DNA from: Eutreptiella sp. 'Long Island Sound 2002'
Taxonomy: Eukaryota; Protista; Euglenida
Direction: 5' to 3'
Length of the DNA: 64,000 nucleotides
Assembly: GCA_964036045.1 (NCBI GenBank)
Contig: OZ038378.1
Coordinates: 170,624,001-170,688,000 of the forward strand
In this document: piece by piece, positions 1 through 64,000 of the stretch
Numbering within the stretch: position 1 is the stretch's first letter
How the letters are laid out: every line of letters begins with the position of its first letter
Position numbers and translations under genes: made by a program
The notes under the pieces: generated by a model
Database searches by the model: none
What the model was told of the DNA's origin: nothing
Seen by the model: only the letters and a program-made list of their open reading frames with translations

Positions 1-2395
1 GGTGGAGCCCGGAACTGGTCGCCTGGTCGTTGAGGGTTGTGTTGGCGGAGGGTCGCATGCCACATTTGGTCTCATCATCGTTGCGGACGGAGCGGCGATT
101 GCAGCGATGGATGCACTGCCCAGGTCAGCCACGCCCTCATCCCACTCCCCACCGGATTTGCCGGCCGCATGTTGCGGCACCAGCGCTGCCGCTGGCAGTC
201 CACCGCCAAAAAATTGGCTGCCTCCGACGCGGCACCGTCGACTTCCCGCATCTTTGGGGCAGAGAAATCGCATGTCCCGTGCGGACGGGCCACTCGCCGC
301 CGGCCATGCCCAAGGCCGCCGGACGGGAGGACGACCCCATGCCCCCGCCGCCGGGCGGGACTACCGCTGGGCTGACGGATGGGGTCCAGGACTCGGCCAC
401 AGCTCATCAGAGGGGCCCGAGGCTTCTGCGGCCCGTGCCCGTGCCTGCGAATGTGGCCCCCGGGGGAACTGTGCGGGTTTTGACGCGTGTCGGTGGCGAT
501 GCAGGTCGGCCTCCAGTTGCACTTGCGTTCCGTCGGGCGCCCCCGGGCGGGTAGGGCCTCCCCGCGGCACGCGCACGGGCGGTCACGCTGTCCTGTGAAC
601 TCGGGGCATGCCCTCAGGCCCAAGGCCAGAGTTTTGCTTAACAACTCAGCATCTCCCGGGGGGGGGGGAGGGGGACACCCCCCCCCACCGGGCCCGGATT
701 TCATAGCGGGAAAGAATGAAAATTTACAAAAGGAAATATTGATTTGGGCTATCTTTGGTGCACAAACTTTTCGACTTTTGGGTTCCAGACCCCCCCACCA
801 CCACCACCCCCCCCCCTCTTAAGCAAAACTCTGCCCCAGGCCTATGCTTCTTAATATGCCTTCCTTCCTTCCTTCCCTGTCTCACCCCCTTGTACCCCTT
901 GGGTGACCGGGGAGCACATCACTCACCGGTCCGTAGTCTCAGCGTGCAGCTGCAGTGTTCTTTTCGCAAGTTGTCTGTTTGTTCTTTCAATGAGCTGCAG
1001 CAAAGGGGGGCAGTTTTTGCCCTGAATTTTCTGTGAAAGAAAAGGGCATGCCGTGTGCGTGCTATGCCCATGCTGTGCAGCACCGCTCTCCATTCGATAT
1101 ATGCCCCGTCCCCTCACTACCCCTTTCGAACCAATCGTTGGTGGGTGGGCCGCCATCCAAGTCCCCCCCCCCCCCTGTGCTAGAGGCAAAGCTTCAGGTT
1201 GAGGCACAATTGCGCTCACATGAGTTCACCGACGCCGGTCAAGCAATGGTTGATGCTCCACCCATATGCATTGGTCTCACCGGGCCGTGCTATCAGCACG
1301 CATCAGGCGTATGTGTGGTGTGTCCTACCCCTCGTGTGGGGTGTATCCCAGCCCGCATGCATGACGAGTGTATCACATTGCCTGCGGAGCGGGACGCCAG
1401 TAGCCCCCCGCCCCCCCAGCCGAGTAATCAACCTTGTCTTTCCCTCTGGGTGGCGAGGAAACCGTCCTTTTGACTTGTTTGTGGGGGACATGGGGTTCTC
1501 CGTTGTTTGTGGCATTTGGAAACGTGCCCCCAGACCCCCTCCCAAAGCTGCCACCAACCCTCGTTCCAAACCCTCAGCCAAGGCGGCAGCTGCAGCCAGA
1601 AGGCCCATCCCAGCGCCCCCCTCGAGCACGTTCAGCTCTGGAAAGTCAAGTGATCCCCCCGGGACACGTGACACGCAGCGCCTCTTCCTCAGGACACACA
1701 CCTCACGCCATACGCCGTCGTGGTCGTTTGTGCATGGCACGCCCGTGCGGTGTACGTCCTGCGCTGTGCCATGCGTCCCTCGATTGTCTCTCCGTCGGGC
1801 GAGGGACCTGTCCCTTTGGTCACGGTCCCGCGCAGGCATGAGGGAACCGTCGCGCGCAACGCGGGGGGTGCTCTGTCCCCGTCCACCCCGCACCCAATCC
1901 TGAGACAGACCTGCAGCACTGCCCCTGCCTGTACACGGGGGGCGCCTACGTGTCAGGCCGAACCCCAACCCCCCCCCCACCCCACCCCACCCCCTTAGGC
2001 CCCCCAACCCCCACCAATACGCGGCAATAGCGAACAGGGTAAAAGAAGATCTTACCCCACTTGTGTATATTCAAAATGCTCAGAATGAAACGGAGGGTTC
2101 AAAAATGCCCTCAAAACCTGGAAATTTTTGACCCCCCCCCCCCCCCGCCCCTCTGGGACCCCCTTGCCCACGCCGCAGGAGTTGGGGTCCAGAGCTGTAC
2201 CGAACCATGCACATGTAACCGATTGACCCACAGTTGTTCTGCCATTTCACTCCTTCCTCTCTTTATTACAAGATGCATTTCCTTCTCCGGCACCTGTTGC
2301 ATGATGCACCGGCCTCTCCGCAGGCCGCCCTGTCTAGTGGGTGCACATTCAGCTGCATTATCGCGTCCCCCCGACCACACACACACACACGCACA

Positions 2396-2751
2396 CAGGA
2401 CATCCGCGCTCCCCGCACACACAGAATACACCACAGCCATTGAAGAGATGGCCAGCAATTCCCCCTTCCCCCCGTGCCTCAGGGTATGGAAGAGGACATG
2501 GAGATACAACCCCGCGCCTTGGTTTCACAGGGACATGGGAGGGCGGGCACTGAGCAAATATAACCCAGTCACCGCGCTGAGGTTCTGATTCAGCAGAAAA
2601 GGTGAACAACGAACACACAGAGTGCCGACTCTCATGCCTGCACGAATGTGCCTGCCGCTCCCCGGCTGTATATGGATCTCCCTTGTAAATAATACCGACC
2701 CAAGAACGTCCAGAACATTAAAAACCACAAGCCCTCGTAAATAATACCGAG
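2396..2751 (+). mobile_element. 3' end of a non-LTR retrotransposon (subfamily E), 5'-truncated, between (CA)n tracts
   Basis: One frame reads PLPPVPQGMEEDMEIQPRALVSQGHGRAGTEQI*, homologous to the C-termini of ORFs 2873-3868 (..RHGRANTLDT*) and 57810-57998 (..GHGRASSEVT*). The 3' UTR has GAGGTTCTGATTC, and 2701-2751 is homologous to the array unit at 58132-58182. Confidence 0.7.
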
Positions 2752-2771
2752 CACACACACACACACACACA

Positions 2772-3999
2772 TTGAGGAATTTGCGCAACGCACCCTCCCA
2801 CACGCTCCACAGGCAAAATTTAAGGGCACCACCCTTTCGCTGCAAGAGAGAGGCCGGGTCTTACGACTGGCAATGGCAAATGCGCAGCGCCTGGTCACCA
2901 AAGGCCATTTGCATCCGGCGCGTGTGGTCACACGCTGCAGCTCTTTAGTTCCTTTGGGGGGGCCGGCACTCTGCGGCCTGAACTGCCGCCCTTATTTCAC
3001 TTGCCGCAGTGCCATGAACATGCACGTTCAGCAGTTAGCGGCATACTGTGAGCGCACATGGGCCACCAAGGTTGGTCTCAACAGGATACACAAACTGCGC
3101 CCGCACACACACAGGCCACGCAGAACAGCGCAGGAAGTGGAGGAGCATCGGCTACAGCGTGCACTCCAGGGGAATCTGCAGTTGGGGCTGGCCCCGCCCT
3201 CGGAGCAGACCACTTTTGCCAAAGGGGGGGGGGGCTGCTCCTCCTTTGCAGCTGATTTCTTCCCTGTGATAGGGGATGGGAAGCTCCCACAGCGCCCCTA
3301 CACCGGGACACGCAGGCGCGCAAACACACACAGGGGGCCACCACCGGCGCCGCCGGCTGATCCGTCAAAGTGTGCCCAGCACTCTGCTGACGCATGCACG
3401 ACCTGCAAGAGATTTCGGCGCACAGCTGAAGCGTGCTGTGCGCTGGGACATCACGCTGATGACCACATAGCACGCAGACCGCAACTGCAACTGTGCCCAA
3501 TGCATGGCCTGCCACCGTGCCCGAGGTGCACACTCAAGCAAAGGGGAGTGCGCCACTGCTGTCAGCGGGGACACCATAAAGTGTGCACCCCAGTGCCTGC
3601 GCGCCGGAAACGCCCACTTGCTGCACATGCACAACTGCCCAACAAACGACCACGCCTGCAAGGGCCTGCACGTATCTCAACGGGTCTGCTGAGGTCCCCA
3701 CACCAACCCCCCACCCCTCCAGCCCCCAAGCGCAGGAGGCCGAAAACACCCCCCCCTCCGTCCCCACCTGCCCCAGTTCCACGGGGGCTGGAGGAGACCG
3801 TGGCCGAGGATGTCGCCCGCCCGCTTTTCGTGACGAGGCACGGGAGAGCAAACACTCTGGATACTTAGCCAATAAAATACAGAGGTTCTGATTCCGCAGA
3901 AGGGAGGGAAACAACGTCACAAAGAGGCCTCAGCAGACCTGAGCCAAATGGGGCGTCCAGCCCAACGCTGCACAAGGATCCACCTCTAAAAGTACAGAT
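2772..3999 (+). mobile_element. 5'-truncated LINE copy (subfamily D, copy 1): ORF2 C-terminal region plus 3' UTR
   Basis: Translation (EEFAQRTLP..LVPLGGPALCGLNCRPYF) aligns by eye with ORF 56613-57626 downstream of the RT. Near-identical to 47648-48807. Ends CTCTAAAAGTACAGAT followed by (CA)n. Confidence 0.85.
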
Positions 4000-4032
<33 letters not shown>

Positions 4033-4076
4033 ACACACACGCACACACACACACACACACACGCACACACACACAC

Positions 4077-4117
<41 letters not shown>
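4000..4117. repeat. (CA)n microsatellite
   Basis: Direct reading; a few substitutions. Confidence 0.95.
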
Positions 4118-4118
<1 letters not shown>

Positions 4119-4892
4119 CTAGTCATTGTACTCAAAGCTGTGAACGCGTGAACTTCCAGGCGTTGATGCCTACATACGCCTGAGCCGGTCGGCGGTACAG
4201 GCCTCGAAACAACAACAACAACAACAACAGCAACAGCAACAACAACAACGAGGTATCCTGTTGTTCTGTCTGTGTTCATGTGATGTCGCCACACGAAAAT
4301 GCCTCTGCCTCTATGCCCTTCACATCCATCGCTCCTACCTCAGTCACAGTACTCTCATGTCGCTTCAAGAAACATGCTCGTGTGCGCATGTGCCTATCGG
4401 CCAATACCGGATGTGGATTTCCCTGGGTATTGGTATCTGGCACACGCGGGCGCGCCCGTGCGCAGCTGCTTAGTGGCTTGATAGACATTGGACCCTGCAG
4501 TCTGTGCATGTTTTGCAGTTGTCTTGGGTGTCTCTCACACGCGCGCGCGCACTATCAAGAAAGGAGACCCAGAAATGCAAAGCATTCCTAGCACTGCCAC
4601 AGGACTACGGCAACAAAGGTACTCGCATTTCGCGCTTGGCAGACGCCTGCACAATATGTTGGGGGGCGCACCGTGCGCTGTGCGAAAAGTCGGTTGTTCT
4701 CCACCACCGGCAGTACGCGGGTTTTCAGATGAAATGTGTTTTGCTGCATTCGGTACCTACAGGAGGTCATGGTTTTAATGGATTCCAGCAACAAATGCGC
4801 ACGCAGTGCAAAGTCATCCCTTGGGAAGAAAGCAGGTGAGTGCCGAATGAATCCGGTTCGAACATCCCATCCGCGTCCCGAAGGCAGATACA

Positions 4893-5543
4893 GTGTGTCT
4901 GCCCCCATCAGATGCATTGCGACTGATGTACGACGCCATGACTACACCCACCACAGGCGAAACAAAACCCCAGCGCGTTTTGGCTTTTAAAAATGCACTC
5001 CCCCAGCGCCAGCAAAAGTTGAAAGACGCTCTGTCCAAAGCACTCAATTGGCTAGCCGAAGATCCCCCCCCCCTTCCACGCCCCCCCCCCCAAGGTCTCA
5101 ACACCTGGGGCAAACCACACAGCACCTACAGCACGTCACACACCCCACCGGCGCACAGCGATTACCACTATCCCCTGCCTCCAGAACACCTGCCAGACTC
5201 AGTCCAACCCCCCCCCTCAAAAAAACCACGCACCCACAAACACAAAAAGCCCATGCGTCCCAAACAACCACCCGCGAAACGCAGCCGGGACACTGAAGAC
5301 CCTCCACCACGCAAAACACGTAGTGACACCTACGCCCCTAAACCAGTGGCACCCCCCCAACCCCCCGGCGCTGACAGTTCCAACCGACGGATTACAGATT
5401 TCTTCCGAGCTCCAGCCCCCCCCCCGCCTCCGGTCGAGCCGCCCCCATCAGTGAGTTCAACGCCAGGGTCTTCTTCACCCCCCCCCATCGCTTGCCCTAC
5501 CCCCCCCCAGTATTCGGTTTATTCTCGGCCAAACACAGAGTGA
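4893..5543 (+). other. Pro/Lys-rich 216-aa ORF of unknown origin, possibly a retroelement C-terminal fragment
   Basis: Open frame with a low-complexity tail and a PIP-box-like RRITDFF motif. No recognisable domain or splice structure. Confidence 0.25.
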
Positions 5544-6572
5544 ACCCCGTCCGACATACCGAGGCCTACCCCTTCCAGTCAATCATCCAATTTACAGCCT
5601 TTTTCCCCATCCATTGCTGTCATGTGGTACCTCGGCATTCACTGGTGGTATGAACCTGAAGGTTTTGGATACTACCATTGCTGGTTCTGGATACCGGAAC
5701 CCCGCGAGCCGTCCCCGGAAATCCTGTGGTACCTGGACTAAAAGAACGCAGCACTCCAGTGCTCCGAGCCCGCTCACAAACGGCGTTTGCCCTTACGCTG
5801 CATGCCGACAGATTGATAAAGTACCCTGAGATCCTCGTTCCCGTCCCCTTGAACGCTGAAGTTGGCCTGTGAGTCCCTTAGCCTGTGCAATCAATTTTGA
5901 AAGCGGCGACCGCTCCATTAATACGGTAAGGCCACCACAGGCATCACTCGGTTCTCAGAGCCACATCCAGATCCCCTCCCCCCCCCCCCCCTGCCTGCTC
6001 ATTTCTCAGTACTTCCGATTTGTTCCAACACTTGAGTAAGCCTCGGCTGATTTCGTCCACGTCTCACGTCACACCACGTCTCACACCGCAACACCTCCAT
6101 CCCTCCCCTCGATCCTGATCTCATTCCGTCAAGCCGCCAGTTCTATATGCAACCAACCAGGCACCCACACGGGCGCGTGCCAAGGCAACCTAGTTCTCTG
6201 CAACCCTACCCATCCATGACAGGGTGATTTCCAAGGTTCCTCCATGGCTACAACCCTCACATAGTGCTAGGGAGAGCCAAGCACATTTGTCTATACGCAT
6301 CACTCTGATTGAGGGCTGTGTCCCTGTCCGGACATTAAAGTGGCTGTACAATTCAAAAAGATGCATTGCGACTGATTGAAGTTGCAGAAGTGGGGGGACA
6401 GCCAAAAGACACTGTATTTGACTCGAGCGCATCAGGGAATGGGGTTATGGCCCCCGCGTCCCGAGGAATCAAACAACCCCCGCCGCAGGCCGCCCCCCCC
6501 CCCCAGGCTCCAGTTCTACAAACCCTCAGCCCGAGTGCAGAACAGCCGGGACCACCCGGTGCATGACACCGG

Positions 6573-6881
6573 GAGCACACTCCACTCACCTCTACAGTTG
6601 CATCCAAATAATTTTTCCTTTGCATCACAATCTCTCATCATGTTGCCCCTCACACAGAAGTGTGGGTGCAACCCTCAGAGGGATGGCTATTTTGGGGGGG
6701 GATTTTATAGTTGCCTTTCTTGCATGATCTGACGTGTTCTGGGCACGTATGAATTCTCACCGGTTGCTCATCGCCCAAGTGCGTTCTGTCCTCTCTGGTG
6801 AGCACGTTCTCTCTGGTGGCCGAGCTTGAGCAGCCTCCTCTGTGGTATGCACATTCAAGGGCTCATTGTTGCTACTCAACA
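6573..6881 (+). repeat. Dispersed ~300-bp repeat, copy 1
   Basis: Near-identical to 9050-9351 (shared ..catcacaatctctcatcatgttgcccctcacacagaag..gctactcaaca). Confidence 0.9.
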
Positions 6882-8029
6882 CCCCCCCACCGCAACCCCT
6901 CCCGAGTGCAGAACCGCCGGGACCACCCGGCGCATGACACCGGGAGCACCCTCCACTCATAGCACCGCGGGCAGAATGCCTGGTGCCACTTGGTGATCCG
7001 GACCCCCTGGCCCTGCCCAGCATTTCCCACGTCAGCCAGTCCCCAAATTTCACGGTCGGTGAGGCCCAATGTGAATCCTGCCAGCGCTGAGCCCTCAGCA
7101 GTCAGCAGGAAAGCCACCACTGTGCCGTCACCCACACCCTGCCAAGGGCACTGGGGGGGGTGCTTTCTTCAGACCCGTCAGGGTATTCAGCCGGTTGCCA
7201 ATCCGACGGGGGGTTGCAAAAGTGGGGGGGAAACGCAAAACTTGTCGGAGCCTTGTGCAAGTGAAATGCCATCTTCCGGCGCCCAGGCTTGAGCAAATCC
7301 CCACCCCTGTGCCACTTTGTAGGGAGGGGGGAGGGGGGAGCGGGGCGTACAGGCCCCCCGAGCCCCCGGTGGTGCCATGCAGTTCTGCTGAAGCGTCTTC
7401 TTCGCCACGTGTTTGTGTTGTGCATTCCAGGCATTTGTGTCCCATGTTTCAGGCATACCAACAATTGTGTCTGGTAAAGCTACCATCCCCTGGGGGTCAT
7501 GGTGGACCGTGTTGTGCAGCGCGGGGGATTGAAGACATTTGGGGCGGGGGGGGAGAGGGGGGGCGGCTACCCGACTTGGGGCTATTTATTGCAGTTGGGA
7601 TCAGGTGACGCCCCTGATTTTATTTGTTGTGTTCTGGGTGCCCAACATCGCAGCAGACGTTCCCCTTGAAAGATAAACAGTGGCCGTTGGATCTGTCGTC
7701 GTCTGTGTGTTGTGGGATCTCACCCATGCCCCCCCCACCCCGCCCAAAAGGTTATTCCCCGCCATGTATGGCTCGAATTGGCCAGCACGATGTCGCAATC
7801 TGATATAAAACATTCCAACCCCGTTGACGCACTCGCCCTGTGGGGGGCCAATGTTGTCGAATCTCGGGTTCACTTGATCCCAGGGCTGTTTCTGAGCACT
7901 TTCGCGGCACTCACAGCCAGTCAGGTTGCACAGTCCGAAAGTCGAGCAAACACAAATTGACCAGCACGATGTCGCAATCATTTTAGGCCACACACGTTGG
8001 GGTCCCCCCCACCGCCACGGTGCCAACGC

Positions 8030-8210
8030 CCCTGCCCCCAGGCAGTGTGGAAGTGCGTAGGAGGAATTCCGCTGCCCACTGCCCCCAGGCAGTGAGGCAG
8101 TGCATTGCAGAAGTTCCACTGCCCACTGCCCCGAGGCAGTGAGGCAGTGCATTGCCGGAGTTCCACTGCCCACTGCCCCCAGGCAGCGAGGAAGTGCATT
8201 GCAGGACCCC
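8030..8210. repeat. GC-rich minisatellite, about four units of ~45 bp (core CACTGCCCACTGCCCCCAGGCAGTGAGGCAGTGCATTGC)
   Basis: Direct reading; the units contain internal CACTGCC/GGCAGTG inverted repeats. Confidence 0.85.
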
Positions 8211-9049
8211 CCCTCAAAGTGGCACAGGACTGGGGAGGGTCGGCGTGTAGGCCGTTCCGGCGCCTCCCCCGTGCATACCACACGAACAAACTCCACCTGC
8301 CCTTGGTGTATTTTTTTTGGTGGTCACCAAGATAGAGAGCCCGTGCAGCAGGATGCCTGGCAGCCTTGTGGACATCAAGCCGGGCATGGCCAAGCCACCT
8401 GAGGGCACACCTGAGCCCCTCTGCCATGAGCCCCCCTGCTCTGCGGGCGAATCGGGGCCCTCGTCACGCACAGTTGTAGTCTGGCGAATGGGTGGCTGTC
8501 AACGCCGAGCCCACGAGCTAAGGTCATGAATACGCGTTCCCTCCTTGCCAAAGCATTGAGACACGCAATGCGAAGCAATGGACGGGCACATCATAAAGCC
8601 TGAAACCAGCCTCTCTGGCCCTTGAGAACAAGCCTTACCCGTGCTGCCAGTGTTGGTTGGCGGTGGGTAGTGCGCTGCCTTGTGGCCGCAGAAAGGCTGG
8701 ATATTACAGGCAATCGTTGATTGGGCACGGCCGCTGAACATCGTGCCACATTGTTGCCTTGGCCCAGGCCTCTGTCGTGCAGGTGTTCAGGGTCGTTCTG
8801 TCATTTTGCTTTCGTGCCGGGGCGGGGGCATGTGGGCTTGTAATGCCGAATCTCTCATACAGCTTTACCTGCAAAGAGGCAAGAACGGCGTGTGTTTCGC
8901 CGAGGCCTCAGTGCAGGGATCATTCACCCCCGGTTGCCTATTGCATTCATCGATCCCAGGATGGTCGTGGCATACACCACGCCCCTTGCAGCCCCCCCGC
9001 TCCCCGTCAGCGTCAAACAGACGGCCTGAGACATAACGCACGCACCTGT

Positions 9050-9351
9050 GAGCACATCTCTCTCTATTTGCGTCCAAATAGTTTTTCCTTTGCATCACAA
9101 TCTCTCATCATGTTGCCCCTCACACAGAAGTGTGGGTGCAACCCTCAGAGGGATGGCTATTTTGGGGGGGGATTTTATAGTTGCCTTTCTTGCATGATCT
9201 GACGTGTTCTGGGCACGTATGAACTCTCACCGGTTGCCCATCGCCCAAGTGCGTTCTGTCCTCTCTGGTGAGCACGTTCTCTCTGGTGGCCGAGCTTGAG
9301 CAGCCTCCTCTGTGGTATGCATATTCAAGGGCTCATTGTTGCTACTCAACA
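9050..9351 (+). repeat. Dispersed ~300-bp repeat, copy 2
   Basis: Near-identical to 6573-6881. Confidence 0.9.
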
Positions 9352-11439
9352 TGAGTGAAGTGATGTGTTCCAGCGGCTGTTACATTACATGGGTCTTCGG
9401 ATCAACCAGTGAGTGGTGCTTTGGTCGTTGTTCCTCTCCTGCGGGCTGCTTTCGCCCGAATACCCCCCCCAAAAGGTAACGATTTCCTGGTGCATCCATC
9501 CATACATCCGTTTGTTTGTTTTCAATACCGCCCCGTCTCCCGATTTCGGAACAAAAACGCCTCCATCTTGTGGTACCGCAGTCACAAGTCCAAACACCAC
9601 TGCCTGCTGTTGTTTTCAGCTCTGGTCCCTACAAAATACAAGGTTTGCAGCTCATGTGCAGTGGGATGCCCAGGTGCCGTACGTGTGATGTGTATTTTCT
9701 TCGTTTGCAATGCAGCTTCTTGCCCCGCACTCCACTACGGCCAAGTCAGGGGTAGTCGCAGAACAGGGCATGTCTGCTGTTTGATTCTGCCGTCTTCTCT
9801 GGTGCTGTGATTGGGGATCTTTGCTCATCCATTCCTGAAGAATGGCATGTTGCATTTCAAGACATTTCTTGTTGTTGAAGAAAGCTCACATTTCTGCGAT
9901 GCCTAAGGGATGTTCCTCGCACATCTCATGAACGATATGACATTTGGGGGCGAGGGGGCAGTGGTGATTCGCGATGCACTGTGGCATGCTGCATGTCACA
10001 TGGCTGGAGGCTGCGTGGCATCTTGCTACACGCACTTCTCTGTGCACATGACCGTGAGGGATGAAGTTAGGTTAAGTGATTAAGTGGTCCCATGGCCCCG
10101 ACAGCCAGAGGACAGATGCGCGTGTGCCTTGGTCATGTGGTCCCGTGCTCGTTTCTCTCGATGCCTGCCAAAGGCTGGTCATTGATCCTTCACCTCCGAG
10201 CGGTCAACACAACAGCAAACAGGCCGCAGCAAAATCGGCGGGGAAAAAATGCAGCAGTCCTCAAGTTGCACGGAGCTGATAGACCCTGAACGTGTACCCC
10301 ATGCAGATGCTGAGAGGGGGCTCATTAAAACCACATCCGTAGGCCAAATCAACCGACTCTCGCCAAAGCGATACGGATTTCCGTGCATTTGGGTGTGTGA
10401 GGCAAAGCAGGACCTCTTGGACAACGATGCTCAGGCAAATCCAAACCCGACACTGAGATTTTCGTGTTCCTCGTAAGTACTGATAAAGTAACATTGGAAA
10501 AACAGGCCGCACACAAGAAGCCCGGCCCGTACAGCATCACCTACCCCCCCCCCCCCCCATTTGTAATTCCTACCCCCATCCCGGTGGGGCACAGGAACTG
10601 TCACTTGGACCTTTTTTTTTTTGCTATACAGAGCGGGTGGTTTTGGTGGGGTTTCTGTGCTTGTTGTGGCAATGCCATTTATTATGGTGCAAAGGCGTTC
10701 ATCATTCCCAAGGTACCGCATATTTCCATGTGTGATGCAGATCACTCTGTATTTGTTGCCATATCACCATGAATGTTGATCATGTTGACACGTACCTCGC
10801 TGGTACTTTTGTCAGTTTCAAACGTTTGGAGTTTGCCAAGTTGCTTGACACCGAGGTTTTTGGCGATTCTGATGGTCACTCTGATTCTGATTCTGATTCT
10901 GATTCTCATCCTGATGGTGATTCTGATCGTGTGGTAGGTTCTGGTGTGTTATCGGGTGGGGAAAGATGCGATGGGGATAGTGAGGCGTCAGGAGGTTCTG
11001 CGTTCAAGGTCAGGGGGCAGTCACACTGATTCGGATGTTGTGTTGTCACATTCATTGACAGTGGCCCTCCAAGTTGTGTGGAAGAAGGTGGTGACAGTGA
11101 GTCAGACACCGAGGTCATGTGGGCAAAGATTGCCCGTGTGGTATGGTGCACCTTACTCGCGACATTCCTGAGGCAGACATTTTGCCACAAGGGCTCCATC
11201 TCCCTGCCAAACCTGTTGCTAAGCCCCCTCCCAAAGGTGCGGCCAGGCCTCGCGCCAAACCATCAGGCAAGGTGGCAGCCAGGCCTACAGCCAAACCTGC
11301 AGCGAGCCCATTCTACTGCCCTCTTGTTGAGCAGGTTCAGCTCTCCAAGATCAAATCAGAAAAAGTGGCACACGGAGCCCATTCCGCGATAGACTGAAGC
11401 GCACACCGTAATAAAGTTTCATGGTCGTTTTGTGCGTGC

Positions 11440-11842
11440 GATGAGGACATGGGTCAGTACAAAGTCCAGTACTCTGTCCCACCCTCCGTGGGGGAGTGCC
11501 CCCCTAACCCCTTTACCTTTCCCTCTCTTCGCGGAGCACAGCGTCTCTGCACGGAATCGCCTGGCATGGCCCGACAGGGCCAGGGGTGGGTTCGTGATCC
11601 CCATGCACGACACTCCACCATGCTGTACAGCATGCAGGAGAGTACTCTGTCTCCCAACAGTGCGGCAGGGCTCATGAAGCATGGACGGGCCTCACGTGAG
11701 GCAACCTAAAGGACGGAGGGAGGAGCCTCTTGTCATACAGGGCGGCAGCTCTCCAAAAACCCGCGCGACTTGCCCCTTGGGTGAGTTTGGGGGCTGGAAT
11801 GGGTGGAAGCCCCATGGACTATTGCTCCTTAATATGATTTCC
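11440..11842. mobile_element. ~400-bp insertion flanked by a 22-bp direct repeat (probable target-site duplication)
   Basis: TTCATGGTCGTTTTGTGC(G/A)TGC at 11418-11439 and 11843-11864, with one mismatch. Confidence 0.55.
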
Positions 11843-13959
11843 TTCATGGTCGTTTTGTGCATGCTATGCCTGCGTTGTGCATCTCATATGTGCATGTGCC
11901 GCAGGTTGCTTGAAATCCCTGCAAGACCATTCGCTCCGATAGGTTCCAAGGCGGTTGGTTATCCATCGTTCGCTCAGCCTTGCAACCGGAAAGTCAAGCA
12001 GCTCAACCCCAAGCAGGGGACCCCCCTCCCATATTTCCACAACCAACAGCATTGCATCGTTCGCGCAAACCAATGACACGGTCTCGGGACTGAGTTGTAA
12101 GGAACACGGCTGAGGGGTACATCAAATGGGTGATGGGATGGACCCAAGCCAGATCTGCCTCCTGGAGGTGCCCGGAGTCTACAACGCAATATTCCACAAC
12201 AGGTGCGCATCACCAATCAGCCAGGTAAACCGCACCAGTGAGAATTCAACGACCCGCCGATCTAACAAGCAGCACAACATGAAGAAGGGCACACACAAAC
12301 GGTGTGGCGCCGCCGGCATAGGCATTGTAGACTCGTGTCTTCGCACCGTAATTATATCTTTGTTCCTTTGTTTTGTTCGGTGTGGGGCTCCAAGGTGCTT
12401 TGTGGTCCAGGGATAGTGGTTTCATGCGCCATCTCTCATTTTGCCCCATTTTGCCCTATTTTGCCCCATTTTGCCAGAGGGGCTTTTGGAACAATGACCG
12501 GAGGGCACAAAAGCCTGGGATGCGTAGGATACTTCGGATGCTGGATAGACAGCAAACAAAAAAGAGCAATCAGCAGCAGTCCAAGCACCGTGCATCACGT
12601 GCAACGAAGAAACATTCAATGCCGCATAGCCCTGGCACCCAGAAACAAGAAGCATGCCCCGGCAATGCCCAGGACACACATACAATGAGGCTGCAGTGTG
12701 CGCTGGGGTTGCTGTGTGCACATGCAGAGACCCACAAATGAAATCCCCAACAACAGGGCCCTTTTGCCTGCTACCCTCAGAAATAGCCGAAGCACGTGCA
12801 ATTGGAGGCAGTGAGGCACAATCAAGGACGATACCGATAGACTGAATGCCCCCGCCTTGAGACACTTTCAGCCACCAGATCACATCTCTCAATGTTGCAA
12901 GCACACAGACACACACCCATGTCCAAGCCACGGATGCTGCCAGAGACTCTGGAGGGTGACCATCGTCGATTTATTATATGGCCAACCTACGCCTCCAGCG
13001 CCGTACTCATGACAATGCACTGTGAGAATTCCGCCGACAACCATCGTTGCTTGATGGCCAACCTACGGATGCCGGAGGGATGTTGACCACCGTCATCGAT
13101 TTACGGCTGAGCTACGGTCTTGCCCAAGCCGCAGCAGGCGTAAGGGATCGGATTAACTTGGGGCCTAATTTAAGGTGGTACCGATTTTGCTACAACCGCA
13201 TAAGACGAGGGTTGGGGGTTAAACTGTGGGGCTGAGGGACTCCTTCATTGCCATGTGCGTGTAAGCTACAGTAGGCGCCGTGACCCTGGCAGGGAGGGCA
13301 GCTGCACGAGAGGTGCGCCCAGAGGACCAAACAATACATGTCGGCGGCTCCGCTGCCTTACCGGAACTGTGGCCACGAGCCGCGTTTGAACTGATTTGTG
13401 GCCGCGGCTCCGCCGCATTTCCCGGACGAGTGGACAGTATTGTTGCCGGTGTGATGCCGGAGGGTGACGCGGGACCGTATACTTTTTCGTGGCGTGGACA
13501 TGGGAGGGGGGGGTATGTGGGTCCATTTCCTTGCATGCCATGAACAGTTGAGGGGTGGTCACCGAGGCACTTCATCGATGCGACCGATTCCTGTTTCTGA
13601 GCCATGGTACCGCAAGTGGGCCTGCCCCCGGGGGTGGGCGACATCGGACGGTGGCTCAGCCTGTTCCTCGCGACCCGCGTCCCCATGAGCGCGAAGGCGG
13701 GCACTCCTTCGGCCATACCAGTGCTGAGGCGGTGTGAGACGGGGTGTATGGGAAGAGATGGATGCGCACGCCCAAAATACGCGTGGCAGTCTTGTTCGGA
13801 CCAAGGGAAAGGGGGTCTGGGGTCCAGCGTTGTGGGGCAGTCGGACAGGACCACTGCACTGCACAGCCCCCCGCACGGATCCCACACACCGCGCCCCTCA
13901 CCGCGCACACCGCACACCACTGCACCGCGCACTCTTCGTGTGCTGCTCCTGCCCGATCG

Positions 13960-13980
13960 TTTTGAGTGTCTACCTTTTTG
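13960..13980 (+). other. Degenerate spliced-leader relic just upstream of the GH start codon
   Basis: TTTTGAGTGTCTACCTTTTTG compared with SL TTTCTGAGTGTCTATTTTTTTTCG: exact TGAGTGTCTA core plus a T-run, 8 nt before ATG 13989. Confidence 0.65.
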
Positions 13981-13988
13981 TGCGCGCG

Positions 13989-14726
13989 ATGGACAGAGCA
14001 CCAACTCTGGCGGTGCTCATCTATCTGCTGCTGCACGGCGTGGGCAGTTCCGGCAGCGCTACGACGTCCGGCCGCGGCCTGCTCCTGGACGGCACCCCGC
14101 GGTGGATGAAGGGCGTGACCTGGAATCCGGTCGCGGCGGGCGGCACCCACCCGGCGGACGTCGATTTCAGCGGCTTTGTGGCGCAGGACGCGGCGCTGAT
14201 GCGGGCCGCCGGCGTGAACGTGGTGCGCAACTATGAGCCGCTGCGCAACCCCAAAGTGCTGGACGTGCTGGCGGAGCACGGCATCTCGCTGATCGCGTCG
14301 GTGTACCCCTGGGGCGGCGCGGCCGTCACCGCCGTCGACGACATCGTCGCCGCCACGAAGGACCACCCCGCCGTCCTGATGTGGTACATCGGGAACGAAT
14401 GGAACTACAACGGGCTGTACGTGGGGCTCGATCTCAACGCCTCCACGGCGCGCGTCGCCGAGGTCGCCCGCCGCGTCAAGGCGCTCGACCCCTCGCGCCC
14501 GGTCGCGACCGTCTACGGGGAGATCCCCGACGTCGCGACGTTCGCGGCGCTCGCGGAGCCCATCGACCTGTGGGGCCTGAACGTGTACCACGGGGGCAGC
14601 TTCGGCAGCCTGTTCGACGACTGGCTGGTGCGGTCCGCGGGCACACCGCGGCCGATGTTCATCGCCGAGTACGGCGCTGACGCGTGGGACTCGCGTGGGG
14701 AGGGCAAGTACAATCCGCAGGCGCAA
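13989..14726 (+). CDS. Secreted clan GH-A glycoside hydrolase (GH2-like TIM barrel), exon 1 of 2
   Basis: Signal-peptide-like MDRAPTLAVLIYLLLHGVGSS. KGVTWNP, GVNVVRNYE, acid/base motif IGNEWNY and nucleophile motif IAEYGAD are present. Strong GC3 bias. GT donor at 14727, phase 0. Confidence 0.88.
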
Positions 14727-15911
14727 GTACTACACCCGTCCTCCCTCCCCTGCCCTAAACCCTCCCTCAAGGCCATCAGCGCGACGTGTCATTGCCCCCC
14801 CCCTACGAACCCCCTTTTTTTCGGCCGACAGTTGGGGGGATGGGACGCAGCGGTCCTCCCCCACTCCTCCATTTCAGCGGAGAAGGGGCCATAGCGATTG
14901 TGGGGTGGCTCCAGCAGGAACAGGCCTCGATATGAACCGGAGTACACAGGCCCCCCGGGCCCTCTTCTGTCAAGCTCCCCATAAGAAGCGCCGATGGACG
15001 GGTGAGTGGGGGATGCCATTCGTCCCCAGGCCCCGGGACGGCATCGTGTTACGCAAACCCGGATACCCGAGGCTGAGGCGGAGCAGTCTGAGTTGGTGTT
15101 CTTCCCGCGGCCAAGTGGCCAGCAAGGCCTGGGCCACATCCGTTTCCCCGAGTATAGTCTGCAGACCCTCTGCATCGGCGGTGTGCAACGGGCACATGTG
15201 GTTGACACACGTTAATGCACATGATAACGCGCACGTTAATGTTAAGGCGTGCCTCAATGTAAACGCGGTCAGGCACATGTGAAGGCGCCAGAGAGGGAAC
15301 GTTAGCGCGCAAGGCAAATTTTCCCCCTATTTTCCCCCGGTCTCCCTTATCTCCCCGGTTCTCATTTATGGTGCATCCATTTATTCATGTCTCAGACAGA
15401 GAAGTGTTCAGAGGCTGAGTGGTGCAAGAGTGGACCAAGTTCGCGGCCTACTGAACCGTGTAGTACAGGAAAGCAATAGTGTGTCATTTGTACTTGGGGT
15501 TCCTGGGCTCGAGGAGGGAGTAATGTTTGGGGTAAAGCATTGGGATGGACGGTTGGAACATCATAGCCTCTAAGTGCCTCAGAGTGGCAGCCCCAAAACT
15601 CCGTGGGCACCCAGAGGGACGTCCCTGAGGGGTCCACACCACTCCCCACATGGTACATCCGACCCCGAGTCATGCGTGCTGGTGACTGCACCCACCAATG
15701 CACCAGTAGACAACTTGCTAGCACGGGTGCACGAGGAGAGATTTGGATGCCGGGCGCATGGGGCAAACGTTACCTCAAGGCGCGCCCGACCATGTGTATG
15801 TTCATGCCCCCCCACCCTCCCCCTCTGCTGCCCCCCTCGCACCTCCTCCGGCGCCCCCTCCTGTTCCATCCCGCGCCCCATGTCACAGCCGCCGCCCCGC
15901 ATTCACCGCAG

Positions 15912-16298
15912 GCGCATGCCACAACGGCCCTCGCCGCGGAGATCGCCGCGCGGCCCGACGCATGCGTGGGCGGCATCATCTTTGAGCTGGCGGACGAGTG
16001 GTGGAAGGACCAGGCCGGCGCGCCGGACGTGCACGACGTTGGCGGCATCGCCCCCGGCTCGGGCCCCCCACCGGACGACGTGTTCAACGAGGAATGGTGG
16101 GGGCTGGTCGATGTCAATCGCACGCCGCGGCTCGCGTACTACGCGTACGCCGCGACACCCAATGCCACCGCGTCGCCCTCACCCCGGCACTCGCCCCCGG
16201 CGACGGGGGGGTCTGCGGCCTCGGTTCGGAGTCCCGTGCGGTGGCGGTGGAGCGCAACGGCATTCGGGCTGCTACTGCTGCTGTTGACGCATTGCTGA
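15912..16298 (+). CDS. GH2-like glycoside hydrolase, exon 2 of 2, with GPI-signal-like C-terminus
   Basis: AG acceptor at 15910-15911 in frame. GGIIFELADEWWK and FNEEWWGLV complete the barrel, followed by a Ser/Pro/Thr linker and hydrophobic tail AFGLLLLLLTHC*. Spliced product is 374 aa; intron 14727-15911. Confidence 0.85.
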   Translation, partial: AHATTALAAEIAARPDACVGGIIFELADEWWKDQAGAPDVHDVGGIAPGSGPPPDDVFNEEWWGLVDVNRTPRLAYYAYAATPNATASPSPRHSPPATGGSAASVRSPVRWRWSATAFGLLLLLLTHC

Positions 16299-18221
16299 TG
16301 CGGCTCCGGGCTCAACTCCATGGAAGTCCTGGATGTTTCTTTTTTTTCCTTCCTCTCGGGACGGCCTATGTGGCAGGAATCGTTGACCGATGGCCAACCG
16401 ACGCCGGTTGGCCGGGACCGCGATGCCGCGTATCAGACTCGCCACGAGCGTCCGGCACATAAGACGTGATCAGGAGGAGCCGGATCCTACTGAGTCGGAC
16501 ACGGCCCCAGCTGGTTCCTACTTGAGTGTCAGATGTGCCAAGAGCGGATCTTACTGAGTGACACACTGGTACTGGGCTGATTCTGAGCGAAACTCAGTTC
16601 CCCTGCCGGTGACCGGTGACAACAGGTTCTCGTCGGCTGGCGCTTTGTTGAGGTCCGGACGTGCCGGAGGCCATTCTGCCGACTTGTGGGCCACTGCATA
16701 TTTTTTGACCACTCTAAAGCGTTGGGGAGCCCCACGGAAGGGGTTATGCAGCCAATCTGCCCATTTATGCGCCACTGCGGATTTTGTGCCGGTGATTTTG
16801 TCCCGCATTGTGAAGCGTAGGGGACCCCCGAGACCGCACGGTTCTGTAGCCAATGTGCCCATTTGCAGGCCGGCTTGTTTTGTTTTTGAGGACAACTCCG
16901 CTGAGCTCTGGTTTCTTCTTTCATATTTTGCTCTGCTTTGGTTTGCTGCGTTGTGATTGACTATGCCATGCCATACTCTGCTACGCCCTGTGCTTTGGTC
17001 TGCGATGTTATGTCATGCCACGCTCTGCCCTGCGTAGCACAGTACACCAGAGCACAGGGCGTGGCATGGCAGAGCAGAACACAGCAGAGCACGCGGCAGC
17101 GCCGCATGGCGCGACATCACATGGCAGCCCAACACGGGGCAAAGCTCTCCTGGCCCTCGGAAATGGTCCAAAGCGCCTCGAGGAATTCTGGTGCACTGGG
17201 AGAACCACTTCAGATGTTATCGCGGTTTTGAGGCATTGCCGGTGCTGAGGCAGAGCGGGGCAGAGCAGAGCTGAGGTAGCAGAGTCCTTTGCGGGGTCCA
17301 GCGCAGGCCTGGGGACACGAGGGCTGCTGGTACAATGAGAACATTGCCTTTGGGTATCATTTCCGGGGCTGGGCATCAACTGCACCACCCGTGAACCTTT
17401 GATCGGACCCTCCTACGCAGCGCCTGCACCCTCCCAAACAGAAAGGCGCCAGCCATCATGTTTATGCGACTGTTCTTCTGCGCTAATTTGAACCAGCGGC
17501 GGAGGGCGGGGGGGGGGGGGGGGTATGCTGGCTTGGCCAGGGGCACCGTGCCCTCCTTGATTTCCATCCCTAGTGCAGCCGCAGTCCCTCCGACCCGCCG
17601 ATTCCGGGCGGGTTGTAACCGCGGGTCAACGTCTCGATGATATTGCCAACAACATGTTGGCAATATCATCGATTTGTTCACTCGGTTACTCGCGATTGCA
17701 ATTTTCCCCTCGGGAGGGGGCGTAGAACGGATGCCTTGTCCCCACGGGCTCTGGGATGGGCTGGGGCAGAGGTGCTAAGGCCCGGGCCACGGACAGTTCA
17801 GTGGCGACCGCACCAGCCTCTGGAGGGGGGCGTCACTTAAAGTCGTCCCGGAGTGACTGGATCGAACAGGCACTGGCTGCGAGCGACTCTCCTCCCCTCA
17901 ATCAAGAGGGGGGACGCCACACGAGGCATCGGGGCACAGGGGAGGCTGCTGATTGGGTGCCGGCCAGCGCGCAGTCGTCCGAGACGCCATCGCCCTCCCC
18001 CTGCACGACCCCTGGGCCTGAAAATCGGCCGCCAAATCCCATCCAAATCCGTGGCAGCACCTGTTCTTATCGCAACCTCCTGCCCAGTCCGGACAGCACT
18101 GATCAGTGGTCTGTCAATCCCGGTCAATGCGGTTGGCATCGCGGGCGCCTCCGCCTACAGCGGCCGGTATCTCCCAGCCGCTGGCCACGGCTGCCGCGCC
18201 CTCGAAGGGGGGCATCGCTGA

Positions 18222-18342
18222 GAAGTTGTGCGCAAAGTCGACCCGCTTTCCGGTCCGTACGTCAGGGAATGTGTGCGCACGGGGTGCGCAGAAATTCCCC
18301 GGTGCACGGACCGGAAAGCGGGTCAACTTTGCGCACAACTTC
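18222..18342. repeat. 121-bp fold-back element
   Basis: Arms 18222-18258 and 18306-18342 are reverse complements over 37 nt with one mismatch; the inner segment also pairs imperfectly. Confidence 0.85.
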
Positions 18343-20406
18343 GCGGCTGTGCCCACCGGACTCTGGAGGGGGAGGCGGCGGAGGGTTGTGCAGAGACGGC
18401 GAGATAAAGAAAGGGCAAGAGAGGGAGAGAGCACAGCATCGGCCAGCTCATGAAATGTAGACCTACCGGACATCGGTTTGCAGGCGAAAGAGACAAGGCA
18501 ACCGAATCCGGTTGGCAGTGGGCATCGTCACCGCGACATGATGTTGGAACTTGCACAGCCATGCCCCCCACCTCCCCGGCCCGGTGGGCGTTCAGGGTCA
18601 CCATAGTGCAGGAGCCATTGATGATGTTGTGGGGCCTGGTCCTCCCGTTTTTCAACGCTCGGGGCTGATTGCGATGCCCGGAAGACGGGCGTAGCCCCCC
18701 CCCCCCCCCCCTGCAGGCCATCTGTTTTTAATTAGGTCACACACACCCTGCAGGCCATACGTCACAGGGAGATCCATGCCCCTGCACAGGCCAAGGCCCA
18801 TGCCTACATCAATGCCCATGCCTCGGCCCATTTCTTCAGTGGGCCCTCTTCTGCCCTCGAAATGAAGACGGGCAGGAGCAGTTGGCAGAGGTAACTTCGG
18901 GTGCGGGCCCTGGGCACAGTGCAGCAGGTTTTGCATCAGAAACCCTCATCTTCTTTGATCTGTGGGTCTCATCTGCGGCACAGATGAGTGTGCGAGACAC
19001 CGCAGACATCAAACGCAGCTGTTGCTGGTTGGTCCACTGGGTGGCCACAGCATGATTTGTGCGGCAGGCGCAACTACTTGTGCACCCGTTCTGCAGATTT
19101 AGTGGCCCATGCCTCCCCATGCCCCTACCCCATGCCCCTACCCCATGCCTCTACCCCAAGCCTCTAACCTATTACCCCATGATTCTACTCCATGGCTCTA
19201 TCCCGTGACTGTACCCCGTGACACTCCCCCATCAATGATTCACCTTTTCTAGCGGCCCCTGCTGCAGTGGCTTTGCCACTGTATACGGATCACCAACTGC
19301 ATCGAATCGTCAGCGATTTGTAGCACCCCATACAGTTCTTGTGCGCAACGGATGAGATTTCAATGTCTGGCCCTCTTTTCAGTGAGTTCTTGGGGTTGCT
19401 CTGAGGGGGGCGGCAGTTTCTCGGTGCATCTTAAAGGTGCCAGATTCTGGGATCCAAGGAGAGGGTCTCACCGCCCAGACGGATTCATGCACACACATGT
19501 CCGAACACTCATGTCGTGTCGTTACTGACCGCCTAATCCGGTCCTATGACGGAGCACTGTGGCGGCACATTCTACGGACAAATAAAAATCAGATCAAGGT
19601 TGTCATCCTCAGCGCTAAGTGTATTTCATGCCCCTTCCTTGTCTCATTCCTTGTCCCTTCCTTTCTTGTTTTATGCTAATCTTTACTTGTAATTTATCCT
19701 CTTGTATTCTGACACCCAACCCCCTTATGAGCTTGTCCAAACATGGTGACCCCTTGTTTCTGCACTTTTGCCCCCCAAGCCCGTGTTTGGAGGGGGGGAG
19801 GAGGGGGTACACGTCCAAAAAGAGTTCTATGCGGAGCCTTTGAATTAATGCACCATTTTCATTTTCTGTTGGCCATGGAATTGAGGGCCTCCACTTTTGA
19901 AGAAGTGTGCTATTGGCCATGCATTTGTGTTGTGCCTTCATGATGCTTGTGTCTCAATGCTCATGCATACCAATTTTTGCATGCGGTATCTCCAGGGGGC
20001 GGGAGGTTGTCACGTGGCAACCGTCCCCAAGGGAGGGAGAGCGGCATGCATGTACACTCAACTACTAAACTGCTCGAGTGCTGAAAATTGCCGTATGTGC
20101 ATACCAGGACGTGCATGTGTGGAATGCCTTTTTACCTGCATGTGATGAGGTTTGAGCATCCTGCTGCCTGAAATACACCACCACACTTTGTCTTCAATTT
20201 CGTGAAAATTATTGTGGAAAGTGCATTGACCCACACATTTGTGGACCAAACTGTTTACAAGGCACAACACATGTCACACTTGTTGTGCAAAGGGAATTCA
20301 TAGTTTTGATCTTATGTTGCGTGCTTTGTGGGGAAGGGTCACCAAGGTGGTGGAAGTGGTAAGGTTTTACAACCCTTTGTACAATCCACGGTGAAGCTAC
20401 CCTTTT

Positions 20407-20439
<33 letters not shown>

Positions 20440-22977
20440 CAAGCAAGCAAGCACACGCAAATTGGGCAAAAGTCACAACTCCGCTCTGGTGGTTCAAATG
20501 TGGCTGAAAATTTGGTGGGTGGTGCCTACAGGTATGCAGTACAAGCACACAAAGGTGGAGCAAAACTCAAATAGCAGCTGGGAACAGGCGTCGCAAGTTG
20601 CAGAGTGGAGCCATTTCCATGCTACCACCACCCGCCACTGCCCCATTGGTACCAACGAGTGGTGCACCGCACGCACGTGCTAGGGTAGGATCACCGAGCT
20701 AGTGCAACCAGTAAGGTTTTATAACCCTATTTAGCGACAAGGGTGGAGCTACCCCTTTTAGCAAGCAGCAGCAGCAGCAGCAGCAAGCAGCACTGGCAGC
20801 AGCAAGCAGCAGTAGCAACAACAACAAGCACACGCAATATGGGCAAAAATCAGATCTCCATCATGGTGGTTCAGATTTGGCTCAAATTTTGGTGGATGAT
20901 ACCTATGGGTATGTAGTACAGACACACTAAGTTGGAGCACAAAATTAAACAGTGGCAGCCGGGAACAGATGTCGCAAGGACCCATAGGGAACCTCCACTA
21001 ACCCTACCCGAGCATTTGTGTGCAGTGCAATACTACTTGGTGCCCCTGGGGCATTGAAGGGTGTTGGTATCGTGGAAACAGCTTGCAAGAAATCCAATCT
21101 ATCACTTCTTATCACTACCAGGCTGCCCAAGGCAGTAAATGGCAATCAAACACATCAAAGGGACTTATATAGGGGCACTTGCAAGGCTAATTTGGGCCAT
21201 ATCTTTGGCCTTTTGAAAAGCTTTTTGGGAATCTGCATGGGTTCATATGGGTCAAAAACGACTCTAAACAGCTCCAGACCACTTCTTCGAGCACCCTGAG
21301 TGGTCTGGGAACAACTTTGGGGGAAATCATTATGGACCACTTTTTGACCCACATATGACCCCCGTTACCTCTACCTACCCTGGCACATGTGTGCAGTGCA
21401 TGACTTGCTGTCGCCCATGATGCATTGAAAGGTGTGGATGGTGCGGAAATAGCTTGCAAGCGCACACTTGAAAAAGTATGCAAAAAAGTGCGCTTCAAGG
21501 CTGATTTTGCGGTATTTTGACCCCCAAAACGGTTCATAGAGCCCAAAGGAGTCCTTGAGGCCATCAGTTGCCCGCAAGAGCTATCACACATTGCCGCAAG
21601 GTGTTTGTTCACCATTTACATTGGCTCCAATGCAAATGGTCCCCTCCACGGACATCATAGGCACCCTAGATGCCTCCCAAATGGCCATTTTTGGCCAATT
21701 TTGACATATTTTGAAACGTGGGTCCGCAACTCCTGCCACGGTCCAAAACAATTTTTTGCAAAAGTTGTTGCCAAACCACTTGGGGCATTCAAACAATTGG
21801 TTTGAGGTATGCTGGGCCATTTTCGCCCTATATTAGCCATGCAAGTTCCCTAAAAGCCTTCAAACGGGCCATTTTGGGACCGAAAGGTGGGCAAAAAGAG
21901 GTCCAAAACACATGTTTCCAAAAGTGACACTAGATCATGTGGGACGCTCAAACACTTGGATTTAACCCTTTTCGGGTACCATTGAGCTGCTTTTCCCTTT
22001 GTGGGGCCCCACTGACCCGTGTACCTCATGTTTAGTGGGGGTCGCTTGTGGGTCAAAGTATGGTCTAAAATCCATTTTTTCCCAAGTTGTTCCTAGACCA
22101 TCCAGGGTTTTGAAACAAGTGGTTTTGGGCTATTTCAAGGTGTTTTCGACCCATGTTAGTCCATACAAGTTCCCACAAATCCCTCGAAAAGGGCCAAGGA
22201 TGGCCAACATTAGCCTTGAAAGTGATCTTTTATCCGTTATGCCTTCTTTCATTGTGTTTGATTGCCATGTCTTACTTTAGGCACCCTTGCCATGCCCCCC
22301 CCCCCCTTGCCAATGCCCCCCCCCCCCCGGATTGAAGAATCATCCCCCCCCCCCCCCCCTCTGCCAATGGCCCCCCTTTCGGGAACGAAGAATCTTGGCC
22401 CCCAAGGGTTTTTTGTTGAAGAATTCCATGTTTTGGACATACAAGATTATTTTGGTCATGAAGCAGAAGAATATCATGGATGGAAGTGCTAGTGGTCTCT
22501 GTTTGAACAATATTGCATATTGTGTGTTGCCCATCCAGGAGCTGCCTGGGCTTGGGGACTTCCAAACCCTGAAGAGCTGAGGTGTCTGAGCAATTGTTTG
22601 GATGCATCCCTTCTAGGGCGCACATGTTTTGAATAGTTGTAGGTCTCACTTCCTTTCATTTTTTGGCTACTCACCTGTCATGCATACAAAGCACTCTCTA
22701 GTTATCAGCATCCCTAGGCAGCCCCTATATGGGCAACAACAAGATGCACGGGCGAGAAAATGCTCACATGCCGGTTTTTTTGGAAAATTTTTGATAATTC
22801 TCGGAGCCAATGGCCCCGCCTCCGACATGCTAATGGCCCCCACACCCGGAAAGAAGAATCATGGCCCCCCCTATCAATGGCCCCCCCTTTCAGGAAAGAA
22901 GAATCTTGGCCCGGGCCATTCGCAAGGGGGGGGGGGGATGGTATGATGATAAAGAATGATGAATGGGAACGCTTGCA

Positions 22978-23177
22978 ACGTGGCGGTTTTGGCGGTTATG
23001 GCGTGGCGGTTTTGCCTACCGCATCAGAGAGCCCTCTGGTATACGCATGTGAACTCTGGGTCTTTGCCATGTGCCCCGCGTTGCGGGGATCCACTGTATC
23101 ATATGCTGGAGACGCCCACTTTCCCAAGCAAAGTCTTGAGTACTCTTTGAACTTCTGGAGTCAGTGAAAAAAAAAAA
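22978..23177 (+). mobile_element. Poly(A)-tailed SINE-like retroposon, copy 1
   Basis: Ends in A11. Flanked by the 17-bp duplication GAATGGGAAC(G/A)CTTGCA (22961-22977 and 23178-23194). Near-identical to 46053-46231. Confidence 0.85.
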
Positions 23178-23493
23178 GAATGGGAACACTTGCATCGTAT
23201 TTTTGCTCCACCAACACCCTTCAATGCCCCTTTGGCACCAGGGGGTGGTACACTGCACACACGTGCTGGGGTAGGGTTAGCCGGGGTCATCTATGGGTCA
23301 ACACCAATGGACAACAGGGCAGAGTATGGGAATTTGAGTCTGACCCTACTCAACAAATTAGGGCCTCCCTGCTCAACCCATTATGCCTATGTGGTGGAGT
23401 TGTGTCAGGAACCAAGAGAGCCCACCCCCTGCACATGCTTCACATGTGCATTTCTCTTAGATCACTCCTTTTGTCAAACAGCAGGTCGCTGGG

Positions 23494-23823
23494 ATGGATT
23501 GGGCATGCCATAACTGTATCGTCCCAAAAACTCCAAGGGGCATTGCAGCGGCTGCCAAAGAGCAGAGTGGCCAACACCGTGTCTCTGTTTCTGTGCGCAT
23601 ACGGCCGAGGAATGACGCAGAGCAGCATAGAGGTGACGAAGTCGCCATCACCAATAGCGGCTGGGACAAAGTTGAGGTGGAGCGGCCTGGGACCAATCCT
23701 CGGATGTACACGTTTGACCACGTGTTCACACAAGGCCAAGAGGAGATCTACGACTGCATTGGAAAGCGCATGCTCCAAAACGCATACGAGGGCTACAATG
23801 TCACGCTATTTGCATACGGGCAG
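23494..23823 (+). CDS. Kinesin motor protein (kinesin-3-like, C2-like tail), exon 1 of 5
   Basis: RVSVSVRIRP, YTFDHVF and GYNVTLFAYGQ motifs; CAG|GT donor at 23824. The start codon is the least certain part, as an upstream exon is possible. Confidence 0.9.
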
Positions 23824-23984
23824 GTGCACGGGTTCACGTGTCCGCGTGCCTTTGTTGTCCAGACCGGGTACCTTGTGGTTCTTGTTTCCCTCAATTTGTC
23901 TGCATGCATGCGTGCATGGGGTGTGTGTGTTTGTGTGTGTGTGAGTGTCTGTGTGTCTGTGTGTCTGTGTGTCTCTGTGTGTGG

Positions 23985-24017
<33 letters not shown>

Positions 24018-24021
24018 TGCA

Positions 24022-24093
<72 letters not shown>

Positions 24094-24140
24094 TGTCTCC
24101 ATACACATACATAGCACTCTTGTGTTCCCTGTCACATCAG

Positions 24141-24277
24141 AAAGGCGCCTAGCCTTCAAACAACCATGACTGCTTTGTTTTGATTGGCCTGACGAGTTGT
24201 TTACGACCAGTGCCCTGCCCTGCCTGCCTGTCGATCCGCAGTGGGTTGGTTGCTTGGTTATTTGGTCACCTCACGCC
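24141..24277 (+). mobile_element. Short non-coding element directly preceded by a splice-acceptor-like CAG (unprocessed form)
   Basis: Pyrimidine-rich CTCTTGTGTTCCCTGTCACATCAG|AAAGGCGCCTAGCC. Shares AAAGGCGCCTAGCC, GGCCTGACGAG, AGTGCCCTG and CAGTGGGTT with 25008-25124. Confidence 0.7.
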
Positions 24278-24882
24278 GTGCGTGTGTCTGTGTAATTGTG
24301 TGTGTGTGTGTGCACGCGCGCACGCTCATCGGTGCCCTATTACCAGACTGGCAGTGGCCACAATGTTGTACCAATGGGAACTGGTAAACGGGGCTTGGGC
24401 CCTGAAACCTGAACCCCAAGGACCAACCGTCATCATTCCCTCGTGGGCCAGGCAGACCCTGCCCGCCCCTTGGGTTGTGGGGGGAGACCCCCTGCCGCTC
24501 GACCTGTTGGTGGAGCTGCAGCTCACGCAGCACCCGGGTCATTGTATGCGGTCATGGGGCCCGCTGAGGCCTTGAGTAGGGTGGCCCTTGCCCTGGCATG
24601 GGCATGCCCATGACCTGGCGGATGTAGTGCACCCCCAGACCCTCCAGTTGTGCCTATGGCGGGGGCATTCAGTCAATGAGAACAGACCATTGGTCTCAGG
24701 TGTGCCAGATCCATATAGGCCTGCTGTGTGGCCGGAGTGGCCACGGCAGCTGCCAGCTGATCCAACACCCTGGGGACCCAGAGCTGCTGGCAGTTGCCAA
24801 CTACACATCCCCTATCCTCTGGAGCATCTGTTCCAGAGGAGAGTATTTCACCTTCGCATTTCTGTTTTGGTCGCAACAGTGT

Positions 24883-24944
<62 letters not shown>

Positions 24945-24953
24945 GTGCATGCA

Positions 24954-24983
<30 letters not shown>

Positions 24984-24984
<1 letters not shown>

Positions 24985-25122
24985 TTCTGAGTGTCTATTT
25001 TTTTTCGAAAGGCGCCTAGCCTCAATGACACTATTTTCTGTTGTGGCCTGACGAGCTGTTTTGACAAGTGCCCTGTTTGCCTGCTATCGACAGTGGGTTC
25101 GGGTTTCTTGATCTCCTTCACA

Positions 25123-25124
<2 letters not shown>
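24984..25124 (+). mobile_element. SL-capped processed copy of the same short element, embedded in (TG)n
   Basis: TTTCTGAGTGTCTATTTTTTTTCG (24984-25007) matches the euglenid SL exon as recalled. It is joined to AAAGGCGCCTAGCC, not to the GT of an SL RNA intron. (TG)n lies on both sides. Confidence 0.85.
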
Positions 25125-25189
<65 letters not shown>

Positions 25190-25196
25190 CGTGCGC

Positions 25197-25300
25197 CGTG
25201 CCGTGCCGTGCCGTGCCGTGCCGTGCCGTTCCGTGCCGTGCCGTGCCGTTCCGTGCCGTGCCGTGCCGTGCCGTGCCGTGCCGTGCCGTGCCGTGCCGTG
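25197..25300. repeat. (CCGTG)n pentanucleotide microsatellite
   Basis: Direct reading. Confidence 0.9.
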
Positions 25301-27336
25301 CCTGTTCGTCTTGCTTCGATCATGTGGGTGGGTGGGTGGGTGTAGTTGTGGGTGGGCGTGGTTGTGGACGTGCTGAAGGAATGTGTAGATTGAGATCCAG
25401 AGGAACTTTGACCGGGCTTGCGCCCTGAACCTGAACCCTTAGCTGCTGCTGCATCTGTGCTCCAACACACAGCACCTCATTGGGCTGCGTGCACCTGCTT
25501 GCAGCCCCAAAGCAGCCGTGTGCACTGGAGCGCAGCTGCTGGCAGCGCCAATGCAGCTCCACATCCGGGCTCCAAAGTAGCAAAGCCAGTGAACAATACA
25601 TGACTGGTTTTAGACCGATGTCCTGTGGTGGCAGCGGGCGCTCAAGGGTTGGCTGGTCCACCAATACTACATGTCCATAGTCATTGGAGTCTGGGTGGCC
25701 AAAATGACAAAAGAAGTCGTAGTGCACATCAAGATCATGCCCACATTGGAGACCATGATGGACACCCTAGGGTGGACGCTAGCCCTACTGTTCTGCCTTC
25801 CCCACGTCATGCACCTCCATCGCCCACTGGTGGCCCTACCGGATATACAGGTGTAGATTGAATGCCCCATAAGCTCAGACCACACACAGATGGTGAAGAC
25901 ATGATGCCTAGTTGATCAAGGGTACTGGTTTGGTTTCATCAACAAGCAACGTGTGTTGCAGTCAACCGCCTGTCTGCTGGGTTAGACAGCTATTGGTGGG
26001 CATAACCGCCTAAATCACCGGCGGGTGACAAACCTGCACGCACATTTGTATCTGTGTGCTCATGTGCGTGCACACAAGTACATCCCCCTACCAGAAAAAC
26101 ACACAAACACACAGGTGCATGCAACCACAGGTGCTGGTAACAGCAATGCAGCTCCCTGTGAACTGGAGCAAAGGTGCATGCAGTGCTGTATAACAGAGCA
26201 GAGGTGCATGCTGCCATCCCCTATGTCCAGGTGCTGCACTAGGGCTGCATGCACCTGTGCTCAGTTGTTGAGTGCTGCCTTGGGACTGCCAGCACCTGTG
26301 CTCCAACACGCGGTGCTGCATTGGCACTGCATGCACCTGTGACTGGGCCCACAGTGTCCCTCATGTGGCGAGCTCCATTGGGACACAGAAATCACCAAGG
26401 TGGTGGTAGCCTAGGGCTAGCATGCACTGCAAGGGGCATGCTCATGTGTATGATATTGCCGTAAGGGCTACAATAGGTGGTGATCACCAGCAGTGCGGGA
26501 GCCGCTACCGCCCTTTGTCCCAGCTTTGGCCACCGTACCAGTTATGGGCACATGCCTATGCAATTTACCTACCTGGTCAACCACAGTTTGTATGGTGCAC
26601 ACACTACGCATGGGCAATTGGGCTCATGGGTGTCATGGCTCAGTGACAAGACAGCCGGGTAGCATCCCTTTACTGCTTGGTGTGTCTCCAAGTAGGCATC
26701 CCGAAAGTGGCTCTTGGCCCATGCCCCTTGCTGCACCCATTCATGGATGGTGGCAACATACCACAAGTGTACTGACTGGATCAGTCCTTGGCAACAATGC
26801 CTCCACAGTCCCAAATGGGGTGAAGACTAGCCAGCCCAAGGTGTGCGCTACAGCATTGGTGATATTAGGCCAACTAGTGTTTCAAGTAGGGGAGAGTAGC
26901 TGTGGCTCCCATGTGCGTTGGGGGATTCCCAATTACTGTACTAGGGTAGGGGCCGAGAGGGAGGGCGTACAAGTACCCCTCTGTGTGAGTGAGGAGGTGT
27001 TCCTCCATGCCCAGCCCTATGTGGGCTCCCACATCAGGGTGGACCTCGTGGGCAATGACTTCAAAATACTTGGCCCTATCACAATCCACCATGCGGCACG
27101 GCAACCATCATGTGCATCGTGCTGACCACCTCGTGGAGCAAGATGCCCCGCATGCCCCCCACCAAGTATGCCCCCCCCCGCCCATGCCTGAAGGCAAATT
27201 TCCGTCATGGTGCCTGCCCGCAAATTTCCGTCATGTAGAAGGCTATCAGCTCAAGTGTTGAGGACACCATTTTGCCTTTCAGGTTTGGCTCTTGCACAAA
27301 CTAGTCAGGTTGTTTGAGCAGCAAGGTGACCCGCCC

Positions 27337-29168
27337 TCACTTGCACAAACTAGTCAGCTCTCTCAAATCAATGTGGCTACCATCAGACGTGGGCCAGATG
27401 TAGCCACGCTTCTTGAATGACTTAGCAATATTCACAACTGAGAGAGCATGTTTATAGGCAGCAGCTGTGAAATGGGTGCCCAAGATGCGGCGCTGCGCAG
27501 CAGTGAGCTTCAGATTTGGGTTCTTACAGGCCCACTCATCAGCCACACGCTGATAATGATGGCGGTATACAAAAATGAAATCACATTCCAGTGATTGCAA
27601 AATTGCAGTCAGCCCACCTGGAATTACGCCTATAGAGGTATTGGCTCGGGCAAACCATCCTTGACAGCCTGGGTGATATGTGCAGTTGCACTATCATATG
27701 TGGCAAATCGGCGCTGCTTGTGTCCACATCCCCAATTGGGGAGGTAGTTGCGGACCATCCAATCTGTATCAATTACACCACACTTTTGGAATGTCACAAT
27801 GACATCTTTGTTGTACTTTGCCTTTTCAGCCGTTGATGGCTTGAAATTGTCTTTCATTTTATATATGATGAAAGGCTTAATTGGTTGGCAAACTGGCCGG
27901 TCTTTTTCCTGAAACTTGATAGTAAGCAAATCTGTTTTACTGCGCATGAAATCTTGCTCTGTGAAAGGAGATTTGCGAACCTCGTTAGGTGTTCCCCTGT
28001 CATTGAGGCTATGGACGTTCCGTCGCAAGAAACCAGACACACTGTTAGGCACCACATCCAAGTTATATGTGTCTTGGGGTGCCACATTCAAGACCGGGGT
28101 TGCACATACATTGTGGCAGAAATTATGAAATTTCTGCACCTCCTGCTTTAATTGGTCCGGAGACTTTGTCCCTCTTCGCTTCTCTGCCATATCTGCGATG
28201 CGGTGCCTCTTCAAAAAGCGCTCCATCCAATCTGCAGCATTGAAACTGTGTGGGACACCGAGGTGGGTAGCCTGCTTTTCAATCTCACGTTGCACTCGCA
28301 GCCGGAAAACTCGTTGCTTCTACTCAGTTTTGGTCGGAGCCACCACTTCAAAATCGACTCATCCAACGCATTATATTTTGTTTTGAACCCACATGACCCA
28401 AGGCGACAACGACCTTTGATCCTCCTGCCATACTGCACAGCATCGTGAGCCATTTTCAAGAGGTCCTGCTTTTGAGCAACCCAGGAGCGAAACGTTTTTT
28501 TGTCCAGCTGTGCTCTTTCAGAATTTTCCTCTTGCTTGTCCCGGCCTCCGGCTCAGCAATGCAACGCATTTTGAACAACAATTCATGGGACCGTCGCCGA
28601 CGAGGAGATTTCTTGGCAGCACCCACTGCACCATGATCTGGAGGGGCAGCACCTTCAGCAACATCAGCTGCACGTTCAGCAACAGGGTCACCTGCTAGCT
28701 GATCTCTAGGACGGTCAATGGCAGCACCTTCAGCAACATCCTCCACAAGTTCAGCAACAGAGTCATCTGGCTGATCTCCGGGATGGTCAGGGGCAGCACC
28801 TTCGGCAGCATTGTGTGTGCACATTGAGCAACAGGGTCATCTGCTGGCTGATCTGGAGGGCCATCTGCATCGTTAGCATTGGCAGCACCTTCTGCAATAC
28901 CTCCGGTGTCCTCCAATGCTGCAAGTTGAGCAATTGCGTCATTGACGTTGTCAATGACAATCGGTTCGTCGTCATCATCCCCCTCAGGCAAGTCAACAAG
29001 CTCCTCATTTGAAAATTCCCCCACCTCATCATCATCAGGAGCTGCAGCACCACCAAGGTCTCCCACAGATAGGTCCAAATCAATTTCCATTACAAAAAGA
29101 TGAATGACGTCTGAAGGTGCAAATGTGTCTGGATCCATGCCACCAAGGGACTTATAACCCCCCCCCAC
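27337..29168 (-). pseudogene. pogo/Tigger-like (Tc1/mariner superfamily) transposase, frameshifted, in kinesin intron 1
   Basis: Successive minus-strand ORFs give an acidic N-terminal repeat, HTH-like RRSHELLFKMRCIA..KRKILKEH, CENP-B-like DWMERFLKRHRI, and DDE_1-like TYNLD, GVIDTDWM, TYDSATAH, GGLTAILQSLE and KSFKKRG. Confidence 0.8.
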
Positions 29169-30326
29169 TTATAACCCACCCCCCGGCACCCTCAACCAAT
29201 CCGCAATGCTACTAGCCCTGGGGGGTTATAAGTGGGGGGTGGGGTTTATGGTTCCTAGGAGCCCGGAATTTTTTGGGTGAATTGTCTCCTCCAAAGGTGC
29301 CTCTGATGTCAGGTCCGACTCTTGGGCCAATCAGGCTGCTACATGGACCATCAGTGCACCGCATGGTACGACTATATTCTGTGCTAGCCTCCAGGCTACA
29401 TGTGCTGCTCAGCGCCCGGTGCACCCACAATCTCTGCAAACCCACAGATGAAGGCGGGAAGTGTAATAGAAAGCATGCCCCCCCCTCGCCCCCACCACCA
29501 TTCCGATGCAATGCCCCTAGGAAGGCTCAATTGAAACCCGGCCAAGTCCTATCCGCACCCAGAATCTCCGCCAACCCGGGAGCAAAGGCGGGAAGTTTAA
29601 TGGAAAGCATGCGCCCCCCACTACCATATCAATGAGATGCCCCTAGGAAGGCCCAATTGAAACCCAACCAAACCCTATCCGCCGCAAGGCCAAGACTACC
29701 GCATTTGGTAAAACTCCAGGCACCTATGGCCTCATGCCCCTAGCAGAATAGGGAGATTATTTACAACGCACCGCTTGAAAATCGTACAATCTCGTAAGGC
29801 ACAGGCCCAAACCTAAGCATGGACATAACTTGGTACCATCAACTCTCCAACGACAAACATGGCACCTTATGCTAGGTCACATGCCACCCATGGGTTTGCT
29901 GTGAAGTGAGCAAGTGAGGGCGGGTCACCTTGCTGCTCAAACAAGGTTATCAATATGACGTCAATGATGCATTGATTTGGTTCCGGCCGAAGCGTGCTCT
30001 TGAGTGTGAGAATGCCGATGAGCAGCGCCCTGCCAAGAAACAGGCACAGGCCTCATTGATGCAGCTCTGGAAGAAGTAACTGATTCCCGATTATTGGCAA
30101 TCCATCTGCTGGCACTTCTTGTTCTATGCTTGTGTGCTGAAAAAGGGCCTGGGTGGCATGGATCTCCCGGAGGGTGGGTTATAAGTGGGGGGGGGGGGGG
30201 TTACAAAAAAATTCCCACCCATGTTGGGCCATGCTACGTGGCACCCAAACAAAACCGACAAGGAAAAATCGAGCCTGGAAAAGGCTGCTTGGTGGACCCG
30301 TGTGAATTTTTATTTTGCTTGTTATG

Positions 30327-31035
30327 ACTACCGCGCAAACTTTAGGAATTTTAAAGCTAATTCATTCCGAGGGCAGCACGCGTCGAAGTTTTAGGTTAAC
30401 GCAAAAATATAAAAACCTCCAAGTTTTAATTAATTATAGAGCGATAATCGGAAAAGTGCGCAAAAATTAGGTTTATGACAAAAAATTAATTAATTCTGTC
30501 CGGCATGGCGTACACATACTTGAATGGAGCAGCAATTTCCACCCTCTGCTTACAGCACCCTCAGCCTGATGTTCACCATGCTACATTTCTTCCGTTCTTC
30601 ACTTTTGAAGGACCAATTTTTGCAAGTCATGCACTCTATTAGTTTCGACTCATTTCCAGCTTTGTTATAAAATGCATTTTCAACAATCGGTGGGTATGCC
30701 TCATGTGATCATCCTCCTTCTTGGTGCTTGTTTGTGTCATGGACTGCAATCCCGGAGTCCACTAGAGCAACGTTGATGTGTATGTGTATGTGTAGCAGTG
30801 CCTTGCAACGTGAACCCCAAAGGCAACGGGCATACAAAAGAAACCAGAGTGGAATAGCCAGAGACGCAAAAACTAAAACAAACGCAAAAAATTAATTATT
30901 TTTTAGCTAACAGGTGTCGTTTTTCCAATTTTTTGCTGCGCAAATGCCACAAAGATCGCCAAAAAAAATTAGTTGTTGGCAAGGTTCATACGCAAAAAGG
31001 AGAGTTGCGCAAATTTCAAAAGTTTGCACAGTGGT
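30327..31035. mobile_element. AT-rich MITE-like element with imperfect 25-bp terminal inverted repeats
   Basis: 30327-30351 against the reverse complement of 31011-31035 gives 20/25 matches; there are internal GCGCAAA motifs. Confidence 0.45.
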
Positions 31036-32445
31036 TGACCAGACATACAAATAGATGTTGTTGCCGTCCGGCATGCCCCGTTTTCAAAACTGCTTGCGTC
31101 ACCACTGCCCAAACATGTTTCCCTATCTGGACATTGAAACAACCCCCCCCCCTCAACCCCCAAACTTGGTGGCGCACAAAGCAGAATTCCTTTTTTCTTT
31201 TTTCCTACTTTTGGCAGGTCACCGCTCCGCCCCCGCCCCCCTTTTGAAAAGGGCGGCGCGACTAACCCCTGGGATGCCAGTGGGGATGAGCGACACACGG
31301 ATTTAGGTGGCCTGTCCGGGGCATGGTCGACGGTCGCTTTTCCTCAAAACGAACTGACATTTTTTTTTTGTTTAGTGCTTCGCCATTATCTTTGTTGCTG
31401 CCGTTGCTGCCGTTGCTCGTTGTGAATCCTAGTTGGGGATGAGGTTTGGGACAGAAGTCACTTCTCTTTCTAGCACACCATGCCTGAGGCGGGGCCCGAT
31501 GGTGGCGCACACACCCCGGAGCTCTAGTACGAATGCCGGGGTCCCGGACCAGCAGAGCCGCCAGAGTGGCAGGGCACCGGGGCTGTCGTGGGTGGCCCAT
31601 CTGGCAATTGGAGGAGGCCCCCCCAACCACTCGCCCGTCTCATCATGCCGCCGCATGCAGGGCCCAGTAACCAGTAGGTAAGCAAGCCATCCCCCATGCA
31701 CACAACTGCTTTGCCTCTCCACTCCTCCTGTCTATGAATGTTTTTGCTCGGCACCTCTTAGGGGGACAACGGCGGAATATGTTTTCAATCTGTCAGAACC
31801 ATTGCCTTTTTTGCCTTCGTCCCCGGCGTCTCCCCTCTCATTAGAGTGGGGGGATCTGCCGGAGTTGCTGCGAAATGGCGATTAGGGCGACCAGTCACCG
31901 TGGGACTCTGACGCCGCCAAGAGCCTCACACAGCTGGCTTCGCCTCAACCACCAATGCTCACCCCCCGCCCACACCGCCCACACCAGCATCCCCCCAGCA
32001 CCATCCTACGCTCCATCCTCACACCAAAATCCCCCATCACTACCCTACGTGAGCCCCCCGCCAAAGATCCTCCCAATCCAACAAGAAACCCCCCCCCCCC
32101 TCGCCAGGGCAACTGACTCCATCACCCCAAGGACTAAGCAATGGCTGGCACAGCCCCTAGCAACACTGGATGGCCTGTTCAATCTCGGGTGGACGCAGTA
32201 CCAATTTGCCTTGCTGAGGCGGGGCCAACTAGCTTTGTGGCAAGGTGGATAGCGCGTGTCTAGGTCTCATTTCCTCGACCGAAGCCTAGAGAGGGCGAGG
32301 CTCATCCTGGCGCAGACAGTACCCCGTCCACAACGCCCTGCCGTCCCCAAATCCCCTCTAGGAAGGCCACCCTTGCCGTGTTTGGAGACCAGTGCCATGT
32401 GATTGCCTGCCCTGCTGTGCATCATCCACACCGGGTTTCTTGTTG

Positions 32446-32449
<4 letters not shown>

Positions 32450-32496
<47 letters not shown>

Positions 32497-32531
32497 CTCC
32501 TCCTCCTCCTGTCTGTCTGTCTTTCTGTCTT

Positions 32532-32580
<49 letters not shown>
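32450..32580. repeat. (CT)n-rich microsatellite
   Basis: Direct reading. Confidence 0.9.
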
Positions 32581-32584
<4 letters not shown>

Positions 32585-32625
32585 ATCTGTGTCTGTGTGT
32601 GTGTGTATGTGTGGGTGTGTGTGTG

Positions 32626-32780
32626 TTTCTGAGTGTCTGCTGCTGCTTTTTTCAAAAGGAGCCCAGCCTAATGACAACATGTCACGATCATTGATTTGAT
32701 TGTCTTGTCTTCTCTTTGGCCTGGCGAGGTGTTCGTTGGGACTGACAGACTAGGGCTCGTTGTGCTGCTCGCGTGCTCCT
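32626..32780 (+). mobile_element. Older, degenerate SL-capped copy of the short element
   Basis: After (TG)n: TTTCTGAGTGTCT + GCTGCTGC + TTTTTTC + A|AAAGGAGCCCAGCC ... GGCCTGGCGAG. Confidence 0.65.
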
Positions 32781-32853
32781 TGTGTATCCCCCTTTCCCTC
32801 TCTCCCTCCCTCCGCTTCTCCTCTCTCTCTGTCTCTCTCTCTCTCCCTCTCAG

Positions 32854-33090
32854 TCCGGAAGTGGAAAGACATACAGCATCATGGGAAACACGGATGACGA
32901 CGGGCGCCTCAGGTTTCGCACCCCCGACGACGAGGGCTTTGTCCCACGCTTCTGCAAGGCACTGCTTTGGTTGGCACAAGATTCTCTTGCGGATCAGCCT
33001 ACGCTGTCGTTTGAGATCACCATGAGCATGCTTGAGGTGTACAACGAAGAGATCTATGATTTATTGGCCCCGGGCCACATGGAGACCCAG
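32854..33090 (+). CDS. Kinesin, exon 2 of 5
   Basis: CAG|TCC acceptor after a CT tract. SGSGKTYSIMG completes the P-loop GQSGSGKT; MLEVYNEEIYDLL present; CAG|GT donor at 33091. Confidence 0.93.
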
Positions 33091-34952
33091 GTACCAGAGA
33101 GGCACGGAGTGTTTTGGGTTCTGCAGATACAACGATTCTTCCTCACGCCCCACTTGCTGCCTACAAACCACTGCGCCCATCCAAAGTAGCACGCGGCAGG
33201 GGACCACCTGTGCCTGGTGTCCTCTGGAAAGGCATCGGGAGGTGAGGGATGAGTACGCAGACATAATTGGGTGCGAGCCCTCCCCTCCTCCTTGTGCACA
33301 TGGGTGCATCGGGCTTGAGACCGTCACCTCATCTGTTGGTGCCAGGCGTGACTCTCGTCACGGGATGGAATCACCGGGTTCATCACAGGGGTCTCGCTCT
33401 TCTTTGTGTTGCTTGGCATGCCTTCGGGCCTTGCCCATGCACCAAAATCCTCAGGACAAGAGTACCTCGATGCTTGTTGTAATGTGTAGCTTCAAGATTG
33501 GACTTTGACTGGGGTAAAGAGAGCCAATTTTGCAATACCTTGCAAATTCTTTGACCTTATTAGGTTGTTGTGCTCATCTTGTCTGGCGCCACCACATTCT
33601 GTGTACACAGCACTGTCCTATAGGTGGGGCACAAGCAACCTGCATTGCACAAACACAAAATACACACAGCACTTTCTCCCCTCTTTTTTTTCTCCTGTGT
33701 GTACCTGCGCACTGGCCGTTGGCAAGGTCATCAAAATATCCAATCACTACGCCAAGAGCGTGTACACCACTGCGGGTATTATGGCACACTCCCTCCCCAC
33801 AGGGTCGTGCTCAGGGGGGGCTCCCGCTCAGGCACGGCAGCTGGTAGGGCCTGTAGACATGGGAATTGGTCTATCCTGTGCCATGATATGATATGGGATG
33901 GTATAATCTATTTTTTCCCGTTTGCATAGCGTCACTATCAATGGATTCCTGCTGGAGTTCCTGGTGCCTCTCCTCTGGTCTCATGGGGCGGGCCGGAAGG
34001 AGGGGTGTTCTGGCACTGCAGCCGGGCGGCTCCCCTCGTGACATGTAAGAAGGAGAAGGAGGTCCACACCAGCCAGCCCTTGGCGCGCTGTCACCAGCAA
34101 ATTGCGGGCATACCCCCTTTTGCCTTGCGTATGGTAGGGTGCCATGCATAGTGCGTGTTAGCGCCAACCGGGGACTGAAGGATGACAGCAAGACGGTGGT
34201 GGGTTGTCTTTGAATCGAAAAATTGGAAGGAGGACCACCCCCCCCCTCACTGCTGGACCAATGCACAGCGCAACAACACAGGCAGCCCTGGGAAGTGATC
34301 GTTGTCCTTCACCACTGGTCTCCAGAATGCTTCCTCCTCGTCATAGCACACCCCATAGCAGAGTGCGGAATGTGTCACCATAGTACCTATTCTGCATCCC
34401 CGATGATGAGGGACGTGGCACACTGCTGTGGTGAATGCACGTGGTACAGCAACACACAGAAACATGAGTGCTCACGCAACAACAGACATTTTGTCACCAA
34501 AAAGCCGTGATGGTAGATACTCTTTTGGCGCCGGAGAAAATTTTTTTGGGGTCAACACACTGTGACTTTCCGATGACTTCGTGGGGGAGGAGGCAGGGGG
34601 GTTAGGGGGGAGGGGAGAAGGGGGGGCTGAGAGGTTAATCAGCCTTTTGAACAGGATCAACAGGTTTGCCGGGTACAGCACAGCACAGCACAGCACAGCC
34701 CAGCCCAGCAAAGCTCTGCACTGATTTCGTTGGGTTCGCAAGGAGGAGGCCCCTCAGATCCTGTTCCCCTCTCCCCCAGACCACCTCCCACCCTCCCTCC
34801 CCTGCTCAAAGACAAACCTGCCGGGATTACCATGCCATACAATGCAATGTAATGCAATACAACACAACGCAACGCAATACGAATCGTCTGCCCCTGTGGT
34901 CCGAAACCCCCACCCTATGCTTTCTCCCGTGCTACGGCTGGTCCCCTCTCAG

Positions 34953-35558
34953 GTACCACTGCAGATGCGCGACAAGGAAATCTCTGGTCTCTCAAGCCAT
35001 CGAATCCAAATCTATGATCGATTCATCAAAAACCTGGAGCAAGGCCTCGAGAAGAGACGAACGGCCGAAACGGTGCTGAACAGGCGTTCGTCGCGCTCGC
35101 ACTGCGTCGTCATCATTCGCCTCCTTCAGAAGTACGAGCCGGGCACGGGGAAGCGGAACCTAGAGAGCACCATCTATCTTGTGGATCTTGCGGGGTCCGA
35201 GCGGCTGGGCAAATCTGCGGCGACGGGAGAAGTTGCAGCACAGGGCAAAAAGATCAATCAGTCGCTTCTGACGCTCGGTCGCGTGCTCAACATGTGCTCT
35301 TCGAAGACCACCGAGAAACCGCCAGTGCGGGACTCGATCCTGACGCGGATCCTCTCCGACAGTTTTGGGGGCAATGCGCGGACGTGGATGCTGGCTTGCA
35401 TGAGCCCCACGCTCAACGACTGCAGCGAGTCCAAGCTGACGCTCTGGTACGCGAGTTCAGCGAAGAAGATCATGAACAAGGCGCGCATCAACGCGACTGC
35501 GGAGCGTGCGTCGGACCGCCAGAAGGTTGAGCAGCTGCGGATGGAGCTGACAAAGCAG
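34953..35558 (+). CDS. Kinesin, exon 3 of 5
   Basis: Switch I NRRSSRSH, switch II DLAGSER, INQSLLTLGRVL, RDSILTRILSDSFGGNART; AG acceptor and GT donor both in phase 0. Confidence 0.95.
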
Positions 35559-36308
35559 GTGGCAGGAGGAGGAGGGGGGGCAGGGATGCGGGCCTCGCCC
35601 GATCGATCATTCAGAAATAGGCAGAAGGAGCCGCGGCGGGGCTGGGGGGTCTTGCACTTCTTTTTCGCTATTCTTCTGAAAAATCTACAGACCTGGCTTT
35701 GTCCGCAATGCTGTGATTTTCGCAATTCCTGGGCGAACGGACCAACGTTGTCCGGTATCTGCGAGCCGTTGGAGATTGATCGAGCACGGCTGGCCAGTAG
35801 CTGGCGGCCCTCAAAAACGTCTGGCTGACCCCAAAAGTCAGCCCTTGGCTCAGAGCCTTCGGGAATACATCTTGGCGAATAATGGCATGAGCTTGTCATC
35901 GACAAAGTTTTGCCTGTGTTTTAATGGGGTCGCTTTCAGGTCTCATTATGGGGCCCAGATCGACCTCTCACAGATCATTCGGGGCCCAGATCGACCTGGC
36001 ATAGCCCGGTCGCCTCGCATGTGCACTACACACCGGCCGTTGTGCGCACCGCTTTGCACCACCATCCCAGTGGTGTGTGCAGGAACAGCTTGGGCTTCAT
36101 TTTTCGGATGCCACAAGGGGCAATCGTGAGCAATGGGAGAGGCATTCACGCGCACCCCATTCCCCACCCCGGCACTCCCTCCCACCAATGATCTCAATCA
36201 GGGCACAGGCAGGTTTCGCACACGACCGCACTGGACACCGGGTGTACTGCACGGTGACCAATCTGCCTTCATGGAACACCTCCCACCGCATCCCCACCCT
36301 CTGAGCAG

Positions 36309-36833
36309 GTGGAGCTGGTCCAGCGGCTGCAGGAAGAAGTGGACCGGTTGAGGGCAGCCGGCGCTGGCGACGGGCAGCTGCCGCAGCAGAGGATCATGGA
36401 CCCGGGGTGCGGAATGCCGGGCTACGGCGGGGACGTGTTCGTTGGGCGCGCACGGCTCAACCTCCGGGACTGCGTCCTGCAGAGGAACGCCTACCGGACG
36501 CTACCGCTGGTGGTGCATAGACCCGAGCACGATATCGGAACAACGCTGACGGTGCAGGTGTTCCGTGCGAACGACGAGGCAGAGGTGAAGGAACTGCCGG
36601 ACATCCAAACGGCGCTGGACATGCACCGAGGCAAGCGATTCGATTTCTGCGTCGGGGTGCTGTATGCCGAAGGAATCCCGGAGACCCACACAGCGCGGGT
36701 GTTCTGCCGCTACGTGTTCCAGCAGAAGGAAGAAAAAGTGATGCAGACTGAGGACCGGAGAGACACCACCGCGCCGACTTGGGACTTTCTGAAGCGCTTC
36801 GCGTGGTCGACTTTTGACGATGAATTGGGGCAG
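36309..36833 (+). CDS. Kinesin, exon 4 of 5 (neck coil and C2-like domain)
   Basis: In-frame CAG|GTG acceptor. Coiled-coil VELVQRLQEEVDRL, then C2-like VGVLYAEGIP..VFCRYVF..TAPTWDF; GT donor at 36834. Confidence 0.85.
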
Positions 36834-37083
36834 GTCGTGTTGGGGGAATTGAACAGGCAACCGGGCCATGGGGTACCTCTATCTTGACCTCTCTCTTCAA
36901 GAACAACCCCCCCCCCCCCACACTGCAAACGTGAATTGCACATGACCAGCCCCTTGTGTTGCAATTGAAATTTGTTCTGAGGCCTCAGATATGGGTTATC
37001 CTGCGAAAATCTCTAAGGACACACACTAGTGGCGCCTTTTGCTGCACTGGCCGGGTAGCCATTTGCCTCCACACCTCACAAGC

Positions 37084-37164
37084 GGTCGTTTGCCCGAGCG
37101 GTCAAGGGGTGGCACTCAAGTTGCCATAGTTTCGGCTGCGTGGGTTCGAATCCCACAGCGACCA
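37084..37164 (+). tRNA. tRNA-Leu(CAA), intronless, inside kinesin intron 4
   Basis: Folded by hand: acceptor GGTCGTT/AGCGACC, D-stem CCC/GGG, anticodon stem TGGCA/TGCCA with loop CT-CAA-GT, long variable arm, T-arm GTGGG-TTCGAAT-CCCAC, discriminator A. A T-run follows downstream. Confidence 0.93.
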
Positions 37165-37950
37165 ACAATTTGTGTGGGTACTTTTTGTGCCAGCTTTGGC
37201 ACCTTCCTCCCCGAATCTGCGAACCAGTACAACATCTTCAACATCTTCATCCATCGGTCCTGTTTCTTCTATTTTTCTCTCAGTTGAGCGCTGAATCCCA
37301 AATCCCCATCCGTCCAATGCGTGCGGTTCGATAGAGCCCGCTGGGATAGGAGCGCACGTGTCACGGTAGAGTTCAGGAGGTGGGCAGCGCACACAGGAGG
37401 TGACGCAAGGTCCATTATTGCTGGTTTTTGCAGAGGCGCTGTGGGGCTGCGATGAGGTGCAGCACAGGCGCAGCAGAGGGTTTTTCCCATTTCAGGGGCC
37501 GTTGCGTGGCATTTGGGGTCGATGTGTTGTAAACGCGGTGTGGCTTTTGGGTTGAAGGGTCACCCGCAGCATTCTGATGCCCCCTGAGTTGTGCCACTTG
37601 GTTCACACAGATGCGTGTGCTTTCACGTGCGAATTTCGCATGCTCCAATATATTGGGAGGGGGATTCAGTTGATCATACCGACCGCATGGCTCTTTGACC
37701 CAATGGCCAAGTTTCACATCAGCAGCCACCAGCCTCTGCGATGTCAGATCAGTTGATTGGGCGCTGGGCTGTCCTGACTGCGCTGCGCGATGCCGCTCGC
37801 TGAGTTGTGGTTGCAGGAGAAGCCAGAATGACCGACCCGTGACCGATTCGTCACGCAAGCCACAGCCGACACCACACAGTAGGGGGGCATCATGCGGTCG
37901 GTATACTCGGGCACATACACCCCGCATTCCCCGTACTCTGTCTTGTCCAG

Positions 37951-38712
37951 TACCTCTGCAGCGACGTGCTGACTTTCGAGGTCATCGGTTTCCCTCGGCG
38001 CCGCCAGATTCGCCAGCTGCCTCGCCCCCTGGGGGACTCCCCTTCTGCGCCCGTGCGGCAGTGCTCCTCTCCAACCCCATCCCACAACCTGTTGAGCCCC
38101 ACGCAGATCCCATTATGCCGGCATTTGTCGTACAGCTCGGCCGGTTTGTGTCGTGATGAAAACGAGCCGTCGCCGTCCCAGGGCGCGATCCAGGCCCCCT
38201 ACTTACGGGCCGGCAGCTCCGACCCATCGACGCCACTGCAGCGGCAGCACACCGCGCCCGCGACCTCTTTCGCCACGCCGCAAGGCCGCGAGGCCTCTGA
38301 CCCCTCATCTCCGCTGGAACGTCCGAACACGGACCCCACATTCCGTTTGCACTCCCCGCAGGACCCGTTCTCCCCGTTACAGCGCCAGCGGTCAGCGCCC
38401 GTCATGGATCTGACCCCCCGCCACGACTGGCCAGCCCCATCAGCCCCATCGACTCCGCTCGACCGTCCCAAAGCCCCCGCCCCACTGCCCCCGGAGATCG
38501 AAACGAACCCGGACCGGCCCGAGTACGCCCAGCCCTCACCCCACGAGCCCTCTCCGGGCCCCTCCGAGCCGGCGCCGCACGACGACTCGGCCAGCGGTCC
38601 CCAGCCCTTCACGCGACGGACCTCCTGGATCTCGCGGCGCAATCCGGTCCAGGCTTTTGGCAAGTTCGTGAAGCGGAAGAAGTCTGTGGACGCGGCTCCG
38701 CAGCAGGCGTGA
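37951..38712 (+). CDS. Kinesin, exon 5 of 5 (end of C2-like domain plus Pro/Ser-rich tail)
   Basis: TCCAG|TAC acceptor gives DELGQ|YLCSDVLTFEVIGF in frame; ends at TGA 38710-38712. Spliced product is 819 aa. Confidence 0.8.
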   Translation, partial: YLCSDVLTFEVIGFPRRRQIRQLPRPLGDSPSAPVRQCSSPTPSHNLLSPTQIPLCRHLSYSSAGLCRDENEPSPSQGAIQAPYLRAGSSDPSTPLQRQHTAPATSFATPQGREASDPSSPLERPNTDPTFRLHSPQDPFSPLQRQRSAPVMDLTPRHDWPAPSAPSTPLDRPKAPAPLPPEIETNPDRPEYAQPSPHEPSPGPSEPAPHDDSASGPQPFTRRTSWISRRNPVQAFGKFVKRKKSVDAAPQQA

Positions 38713-41700
38713 CATGGGCATCGTGCGAGGGCATCGGGCACCGGGGCGCCGCCGCCCGAGGGCGAGGGCACCGAGCGAGGCGTTTTCCGTGCCGCAGCCG
38801 CGGTCTGCATCCCCACCTCAGCGGTGCCATTTTGGAGGTGAAATACAACACGTTGTCGCCCTCCCAGTCTCTGTCCGTGCAGTGGCAAGCGCAGACCGTA
38901 TCATGTACCCTATCCATTCTCCTGTTTCCATCGTCGGACGCACACCAAGTTCCAATGGTGTTGCAGTGCCCAGACACTCAGCCGTGTCCGTGCCTCAAAA
39001 CGTGACCTCTTGCACGCCGGCCGGGCACGTCCGACCAGCCGGCCCAAAGGTTGCTGTGGGCTCCCAGACAGGATAGCGGGGAAACTGCGCAAGGGAAGGA
39101 TCAGGCGGGATGGCGTGGCAGTGCCCGCGGCACACCCGGACGGCTCCCGGCAGAGGAATGTGAGACCTGATCCAAGCGTCACGGGCCTCTCAAAACATCT
39201 GGAGGGAGAAGCCAGGCCTTTGTCGGATTTTTGGTCTCCCCCTGGAGTGGCTTTCTTTTTTTTTTCTCTTGGAGCCAACCTCTCTACGGCTCTCGTTCGC
39301 ACTCACTTACAAACTGAAAATTCACGGCTCACCTGCACTCCTCGAGTTCGCTGAGTCTGTGGATTCCGTCCTCCTTCTTTCCCTCCCTCTCCCTTCCTCT
39401 TCCTTCGACACGCCTTCGTTCATGTACTACACTGCACAAAGGGGCCATGTTCGGAGACACAAAGGGACAGAACCTGGCCCGTGTTCGGACAGTGGACTGA
39501 ACGTTATGGGCCCCACCAAAGATCTTTCAAGGGATTGCTCCGCATGTCAAATGGCCCCAGACACTGCTACCGGAGCTCATCTGCGGGTCGCCAGGCTGCC
39601 AGGCTACACGGCGAAACGATAATTTTTTGCCACCGCAACTGTCAGTAGCACGTCAATGTCAGAAAAGGCTCTGGGTAACCCACTGATGAGCATGTACTTC
39701 TATGAGCCTCTTTGTTTCCGTTCTGTTTTTAGCTCGGCCATGGTGGCTTGCAGGCACAAGGCATCAAAGTTGACATGCAGAGGGCATTCAAGCAGAGTCT
39801 TGGACCTTCCTTACAGTTCATGCCCGTATAAATTGAGCTGCCACATCTGCCCCTCCCTCCTACTGCCCTCCTGCTGCCACTGCCAACCTTATTGGTCATC
39901 TCCGATTTCAGGCCCGAGGCTTCGGGTTCCATGTCAACTCTGCAATGCTCCCAGTCGGTCCTGTACGCTGTCTCTACGGCGGGCCATCTGCCATCCCATC
40001 AAAGCCAATACTTCCAATCAACAAGTGGCTTGGGAACAAACAACACTCCTGGGCACTGCTTCCTCGGTGGCCCTTGGTCCTGTCCAATGGTGGTGCTGCA
40101 CCATCATGTCTTGCAAACAAATAGCGAAGCGGGAATGAGTTTCTGGTCGTTTGCTCGTTGTGCGTTGTGTTGAAGGGAATATTGCGAATGCCCAGATTTG
40201 AACATTCAAACCGCCCCCTCAGTCCGCTGAACTCCCTGAGAGAGCCATCGGGCATCTTCTTATGGCGGATACTTCTGCGTGCCGCAGGTGCTGCAGACCG
40301 GGAATAATTCTATTCCAACCCCAAAACACCAAAACCTACAATAAGAAGAAAAAACCACGTTTCGCTCGTGGTAGTTGTCCACAAAAATGGTTCTTAAGTG
40401 GGTGGCACATTGATCTGTTGGCACCATCTCTCCACAAATTTATTTATTTGATTTATTCCAAAGGCACCGCTCAGGCACACTGCAGGCATGCCGCAAGTGC
40501 CATGGCTCGCCACAATCCGTGCAACCAGGCGATCATTTTCAGTCATTTATATCGGACCACCCCTCAACTCCCCCTTGGTGCAAGACAGGACCCCCCCCCC
40601 CCCCAACACACAGGAAATTAATTTTCCCCCGGCTGTCAGGTAGCCCAACAGGCTGCCCAACTCTCACATTTTTTGCAGAACCTGCCTTCTTGACCCCCAA
40701 CCCGACGGGAGGGTAACCAACCCACCTCTCCACAAGTGGAGGATTTCCCCATCAAAAGGCGAACACATACATACACCAGGCAGTACCAACCGGCAGACTC
40801 TTTCAGCCTGCATGGCATCCGCCTTAGCACCATTGGTGGCTGTTGCACAGCTGCTAGCATGAGCTTCCATCATTCATCGTTGCATGGCCCTGGTGCTCAG
40901 TAAGGTGTGAGCCATGCAGGCCTAGGTGGGGCTCCTCCCTGCCCTAGCCGTATGCCAAGCACGTGGGTGTACTGGGCTGTGCACACGCTGTGCATAAATT
41001 CAGCTGTATTGGACCCACCAACTGGGAGTGGGAAATAGGTTTACCCCCACCAACGTTGTTGGTATGAACCTCACAGTTTGACTAGAGATTGTAATTATGT
41101 CACGGCCCCAACGGATTGTAACTATGTCACGGCCCAAACAGGGACGCAGAGTAGGCAAGCATCACCGCGGACACATGGCGCTTGAATGCGCGCCCCCTGT
41201 ATAATACTTGTTGGCAGGGCTGATGGGTATTGCTGCCTTCCAGCTGATGGAGGCGCTACATGGAATGGCATACAGCCAGTGCCATACTCAAGAGTGGTCG
41301 GGGGATACTGCAACTCAATTGTGCATCGTGTCCGCAGGTCCAGTAGGGCCGAGACCTGTCGGTAGTGAATGTTGCTGTTGTATTGTGAGTTTATTGGGGC
41401 ACGAGTTTGTCCAAAGGCAGGGAGGCTGATGTTGCACTGCAAGCACCGCCACGGCACTCGACAAGACCCCCATTCGCTGACCTGCAGACGGCCTCTGTGT
41501 ACATTGGGCCGTGGGACAGTCCCCGGCGCCTATTTTCGGCTGCAGCAAATCAGTTGGGGTGGGGACCTGAGCCGGTGCTCTGCGGTGGCACGTAGTGCAA
41601 CAAAGCCCCCCTCGTCAGGCCGCGCTTCTCTGCGCCGGGGGGTGTCGGGCAGCGCGGTGGAAGTCGGGGTCGGGGAAGCCCAGCGAAGGGACATGATGTG

Positions 41701-44700
41701 CGGTGCCTAGGGACGCAACGGAACTTCACCCGTTGCCGGGATAACACAGTCTGACCTGCACACGCATGGCGGACAAAAACTGAGCCACGTATAATGAAAG
41801 TTGTTGCTGTCCACCACCGCTTGTGTCCCTCTTTTTGTGTCATGGACATTCCGATGTTTCACTGGTTTTCAATGGGTGTGCGTTGGGCGAGTTGCATTTT
41901 ACGCGCAACATCGGATGCTGACGCAGTCCCCAAGCACTTCAAGGGGCCAGCCGGCCGACCGGCCAGCACGCAAGGCAGCACCCACGCCTGACTGCAGTTT
42001 GCGGGATGCACCTTTGTGTTGGTGTGTTGTGTCAGGGTAGGTACAGGGGCCACGGCTACAGTGGCAGAAGACCGTCGCACTTGCTCTTTACACTCAATGA
42101 GCCTCGGCTGCCAGACAGCCACTCAAATCGCCAGCCAGCGATGTCTGTGTTGCCTTCTGCAGGGCCAGTGGACTGAATGGGGCGGGGCATATTGTCTGTT
42201 GTCCCGGTTCCCCACACGCACCCCACCCTTGAGGGTTGGGATGTGTGTGCGGGGGGGGGGGGGGGGCGGGGGGGGGGGGGCAGTGCCAAGAGGAGGGTGC
42301 ATCACAGAAGATTGAGCAGCAGACTTTTCCACCATGTGCCCCAGTAGCACCTTGGGATGCCTACGGGCGTGGCAGTTCCCGCTGCATCTTCTGGGTTCAG
42401 ATTTAGCCTGCCCCACGTGTCATGTCCGCTACCGCACTGGGCTGTGGGACACTCGGAGCGCTGGACTGCTCTGATCCCTGATTCCGAGAACTCTCTTGAG
42501 TACCGTCTGGTCAGAGCGCTTCGCCAGCCTGTCAAGGTCTGAACCAAAACGAAAAAACAAGTCGAGCAGCAGACTTTTCCGTACAGACCTGCATTGCACG
42601 GGTCAGGCCCCTTTGCTTTCCAGTCTGTTCAGGGCTGTTACTGTCTGTCAGTGGGCAGGACACCTCCGGCGCAATGCGCCGGAAGCAAAGGTCTCTGGGC
42701 TGCAGAAGTGGCCTTGGGCTTGTCCAACGACCCGCTGGCCAAAGGGCGTGAGGACGGTGAAGGGGGGGTTTACAAGCAGCCCCCCATGGCGTCCGCCGTG
42801 GTGCGTGTGGGGCGGGCCGTACTGTCGCCTTGCTACCCCCAACCCCCCGTGTCCAACGAATGCCTTGTCCAACGAACACTTCCGTTCGGATCTTATTGTT
42901 TGAGGACTTTATTGTTCGCTGCACACGGGGTCGGGGGAGGGCACCGCCCTGCCCCGGGCGGTGGTGCCTCCCCCTCGCGACCCCCCCCCCCCCCCTTGTG
43001 CCCGCCCTCTACCCGAGGGGGGACGGCTGGCATTGGTAATGACGATGTGTCGGAACGGATCTCCCGTAATTCCTCAGTCCCGAACCCCGGGTAGCATGTG
43101 CTGGTGCCTTATCATCGCTGTCTCATTTTGGAGGCCGCTTACCCCAAAAAGTGAGCTGAACGCACCCGTCAATCTTTTGGTACACGTACGTGTTGGCCAC
43201 GGCATAATTCTGGTTGAATAAAGAATAGGGGTCGCGGGTTTCAATTTTGACTCGAATGGTTTGCGCGCCGGAGACAGACGGGCGCGCAGGTGTCAGTTAC
43301 CCCGTGGGAGTGGCTGTCAAGGTGGCGTTGTTGGCCGAGTGCACTGGACGCATCGGCGGATGATCGACGGGTAGTGGGGCCGCGGGATGTGCCCGGCAGG
43401 CGTGCACTGCGTGCAACACACACAAGAGTGGGCTCACAAGTGTGCCCACCAGAGTTGCCATCAGACGTGCGTTGCATTCCCCGCCGCCACTTCAGGGCAC
43501 GTGCCATTCCTGGAGTGAAGGGTCGGGAGGGGGTAGGCGGGTACACCAGCATCCCAGCAGCTCTTGGTAGCGAGCAAGTCTGCCCAGCACAAGGATTTTG
43601 TTGTTCTGCATTGGGGACCGATCGTTGAGTGTGGGCTGACCGATGCCAGCAGCTTTTGGATTTTTGGTTCTCAGGGAATGCCCTGCGGACGGGGAGGGAA
43701 TGGCGGGGGGGCTGCACGTGGTCCATGGGTGAGATGCCACGCTTTTCACAGGCAACCTCGTTGCAACCGCGAAAAGGGGAGCGGCTCATTGTTGTTGGGC
43801 ATACCAAAAGCTGAGCCGCAGTCAAGATTTCGTCAGACATTCCTGCGATGCACTGTTCAACAGGTCCCACAACGGCTTGGCTGTTGTGCTTTCCATCGAT
43901 TTCGCCGTTGCGAAACGGGGGCTGCCAACCACCGGCGGTTACTCCCACCCGCTGAGTGCCCCTGCGTCGCTCTGCTGCACACAGGCCTCAACCTTCATCG
44001 TCTGTCCCCGATGCTCCACCGGGTCCCAGGGCATTGATTCCCCCACCGGGATCCATTGGGCACACGCTGGACCTCAGGACGGCGAGTCGCAAAGGGACGA
44101 TTCCCCATCATTCAAACCTCAAATCGGGCCTACTGTTTGCCCAGGGGAGGAAGCGCGGTGCCGGGTAGGTTTTGCCACATGTGCGTGCAGTGCGCAGTGT
44201 GCACGCAGTAACAACCTTGCCATGGCTTGATTTTGCGACTCTGGATAGGGATTTCGCGTGTTTTGAACCTCCCACCCTTTGTCCAGCCCCCGCCCCCTCT
44301 CCATATGTAAGTGATACGCGTCGGGGCAAACCCATCGGGTAGGCACAGGGCCTCGGTAGGAGGGGGGAAGGGAGAACCAAGAGATAATCCACAACGCCTA
44401 AAGGCCTGTGCTGAACAAAGCAGACATTGCTGCGAACAATCTGTGACCAGAGGCGCCTCTGGCGCCGTGTTCATGACAATGCACTCTGAGAGTTCCTGGA
44501 GTGATTCCGGAGGGTGACGACCATCGTCGATTTTATGGCCAGCCCCCCCCCCCCCCCCGGGTCAGGACCATGCTGCTTAAATGAAACCCTGACATCATGC
44601 CCCTGGGAGGGGAGGGGGGGGGGTCATTTGCTGGTTCCAAAGAAAATCGCATCAGTTCCACGTGATGGTTTTGCTGCACCCCCTTCTGCCCTCGTGTGCT

Positions 44701-45325
44701 ATGTTGCTCTGTTCATCTTTCTCATGAGGCATTGTTCTCAGAGGTCATGTGCACATCCTTTTTTCTGACCCATTCCACTCCTCAGACTCTGAAAATGTTC
44801 CCCCAAGGCACTGTTGTGCGCCATGTCCGCTCTACGAAGGAGCCGGTGCTGGCTGTTGTCCAGGGCCCCTCACCCCATGGCGAACAGTGCAGAAGCGTTT
44901 CCTGCAAGCGTGGTGCCACTGATTGTGCATGAGCGCGCCGCAGTGAAACGCATGGCACCACTGCGTGCAACCTCACCGCCCCTGCCTCACGAGGAAACAT
45001 CTGTGCAACAGGCAAATCTCTTGCCCCCCAAGGGTCTTCGACAGTTGCAGTCCACCCTCGGTGTTAGGCAACAACGTTCCTCACAACAACAGTCACGTCC
45101 AATCTGTCCGTCCCATTTGTACATAGAGCTGGCAATAAAAAAACGAATGGTCATGCAACGCCGTATACTCGTTTCTGTGATGTACGCAATTCCCTTTCTT
45201 TATTTGCAAGACTTTCCTCTACATCACAAGGCAGCAGTGCATTTATTTCAGTATTTGGATGCAACGATTCTGGTGTGCCGGTGGGCCAGAGGGTGTAGCA
45301 AAAATCACGTGATTTGGCGTTTTCC

Positions 45326-45367
<42 letters not shown>

Positions 45368-45927
45368 CGCGTGTCTGACTGCGTTGTGTGGCCCTGTGTT
45401 TGCATCACGTGTTTCTGTGACTGTTCTCATGCTCTGCTGCGGGCACAAGGGCACAAAGGAAGAGGAGCTCGAGGAGGTGCAAAATGTGCTTGTAAACTGT
45501 GCAATAGCACTGACCAAAGCAAACCGCTGGTTTGGGAAGAGCTTTGGCGAAATTCGCCTCCAATGGGGAGATTACAGCATGGGACTTCATGGAATCCCAA
45601 GCCAACTTGTGAGATGGTGATTTGAGTGTGTCTTAAAAATTGTTGATTGTGCCTGCAAGTTTCACACCAAAACATACATTCCCGTTGCATCGGACACCTT
45701 GCAAATCCCCCTTGTACACTTTCGGAGCATTGGGACCCCCCCCCCCCCGGGCGTAGGTTGAGGAAGCCACACCCCCCCCCCCCCCCTAGGTGTAGGTTGA
45801 GGAGGCCTGACGTAATTTGTTGAGCCCAGCAGTAGGGCAATCAAACAGGAGGAACATGTGGATTGCTGCATTGTTGAGAACCTCGCAGCTTGAGCAGTGG
45901 TTGAATGAATTCATGAATCCATGGCCC

Positions 45928-46231
45928 GCCACCGGACATGGCCCCTGCAAAGCGACGAAAGCTTGTCACTCTTGAGGACCTGTGGGGAATGGCACACACG
46001 TGATGCACCATGTCTTAACCCCCTTAGCTCTTACGCATTATAGGCTTGCCATATGGCGTGGCGGTTTTGCCTACCGCATCAGAGAGCCCTCTGGTATACG
46101 CATGTGAACCCTGGGTCTTTGCCATGTGCCCCGCGTTGCGGGGATCCACTGTATCATATGCTGGAGACGCCCACTTTCCCAAGCACAGTCTTGAGTACTC
46201 TTTGAACTTGTGGAGTCAGTGAAAAAAAAAA
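45928..46231 (+). mobile_element. Poly(A)-tailed SINE-like retroposon, copy 2 (longer 5' part)
   Basis: 46053-46231 matches copy 1 and ends in A10. Flanked by the 25-bp duplication GAATGAATTCATGA(A/T)T(C/T)CATGGCCC (45903-45927 and 46232-46256). Confidence 0.8.
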
Positions 46232-47009
46232 GAATGAATTCATGATTTCATGGCCCCACATGCACCTCGACACCTCACAGAACTTTTGTTCCAAGGAAAC
46301 GACCACAATGCGTTGAGGTGCACAATTCTATTAGAATTTGAGGCAAGGTTCTTGAAGGAAAACCTGTACCCTTGCACTGCCACAATAATGCACAACCGCC
46401 ACATAACCAACAAGTGAACAGAGTGTGACGAAAATCATCCCATGTGGCAGGGCAATGGCAAATTATTGCGTCCGTGTGCACATGCACACACAGAGCTCCA
46501 AAGTACATAAGATAGGCAGGCGCAAGAGGTCACAGGACGCGAAGTTAGACAGGCGCAGGCAGAAACGCTCATGGGGACGAGGTGTCAAGAGGAGCACTTT
46601 AGTGCAGCCGTCAGGCAGCATTGAAGAGGAGGACGTGCTATTGGACAGAAGATGGGGCAAGCGTAAGTGGCGAGGGCCACTCAAACTGCTGGATCCAGGG
46701 AGGCGACCGAATATTGAACTCATGGTTTTGCTGATGGTTGTAGGACAGTAGGGCGTTTCCGCACATTGACTGCTTTTGCTTCTTGTTTTGCTGCGGGGGG
46801 CGGATGAGGCACGTTGGGGCCAGCATGCACCCTGCTTCGCAAATCTTGTTGCTTATCCAACACCCTGAAGCTGTGAATCAGTGTGCTAGTCAAAGGCCTG
46901 CCAGTGAGGCCCCCTTGGACATGGAACTCATGGTTGCTCTGATGACTTGTAGGCCGTTTAGGCTTGTTGAATCTAGCAGTTGGAGCATGATTTGAAGTAA
47001 TTGGGCGTC

Positions 47010-47571
47010 ACGCACAGAGGTTTCGGCCTAGGCGAGGCCCTTAGATGCGACCCCAGTGGGCGCCAGACAAGACAACGGATAGGTTCCGTGCGCGCTGGCC
47101 TGATTTTTGATGGCGCCCCAGGCAACCACGGGGCCCTTGGACCCATGCGGGTCTCCCTCTTTAATATTGTTCTTTCCCTTGGGTATCACACACACACACA
47201 CACACACAAGCGAAAGGTAAGCAGCCAGTCAGGCACCATGATATATGGGAGGACATATACCAACTGTTGCAAGGCAGGGCTGCGCTAGTGTCCGTCACCC
47301 ATACCCATGTGTATGGACACAATAAATTGAAATGTAGCGACGCAGTAGATGCTCTAGCCATGGTTGGGGCAACTAAGTCCACGGTACACAAAACGGTACA
47401 GCCTGGGGGGCGGACGGAAGACGAGCTGGGGGCTAGGAGGCAAAAGCACACAAGAACAAGAGGGGTAAAGAGGCAGGCAACAGTGCAAGTCTCAGACAGT
47501 GACTCAAGGAGTGACAGGCATGAACAGAGCATGGATTCAATCACCCCCAAGGTGGGGCAATTGGCAATTGG

Positions 47572-47575
<4 letters not shown>
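47010..47575 (+). mobile_element. 3' fragment of a different, possibly RNase H-bearing LINE (family F)
   Basis: HVYGHNKLKCSDAVDALAMVGA resembles the RNase H C-terminal motif (H-x-x-GH..N-x-x-AD-x-LA..GA). The RRQK..RGVKR tail is shared with 46540-46620. Ends at (CA)n. Confidence 0.45.
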
Positions 47576-47602
<27 letters not shown>

Positions 47603-47606
47603 GCAC

Positions 47607-47647
<41 letters not shown>

Positions 47648-47650
<3 letters not shown>

Positions 47651-48807
47651 GAGAGAGGCCGGGTCTTACGACTGGCAATGGCAAATGCGCAGCGCCTGGT
47701 CACCAAAGGCCACTTGCATCCAGCGCGTGTGGTCACACGCTGCAGCTCTTTAGTTCCTTTGGGGGGGCCGGCACTCTGCGGCCTGAACTGCCGCCCCTAT
47801 TTCACCTGCCGCAGTGCCATGAACATGCACGTTCAGCAGTTAGCGGCATACTGTGAGCGCACGTGGGCCACCAAGGTTGGTCTCAACAGAATACACAAAC
47901 TGCGCCCGTACACACATAGGCCACGCAGAACAGCGCAGGAAGTGGAGGAGCATCGACTACAGCGTGCACTCCAGGGGAATCTGCAGTTGGGGCTGGCTCC
48001 GTCCTCGGAGCAGACCAATTTTGCCAAAGGGGGGGGGGGGGGCTGCTCCTCCTTTGCAGCTGATTTCTTCCCTGTGATAGGGGATGGGAAGCTCCCACAG
48101 CGCCCCTACACCGGGACACGCAGGCGCGCAAACACACACAGGGCGCCACCACCGGCGCCGCCGGCTGATCCGTCAAAGTGTGCCCAGCACTCTGCTGACG
48201 CATGCACGACCTGCAAGAGACTTCGGCGCACAGCTGAAGCATGCTGTGCGCTGGGGCATCACGCTGATGACCACATAGCACGCAGACCGCAACTGCAACT
48301 GTGCCCACTGCATGGCCTGCCACCGTGCCCGAGGTGCACACTCAAGCAAAGGGGAGTGCGCCACTGCTGTCAGCGGGGACACCATAAAGTGTGCACCCCA
48401 GTGCCTGCGCGCCGGAAGCGCCCACTTGCTGCACATGCACAACTGCCCCACAAACGACCACGCCTGCAAGGGCCTGCACGTATCTCTACGGGTCTGCTGA
48501 GGTCCCCACACCAACCCCCCACCCCTCCAGCCCCCAAACGCAGGAGGCCGAAAACACCCCCCCCTCCGTCCCCACCAGCCCCAGTTCCACGGGGGCTGGA
48601 GGAGACCGTGGCCGAGGATGTCGCCCGCCCGCTTTTCGTGACGAGGCACGGGAGAGCGAACACTTTGGATACCTAGCCAGCAAAATACAGAGGTTCTGAT
48701 TCCGCAGAAGGGAGGGAAACAACGTCACAAAGAGGCCTCAGCAGACCTGAGCCAAATGAGGCGTCCAGCCCAACGCTGCACAAGGGTCCACCTCTAAAAG
48801 TACAGAT
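47648..48807 (+). mobile_element. 5'-truncated LINE copy (subfamily D, copy 2)
   Basis: Near-identical to about 2845-3999, with a different 5' breakpoint and the same 3' end; (CA)n on both sides. Confidence 0.88.
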
Positions 48808-48811
48808 CACA

Positions 48812-48848
<37 letters not shown>

Positions 48849-48850
<2 letters not shown>

Positions 48851-49340
48851 GGATCCCCGGCTCACTCAACCGGGCTAAGCGTAGGTCTCGCAACGGTAAG
48901 GTCGTGGGTTCGATCCCCGGAGCAGGCATATCTGGAGGCGGGCGGCGGCAGCCGTGCGTCAAGGGCATCCTTTCTGGCGAAATCGCCAAATGAGTAGGCT
49001 GTGGAGGCCGCCTCGCTGCCGCGAGCACCACCAGCTGTGGAAGCTCCAAGACACATACAACACACGGGGCAACATGGCGATGACGGGCTCGTCGAACTCA
49101 TGCCGTGGAGCTGGCCCGGCGGAAGCCACGGAGCCACCACCCCACTTCCAGGGTGGTCCTCGGGCAGCGAGCCAGGGTCTGGCCCAAGTGCATATCGCAC
49201 TGGTCGAGGGGTAACACAGGGACGCACTCACACCCCTGGCCTGCACCGTGGGCGTGCTATGATGGGGTAAGCGACCCGACCCGAGGACGCCAGTGTGGCC
49301 TATACGGGCTCAACCGGGAGACCTGGTAAAAATGGTACAA

Positions 49341-49342
<2 letters not shown>
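48849..49342 (+). mobile_element. tRNA-derived SINE-like element between (CA)n tracts
   Basis: Head 48858-48926 has A-box-like CTCAACCGGGCTAAGCG, loop CT-CGC-AA with a broken stem, and B-box GGTTCGATCCC. A ~410-nt body ends GGTACAAT|(CA)n. Confidence 0.65.
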
Positions 49343-49726
<384 letters not shown>

Positions 49727-51305
49727 TGGGTGGCGCTCGTCGTCGTCGGGGGTTCGAGCCCCGGTTCGTCCGTCCGTCCAAGGGCCCGTTGGCGAGGTCC
49801 CCGCCACCGCCCCCTTCAACATCCCCCTCCACCACCGGTACCGCTGATGGATGGGTGGCGTGTCTCGTCCTCGTAGTTTTTACTTTTGTTATTACCCAGT
49901 CCAGACCTCAGAGCATGCAGAAAAACAAGGCACCAAGCACAGCACACCTGCAGCAGTGCCCCCTGTCACCGGTACCGCTGGCCGACGGGAGTCGCATCTC
50001 CTCCTCGTATTCCCCTTGGGGGATTTGAACCGGCGTCTCGAGGGCAGCAGCCGGCCAAAGCCAGTATTATGAGCCGCTGGCCCCAGCAGGCCAATGTTTT
50101 CGTATGGTCATGAGTTCAGTAGAGGCAAGCAGGTCACATAGAACCAGGCGCCGCCTCACCCCCCTTTCACCCCCTCCCAGCACGTGAGCTCCAGCGGCAC
50201 CCGTGGGTTTCTCACCCGTGCGTCCGCCAACAGCACACCGGACTCGCCCAGTGGGGCCTCCGAGCAGGGAAGCACAGGAGCACGGACCAGGGATGCGGGA
50301 TGCGGTAGGAGCACAAGCCCCACTCCCTCTTGTTGCATGTTGCGTGTCATCTCAACCCAGTTCCAGAAGCCCGGCGACAGGGCAACAGAACAACAGCACT
50401 CATGGTTTGGTCGTATCATTGTTGAACCTCGCAGTTTGAGCATGATTTGAAAGAATTGGGCGTCACACACACACACACACACACACAGACACACACACAC
50501 ACGTGCTTGTGTTTTGTTCTTGCATGTGGTAGCACTGCCATGTACCCACTGCGAACGGAACTTTTGAATGAGCACGCTCACTTTGTTGATTTTTTGCCCG
50601 TTTTGCCCGTGGTGCCTTGTCTTTGTGCCCGTTTGCGGTGCTTACTTCACCTAAAATTCATAAAAATTCAAACGACGTGAATTGTAGCTTGAATTGGTCA
50701 TCATGTAGCTTAAATTCACAAAAAAAAACTTGAATTCGCGTTTGAATTCGCAACCTCGTGCGCAATCGTATTCGCATCTGTATCCGCATTCACATTCGCG
50801 CGCACTTGGCGCGAAGTTCGCGCAAAGTTCGCGTAAATTTGGCCCAAATTCGCATTCGCAAGGGTCGCAGCAGACACAAGCGAACGGCACAATACGAATA
50901 GGGCATTAAACGGCCACCATGGCCACCCAGTGTGTGGAAAAGGGGTGGTTTTTTCTCGCAGGGACCTGTATTTTAATTTTTTTAGAATTTTTGAAACCAT
51001 ATCCTCCGTTCCAACCCATTGAAAAGGGCCTTTTTTTTGGACAAAATAGTTGTTTTGGACACCCATATTCGCATTCTCATTCAAAAGTTCCCGAAACGGC
51101 CATTCGCAAAGGGTACACACTGCTCTCCCCTGAGTACCAAAGACATCACCAGAGGTGTTACTTCCCCCCCAAGGGCGCGCCCCTAGGGACACAAAACCCC
51201 GAGGCCCCCTGGCCTCCAATTCATTAGGTCCACAACGGCTCATTGACGTTTCACCCCCCGGCCCTCCGGCGGCCCCTAATGTAAGTCCCCCCCGGACGAC
51301 ACAAC

Positions 51306-54300
51306 ATGCCAGAGCCCATTTCCTTAGACGCTGCCTGGCTAGTGGCATTGAGTGACCTCATCAAAGACGAAGTGGCCGCGGCAGTGCGGTCACTAGCGCC
51401 CAAGGTGCGGGAACGAGCCCCACCATTCGAGATCTGCGTTAGGAGCTCCAGGAGGCCAGAACATCCCGTCGAGATGGGGACTCGCCGTCCAGGCCTACTC
51501 CCTCCTCTCCCTCACCCTACTCTCCATCTGGGGTGCAGAAAGCCTCCTATGCGGCCGCATTGAAGTCAAGCCCCAAACCAGGGAAAAGCCACGTGGCAGT
51601 GCAGAGTATCCCACCACTCCTCGTTGGACAGATAGTGCACGATGCACACGCGATTGCAGTTCAGGCTGTGGACAAGCACACACAAACAGGCTCGGTCTCT
51701 GCTCTTATTCTTTCCACGGCTGGCTCTAGAAGGGATGTGTCAATCTCTAGGATTCTTGGATCGCTTGGTCGCAGCCGCGACAACCTGCGGGTCACCTCGT
51801 GCCACACACGGATCGTCGTCCTGACTCAGCGCTTCTCTGGGATGACTCAGGAGGTTGGTACCACTGTCAGCCCTTCAGGCCACATGCTTCTCGTGTAATG
51901 GGCACGCAGCCCCGGAGGGGGACGACGGGAAGGACCAGGAGCCGGAGCTGCTTCCGCACGACAAGGGGGCTGTGCGAGTCGTCTGCACGCTGGACCTAAC
52001 GGTACTCCGCGATGGCGGAAAGACCGCCAACAGAACGAAGTCGGTCATGTGGGCCAAGTCCACATGCTGGGATGTTACGTGCCCACCGCTGGAACCCAAA
52101 CTCCCCCCCCCCCCCCCATGGTGGTCGGGAAACGTGGGAGCAAGTTAGAGGTCACGATGGCCCTCCCCTACCCCTTCGTGCAACAGGTCCTGAAGCAGAG
52201 CGGGTACAAGGGGGAGTGTGGAATACAAGCTCTTTCTGAGCAGGGATCTCGATCTTGCAGAGCAAAAAGTGCATATGTGTTGGCTTAAGCTCCCGGAGGG
52301 CACCACGCGACCCTTCCCCTAGCAGCACCACAGGCTGAAAGATAGTCCATGGTTCGCCGGCATTCTTACCGGCGACAAGGAGAACCGCATCGGGGTCCGC
52401 GTGTGGGGTGGCCCCGTGCTACCGGAAGTCAGGCAGGAAATTGCACAATGTCCGGGTTTTTCTGCCCCCTCCAACCCCCCCAGGTGACCACTGCGCGCGT
52501 GTATGGGTACGGCCTGACCTTCGGCCTTGCCTTAGGGGACCAATAAGTGGCCCAACGAGAAGCCATCAAAGGTGATGAGCACCCGCCACCCTCAGAGGTC
52601 AGGGATGGTTTGTCCAGTCTACGATGTGGAGCTAACAGGAGTGCCAGCCGGCAGGGAGGGGTCCAAAGTGCCTGCCGCCGACACACGGCTTCGCGAGCGG
52701 TCATGGCAAAGGGTCGTCAGGGCGACGGTCAGGCAACAGTACCGAACAGTGGGGCGCAACGCCGTCCTGCCCGCGGTGACAGGGTGTCCCAAGCCAGAGG
52801 ACACCATGGCAGTGGATGTGGAGGCTGGCGACAGTGCCGACCCGGACGTACTGTAAACAGTGCACGGGCCCGCCTCCGCCTGCTGAGATGTGGGGACATT
52901 TGCCCCCCCCTCCCCCCCCCCCCCCAGGGGTGACCTTCGTAAATGCTAATGTCACTTCGCTGCGCGCACACTATGAGACATTGTTCGATTTTTCATCTGA
53001 TTTGTGGGCCTGCAAGAAACCCGCCTGACACAGGCGGGACAGCGGTGCATGCAACAGTTAGCCAAGCAGTCTAGCTGGGACTGTTTTTGGGGCTTCCCCC
53101 TCTCCTCCCCCACAAGAGGGATATGGGGAGCGCCACAGGGAGGGGTGGGACTCCTTTGCAGGAGGGGCTAGATTTGCAGCAAGGTAGATGCATCAGATGA
53201 TCCACTGCAACAGAAACTCTGGCACTCGGGCAAATGGCTCCATGTCATCGCCTGCTTAGGGGAGGGAAGAGAACATATTCCTATACAGGTGGTTTAGGGC
53301 ATCGCCGGAAACCAAGCTCTGAACCGTGAGTTGTGGGAGGCAGTCGTCTGCTACTCTTCGGGTCTGGGGAATGCAGGCCTCATTGTCCTGACTGACGCCA
53401 ACTTCAGTTTTGACAACTTCAATTCCATCCCCCGCCCCCCTGGTCGCGCTCGCGGACGGGTGGCTGATCGATATTGATCTGGCGCATGCACAACTGCACG
53501 ACACCCCCCTTGTCAGCGCATACACACGGGCGGGGCAGCACCACAACACGCATTGACGCCATGCTGGTGGATCTAGCACACACTGGTTCAGTCACGGCAG
53601 TGGAAGTGGTCCCGGAACACGGATTACCCAGTCACAATGCAGTTAGATACACACTCAACATAAATGTACCCGTGCATTGAGTGATGAAACTCCGCAAACC
53701 TCCCCCCTTCAGCCTACCGCCAAGGGACGACACAGGCCTAGAGGAAATCTGCACGGAACTTCTGCGCCCGCACATACCCCAATGGGACTCCTTGCTTGAT
53801 ACGGGGGGCCCAGTGGACAAGCTATGGGAATGTTGGACATGGCTCGCTAAGGAAACAAGCCTGGCCCTGAGCTATGACGGTCTCACCACGCACACAGCCA
53901 AACCCATCCCCTATGCCCCCTACGCCGTAGAGCGAGGACATGGCACCGATGACATGCTTATGGAAGCCACGCCGTGCCCCACAAAAACCACAAAATCAGG
54001 GGCACTACGCACCAAATTGCTGTCCAAAATCCACAGCGCACTGGGATCACCACGTCCAGTGATCCGCTGGGCGCGCAACCAACTTGGCACAGTTCAAGAC
54101 CGCCCGCAGACAGAAGGCACTACACAGCCCCACATTGCTGGGGCCCATGCCACAGCATGTTAGGTGCGACTGGGACGCGGCATGCCACCGCATGCGCAAG
54201 ATAGGGCGATTGGTCCGCAGTGACCTGTCTCTCCAGGAACTTCAGCACCTGGCCCCCGATCCACACCTACCAGTGCCGCGCGGACCCCCCCCCCCCCCTG

Positions 54301-57300
54301 AAAGACATCATGACCCTGCATGACTCACTGCAGTCTATGGGCAGAAAGCACGCGCGACCACTCGAATTAGAGCGCCTGCAACAGTGGCGCCGGTCCATGG
54401 GACAAGAGTGATTAGACTGGCCCAAGGATTTATATAAATGGATCAAGAATGACTACCAAGCACCCTTGGTCATGTTAAAGGACCCTGAGACAAGGGGGCC
54501 CACGGCCAATGTGGACTGCATGGATGAAATCTTGCATGAGTCCTGGGACAAGGTCATGCGCAAGTATGCAGACTCCCCCGAGCCAGGCCCGGATGTTTGT
54601 GTGCATAAGTATTGGAATTTCATTGAAAGCAATACAGACATGAACGTCACCCCCCTCACGGGCGCAAGACCGCGCAAGCGTTTTCGAAAAATGGGGGTAC
54701 ACACAGCCACAGGTCTGGACGGCTGGTGTGTGGTGGACCTGCTATGCCTGCCCAACGCACTGTTTGACATGCTGGCTCAATTACTGACGCACATTGAGTC
54801 CACAGGGCTGTGGCCCCACATGCTTGCCCGCGGCTTCGTTTCTTTAATTCCAAAAGGGGAGGGCATGCTCCCTATGCAACAACGCCCACTCTAGATGCTT
54901 TCACAACTATACAGACTGTGGGCCGGCGTCAGGCTGGAGGAATGCATGATTTGGCAAGAAAAATGGGTATGCCCCCACGCCTATGGGTTTCGGAAAAAGA
55001 GAGGGGCTACCGATGCAGCGGCCCTTATCGCCCTTCTCATCGAGCTCCACACCGTCATGCGTGCCGCGCTCAAGGTTTTTGGGTTGGATTACGTTAAGGG
55101 TTTCGACGCAATACCCAACAAGTAGTGCTCCGCGTCGCCCTCGAGCAGGGCATGCACCCAGGCACACTCAGAGTGTTGTCCGGAATGTACACACAACTGA
55201 CCCACTGCTTTAAAATAATGGGATGTCTCTGCTCCTTTTTCGCCGCAACAAATGGCATCTTGCAAGGGTGTCCGCTGAGTGTCATCTTCATTAATCTCAT
55301 GACAAGTATCTGGAAGAAAATCCTAGATGCACAGTCACAAGCCATACACACATCCTCCACACGGCTACCGCCGGGGGGGAAACCTGGGGAAGCGTTAGAC
55401 TTCATTCTAACAGCGCTCGGCTATGCCGATGACACATACGGCGTGGCCGTAGGACAACACACAGTCGAGCCCCTGTCGGAGTGCACACATGAATGGCTTG
55501 AGGCAACAGGGCAAGATGTCAACCCAAAGAAATCAATCAATTTTATCATCCCCGACAGTGATCAGGAAATCTAGATGCGTGGCGTATCTTTTCCCGAAGA
55601 AACCGAGTTTTGCTCATTAGGGGCAGGCGTGCGCACCACAGACAGCGTAGCCTCGGGCCCACTCATCCTAAAATGTATAGGCAAAACATCCGCTCTGCTG
55701 GACCGGATACACGGCGTGCAAGGAGACTTTGACGACAAGTGTAAGGTGGTTGCCACCATGGTCAATGCCACAGGCCTCCATGCGTCTGAAATTGTGGCCA
55801 TCAGCCAAAAAGACATCAGGCCTTTCGAAATATGGACCCTAAAAGCCATCTGGGGAGCCTCCAGACCAAGCAGAGCGAAGGAAACAATTTTTTGCCTCAT
55901 GTGCCAGGGACACAGAATTGCCCCTCCCTGCTGGTTCCTTACGGCTGCGCCGTCTCGCTGGCAAGGCTTTGCAAACCACGCGGCCCGGCCATGATCACGG
56001 CACATGCCGTGTGAGAAAAGAGCCCCCTCACACGCAAGTCGGGACCATTTGGTCGGGCGTTGAAAGCCCTGCTTGACTGGGGATTCCGACCGCTCTCGGG
56101 TTGGTGGGAATGGCAAGTGCTGGGCACTACAGGTGCCCTCCAACTGAGAGGTGCTTTTAAGCCGGTCAAGCACAACATCAGAGAACAGTTGCGGTCGCAG
56201 CAGATCACACAGCTCATAGCCAGGCGACCACGTTAGTTTGCAGGCATGCACTATCACACAAACCGGAGGCTGGTCTGTGCCAGCATCGCCTCTTTCCAGT
56301 CTGAATAGGAACGCTCGCTACTGCGCACACTACCGGCATGGGTCTGTGGACAGCGGTCAGGGGCATGATCACCTCCCAGTGCTGCCCATATTGCCAACAG
56401 GTAGATGAAGCCGAACAGCACATTCTCTGGGAATGCACAGAATGGGCGGCAGCCAGGGACCTACACATCGCCAACGTCCGCGCCTTGGCAGCGAAAGTCC
56501 CAGATCTACCACCGTTTGACACATGGCCCCCGTGCCTGAAAATCAGCGGTCTCCTACCTGAAATGAACAGGCAGGTGCAACAGCATGACCTTCCTTTCAG
56601 GCCCTCCATGCCATGTTTGTAGCCATACTTGCGGCACGCAAGCTGCGGGACCAACAGGCACCCAAACTCTTCCCCACAGTGCTCCCGCAGGTGCGCAGCG
56701 CATATCCCTACCATCAGCTGGTGGCCCCCATGCCCCCCCCCCCCCCCGCGCGCCTGGTATGCCCACACAACCCCACCGCACGCACTTGGCCATGGGAAAA
56801 GCCCGTTTTGGCAGACCTACTGGCTTGGCTGCGAGCGCTGCAATGGACGGATGACACAAATACAGTGTCCTTCATCGAGCTAGCGCTCGATTTTGAAGAG
56901 TCCGCGGCACGCACCCTGCCGGCGGCACCCCAGGCTAAGTTTCAGGGACACACACTACCACTGCAAGAGAGGGCTAGGGTTTTGCGCCTGGCGCTATGCA
57001 CACTTCAGAGACTGGTCAAATCGGGCTCTCTCCAGCCAGCCAAAGTCATAACATGCGCCACGTCGTTAGTACCGCTGGGCGGGCCGCCTGTGGCGGGCCT
57101 CAATCGCCGTCCATACTTTGCATGCTGTGACGCTATGCACAAGCACATCCAACTCTTGGCTTCCTACTGCGAGTGCACATGGACGCTGCGCACGCACATG
57201 CGCTCTAATGCACACAGACCGTACGAGTATCGTCGCAAAAAAACGGAGCAAGAAGTCGAGGAGGCGCGCCTGCAGCGTGCACTAACGGGCAGCTTGAACA

Positions 57301-58182
57301 CTGGGCTTATGCCCTCATCTTCCCTCTGCGCCAAGGGGGGGGCGGGCGCGACACATTTTGCGGGGGATTTTTACCCGGTTATGGGGGGAGGCAAAGCCAC
57401 CCAAGCCCCGTACACAGTCACGCGCAGGCGAGCACCGCAACCGACGGCCCCGGCAACGTGTATCGCGGTCCCCTCTCCCATGGTGTCAGCGTATGCATGC
57501 CCCGCCCACAGACTACCGGCATGCGTAACATGTAAACGGCTCCGCCTGTCGGCGGCTGCGTGCTGCGCCAAAGGCCACCACGCTCCAGGGTATGTAGACT
57601 GCAGACCAGTATCCAAGGTTTGCTAGACGCACGGGCTGCCGCTGTGCCCGCACTGCACCCTTATGTAGCGGGGGGTACGGCACTGCCGCCAATGAGGACA
57701 TCACAAGGTTAAAACCCCGCACAAAGGTCAAGGCAAAAGGACAGCGCCAGCCCCGGCAGGCTCCAACAAACGACCCCGGCTGTAGTCCGCAGTCCCAGCA
57801 CATTCGCGAATGCATCCACGCCCACCACACTTACCACCCACACCGTCAACCCCCAAGCGACGGAGACCCAAATTCCCGATCCCCCCCTCCCCTCCAGCCC
57901 CGCGGCCGCGGGGGATGCAGGTGGATGATGACGACACGGCAGTGGTGAGGACCCTGTTTTTCGCGGGCCACGGGCGCGCGTCATCGGAAGTTACTTGAGC
58001 CCGCTACACCACAGAGGTTCTGACTCCATGGAAAGATGCAAACGCGAGTATATGCACAGCCCCGCCCAGGTGCCGGGCTAAATATACCGGTTGCACTACC
58101 GCCACATATGAGTCTCCCTCATTAATAGTACTTGCAAGAGCGGCCAGGACATTAAAAGCCTTCAACCCTCGTTAATAGTACA
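51306..58182 (+). mobile_element. Near full-length degraded non-LTR retrotransposon (family A): ORF1 plus APE-RT-zinc finger ORF2
   Basis: ORF1-like region 51306-~52290 (KASYAAALKS). APE-like NANVTSL, TDANF, RIDAML and LPSHNAV. RT motifs ATGLDGW, LIPKG, YGFRKKRG, LDYVKGFD, LQGCPLS and YADD (55422-55433). CCHC-like CPYCQQVDEAEQHILWEC. Many stops and frameshifts. Confidence 0.92.
52930..57998 (+). pseudogene. LINE ORF2 (APE endonuclease, reverse transcriptase, zinc finger, Cys/His C-terminal domain), disrupted
   Basis: Collinear motifs across ORFs 53256-57998; in-frame TAG at 54892-54894 and a frameshift near 55123. Confidence 0.9.
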
Positions 58183-59590
58183 GGGTGGGATAGGGCAGGC
58201 CACAAGCAGGCTCTAACCGGCTAACCCCTAACCCTCCCGTCGCAAGAGCGGCTAGGACATTAAAAGCCTTCAACCCTCGTTAATAGTACACCCAGGGTGC
58301 TGGGGGGGGGGGGGTCAACGGTGTCTGCCGGTTCAGGGGGAGGGGTTGCAGCAGCAACTAGGCACTATGCCCTTCGGAGGGCCGGAGCGCGCACCGGCTC
58401 CCTCGTCCGGGGGAGGGTGTGGGGGTACGGCAGAGCCGGGAGTAGCAGTGCTGCCGCGCGGGGGCACGCAGGAGCCGCAGCGCGGCCACAGGAGGGCCTC
58501 AGAGGAGGGCACATAACCCGAGACGGATGTCCTTCCGCCGCGCCGCGACACACCGGCGGGCCAGGGGAGGGATAGGGCATGCCACAAGCAGGCTCTAACC
58601 CGCTAACCCCTAACCCTCCCGTCGCAAGAGCGGCCAGGACATTAAAAGGCTTCAACCCTCGTTAATAGTACACCCCTAACCCTCCCGTCGCAAGAGCGGC
58701 CAGGACATTAAAAGCCTTCAAAACCCTCGTTAATAGTACACTCCCGTCGCAAGAGCGGCCAGGACATTAAAAGCCTTCAACCCTCGTTAATAGTACAGAG
58801 CGGCCAGGACATAAATAGCCATCAACCCTCGTTAATAGTACACCCCTAACCCTCCCGTCGCAAGAACGGCAAGGACATCAAAAGCCTTCAAAACCGTCGT
58901 TAATAGTACACTCCCGTCGCAAGAGCGGCTAGGACATTAAAAGCCATCAACCCTCGTTAATAGTACATAACCCTCCCGTCGCAAGAGCGGCTAGGACATT
59001 AAAAGCCATCAACCCTCGTTAATAGTACAGGGAGAGTCCCTGCCCCCCTCCCCCCCAACAGAAGAGGGCGCAGCGGGCGGGGGGAAAAAGGGTGGGGCAG
59101 CCGCGGCGCCCCATGCAGACCCTGTGCGATGAGCACAGGGCCCTGGCATGCAAGTCATGCAGGGGGCACGGGGGGGGTGCGGCATTGCTGCAGCCGCCAT
59201 CACGAGGGGCAGCCCAGGGTGTTGGGGGGAGGACAACGGTGCCTGCCGGTGCAGAGGGGGGGGCTACAGCAACAAGCGGGCGTGTTGCCCTCCGGAGGGC
59301 CGGCGCTCGTGCCAGGTCCCGTGACCGGGGGGGAGGGGGGAGCCGCAGCAGGGCAGGGGACGGCGGTGTCGCCCCGAGGCGGCACACAGGGCCCGGATCA
59401 GGGCCACGGGAGGGCCTCCGAGGAGGGCACATAGCCACAGGACGGCGTCCTTCCGCCGCGCCGCGACAATCCGGGGGGCTGGGGGTGGGATAGGGCAGGC
59501 TTCAGGCAGGCTCTAACCCGCTAACCCCTAACCCTCCCGTCGCAAGAGCAGCTAGGACATTAAAAGCCATCAACCCTCGTTAATAGTACA
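58132..59590 (+). repeat. Head-to-tail array of ten variably 5'-truncated units sharing the 3' end ..CGTTAATAGTACA
   Basis: Unit ends at 58182, 58290, 58672, 58740, 58797, 58842, 58910, 58967, 59029 and 59590. The longest unit encodes the LINE Cys/His domain (LCDEHRALACKSC..VRHCCSRHH). Confidence 0.92.
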
Positions 59591-61300
59591 GGGTGTGGCG
59601 CGTGCTGGGGCAGCGCGAACAGCTACACCTGGTCCTGGGGGATTGGGGCGATGTTTGCCACCGGGTGCGGCAGTCGCAGAGATACACCGCACTGGCGGCA
59701 CTGGAGCGGCGCCGACCGGCCACCTTTGGGGGGCTAGGGGCGGAGGTGTGCAGGCCCGCCTGGCCCAGGGCATGACAGTCGCCAGATCGGAGACGGAGCG
59801 CTCGCTACTGCGGGCACTGCAAGCCGGGGCGACGTGGACCGGAGCGCGGGTCAGCAAGCATCGAATTTCGGATTTGGCGGCCTGCCCCTACTGCGGGGGC
59901 CCCCCGGAGACGGAGGTCCATCTCCTATGGGACTACCCGCAGTGGCATACGCAGCGGGCCGCCTGGCTCCCGCTGGTGCAGGCCGAGGCGGCGCTTTTGC
60001 CGGCGCTGGTCCTCCCGTCGGCGTGGCCGGTATGCCTACAGGCGACGGGCCTGTTGCCGGCGGCGTTGGTGCGGCCGGAGGAGGCGGATCAGGCGGGGCG
60101 GCTCATGTACCGCCTCTATGGCATGTATCTGGCGGTGCTATCGGCGCGCATGGGAGCGGAAGTCGCGGCACGTCGAGACGCGGGCGCGGGCCCCTCGGTC
60201 TTTGCGATCGCGCGCAGACGCCCTCCCGATGCGCGCCGGGGCTACCCATGGGGGCAACTGGGCGCGGGCCCACACCCCCCGGCGCCACCAGCGGCGCCGC
60301 TGGCGTTGCGCGCCGGCCCACCGCCAGGGTGGCCGTGGGAGGCATCCTTTGCGATGGCGCTCCTGCAGTGGGCTAGACGACTGCGGTGCCTGCCGGGGCA
60401 GGGCCATGTGACGTACGTGGAGCTGGCCCTGGACTTCGAGGCCCACGCGGCACGGGCACTCCCGGCCCCCAGCGACCACCGGCTGCGGGGGGTCACCTTG
60501 CCTCTACGCACCATGGGCCAAGTGCTGAAAATGGCCCTGGATGCGTTGCAGCCGCATCTGCAGGCAGGGGACCTCCTGCAGGGCAAGGAGATGTGGATGG
60601 CGAAGTCTCTCCTGCCGCTGGGGGCTTCAGGTGTGTGGGGTGGTCGGCGCCCCTGCTGTTTGCCTGCCCCGCAGCCATGCTGTTTCAAATGAGGCAGCTG
60701 GAGGCGCATTGCCGCGAGCTATGGACGCGGCGCTTGGCGCGGCCGGGAAGGGGAAGGCAAGATATGTTCTTGCTGGATTACCTGCCGCCGGCGGGACCAG
60801 GGCGGCAGCCACTGCGGCCATTTCAGCGATTGCCGCGCCGGCTGGTGCAGCGCGACCGGCACGGGGCGGGCGACGGGAGCGCGGGGCGCGCGGCGGCGCC
60901 GCCGCAGGTGGCCCCGTGCGCGAGGCACCGGGCCCCGCCTTGTGCTGCCTGCGCGCAGCGCGGAGCGGAGCACTGCTGCCGGCGGGTGCACGAAGGGCAC
61001 CGCATGGATGCGGCGCAAGCGCGCGTGGCGGCCCGAGCGTTGCGGGCGTTGGTGCAGCCCGCACCGCCCGCCGGGGCCGGGCCGGCGGTGGCTTCACAGC
61101 CCGTGCGTGATCCGCCGCGCGGCCGCAAGCGCTCCCGCTCGCGGTCCTCATCACCGGAGCTAGCGACGCGGCGAGCGCACCCGGCGTTGCGCGAGTGCGC
61201 GCGCCACCCGGGGGAACCTTCCGACCCCCCCCCTCGCGTCTCGATGGGGGGGGCACACAGCCTGAGCGGCTCGGGTATGTTGGATGCGCGGGGGGAGCTC
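59591..61300 (+). mobile_element. 5'-truncated GC-rich LINE (family B), ORF2 C-terminal part
   Basis: ERSLLRALQAG, CPYCGGPPETEVHLLW, WPWE and VTYVELALDFEAHAARALP are homologous to family A 56300-57100. The 3' boundary is unclear. Confidence 0.85.
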
Positions 61301-62521
61301 CGGCGGCCCTTGCCGCTCCCCCCCCCCCCCCCCCCTCACTCCCCCCGGGGAGAGCGCCAGGGCAGGGGGGGGCAGCAGGGGGGCGGCCGCAGGTGCCACA
61401 GGCGCCGGCAGGTAGCCCGGGCGGCCGCAATATGGGGGGAGGGGGCGCCCTGTCCCCCTCCCCCCCCTCTACCTCAAGGGAGCGGTCACTCGGGTGGTGT
61501 GCCCTCCGGGCCCCCCCGTTTACGTGGACAGTTGCACCGCCGCCCGGGCCTCAGGTCCGGGAGACCCCAGGGCAGGGAAGCGCTCAGCGAGCCCTGGGGC
61601 CCCTCCAACCGCCCGCCCCGTCGCCGTGGGAGGCAGGTCCAGCCTAGAGCAGCACCACCCGTGCCAGCGCAATCAAGGAGTGCGGACCGCCCCCAGTCGT
61701 GTGAGGAGCTTGGCCACCCCTTGCCGTTGGCAGTAGTGGGCGACCAGCGGCATGTCTGTAGACTTGGAGGTGGCGTCTCCTGACCGGCAACTCCCTCGGT
61801 GGGCTCAGCGTCAGACTCCCCTAGCCTCCCCGCCGGGGCCTGAAGCACCAGGCGACACACTACCCCACGCGCGCGTACAGCCCCCCACGCACGCCACCAC
61901 ACACCCAGCGACCAGGGCACGCTGGTATCGTGCCCGGGTTGGTCTCCGACGACACGCGGGACACACCCCGCACTAGCGGATCCCAGCACGGTATCCCGTG
62001 CGTCAATAGACCAGACCATCCTCCTCTTGGCGCCGCACACCACCTGATCACCATGGAGCAGGGTCACTAGAACGTGCGGCCGCCAAGCACCAGCCCCTCA
62101 GCGACAAGGAAGGCTGCGGACGACGGTCGCATCGCCGCAGCGCACACCTCGGGCATCGATACCTGCGACATTCCATATGCCTCCTCCCCCCTGCCCTGCG
62201 CCTGCCCCTGCCCTAGCGCCTGCCCCTACTCCCTGGCCCCTGTGCCCCTCGGCCCTTACTTCAGCCTGTGACCTCGCCCCAGCCAGGCCCCTATGGCCGA
62301 CTGCCCGCCCACGATCGCCCATAGTTCACCACGTGACAGCTAGCGAGTGCCCGGTGTTGCCCATAAGGCCCGAACAAACGACCTGCCTGCCCCCGTCGCG
62401 CACATTGCCCGCTTGCCTGGTACCTGGTGCCCAGGCCCTGTGGAGCCCTGCTGCCCGCGCCATGTGCTCCGCCCCCTGCCACTTCCCCCCTACTCGCGCC
62501 TCTCTCAGGACCTGATCCACC

Positions 62522-63808
62522 ATGGCCCCTAAGCACGCCTTTGCCGCAAAGTCCCCTGCCCAGCGCGCTGCCGATATTCGCCCGGGCGAAGCGTGGCCAG
62601 CCACTGCCGTGGGCTGGAACGAGGCCGCCAACAAGCTGCAGCTCAGCGTGGTCCACCACGAGTCGAACACACCCGTGGAGGCCTTTCACCCGGACGACAA
62701 CATGTTGGGTGCCCTGTGCCTCTTCTGGGCCGTCGCAGTGGAGACTCTGCCGCCCCTGGATATCGGCACACTTCAGCAGCGTGACGTCAACTTCCACTGG
62801 GGCACGTATCAGGCGGCCATGACCGACCTCCTTGCGTACCTCGCTGCGGCCCCCTCTGATGCGCTCCACCAACTACAGCAAGCAGCGGCCGCGCATGTAT
62901 CCCCATTTGGCGACACCCTTCGGGCCTCATCCCCAGACCAATTCCTCATGCTCCTGGCTGGCGACGAGTCCCCCAAGCGACCCCTCGACCGTGTACCGCT
63001 CGTACACTGGCTGTTGACCTGGCAAGCGGCCCACCGCAAAAAAGCCCTTCGCTGCCAAATTCTACCCCAGGCAGAAACCCGCCTGCCGGCCCCCTGTCCG
63101 CTATCGCTCCAGCAATGGAATGCTGAGATCTCCCGCCACACACCGATCCTGCAGTACCCTGGGGTCCTGTCCCGCTTGGCCCTCAAGAGAGCCGAACTCT
63201 CTGGACCCCCGAGCTCTGAACCACTCTGGAAGAGGATGCTCACGCAGCCCAGCACCCTGGCCTCCGCCACCGACTTCACGTCCGAGATCGAGCGGCTGGC
63301 CTCCACCCCCGACGGTCACGCGGAGCATGTGGCCCAGTCCATCCGGGTCCTCTGCACCGACACGGCCATCCCCGACAGCGCCCTTACCACGCTCCGCTCA
63401 GTGAAGAGCGGGCGAACACTGGCCTCTGCCGTCAAGACGGTCTGGTATGGCTGTCCAGCGAACCTCCGCCCCACCCTGCACGCCAACCTCCTCGACCTGA
63501 TCGCCACAGTCGAGGACATCCATGGTGCCTCCGCCATTGAGTCCCACCGCCTCACAGCCCTTCAATCCCTTGACCCCCTCGTGGACGCGGCTGCCACCCA
63601 CCCCGGCCTGGTGTGGTCGTCCGCAGCGGCCACCCTCCTCGCCGCCCGCCCCCCAGTGGTGCCCCCGCAAGCGACGGACCTGCTACTAGCTGTCCGGGAT
63701 TCCGTCTCGTTCCGTGTAGCAGTCTCGGTAGCGGTCCAGGGCACCACCCGTCCGCAACAGCTGGACCAGCTGGTATCAGAGGTCCGGACCGCCCTGCAGC
63801 CCTCGTGA
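62522..63808 (+). CDS. Uninterrupted 428-aa ORF of unknown function, possibly ORF1/gag-like of the next element
   Basis: ATG-to-TGA frame with natural-looking Ala/Leu-rich composition, no introns and no motif I recognise; lies next to the retroelement cluster. Confidence 0.55.
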   Translation: MAPKHAFAAKSPAQRAADIRPGEAWPATAVGWNEAANKLQLSVVHHESNTPVEAFHPDDNMLGALCLFWAVAVETLPPLDIGTLQQRDVNFHWGTYQAAMTDLLAYLAAAPSDALHQLQQAAAAHVSPFGDTLRASSPDQFLMLLAGDESPKRPLDRVPLVHWLLTWQAAHRKKALRCQILPQAETRLPAPCPLSLQQWNAEISRHTPILQYPGVLSRLALKRAELSGPPSSEPLWKRMLTQPSTLASATDFTSEIERLASTPDGHAEHVAQSIRVLCTDTAIPDSALTTLRSVKSGRTLASAVKTVWYGCPANLRPTLHANLLDLIATVEDIHGASAIESHRLTALQSLDPLVDAAATHPGLVWSSAAATLLAARPPVVPPQATDLLLAVRDSVSFRVAVSVAVQGTTRPQQLDQLVSEVRTALQPS

Positions 63809-64000
63809 GGCCCGGCGGCGGCGTACGCCTGGTTTGAGCGCCGCACCTCTGGACCCTTCCCGCCTTTGCCTCCCACGAGCACCCCGACCCCCCTCCCCCC
63901 CGTGCCTCTCCCGTTGAGCGCCTTCCCCTGCCCGCTCACCGCCCTCCCCCCCGCTGCCCCCCCCCACAGTCTCCACAGGGTTGCTGCCCCCCTCCCTCGT

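Follow-up and report, generated by a model that had tools for sequence, protein, structure and literature searches.

A glycoside hydrolase (GH) gene in a euglenid alga raises the question of how a gene can open like a reverse-transcribed, trans-spliced mRNA and yet contain an intron. The first-pass annotation had read it as a retroposed copy of a trans-spliced mRNA, marked by a spliced leader (SL) sequence before the start codon, and concluded that its intron was gained later. The window, by which we mean the whole stretch of 64,000 nucleotides analysed, is euglenid nuclear DNA from contig C1 of the assembly (G000; 2.28 Gb in total), positions 170.62-170.69 Mb. An Rfam search of the window returned a tRNA as its sole match. 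The GH locus lies at 170.6 Mb of this chromosome-scale contig, and the alga's own repeats flank and interrupt the gene. DNA contigs from short reads (four runs of one study) run across flank, exon and intron of the gene and match the window without differences at 13600-15522 and 15674-16504. Because of this agreement, the relic and both intron borders can be placed in genomic DNA. The GH gene is physically integrated in the alga's chromosome and is not contamination.

Features of the GH locus and of the second SL copy in the window (positions counted from the first nucleotide of the window)
Feature	Position	Strand	Remarks
SL relic, minor 'CC' variant	13958..13984	+	23/26 positions match, one 1-nt insertion; variant defined from L045-L054
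Exact 17-mer TGAGTGTCTACCTTTTT	13963..13979	+	common to relic and CC-variant SL copies
Putative 4-nt 5' UTR (CGCG)	13985..13988	+	gap between relic and ATG, read from sequence
Exon 1 of GH gene, codons 1-246	13989..14726	+	ATG at 13989
Content of exon 1			signal-peptide-like hydrophobic N-terminus (about aa 1-22), then GH2-TIM/GH158-like domain with GNEWN and AEYG motifs
11-nt direct repeat CCGCAGGCGCA, copy 1	14715..14725	+	pair straddles the splice sites
Intron of GH gene, 1185 nt, GT..AG, phase 0	14727..15911	+	C-rich pyrimidine tract, CAG 3' end
Repeat fragment inside intron	14974..15138		shares 80% identity with a C1 copy
Two adjoining transposon fragments inside intron	15365..15740		families at 79-83% and 84-91% identity
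11-nt direct repeat, copy 2	15906..15916	+	last 6 nt of intron and first 5 nt of exon 2
Exon 2 of GH gene, codons 247-374 and TGA	15912..16298	+	remainder of GH domain
3' part of exon 2			Ser/Pro-rich stretch, then hydrophobic C-terminal tail (probably GPI-signal-like or a membrane anchor)
Highly repeated element about 110 nt 3' of stop codon	16408..16700		limits the unique 3' flank
Exact canonical SL in DNA	24985..25008	+	(GT)n-flanked, no GT after

Exon 1 matches Pfam PF02836 (Glyco_hydro_2_C; E=2.5e-14), and a profile of the homologues has a GH158 enzyme (PDB 9oro, 9.7e-14) as its best solved relative, followed by GH2 beta-glucuronidases; the similarity of the GH protein to GH158 is weak, at 54.7 bits. 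Both catalytic glutamate motifs (GNEWN and AEYG) are conserved. Judged by sequence, the protein is a clan GH-A glycoside hydrolase of the GH2 TIM-barrel/GH158-like type with a predicted activity. In 60 homologues, 90 columns are highly conserved; the GH protein keeps 87 of them, distributed over both exons, and this speaks for a functional gene.

The closest proteins, in collections that are poor in eukaryotes so that the absence of closer eukaryotic homologues weighs little, are bacterial, with 52-59% identity and lipoprotein-type N-termini. Among GTDB species, 276 loci encode relatives, mostly in Myxococcota. In a maximum-likelihood tree the GH protein falls inside a Myxococcota-rich bacterial clade of 71 rows (99% support), as sister to a metagenome-assembled genome of a marine member of the Myxococcota (SH-aLRT 91). 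This nesting implies that the gene came by horizontal transfer, and the donor was most likely a bacterium of the Myxococcota. With lipoprotein hydrolases of this phylum (e.g. Sandaracinus amylolyticus P0051), the identity of 52-59% extends over the catalytic domain and includes the GNEWNYNG and EYGADA motifs, the 87 of 90 conserved columns and PF02836. Homology to the bacterial proteins begins only at about residue 23. Where these have a lipobox signal and a long, low-complexity linker, the GH protein has a short hydrophobic N-terminus that resembles a signal peptide of eukaryotic type, a segment with no bacterial counterpart; it differs further by the Ser/Pro-rich stretch, the hydrophobic tail and a spliceosomal intron. 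N-terminus and C-terminal tail would presumably serve in targeting. A search of the 2.28-Gb assembly for a parent or paralogue found nothing above 38% identity, so that a loss of parental introns is not demonstrable. Tree, GTDB relatives and paralogue search agree in contradicting the term 'host gene', under which the locus had been described: the hydrolase is of bacterial type, was acquired horizontally and has no parent copy.

The 21-mer that had drawn attention to the upstream region, TTTTGAGTGTCTACCTTTTTG, lies at 13960-13980, 8 nt 5' of the ATG at 13989. The full relic (13958-13984) is in sense orientation and stops 4 nt (CGCG) short of the ATG. Its 17-mer TGAGTGTCTACCTTTTT has 15 copies in 2.28 Gb, compared to about 0.3 calculated by chance, and 10 of the 11 other copies that were fetched have SL flanks. 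These ten are SLs with CC in place of TT; upstream of them stands CTTTC, CTTTT or CTCTC, downstream a T-run and then, in most, CG. In a semiglobal alignment to the CC-variant SL, 13958-13984 scores 18 of 26, while the minus-strand background in the window reaches a maximum of 9. The 10-nt core of the SL occurs twice in the window (0.07 expected), the second time in the exact SL at 24985-25008, and 19,650 times in the genome compared to 1,555 times for the reversed control. Thus, the core is far above chance, and the SL-like motif 8 nt before the ATG is confirmed on stronger grounds (17-mer, 23/26 match, alignment score) than had been claimed. On this sequence evidence the motif is a genuine relic of an SL.

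In the DNA, the CC variant precedes no fewer than five unrelated sequences, one of them a transposon tail that bears the canonical SL elsewhere (L054 versus L018, L020 and L027). One CC copy, at C2:52,245,084, has GTACAC before and GTATAT after it, as in canonical SL-RNA genes. Copies on at least five unrelated sequences, together with one resembling an SL-RNA gene, indicate indirectly, from DNA, that the CC form is a natural minor SL variant which is probably used in trans-splicing in this organism. Since an SL is written in the DNA before the ATG, an SL-bearing RNA was reverse-transcribed at the GH locus. The relic itself is worn and its flanks are degenerate. Its upstream flank is CA-rich, unlike the (GT)n found at several other SL-capped copies.

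The second SL copy of the window, at 24985-25008, is identical to the published SL of Euglena gracilis, TTTCTGAGTGTCTATTTTTTTTCG (PMC5654406, PMC6242988), and shows both the SL of this genome and the retroposition of SL-RNAs. Exact 24-nt SLs number 3309 in the genome. Of 30 that were sampled, seven have the intron start of a canonical SL-RNA gene, and one more (L001) looks like a gene; most of the remaining ones run into other sequences, in many of which an ATG follows within 0-29 nt, and at one sampled locus three SLs stand in tandem. One parent-copy pair is a lectin: the retrocopy consists of SL, 16 nt, ATG and an intact, intronless open reading frame of 434 aa with a C-type lectin domain, and the parent on C5 has at least 10 exons across 18 kb. 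Two SL-capped lectin copies are found on C1 (G000:C1:835319-836660 and C1:8185467-8186739), both uninterrupted, one intact and one decayed, and both are without any parental intron (at least nine lost). Searches of the own genome for the frequency of retained introns among SL retrocopies led to multi-copy families (L016 and L022 types) and not to single parents, so the comparison is confined to the lectin case. SL-mRNAs are retroposed in this genome. Like the GH gene, its other SL-capped copies (the lectins; 24985-25124 of the window) have a few nucleotides between the SL and the ATG or transposon tail. In contrast to the lectin-type copies, which carry an exact or nearly exact SL, are intron-free and in the lectin case have a multi-exon parent, the GH gene has a worn relic, no parent and an intron, which suggests an older event and further evolution.

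When 14726 is joined to 15912, the product aligns without gaps to bacterial proteins across QAQ|AHA; the GT-AG intron of 1185 nt first proposed is therefore exact, and its removal gives a protein colinear with the homologues. Over its last 120 nt the intron is 54% C, and its terminal nucleotides are CAG. Conventional introns of E. gracilis have a C-rich pyrimidine tract, a CAG end and a GTGTG consensus at the 5' side, with a mean length of about 512 nt and a maximum of 8197 nt (PMC11170887). The GH intron resembles them in its GT..AG borders, C-rich tract, CAG, length within this range and unpaired ends; it departs from them in its 5' splice site, which is GTACT and not GTGTG, and in its demonstrable gain, since the relatives of its host gene are bacterial. 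Conservation of exon 2 suggests that the 1185-nt stretch is spliced out, and it is probably a conventional spliceosomal intron. Because the relatives are all intronless bacterial genes, the intron is a gain of the euglenid lineage whatever the SL says. A nonconventional euglenid intron was rejected on account of the GT..AG borders and because the ends, when co-folded, did not outdo shuffled sequences (z 0.05 to 1.1). An intron derived from an introner or transposon was likewise rejected, since no multi-copy element is co-terminal with the splice sites and both ends are unique: neither its first 264 nt nor its last 167 nt recur elsewhere in the genome, and all repeats lie in between. Read depth at 15365..15740 is about 30-100 times that of the flanks. 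The intron is not obviously young, because it contains three fragments that share 79-91% identity with other copies.

The 11-nt direct repeat CCGCAGGCGCA at the splice sites was considered as the target duplication of an insertion. Under that model the loop would originally have measured 9 residues; it measures 11 in the spliced product and 10-15 in about 170 homologues. The repeat is treated here as mostly a coding repeat (QAQA) plus 6 nt of coincidence or microhomology, and the junction sequence left after splicing is most likely the ancestral one.

Taken together, we consider it fairly probable that the locus holds a single-copy, probably functional, secreted or surface-anchored GH of bacterial (most likely Myxococcota) origin whose SL-mRNA was retroposed, the intron more likely having been gained after that. 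The transferred bacterial gene would first have gained its eukaryotic targeting ends and would then have been transcribed and trans-spliced with the minor SL variant. Reverse transcription and insertion of this SL-mRNA would have produced a locus that opens with SL, 4-nt UTR and ATG, and the original copy would have been lost. One conventional intron would have entered the middle of the catalytic domain, more likely after retroposition, and transposon fragments would later have inflated it. The pyrimidine tract and AG of the relic may act as a new trans-splice acceptor, in which case the mRNA would read SL and then TGTCTACC.... The gene is probably expressed and spliced today. That it derives from a retroposed trans-spliced mRNA, as originally proposed, stands insofar as an SL-bearing RNA was reverse-transcribed here; that the template was the whole GH mRNA is presumed.

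The order of retroposition and intron gain is the point on which the strongest alternative turns. An SL-capped but incompletely cis-spliced pre-mRNA may have been the template, the intron then having been gained in the original transferred copy and being older than the retroposition; we regard this as rather unlikely. For tubG of Euglena the SL can be added before cis-splicing takes place, and rbcS transcripts have been detected that bear the SL but still contain the first intron (PMC6221363). Retention of parental introns is frequent in the SL-tagged retrogenes of dinoflagellates (PMC5585692, PMC6050394), and the GH intron is old enough to have received three transposon fragments. Since the SL can precede cis-splicing and dinoflagellate retrogenes keep introns, a later origin of the intron does not follow from the relic, contrary to what had been concluded for this locus. 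Nor is the idea of a 'recent' gain supported, with three transposon fragments (79-91% identity) in the intron and a worn relic before the ATG. Both orders need exactly one intron gain. The earlier gain adds one unusual step, the incompletely spliced template, while both lectin retrocopies shed all parental introns (at least nine); a gain after retroposition is therefore moderately favoured over retention.

It is also conceivable, but improbable, that the 5' end is chimeric, the relic, with or without the signal-peptide segment, having been supplied by a different retroposed RNA or by partial conversion of the 5' end through a cDNA, while GH core and intron were never retroposed. Bacterial homology that starts only at about residue 23 fits such an origin, and since the signal-peptide segment has no traceable origin, a chimeric 5' end keeps a place among the explanations. 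The genome offers about 20,000 copies of the SL core as possible landing sites. Hallmarks of retroposition are missing at the 3' side: no A-run of 7 or more was found within 5.7 kb downstream as a poly(A) relic, and in the search for a target-site duplication the longest word common to the upstream flank and 9.7 kb downstream was 9 nt, which is chance level. Both negative results, together with the missing parent, weigh against a simple retrogene as well. Against a chimera, the 5' UTR and signal-peptide segment have no counterpart elsewhere in the genome; a search with these and the 5' flank matched only a CA-rich low-complexity stretch. Moreover, an SL 4 nt before the ATG of a 246-codon exon is normal SL-mRNA geometry, as seen in other copies, and chance juxtaposition over all genes was roughly estimated at a few cases genome-wide.

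That the locus is a decaying, silent pseudogene and the 1185-nt stretch a disruptive, unspliced insertion appears very improbable. It would agree with the weak 5' splice site, with the transposon fragments in the insertion and with the results of the transcript searches. In the run search for the locus none of the runs was recorded as RNA, and the four holders were DNA-like contigs that contain the intron and no intron-skipping joint; word searches with exon 1 and exon 2 found only the unspliced open reading frames of the window and no junction-spanning, transcript-derived protein. On the other hand, both exons are open, and the two catalytic glutamate motifs are intact, as are 87 of the 90 conserved columns; joining at the GT..AG borders recovers the reading frame and, residue for residue, the homologous sequence, and the 3' end with its C-rich tract and CAG is typical of E. 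gracilis. Finally, a chance likeness to the SL, or a mere pyrimidine tract with an AG acceptor, which the TTTTGAG part taken by itself and the degenerate flanks might recall, is effectively refuted by the 17-mer exact to an SL variant (about 0.3 expected per genome; 10 of 11 other fetched copies SL-flanked) and by an alignment score twice the background of the window.

Returning to the reading that we prefer, a retroposed SL-mRNA with a probably later intron, the mechanism is that known from dinoflagellates, where DinoSL-tagged retrogenes have been described as 'mRNA recycling' (Slamovits and Keeling, 2008, as reported in PMC5585692; PMC6050394; PMC12014239). In both, a relic of the organism's own SL stands in the DNA directly before the coding sequence and marks a reverse-transcribed, trans-spliced mRNA, introns can be present, and a parent is missing; DinoSL retrogenes are mostly 'orphans' without an identifiable parent (PMC6050394). 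The GH gene differs in lineage, Euglenozoa, and in its SL. Its relic is single, nearly full-length and of a minor SL variant, whereas dinoflagellates have stacked, 5'-truncated relics. It is also bacterial in origin, so its intron cannot be ancestral, and it is known here from DNA alone.

The proposed mRNA recycling of host genes is borne out for the genome, which retroposes SL-mRNAs as the lectin demonstrates, but the GH gene itself is not an ordinary host gene. A literature search found no paper on SL-relic-tagged retrogenes in Euglena, and the SL is nowhere mentioned in the chromosome-level genome paper. What is new is that the retroposed gene has bacterial ancestry, that its tag is a minor SL variant and that its conventional intron was demonstrably gained. 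As a tentative generalization, for which we would claim somewhat less than even chances, Euglena may recycle trans-spliced mRNAs at large scale like dinoflagellates and in doing so also relocate and consolidate horizontally transferred genes; tagged retrogenes may gain introns de novo, with the pyrimidine tract and AG of the relic as new trans-splice acceptor. If this is true, SL relics would allow intron gains to be dated throughout the genome of a lineage with unusual introns.

SL relics are a tag of retroposition that is independent of introns and that only dinoflagellate studies have exploited so far. The GH gene combines three events: bacterial transfer, retroposition and intron gain. The gain is certain because the relatives are bacterial, and a certain gain is rare among conventional introns, which makes this one useful for studying intron birth. 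A census of SL-tagged genes could reveal the share of RNA-mediated duplication in the gene content and in the size of this 2.28-Gb genome.

Both splice sites of the intron in the glycoside hydrolase (GH) gene are spanned by an exact 11-nt direct repeat, CCGCAGGCGCA, located at window positions 14715-14725 and 15906-15916. The spacing of the two copies equals the intron length plus 6. A coding repeat for QAQA accounts for part of this repeat; the other 6 nt could be due to chance or represent microhomology stemming from an insertion event. Downstream of the GH gene lies a highly repeated element; many of its other copies have nothing that corresponds to window positions ~16415-16620, suggesting a nested insertion.

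Spliced leader (SL) sequences were also found in the DNA at other loci of the 2.28-Gb assembly (G000). Locus L011 contains three SLs in tandem: one matches exactly, another is full-length with a single change, and the third is the 5'-truncated AGTGTCTATTTTTTTTCG. After a further 14 nt comes an ATG that starts an open reading frame of 89 codons. This triplet looks like the product of several rounds of retroposition and renewed trans-splicing. SL-capped, intronless copies of a lectin gene are present as well; one of the two is intact and encodes 434 aa, the second is 96% identical and contains two TGA stops.

Features located in the window and in the assembly (G000)
Feature	Location	Strand	Details
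tRNA gene	window 37084-37164	+	Rfam RF00005, 54 bits
Highly repeated element	window 16408-16700		starts ~110 nt past GH stop codon; read depth 50-70x flanks
Tandem SL array (L011)	C1:1041249-1044272	minus	DNA sequence
SL core 10-mer pairs (examples)	C1:4759965/4774216, 5601348/5615577, 7305092/7319339, 9469179/9483411
C-type-lectin-domain gene (parent)	C5:27472108-27490565		at least 10 exons
SL-capped intronless lectin retrocopy (L010/L151)	C1:835319-836660
SL-capped intronless lectin retrocopy (L152/L153)	C1:8185467-8186739

Pairs of the 10-nt SL core on the same strand, approximately 14.2 kb apart, recur on contig C1, pointing to a long element or repeat unit that has the motif at each end. 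The minor SL form in which TT is replaced by CC is followed by GTA at a single locus genome-wide (L046/L163, C2:52245084). This locus and the canonical SL-RNA genes have GTACAC upstream and GTATAT downstream in common and are divergent beyond; the CC variant may have its source gene here.

The genome contains a family of open reading frames of about 830 aa, with at least 80 copies that are 93-99% identical; the first 499 aa gave no Pfam match. In one copy (L022, C1:11649569 onward) the 5' start is an exact SL in the DNA, with the ATG 3 nt further on. This suggests that the family is a retroelement with a trans-spliced RNA intermediate.

What the first reader, a model, noticed from the sequence alone, without database searches (positions are those of the whole stretch)
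24117..25124. The same short element occurs both behind a splice acceptor and capped with the spliced leader
Seen: at 24141 the sequence AAAGGCGCCTAGCC follows a pyrimidine tract and CAG. At 25008 the same 14-mer follows TTTCTGAGTGTCTATTTTTTTTCG, and the downstream blocks are homologous. Established: this 24-mer matches the euglenid SL exon, which is added at AG acceptors by trans-splicing, and true SL RNA genes continue with GT. Inference: the second copy is the cDNA of a trans-spliced transcript of an element like the first. That would be a non-coding retroposon family processed by SL trans-splicing and then reinserted. SL relics are documented in dinoflagellates; I do not know of a described SL-capped retroposon family in euglenids.
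Basis: partly seen in the sequence, partly recalled or inferred. Interest (0 to 1): 0.9.

Follow-up and report, generated by a model that had tools for sequence, protein, structure and literature searches.

The report
Spliced-leader-tagged copies of a jumping gene's tail
In this Euglena genome the last ~120-150 letters of a Penelope-like jumping gene sit just behind a trans-splice site. Hundreds of genomic copies of that tail begin with the cell's own spliced leader, so trans-spliced RNA fragments of the element have been copied back into DNA.

Summary
The 14-mer AAAGGCGCCTAGCC lies at 24141 behind a pyrimidine tract plus CAG, and at 25008 behind an exact 24-nt Euglena gracilis spliced leader (SL).

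The 14-mer is not the head of a free-standing non-coding retroposon. It starts the ~100-170-nt 3'-terminal module of a Penelope-like element (PLE) that encodes an N-terminal GIY-YIG endonuclease, a CxC motif and a telomerase-like reverse transcriptase.

- **Genome counts:** 1621 copies of the 14-mer; 1298 follow AG, and 146 follow the SL's last letters (TTCG).
- **Copy 1 (24114-24277):** a 5'-truncated PLE insertion that keeps 27 nt of 3'UTR with the acceptor.
- **Copy 2 (24984-25124):** a retrocopy of SL-trans-spliced module RNA from a different lineage (69% identical to copy 1), inserted in a (TG)n microsatellite.
- **Decisive test:** lineages whose AG lies 0, 2 or 3 nt before the core give SL copies carrying exactly those 0, 2 (CG) or 3 (ACC) extra letters. 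For two lineages the counts are 146 and 22 matched against 0 and 0 swapped.

The module has a hammerhead-like core: GAAA, a palindrome, UA, a covarying helix I and CUGANGA. It lacks helix II, and the SL does not supply one in these two copies.

The scan noted this same family elsewhere in the genome (s1-212981, s1-213003). I found no paper describing it.

The parts
23920..24095 (.). (TG)n/(GTGC)n microsatellite 5' of copy 1. Presumed insertion target.
   Evidence: A microsatellite of the tail's type lies at variable distance upstream of AG-type copies.
24114..24140 (+). Remnant of the PLE 3'UTR: pyrimidine-rich tract ending in the CAG trans-splice acceptor (24138-24140).
   Evidence: Homology to L004, which has the PLE ORF upstream, starts at -27. 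Pyrimidine fraction at -28..-4 is 0.69 in 25 AG-type copies against 0.50 further upstream.
24141..24277 (+). Copy 1: 3'-terminal module of a 5'-truncated PLE insertion.
   Evidence: 93% identical to L004 (acceptor-type, PLE ORF upstream) and 96% to L038 (SL-type). nhmmer E = 1e-37.
24141..24151 (+). (G)AAA, the palindrome within AGGCGCCT, and UA. This is the hammerhead-like GAAA strand, helix III palindrome and UH site. The G comes from the AG acceptor or from the SL's last G.
   Evidence: The palindrome covaries to AGACGTCT in another lineage.
24152..24188 (+). Helix I: GCC...GGC closing an internally paired loop.
   Evidence: Covariation over 46 distinct helix ends: 76% paired against 49% with shuffled partners and 36% or 27% when slid.
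24189..24195 (+). CTGACGA, matching the CUGANGA core strand.
24278..24325 (.). Degenerate (TG)n tail of copy 1.
   Evidence: 24 of 26 AG-type and 26 of 30 SL-type copies have a run of (TG)n, (G)n or (GTGC)n after the module, for most 92-178 nt from its start.
24880..24983 (.). (TG)n directly abutting the SL of copy 2. Target microsatellite.
   Evidence: In 29 of 30 SL-type copies a (TG)n or (G)n run ends 13-36 nt before AAAGG, consistent with the SL's 5' end.
24984..25007 (+). Spliced-leader exon lacking its first letters (AC/ACAC), encoded in DNA.
   Evidence: Other copies start at ACACTTTC, ACTTTC or CTTTC.
25008..25124 (+). Copy 2: retrocopy of the trans-spliced 3' module. UA at 25017-25018, helix I at 25019-25047, CTGACGA at 25048-25054.
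   Evidence: 97% identical to SL-type L057 and 93% to acceptor-type L012, which has the PLE ORF upstream. No PLE coding similarity anywhere in the window.
25125..25186 (.). (TG)n tail of copy 2.
32626..32760 (+). Third, decayed SL-type copy: (TG)n, then an SL with an insertion, then AAAGGAGCCCAGCC and GGCCTGGCGAG.

Best explanation
The 14-mer marks the start of the 3'-terminal RNA module of a large, diverse family of Penelope-like retrotransposons in Euglena gracilis. The elements encode an N-terminal GIY-YIG endonuclease, a CxC motif and a telomerase-like RT, which makes them Chlamys/Naiad-like. They insert into (TG)n or (G)n microsatellites and are often 5'-truncated.

A pyrimidine tract plus AG sits 0-3 nt upstream of the module in every lineage seen. 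Element transcripts are SL-trans-spliced at this AG. That yields a short SL-headed RNA which still carries the 3' module and the (UG)n or (G)n end used by the element's reverse transcriptase. This RNA is occasionally reverse-transcribed into another microsatellite.

Copy 1 in the window is a 5'-truncated element that kept the acceptor. Copy 2 is such an SL-headed retrocopy, from another lineage.

Shown: the family structure, the counts, the lineage-matched junctions and the microsatellite flanks. Inferred: mobilisation in trans by the PLE enzyme, and any benefit of the acceptor to the element.
For: - **PLE identity.** An 874-aa ORF ends ~217 nt upstream of CAG|AAAGGCGCC in L061. It has GIY-YIG at aa 15-53 (23.1 bits, cutoff 22.6), no cysteine in the endonuclease domain, and a PCTCH CxC motif. 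The predicted fold of its central 341 aa best matches telomerase RTs (E = 2e-7), then group II intron RTs.
- **Same layout in a distant lineage.** A 67%-identical lineage is organised the same way.
- **Acceptor-type copies are PLE insertions.** 13 of 32 oriented loci have PLE coding similarity upstream of the AG; none of the 4 SL-type loci do. The genome holds intact ORFs 97-100% identical to each other, and many copies truncated at variable 5' points with intact 3' ends.
- **Counts.** 14-mer 1621; AG + 14-mer 1298; TTCG + 14-mer 146.
- **Lineage-matched junctions.** The TAGCC lineage (AG|AAAGG) gives SL+AAAGG 146 times and SL+CG+AAAGG 0 times. The TATGA lineage (AG|CGAAAGG, 324 copies) gives SL+CG+AAAGG 22 times and SL+AAAGG 0 times. 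A third lineage, CAG|ACCGAAAGACGTC, has the SL-type copy SL+ACC+GAAAGACGTC.
- **Flanks.** In 29 of 30 SL-type copies (TG)n or (G)n ends 13-36 nt before AAAGG, consistent with the SL's 5' end. In the four (G)n-flanked SL-type copies that also have a tail run (L011, L033, L053, L059) the tail contains (G)n. The same (CA)n and (C)n bias is published for Chlamys PLEs (PMC8557442).
- **No poly(A).** The tail is a microsatellite run in the copies fetched, never poly(A).
- **RNA.** In an RNA library, an 85-nt contig consists of 23 nt of SL plus 62 nt identical to copy 1. Another contig is unspliced.
Against: - There is no unambiguous RNA proof. The junction contig comes from an estuary metatranscriptome kept as contigs, and it could derive from read-through of a genomic SL-type copy such as L038, which is identical over those 62 nt.
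- Microsatellite targets hide target-site duplications.
- Trans-mobilisation by the PLE enzyme is inferred, not shown.
- SL-type copies of one lineage are often closest to each other (97-99%). Some may therefore come from a few sources, or propagate on their own; sampling was uneven.
Confidence: 0.85

Rival explanations
1. One reading: an independent, non-coding SINE-like family. Its acceptor-type copies are the source genes, and SL-capped cDNAs are its normal mode of spread.
For: The short copies contain no ORF. SL-type copies of one lineage are 97-99% alike, as a self-propagating short lineage would be. 223 SL-type copies exist.
Against: Acceptor-type copies continue upstream into a PLE 3'UTR and ORF, or stop at variable truncation points. 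SL-type copies make up only 9% of 14-mer copies. They have lost the AG and carry no recognisable promoter; no tRNA gene or Rfam match was found around the two window copies. They should therefore be poor sources.
Confidence: 0.1
2. The acceptor is placed so that the spliced leader supplies the missing helix II strand. Trans-splicing would then switch on a hammerhead ribozyme in the module. The scan raised this idea for the same family elsewhere.
For: - The core elements GAAA, palindromic helix III, UA, a covarying helix I and CUGANGA are present.
- The AG lies 0-3 nt before GAAA in three lineages.
- The SL's terminal CG gives the canonical C-GAAA where the unspliced RNA has A-GAAA.
- 3 of 60 copies (L026, L034, L057+1902) have 7-8 nt complementary to SL nt 6-13 after the core.
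Against: - For both window copies the arm after CUGACGA pairs with the SL's 3' end for only 1 bp. Its best match anywhere in the SL is 3-4 nt, the same as a reversed-SL control.
- Across 60 copies the maximum is 4 bp.
- Genome-wide, an anti-U-tract arm after the core is absent: 0 hits for GAAAAA, and 3 for six purines against 1 in the control.
- No Rfam hammerhead model matches any lineage, even at E <= 10.
Confidence: 0.1
3. The SL head was added during reverse transcription, by template switching onto SL RNA or another capped mRNA, or by DNA recombination with SL genes. Trans-splicing of the element RNA was not involved.
For: Reverse transcriptases do switch templates at RNA 5' ends. One copy (L050) has a partial extra SL piece.
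Against: The junction always lies at the lineage's own AG, with lineage-specific 0, 2 or 3 extra letters (146 and 22 matched against 0 and 0 swapped). The SL ends at its exon boundary ...TTTTCG and never runs on into SL-RNA intron sequence.
Confidence: 0.03

Closest known systems
N-terminal-endonuclease Penelope-like elements (Chlamys/Naiad; Craig et al. 2021, PMC8557442)
   Same: N-terminal GIY-YIG, CxC linker and TERT-like RT. Chlamys-like absence of cysteines in the endonuclease domain. Strong insertion bias for (CA)n and (C)n microsatellites. 5'-truncated and head-to-tail copies. Only 'half-core' hammerhead-like motifs instead of canonical ones.
   Different: Not reported from euglenids in the papers I could search. 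No trans-splice acceptor or SL-headed copies are described for any PLE.
Non-autonomous PLE derivatives: MRC1 in Chlamydomonas (PMC8557442) and animal non-LTR retrozymes (bioRxiv 10.64898/2026.07.22.740005)
   Same: Short non-coding copies that share the autonomous element's 3' or pLTR region and are presumably mobilised by its enzyme.
   Different: Here the short form is generated afresh by host SL trans-splicing of the element's own transcript. It is marked by the SL, rather than arising by deletion or as ribozyme-processed tandem or circular RNAs.
SL-relic retrogenes of dinoflagellates (PMC6050394, PMC5585692)
   Same: A spliced leader encoded in DNA at the 5' end of a retrocopy is the signature of reverse transcription of a mature trans-spliced RNA.
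   Different: Those are protein-coding mRNAs, often carrying stacked relic SLs. Here the copy is a ~120-150-nt non-coding fragment of a retrotransposon, without poly(A), placed in microsatellites and in a euglenid.
Hammerhead ribozymes of PLE pseudo-LTRs (Cervera & de la Pena 2014, PMC4209133; Frangieh et al. 2024, PMC11167929)
   Same: CUGANGA and GAAA cores near the element's end, with a short palindromic helix III that suggests dimers.
   Different: The order is permuted, with GAAA first. No helix II partner was found and no Rfam hit. Cleavage is untested.

Membership tests
Penelope-like element, N-terminal EN+ (Chlamys-like) | GIY-YIG endonuclease N-terminal to the RT | tested here: met
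   Pfam GIY-YIG at aa 15-53 of the 874-aa ORF (23.1 bits, cutoff 22.6). Relatives score 18-22 bits. The RT lies downstream.
Penelope-like element, N-terminal EN+ (Chlamys-like) | Telomerase-related reverse transcriptase | tested here: met
   The predicted fold (pLDDT 67, pTM 0.68) has telomerase RTs as its top 7 PDB matches (E = 2e-7 to 4e-5). RT motifs are visible in the alignment. Pfam RVT_1 scores only 14 bits.
Penelope-like element, N-terminal EN+ (Chlamys-like) | CxC motif between EN and RT; no CCHH in the EN domain (Chlamys) | tested here: met
   The two cysteines of PCTCH are invariant (C217, C219) in 8 relatives. No cysteine lies between the leading (TG)n-encoded run and aa ~210. Read by eye.
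Penelope-like element, N-terminal EN+ (Chlamys-like) | Insertion bias for (CA)n/(C)n microsatellites | tested here: met
   compared with PMC8557442.
Penelope-like element, N-terminal EN+ (Chlamys-like) | Insertion-in-fingers domain; pseudo-LTR architecture | not tested
   Head-to-tail arrays were seen (~20 copies in C1:154.85 Mb). pLTRs and the IFD were not examined.
Hammerhead ribozyme | Conserved core CUGANGA ... GAAA with a UH cleavage site | tested here: met
   (G)AAA, UA (rarely CA, AA, GA or UC) and CTGA[ACT]GA are present in 60 copies.
Hammerhead ribozyme | Helix I joining the UH site to CUGANGA | tested here: met
   46 distinct helix ends. Positions 1-3 show three (position 1) to six (position 2) standard pair types. 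76% are paired against 49% shuffled (maximum 58%) and 36% or 27% slid.
Hammerhead ribozyme | Helix III | tested here: inconclusive
   Present only as an 8-nt palindrome (AGGCGCCU), which needs a dimer or a 2-bp stem. There is one compensatory variant, AGACGUCU.
Hammerhead ribozyme | Helix II closing the three-way junction | tested here: not met
   No pairing with the copy's own upstream sequence (0 bp in 29 of 60). At most 4 bp with the SL's 3' end, and 1 bp in both window copies. Searches agree.
Hammerhead ribozyme | Match to a curated covariance model; self-cleavage | tested here: not met
   No Rfam hammerhead hit at E <= 10 in the window region or in 6 loci. Cleavage cannot be tested with these tools.
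SL-relic retrocopy | SL exon in DNA, joined to the body exactly at the parent's AG acceptor | tested here: met
   146 and 22 matched junctions against 0 and 0 swapped.
SL-relic retrocopy | Poly(A) tail and target-site duplication (LINE-type retroposition) | tested here: not met
   The tail is a microsatellite run ((TG)n, (G)n or (GTGC)n) in 26 of the 30 SL-type copies fetched, never poly(A). TSDs cannot be read in microsatellites.
Classical SINE | Pol III head derived from tRNA, 5S or 7SL | tested here: not met
   No tRNA gene and no Rfam small-RNA match. T-runs lie inside the module.

The most novel reading that the evidence does not exclude
The trans-splice acceptor may be a selected part of these retrotransposons. 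It sits 0-3 nt before a helix-II-less hammerhead-like core in at least three lineages as little as 44-67% alike in protein. If so, the host's SL machinery is built into the element's life cycle. It could separate a translatable upstream mRNA from a capped template or regulatory RNA. In some branches it could bring in an SL strand that completes or gates the ribozyme-like fold.
Probability: 0.2. Interest if true: 0.85.

Novelty: new variant of a known kind. Interest (0 to 1): 0.65.

Why it matters
Spliced-leader relics in DNA have served as a natural tag for RNA-to-DNA recycling in dinoflagellates only. Here the same tag shows, in a euglenid, that a retrotransposon's own transcript is cut by host trans-splicing, and that the resulting fragment is re-inserted hundreds of times.

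That is a new route by which short non-autonomous retroposons arise. It also extends N-terminal-endonuclease Penelope-like elements to Euglenozoa.

The acceptor sits at the edge of a hammerhead-like core, which gives a concrete system for asking what such half-ribozyme modules do in PLE transposition.

Tried and rejected
- **Rfam at E <= 10.** Searched on the window region and on six loci of three lineages. No hammerhead or other credible family.
- **SL as helix II strand.** Rejected for both window copies and for most of the family.
- **Own upstream pyrimidine tract as helix II strand.** Rejected.
- **Minimum-energy folds.** Folds of single copies gave no shared helix II.
- **RNA runs of the organism.** The three small runs labelled as possible RNA laid nothing on copy 1. 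Only an estuary metatranscriptome gave contigs, and contigs cannot show RNA ends.
- **Naming the ORF by sequence.** PDB sequence and profile searches of the ORF found nothing. The protein database returned only unnamed relatives.
- **Further genomic copies.** Later tests therefore used pattern counts only. I did not pad patterns to read flanks.
- **Target-site duplications.** Not assessable in microsatellites.
- **Complex prediction.** Not used; no protein-protein claim is made.

Full report
**Observation.**
The 14-mer AAAGGCGCCTAGCC lies at 24141 and 25008. At 24141 it follows a pyrimidine-rich stretch ending in CAG. At 25008 it follows TTTCTGAGTGTCTATTTTTTTTCG (24984-25007), which is unique in the window. 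That 24-mer is the 3' part of the E. gracilis SL primer ACACTTTCTGAGTGTCTATTTTTTTTCG used in PMC5654406. The two downstream blocks align at 69% identity.

The window is C1:170,624,001-170,688,000 of a 2.28-Gb genome. There the 14-mer occurs 1621 times, against 2 for the reversed control.

**Anatomy of the short unit.**
In 32 copies the unit runs ~100-170 nt. It has these parts, in order:
- AAAGGCGCCTA.
- A variable hairpin closed by GCC/GGC or other complementary ends.
- CTGA[ACT]GAG.
- A less conserved stretch, often containing CAGTGCC.
- A (TG)n run.

Acceptor-type and SL-type copies share this 3' end.

**What the acceptor-type copies are.**
- Upstream homology between related acceptor-type copies extends for variable lengths, from -21 to about -1490.
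- Two copies that share ~3 kb upstream (L061, L062; 67% identity) carry a long ORF that stops ~217 nt before the CAG.
- The 874-aa ORF has GIY-YIG at aa 15-53, a PCTCH CxC motif, no cysteine in the endonuclease domain, and RT motifs.
- Its central 341 aa fold like telomerase RT. The top seven PDB matches have E = 2e-7 to 4e-5, followed by group II intron RTs and R2.
- This is the N-terminal-endonuclease Penelope-like architecture (Chlamys/Naiad) of Craig et al. 2021. That paper also reports insertion bias for (CA)n and (C)n, non-autonomous derivatives sharing the 3' end, and hammerhead 'half cores'.
- 13 of 32 oriented loci show PLE coding similarity upstream of the AG. These include L004 and L012, the closest acceptor-type relatives of window copies 1 and 2. 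None of the four SL-type loci do.
- The genome holds intact ORFs 97-100% identical to one another. It also holds many copies truncated at variable points with intact C-termini, out of 8105 first-look candidates.

Acceptor-type copies are therefore full-length or 5'-truncated PLE insertions. Copy 1 keeps only 27 nt of 3'UTR (24114-24140) behind a (TG)n/(GTGC)n tract.

**What the SL-type copies are.**
SL joined to AAAGGCGCC occurs 223 times, against 0 for the control. Of the 1621 14-mers, 1298 follow AG and 146 follow TTCG.

In 29 of 30 fetched SL-type copies a (TG)n or (G)n run ends 13-36 nt before AAAGG, consistent with the SL's 5' end. The SL there begins ACACTTTC, ACTTTC, CTTTC or TTTC. That run is often the tail of another copy. 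In the four (G)n-flanked copies that also have a tail run, the tail contains (G)n. No copy has poly(A).

The decisive test is a natural one, because lineages differ in where the AG lies.

| Lineage | Parent acceptor (count) | SL joined directly to AAAGG | SL + CG + AAAGG |
|---|---|---|---|
| TAGCC | AG\|AAAGG (1298) | 146 | 0 |
| TATGA ((G)n flanks) | AG\|CGAAAGG (324) | 0 | 22 |

A third lineage, CAG|ACCGAAAGACGTC, has the SL-type copy SL+ACC+GAAAGACGTC.

The letters between the SL and the core thus follow each lineage's own acceptor. This is what trans-splicing predicts. A fixed SL prefix, template switching or recombination would not produce it.

Copy 2 is 97% identical to SL-type L057 and 93% to acceptor-type L012. 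Copy 1 is 96% identical to SL-type L038 and 93% to acceptor-type L004. Both lineages therefore have both forms, and copy 1 is not copy 2's parent.

**RNA evidence.**
Only contig-level data could be laid. In an estuary metatranscriptome, one 85-nt contig consists of 23 nt of SL followed by 62 nt identical to 24140-24201. Another contig is unspliced, reading ...CTCTACTG|CAGAAAGG.

This fits trans-splicing. It could also reflect transcription of a genomic SL-type copy, because L038 is identical over that stretch. Three small runs of the organism gave nothing.

**Hammerhead-like core.**
The module reads (G)AAA, then the 8-nt palindrome AGGCGCCU, UA, helix I and CUGANGA. That is the order of a type II hammerhead from G12 onward.
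- **Helix I is real.** 46 distinct helix ends are 76% paired over five positions. The figure is 49% with shuffled partners (maximum 58%) and 36% or 27% when slid. G-C, U-A, C-G and G-U alternatives occur.
- **The palindrome covaries.** It is AGACGUCU in another lineage.
- **Helix II is missing.**
  - The arm after the core does not pair with the copy's own upstream sequence.
  - It pairs at most 4 bp with the SL's 3' end, and 1 bp in both window copies.
  - Purine arms are absent genome-wide.
  - Only 3 of 60 copies have 7-8 nt complementary to SL nt 6-13.
- **No Rfam hammerhead model matches**.

I therefore file the module as hammerhead-like, not as a hammerhead. It is probably the structured 3' element that the PLE enzyme recognises; that is an inference. 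The scan's earlier idea, that the SL completes the ribozyme (s1-212981, s1-213003), is not supported for these two copies. It remains possible for one branch.

**Mechanism.**
- Shown: the elements insert sense-strand-(TG)n or (G)n into like microsatellites. Their transcripts carry an AG acceptor just 5' of the module. DNA copies exist that start with the SL at that AG.
- Inferred: trans-splicing releases a capped ~150-nt RNA that keeps the 3' recognition module, and the PLE enzyme reverse-transcribes it in trans.
- Open: the acceptor might help the element, for instance by coupling 3'-end formation of the ORF mRNA to downstream trans-splicing as in kinetoplastids. This is speculation.

**Comparison and novelty.**
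PLEs of this type, their microsatellite bias and their non-autonomous derivatives are known (PMC8557442; bioRxiv 10.64898/2026.07.22.740005). SL relics are known from dinoflagellates (PMC6050394, PMC5585692).

I found no paper that joins Euglena with Penelope-like elements or that describes SL-headed retroposons in euglenids. The scan itself has noted this family, and SL-tagged LINEs and retrogenes, elsewhere in this genome. It is a new variant of known kinds.

Noticed in passing
window 32626-32760: A third, decayed SL-type copy. It has (TG)n, then an SL interrupted by GCTGCTGC, then AAAGGAGCCCAGCC and GGCCTGGCGAG. It lacks a clear TG tail.
   Followed up: partly
window 32380-32447: The 3' part of a module (GTGTTTGGAGACCAGTGCC...GGGTTTCTTGTTGG), truncated inside the module and abutting a long (TC)n tract.
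   Followed up: no
window 25302-25330: After copy 2's (TG)n and a (GCCGT)n run lies a ~30-nt piece resembling the extreme 3' end of another PLE lineage (CCTGTTCGTCT...TCGATCATGTG, compare L010). It looks like a severely truncated insertion.
   Followed up: no
window 24391-24416 and 25414-25438: A shared ~25-nt motif (GGGCTTGSGCCCTGAA(A)CCTGAACCC) lies ~100-230 nt downstream of both copies. It has only these two matches in the window and none in shuffles. Origin unknown.
   Followed up: partly
window 24152-24186 (run X1): The deepest RNA-library contig (468 nt, depth 48) matches only 24152-24186. It starts exactly at the predicted cleavage site after UA, has unrelated sequence before it, and has TTCG plus Illumina adapter after it. 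It could be a coincidence, another locus sharing the loop, or a processed or ligated RNA.
   Followed up: no
window 24166-24183 and 25026-25052; most copies: An AUGAC motif recurs in the helix I loop. In SL-headed RNA it would open a tiny ORF of 5 codons in copy 1 and 8 in copy 2. Its significance is unknown.
   Followed up: no
window 47180-50510, minus strand: Several partial matches to the module's 3' part lie among CA tracts (nhmmer). They fit a train of truncated tails inserted into earlier tails, and the scan noted this train separately (s1-193114).
   Followed up: no
L050:1482-1540: A partial SL piece (GAGTGTCTAT) sits directly in front of a complete SL at the head of an SL-type copy. 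It may be an RT slip or a relic of a second round.
   Followed up: no
G000:C1:154845698-154863872: About 20 copies of the lineage with (G)n flanks lie on one strand, spaced ~700-2500 nt apart. This is a head-to-tail array.
   Followed up: no
G000:C19:28885829-28888399 and others: Open frames of 1238 aa surround the 857-aa match in several 97-98% identical copies. The full-length ORF probably has a ~360-aa N-terminal extension that is absent from L061.
   Followed up: no

Follow-up and report, generated by a model that had tools for sequence, protein, structure and literature searches.

Trains of LINE 3′ ends in the genome of the euglenid Eutreptiella sp. 'Long Island Sound 2002' are probably built by an APE-type LINE that inserts serially at a single site, which is restored each time and where the two cuts would be staggered by 17 bp. 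The train described here lies in a window of 64,000 nt (assembly GCA_964036045.1, contig OZ038378.1, positions 170,624,001 to 170,688,000 of the forward strand), in which a degraded copy of one LINE family (A) is followed head to tail by 5′-truncated units of a related family (B) with a common 17-nt terminus. Variants of this terminus follow the locus, not the lineage of the element, and at three sites that are free of the 17-mer its position is occupied by a local target-site duplication (TSD) of 17–18 bp.

The train in the window

The sequence TTAATAGTACA occurs in ten exact copies in the window, all on the + strand within 58172–59590, and these copies end where units 1 to 10 end (Table 1); shuffled sequences give 0 matches, and none are expected by chance. 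The lengths of the ten units in the original prediction are reproduced exactly. All units are, as was also proposed, 5′-truncated forms of one 3′ end with differing starts, and they follow each other without poly(A) and without spacer. The array had been taken for the junction of two separate LINEs, A and B; the supposed LINE B is instead an eleventh, longer unit of the same family. This unit is interrupted at 61475 by a foreign insertion of ~8.8 kb with its own 15-bp TSD, and resumes outside the window (L031:6261–7092). Beyond unit 11, the downstream end of the train consists of unit 12 (44 nt) and GTG(CA)n; the whole train here runs from family A through 12 B units to GTG(CA)n.

Table 1. Features of the train in the window
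Feature	Coordinates	Strand	Remarks
Family-A LINE, degraded copy, head of train	52977..58132	+	APE, RT and CCHC (zf-RVT-like) regions; 52977 is the start of the P0001 alignment
Terminal 17-mer of family-A copy, CCCTCATTAATAGTACT	58116..58132	+	2 positions off consensus CCCTCGTTAATAGTACA; upstream-element end CCCTCATTAATAGTAC is 58116-58131
Unit 1, 51 nt, family B	58132..58182	+	GCCTTC ('T-type') marker
Unit 2, 108 nt	58183..58290	+	T-type
Unit 3, 382 nt	58291..58672	+	T-type
Unit 4, 68 nt	58673..58740	+	T-type, rare AA insertion
Unit 5, 57 nt	58741..58797	+	T-type
Unit 6, 45 nt	58798..58842	+	AAATAGCCATC-type
Unit 7, 68 nt	58843..58910	+	T-type; AA insertion as in unit 4 (64/68 identical)
Unit 8, 57 nt	58911..58967	+	GCCATC-type
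Unit 9, 62 nt	58968..59029	+	GCCATC-type
Unit 10, 561 nt	59030..59590	+	GCCATC-type; spans roughly the whole family-B 3′ UTR
Unit 11, first part (formerly 'LINE B')	59591..61475	+	5′-truncated family-B copy; starts in the ORF at P0001 residue ~1384
15-bp TSD of the ~8.8-kb insertion, left copy, CCCCCCCTCTACCTC	61461..61475	+	right copy L031:6261-6275
~8.8-kb inserted element, start	61476..64000	+	foreign to the train

The family-A copy at the head of the train aligns over 52977–57191 with residues 328–1764 of P0001, a family-B protein introduced below, at 33–45% identity (tblastn). It contains an RVT_1 match at 55098–55571 and a weak zf-RVT match at 56305–56619, and its last 600 nt are 85–93% identical to other genomic copies. 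Three subfamily marker sets occur among the units. Unit 3 reaches just 79% identity with unit 10, and 88–94% with some 40 copies of the same type elsewhere in the genome; unit 10 is 94–97% identical to many genomic copies. The 17-mers of this train are all of the consensus form except for private changes in the family-A copy and unit 7, and the decisive evidence on variant sharing therefore comes from other loci. An Rfam search of 57500–60000 returned no family, the last 150 nt fold just moderately better than shuffled sequences (z −2.4), and none of the RNA runs examined contains the train stretch.

Genome-wide trains and their element families

The exact 17-mer CCCTCGTTAATAGTACA has 585 copies in the 2.28-Gb genome, mostly in same-strand clusters, compared with 1 match for a reversed control pattern; a TAGCAC variant accounts for 217 further copies. 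Many 17-mers are spaced 31–150 nt apart on one strand, and trains are present on all large contigs. Classifying the downstream flanks of termini, a check proposed in the original prediction, gives a B unit downstream of 44 of 86 B termini and a linker with (CA)n downstream of 26, with about 5 more leading into interrupted CA tracts. Downstream of family-A termini, the next element is a B unit in 23 of 25 cases. Family-A copies end in CCCTCGTTAATAGTACA, followed by a short linker (mostly NNG) and a (CA)n tract, and the B body ends in ...GCCATCAA. Most B units mapped at 54 loci lie directly downstream of another terminus, and 58 of the 65 unit–unit junctions are without filler. The shortest units have 31 nt and the longest 7.3 kb, and the 3′ end is common to them. 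About 14 of 79 B units show neither an upstream terminus nor a TSD, and some of these may be interrupted copies. Around nine trains searched as wholes, no TSD was found, and an upstream CA repeat was also absent. The loci were mostly picked by family-B homology, with single natural copies as references; the samples for neighbour pairs (contigs C1–C3), for A–B order and for linker linkage are unselected.

Both families are non-LTR retrotransposons that encode an APE endonuclease, a reverse transcriptase and a CCHC knuckle. The protein P0001 has 2058 aa and shares 90% identity with the B ORF; it contains Exo_endo_phos at residues 327–536 and RVT_1 at 940–1211, and a natural intact ORF of 2058 aa is found at locus L055. 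RVT_1 is detected in the B ORF, P0001 and the window's family-A copy. Pfam gave no APE match on short family-A fragments, although tblastn with P0001 did align that part. Assignment as LINEs rests on the reverse transcriptase domain, the N-terminal APE-type endonuclease, 5′ truncation at variable points while the 3′ end stays fixed, and TSDs of 17–18 bp. The best solved relatives are L1 ORF2p, and the nearest named relatives are Diplonema LINEs (26–30% identity); a literature search did not turn up these euglenid LINE families. Many B copies are 5′-truncated ~4.65 kb from the 3′ end and are without the APE domain. Copies of this length (L032, L035, L038) were considered as full-length elements of a family without endonuclease, a reading rejected on the evidence of P0001 and L055, which define a 7.3-kb element with APE; the 4.65-kb position is a truncation hot spot.

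The units of a train are ordered. Genome-wide, all 16 A–B pairs have family A upstream of family B and none the reverse. T-type is upstream of GCCATC-type in 15 pairs versus 2 in the opposite order, and 28 of 32 trains end in a GCCATC-type unit. Copy identities agree with this order (85–93% for family A, 88–94% for T-type and 94–97% for GCCATC-type): family A leads, B types of greater apparent age come next, and the youngest B adjoins the (CA)n. Units 6 and 7 of the window train stand against the age order.

The 17-nt terminus and the formation of trains

The original prediction listed TSDs as absent from the train, a misreading in so far as the common 17-nt terminus is probably itself the TSD. 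Across trains, 15 of 62 adjacent terminus pairs have a non-consensus 17-mer variant in common where 1.4 are expected (0/20000 permutations), and 8 such pairs versus 0.5 expected are left when the common TAGCAC variant is excluded. The pairs are heterologous, made up of one unit each from families A and B or one each of T-type and GCCATC-type, and the markers 21–25 nt from the end are not common to them. In the unselected C1–C3 sample, neighbours within 1 kb comprise 38 consensus–consensus pairs, 8 variant–variant pairs and 1 mixed pair, with 18.4 mixed pairs expected. On the B-body tree, TAGCAC termini require 6 changes for 8 rows and are spread over three or more B clades and both marker backgrounds. 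One train holds two AAAAGTAC units that belong to different clades, and one of these clades (99% SH-aLRT) also contains a unit that ends in the usual way. Besides TAGCAC, heterologous units have in common six variants that are private to their trains (AAAAGTAC, ACCTCG, TTGCTAATAG, CATGAATAG, CCCTCA and TCCTCG). Several trains show private 17-mer variants, and private variants within trains need later mutation.

A second line of evidence comes from the three 17-mer-free insertion sites examined. At L055, a full-length B element of 7287 nt lies between 18-nt TSD copies (CAACCTACCCAGAATGAA), the downstream copy of which abuts (CA)18. L056 holds a B copy with the 17-nt TSD CCCTC(T/C)TGACATCCACA, followed by TACATG(CA)n, and L057 a B copy with the 18-nt TSD CCCTGGGCAGCAGTGGGG, followed by GTGA(CA)n. 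In each of the three copies, ...ATCAAC(C) is the last of the B-derived sequence, which puts its end precisely at the expected start of a 17-mer, and the TSD occupies the 17-mer position, 0–6 nt upstream of (CA)n; two of the three junctions are also found in this genome. Upstream of the trains and of these three copies there is no CA repeat; (CA)n is found downstream only. The 17-mer at the junction of two units behaves as a TSD, in that its variants are shared within trains and a local TSD replaces it at 17-mer-free sites. The terminal variant is also linked to the linker (TAGCAC with GAG, CCTCGTAAATAGTACA with GAT), indicating that the terminus, linker and CA tract of a founder travel together. 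The 3-nt linker was also considered as an untemplated addition made at each event, and this was rejected because its linkage to the variant points to inheritance with the terminus and CA tract.

These DNA products allow a serial-insertion model to be proposed, in which nick positions, priming by annealing, serial timing and the RNA 3′ end are all deduced. Family B (7.3 kb at full length) would integrate immediately upstream of family-A-linked (CA)n tracts. On the TG strand, the nick would lie where the 17-mer begins at its 5′ edge (^CCCT...), and the nicked end would prime reverse transcription on the B RNA at ...CAACCCT, while the CA strand would be cut 17–18 nt downstream, right after ...TACA. 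With this stagger, each insertion at the terminus would duplicate it as a TSD on repair, giving old element, 17-mer, new 5′-truncated B unit, 17-mer, linker and (CA)n. Every event would thus regenerate the site, and with the 17-mer copy adjoining (CA)n being preferred, units would pile up head to tail without spacers, the oldest upstream and the youngest next to (CA)n. Reverse transcripts would mostly be very short (31–150 nt). We give roughly even odds to a wider formulation, in which family B is a 'tail-homing' LINE whose integration machinery measures a 17–18-bp stagger, starting at the 5′ edge of (CA)n tracts, with priming on ...CCCT. Family-A elements would therefore offer a self-regenerating landing pad in their last 17 nt, and arrays would grow in one direction at internal sites, in a manner similar to telomeric retrotransposon arrays. 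The 17-mer would reach unrelated families as a TSD that is copied again and again, and its spread would owe nothing to descent.

The original prediction left two explanations side by side, of which re-targeting of the element's own terminus is retained in a sharper form (next to (CA)n and with TSD evidence), and template jumping in a single event is disfavored. In the latter, reverse transcription would start at (CA)n, leave its template early and jump to the 3′ end of the next A or B RNA, such that the whole train arises in a single step. The R2 reverse transcriptase has an established ability to jump between templates, which could in principle yield spacerless chimeric cDNAs; very short units and clean junctions fit it, and the arrangement with B at (CA)n and family A last could reflect a preference for the enzyme's own RNA before jumping. 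Acceptor RNAs would, however, bring their own termini, and an R2-type process would copy the 3′ end of each unit from its own RNA, whereas the rare 17-mer variants are common to heterologous units, scattered on the B tree and inherited from the locus. At 17-mer-free sites, B moreover carries no 17-mer at all and has a TSD in its place, and the families combined in a train differ clearly in copy divergence and keep a fixed order. R2-like elements have a restriction-like endonuclease C-terminal to the reverse transcriptase; the endonuclease here is APE-type, and a protein atlas and Pfam gave nothing beyond the weak zf-RVT match in the region after the CCHC motif, where no restriction-like endonuclease domain was detected. 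We consider template jumping quite unlikely.

The 17-mer could also be RNA-borne and not a TSD, its uniformity within trains then arising from A and B subfamilies that co-evolve and are active together, such as an A2 subtype and a B lineage both ending in TAGCAC. The abundance of TAGCAC, and its tie to a distinct family-A subtype and to a single linker, fit such pairs. This reading is nevertheless quite unlikely, given that the same variant is spread over several B clades and both marker backgrounds, that the six train-private variants cross heterologous units, and that at the three TSD sites the B-derived part ends before the 17-mer.

Local amplification at the DNA level, by unequal crossing-over or replication slippage as in satellites, is a very improbable source of the trains, and accounts for at most one duplication inside the window train. 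In its favor, TRF reports a 170-nt period in 2 copies at 94% identity, and units 4 and 7 both contain the rare AA insertion. The earlier proposal that units 4–5 recur as 7–8 stands for units 4 and 7, but units 5 and 8 (55/57 identical) differ at exactly both subfamily-marker positions. Marker positions likewise set unit 6 apart from the end of unit 3, and because of these differences units 6 and 8, at least, appear to have been inserted independently, from start points that recur. Amplification also leaves unexplained the ten different start points with one common 3′ end, the three marker sets, and the same architecture with other unit lengths at dozens of loci. An assembly artefact, or a multi-unit 3′ UTR fixed in intact elements (the case that the original prediction named against itself), is scarcely credible: the short Logan unitigs of four runs, which represent a high-copy repeat and none of which bridges an array junction with 31 nt on each side, neither confirm nor refute the assembly, but the units differ in sequence and are not a collapsed or expanded identical repeat, unit composition differs among trains at other loci, and long or full-length copies (L032, L033, L036, L038, L055) end in a single terminal segment.

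Relation to known tandem insertions

Train building by serial insertion would be a variant of known tandem-insertion behaviour, and the euglenid twist would be the self-supplied, regenerating 17-nt target. In Drosophila, R1 and other non-LTR elements that insert repeatedly at the same place form tandem ('tail-to-internal') arrays, and the junctions contain the TSD (McGurk and Barbash, bioRxiv 10.1101/158386). The euglenid trains resemble R1 arrays in that an intact 3′ end is joined to a 5′-truncated next copy with a TSD in the junction and distinct truncation points. They differ in that the target is the last 17 nt of the resident element beside (CA)n, that the site regenerates, and that trains have up to 12 units at many loci and mix families. 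It is because the duplicated target is the resident element's own end, regenerated each time, that the euglenid junctions look spacerless.

For L1 and Alu, the nicked target end must pair with the 3′ region of the RNA, and the tails of older elements are favored. PMC4014453 and PMC3649969 deal with the insertion of L1 and Alu into the poly(A) tails that resident elements carry, and with the 'snap-velcro' model of priming. The euglenid element is likewise an APE-type LINE with putative target–RNA pairing, favored older tails and a similar TSD length. Unlike L1 and Alu, it is without poly(A), its landing site is set by the neighbouring (CA)n, and pairing would involve ...CAACCCT, 12–17 nt inside the RNA 3′ end.

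LINEs that target microsatellites include Mino and Waldo (R1 clade, AC and ACAY repeats), Kibi and Koshi (Tx1 group), and Dong/R4. Microsatellites are used by many target-specific LINEs, as stated in PMC4640811. Euglenid integration is similarly tied to a simple repeat, (CA)n, but here the repeat is on the 3′ side only and insertion takes place 0–6 nt upstream of the tract, not inside it.

HeT-A and TART form head-to-tail arrays at Drosophila telomeres, and Zepp forms nested arrays in Chlorella. Telomeric retrotransposon tandems have been described as well (McGurk and Barbash, bioRxiv 10.1101/158386). These systems have in common with the euglenid trains a directional growth by 5′-truncated units added at one end. 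The euglenid train differs in being internal, endonuclease-dependent, with TSDs and without poly(A); the contig measures 201 Mb, and the window, at 170.6 Mb, is ~30 Mb short of its end. The TSDs at L055, L056 and L057 show integration at two staggered cuts, not addition to a free end.

An apparently conserved 3′ terminus across retroelement families can be a TSD that is re-copied at each insertion, with consequences for repeat annotation and for deducing what a reverse transcriptase recognises. The trains also represent one route from dispersed elements to tandem arrays, and help account for the same-strand retroelement stacks and CA-linked repeats that fill a large, poorly described euglenid genome. 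They offer a testable case of one LINE that combines simple-repeat recognition, a fixed cut stagger and short pairing of primer and RNA, and materials for an assay are at hand in the intact L055 ORF and a defined substrate of 17-mer, linker and (CA)n.

The ingi/L1Tc-like LINEs of Euglenozoa have an N-terminal 2A-like peptide, followed by APE, reverse transcriptase, RNase H and a C-terminal zinc finger. No RNase H match was found. P0001 contains a DVEPNPGP motif at residues 22–29.

The unit train and its source families

Ten copies of the motif TTAATAGTACA are found in the window, each in plus-strand orientation, and shuffled sequence has no match. Delimiting the units by these motif ends reproduces exactly the lengths given in the original prediction (51, 108, 382, 68, 57, 45, 68, 57, 62 and 561 nt), and the units are indeed 5′-truncated versions of one 3′ end, free of poly(A) and spacers. 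Rfam reported no known RNA family in the array region. Such a train (a gapless head-to-tail row of retroelement 3′ ends) is headed here by a LINE of a different, older family (A) than the one supplying the units (B). The two families have an identical domain order and 33–45% protein identity, and the only sequence common to both is the last 17 nt. The downstream 'LINE B', previously seen as a separate element, is instead the 11th unit of family B. It halts at 61475 because an ~8.8-kb element inserted there, resumes beyond the insertion, and gives way to a 12th unit of 44 nt and then to GTG(CA)n. Marker comparison divides the units between the T-type (GCCTTC) and GCCATC-type subfamilies of B and a AAATAGCCATC type; units 4 and 7 could be related by local duplication.

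At L032, family B encodes a 1195-aa ORF with an RVT_1 domain and a CCHC knuckle, whose best solved relatives are L1 ORF2p. It is 90% identical to P0001, a database protein of 2058 aa containing a 2A-like NPGP motif, an Exo_endo_phos domain (residues 327–536) and RVT_1 (residues 940–1211). The locus encoding P0001, L055, contains a full-length family-B copy of 7287 nt. A 2A-like motif at the ORF start is known in some trypanosomatid LINEs. We also considered the 4.65-kb B copies as full-length elements and rejected this, as they reflect truncation at a hot spot. B units at two other loci, L022 and L005, start a few nt from the C-rich spot where the ~8.8-kb element entered unit 11, which may be a hot spot. 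Besides the window, every B 3′ UTR carries telomere-like CCCTAA-type motifs ~55–80 nt from its end.

Features of the window and of compared loci
Feature	Location	Details
LINE C-terminal fragment	window 2771-3577	related to P0001 residues 1665-1851
LINE C-terminal fragment	window 47654-48385	related to P0001 residues 1665-1851; directly after (CA)n tract 47580-47649
Exact match to the Euglena spliced leader	window 24984-25007	(GT)n tracts on both sides
Family A	window ~52977-58132	terminus CCCTCATTAATAGTAC, 58116-58131
Ten motif copies	window 58172-59590	units 1-5 and 7, T-type; unit 6, AAATAGCCATC type; units 8-10, GCCATC-type
Telomere-like motif	window 59500-59530	CTAACCCGCTAACCCCTAACCC
Unit 11	window 59591-61475; L031:6261-7092	terminal marker of AAATAGCCATC type
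Unit 12		terminal marker of AAATAGCCATC type
~8.8-kb insertion	window 61461-64000; L031:1-6275 (continuation of the window)	15-bp TSD CCCCCCCTCTACCTC; end ...CCCAACCCAACCTAA
Full-length B ORF	L055:5001-11177	opens with 2A-like DVEPNPGP (P0001 residues 15-29)
TSD of B copy, 17-mer-less site	L055	18 nt, CAACCTACCCAGAATGAA
TSD of B copy, 17-mer-less site	L056	17 nt, CCCTC(T/C)TGACATCCACA
TSD of B copy, 17-mer-less site	L057	18 nt, CCCTGGGCAGCAGTGGGG
Spliced-leader reverse complement	L005 (C5:55388678-55392236), minus strand	abuts the opening G-run of a 381-nt T-type unit, on the unit's upstream side

Trains across the genome

In this 2.28-Gb genome, where the window spans C1:170624001-170688000, the exact 17-mer (CCCTCGTTAATAGTACA) has 585 copies, compared with one for the reversed control pattern, and its TAGCAC variant has 217. 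Many copies are spaced 31–150 nt apart on one strand. We mapped 111 termini in 54 loci, most of them picked by family-B homology. Here, 23 of 25 family-A termini are directly followed by a B unit; the 86 B termini lead into a further B unit in 44 cases and into a 0–9-nt linker with (CA)n in 26 (with around five more at interrupted CA tracts). Unit–unit junctions are mostly filler-free (58/65), with an enrichment of two-base microhomology (12 of these 58), and 27 of the 43 units strictly placed directly after a terminus measure at most 150 nt. Genome-wide, a linker with at least (CA)5 follows about a quarter of 350 exact B termini, and only five family-A termini.

The CA tract lies only on the downstream side of trains, and a search for TSDs flanking whole trains, covering nine cases, found none. 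The linker depends on the terminal variant (GAG with TAGCAC, GAT with CCTCGTAAATAGTACA, and GTG or GCGCG with the consensus), and therefore the 17-mer, linker and (CA)n move as one block. Most simply, this block would be the 3′ end of family-A-like founders, with (CA)n being either their target or their own tail. Across the genome, B ends that carry the diverged terminus CCTCGTAAATAGTACA almost invariably run into GAT(CA)n, which points to further founder lineages.

A third context, with ...GGCCCTTG before the 17-mer, also ends in CCCTCGTTAATAGTACA and can head trains (e.g. L045:2444-2471); it accounts for 59 of 61 G/C-preceded exact copies genome-wide. Two sequences, CGCTCTTTTTCTGG... and CCTGCTTTGTTTGG..., are found immediately downstream of B termini at two loci apiece (L037 and L038, following the B terminus at 9500; L036:299 with L045:2608), and are candidates for the 5′ ends of additional full-length elements.

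Origin of the invariant terminus

The absence of TSDs claimed in the original prediction does not hold, as the invariant 17-nt terminus is itself best read as the TSD. Rare 17-mer variants are common to all units of a train, across family A, T-type and GCCATC-type bodies (TAGCAC in five trains, AAAAGTAC, ACCTCG, TTGCTAATAG, CATGAATAG, CCCTCA and TCCTCG); markers 21–25 nt from the unit end are not shared within trains. A common variant was found in 15 of 62 adjacent pairs versus 1.4 expected, and, leaving out TAGCAC, in eight versus 0.5 expected, with none of 20000 permutations as high in either case. In an unselected sample (same-strand 17-mer neighbours at most 1 kb apart on contigs C1–C3), 38 pairs were consensus–consensus, eight variant–variant and one mixed, against an expectation of 18.4 for the mixed class. 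A tree of 35 B bodies, built without their last 20 nt, has TAGCAC termini scattered over it (6 changes for 8 rows). It places the two AAAAGTAC units of one train in different clades, and one clade holding a AAAAGTAC unit (99% SH-aLRT) also contains a unit with the usual ending. Judging from these sequences, the 17-mer variants track the locus, not the B lineage.

Direct TSDs are seen in each of the three B copies examined at 17-mer-less sites (L055, L056 and L057). In all three, B-derived sequence stops at ...ATCAAC(C), the would-be start of the 17-mer; the first 4–6 nt of the TSD agree with ...CAACCCT in the B RNA, and its downstream copy lies 0–6 nt from a (CA)n tract. Two of the three TSD junctions can be found in this genome as well. 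Because the B part ends before the 17-mer and the variants track the locus, we infer that the last 17–18 nt of a B unit come from the target rather than the RNA, which would account for the seeming lack of TSDs and spacers in trains.

Unit order and a putative insertion cycle

Family A lies upstream of B in 16 pairs versus 0 in the reverse order (unselected sample), and the T-type upstream of the GCCATC-type in 15 versus two. Of 32 trains, 28 close with a GCCATC-type unit. Sequence identity with further copies in the genome (A, 85–93%; T-type, 88–94%; GCCATC-type, 94–97%) agrees with this upstream-to-downstream order. The order fits gradual accretion at the (CA)n-adjacent terminus; equal use of every terminus does not fit. 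Template jumping, by which a whole train would be born in one event, is disfavoured; the succession of A, T-type and GCCATC-type suits such a birth poorly. The alternative proposed alongside it, re-targeting of the element's own terminus, gains support in a sharpened form from the locus-tracking variants, the TSDs and the unit order.

Reconstructed entirely from DNA products, such re-targeting would start with a nick in the TG strand at the 5′ edge of the 17-mer. The nicked end would anneal to ...CCCT of the B RNA and prime reverse transcription, mostly aborting within 150 nt. A second cut would fall on the CA strand, 17–18 nt downstream, after TACA, and repair would duplicate the 17-mer and regenerate the site. 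The closest known frames are the published idea that double insertion yields tandem elements with a TSD in the junction (10.1101/158386) and the snap-velcro model of L1 priming (PMC4014453, PMC3649969). The trains would represent known LINE behaviour in a new form, in a little-studied host genome.

At L012:1179-1193 and L049:2293-2308, a family-A end is followed by a partial re-duplication of 14–15 nt that covers no more than the final 11 nt of the terminus (TTAATAGTA.), possibly the product of an insertion that aborted after nicking within the 17-mer. At L052 (minus strand), a B 3′ end directly follows the family-A terminus at 2326 in inverted orientation, resembling twin priming.
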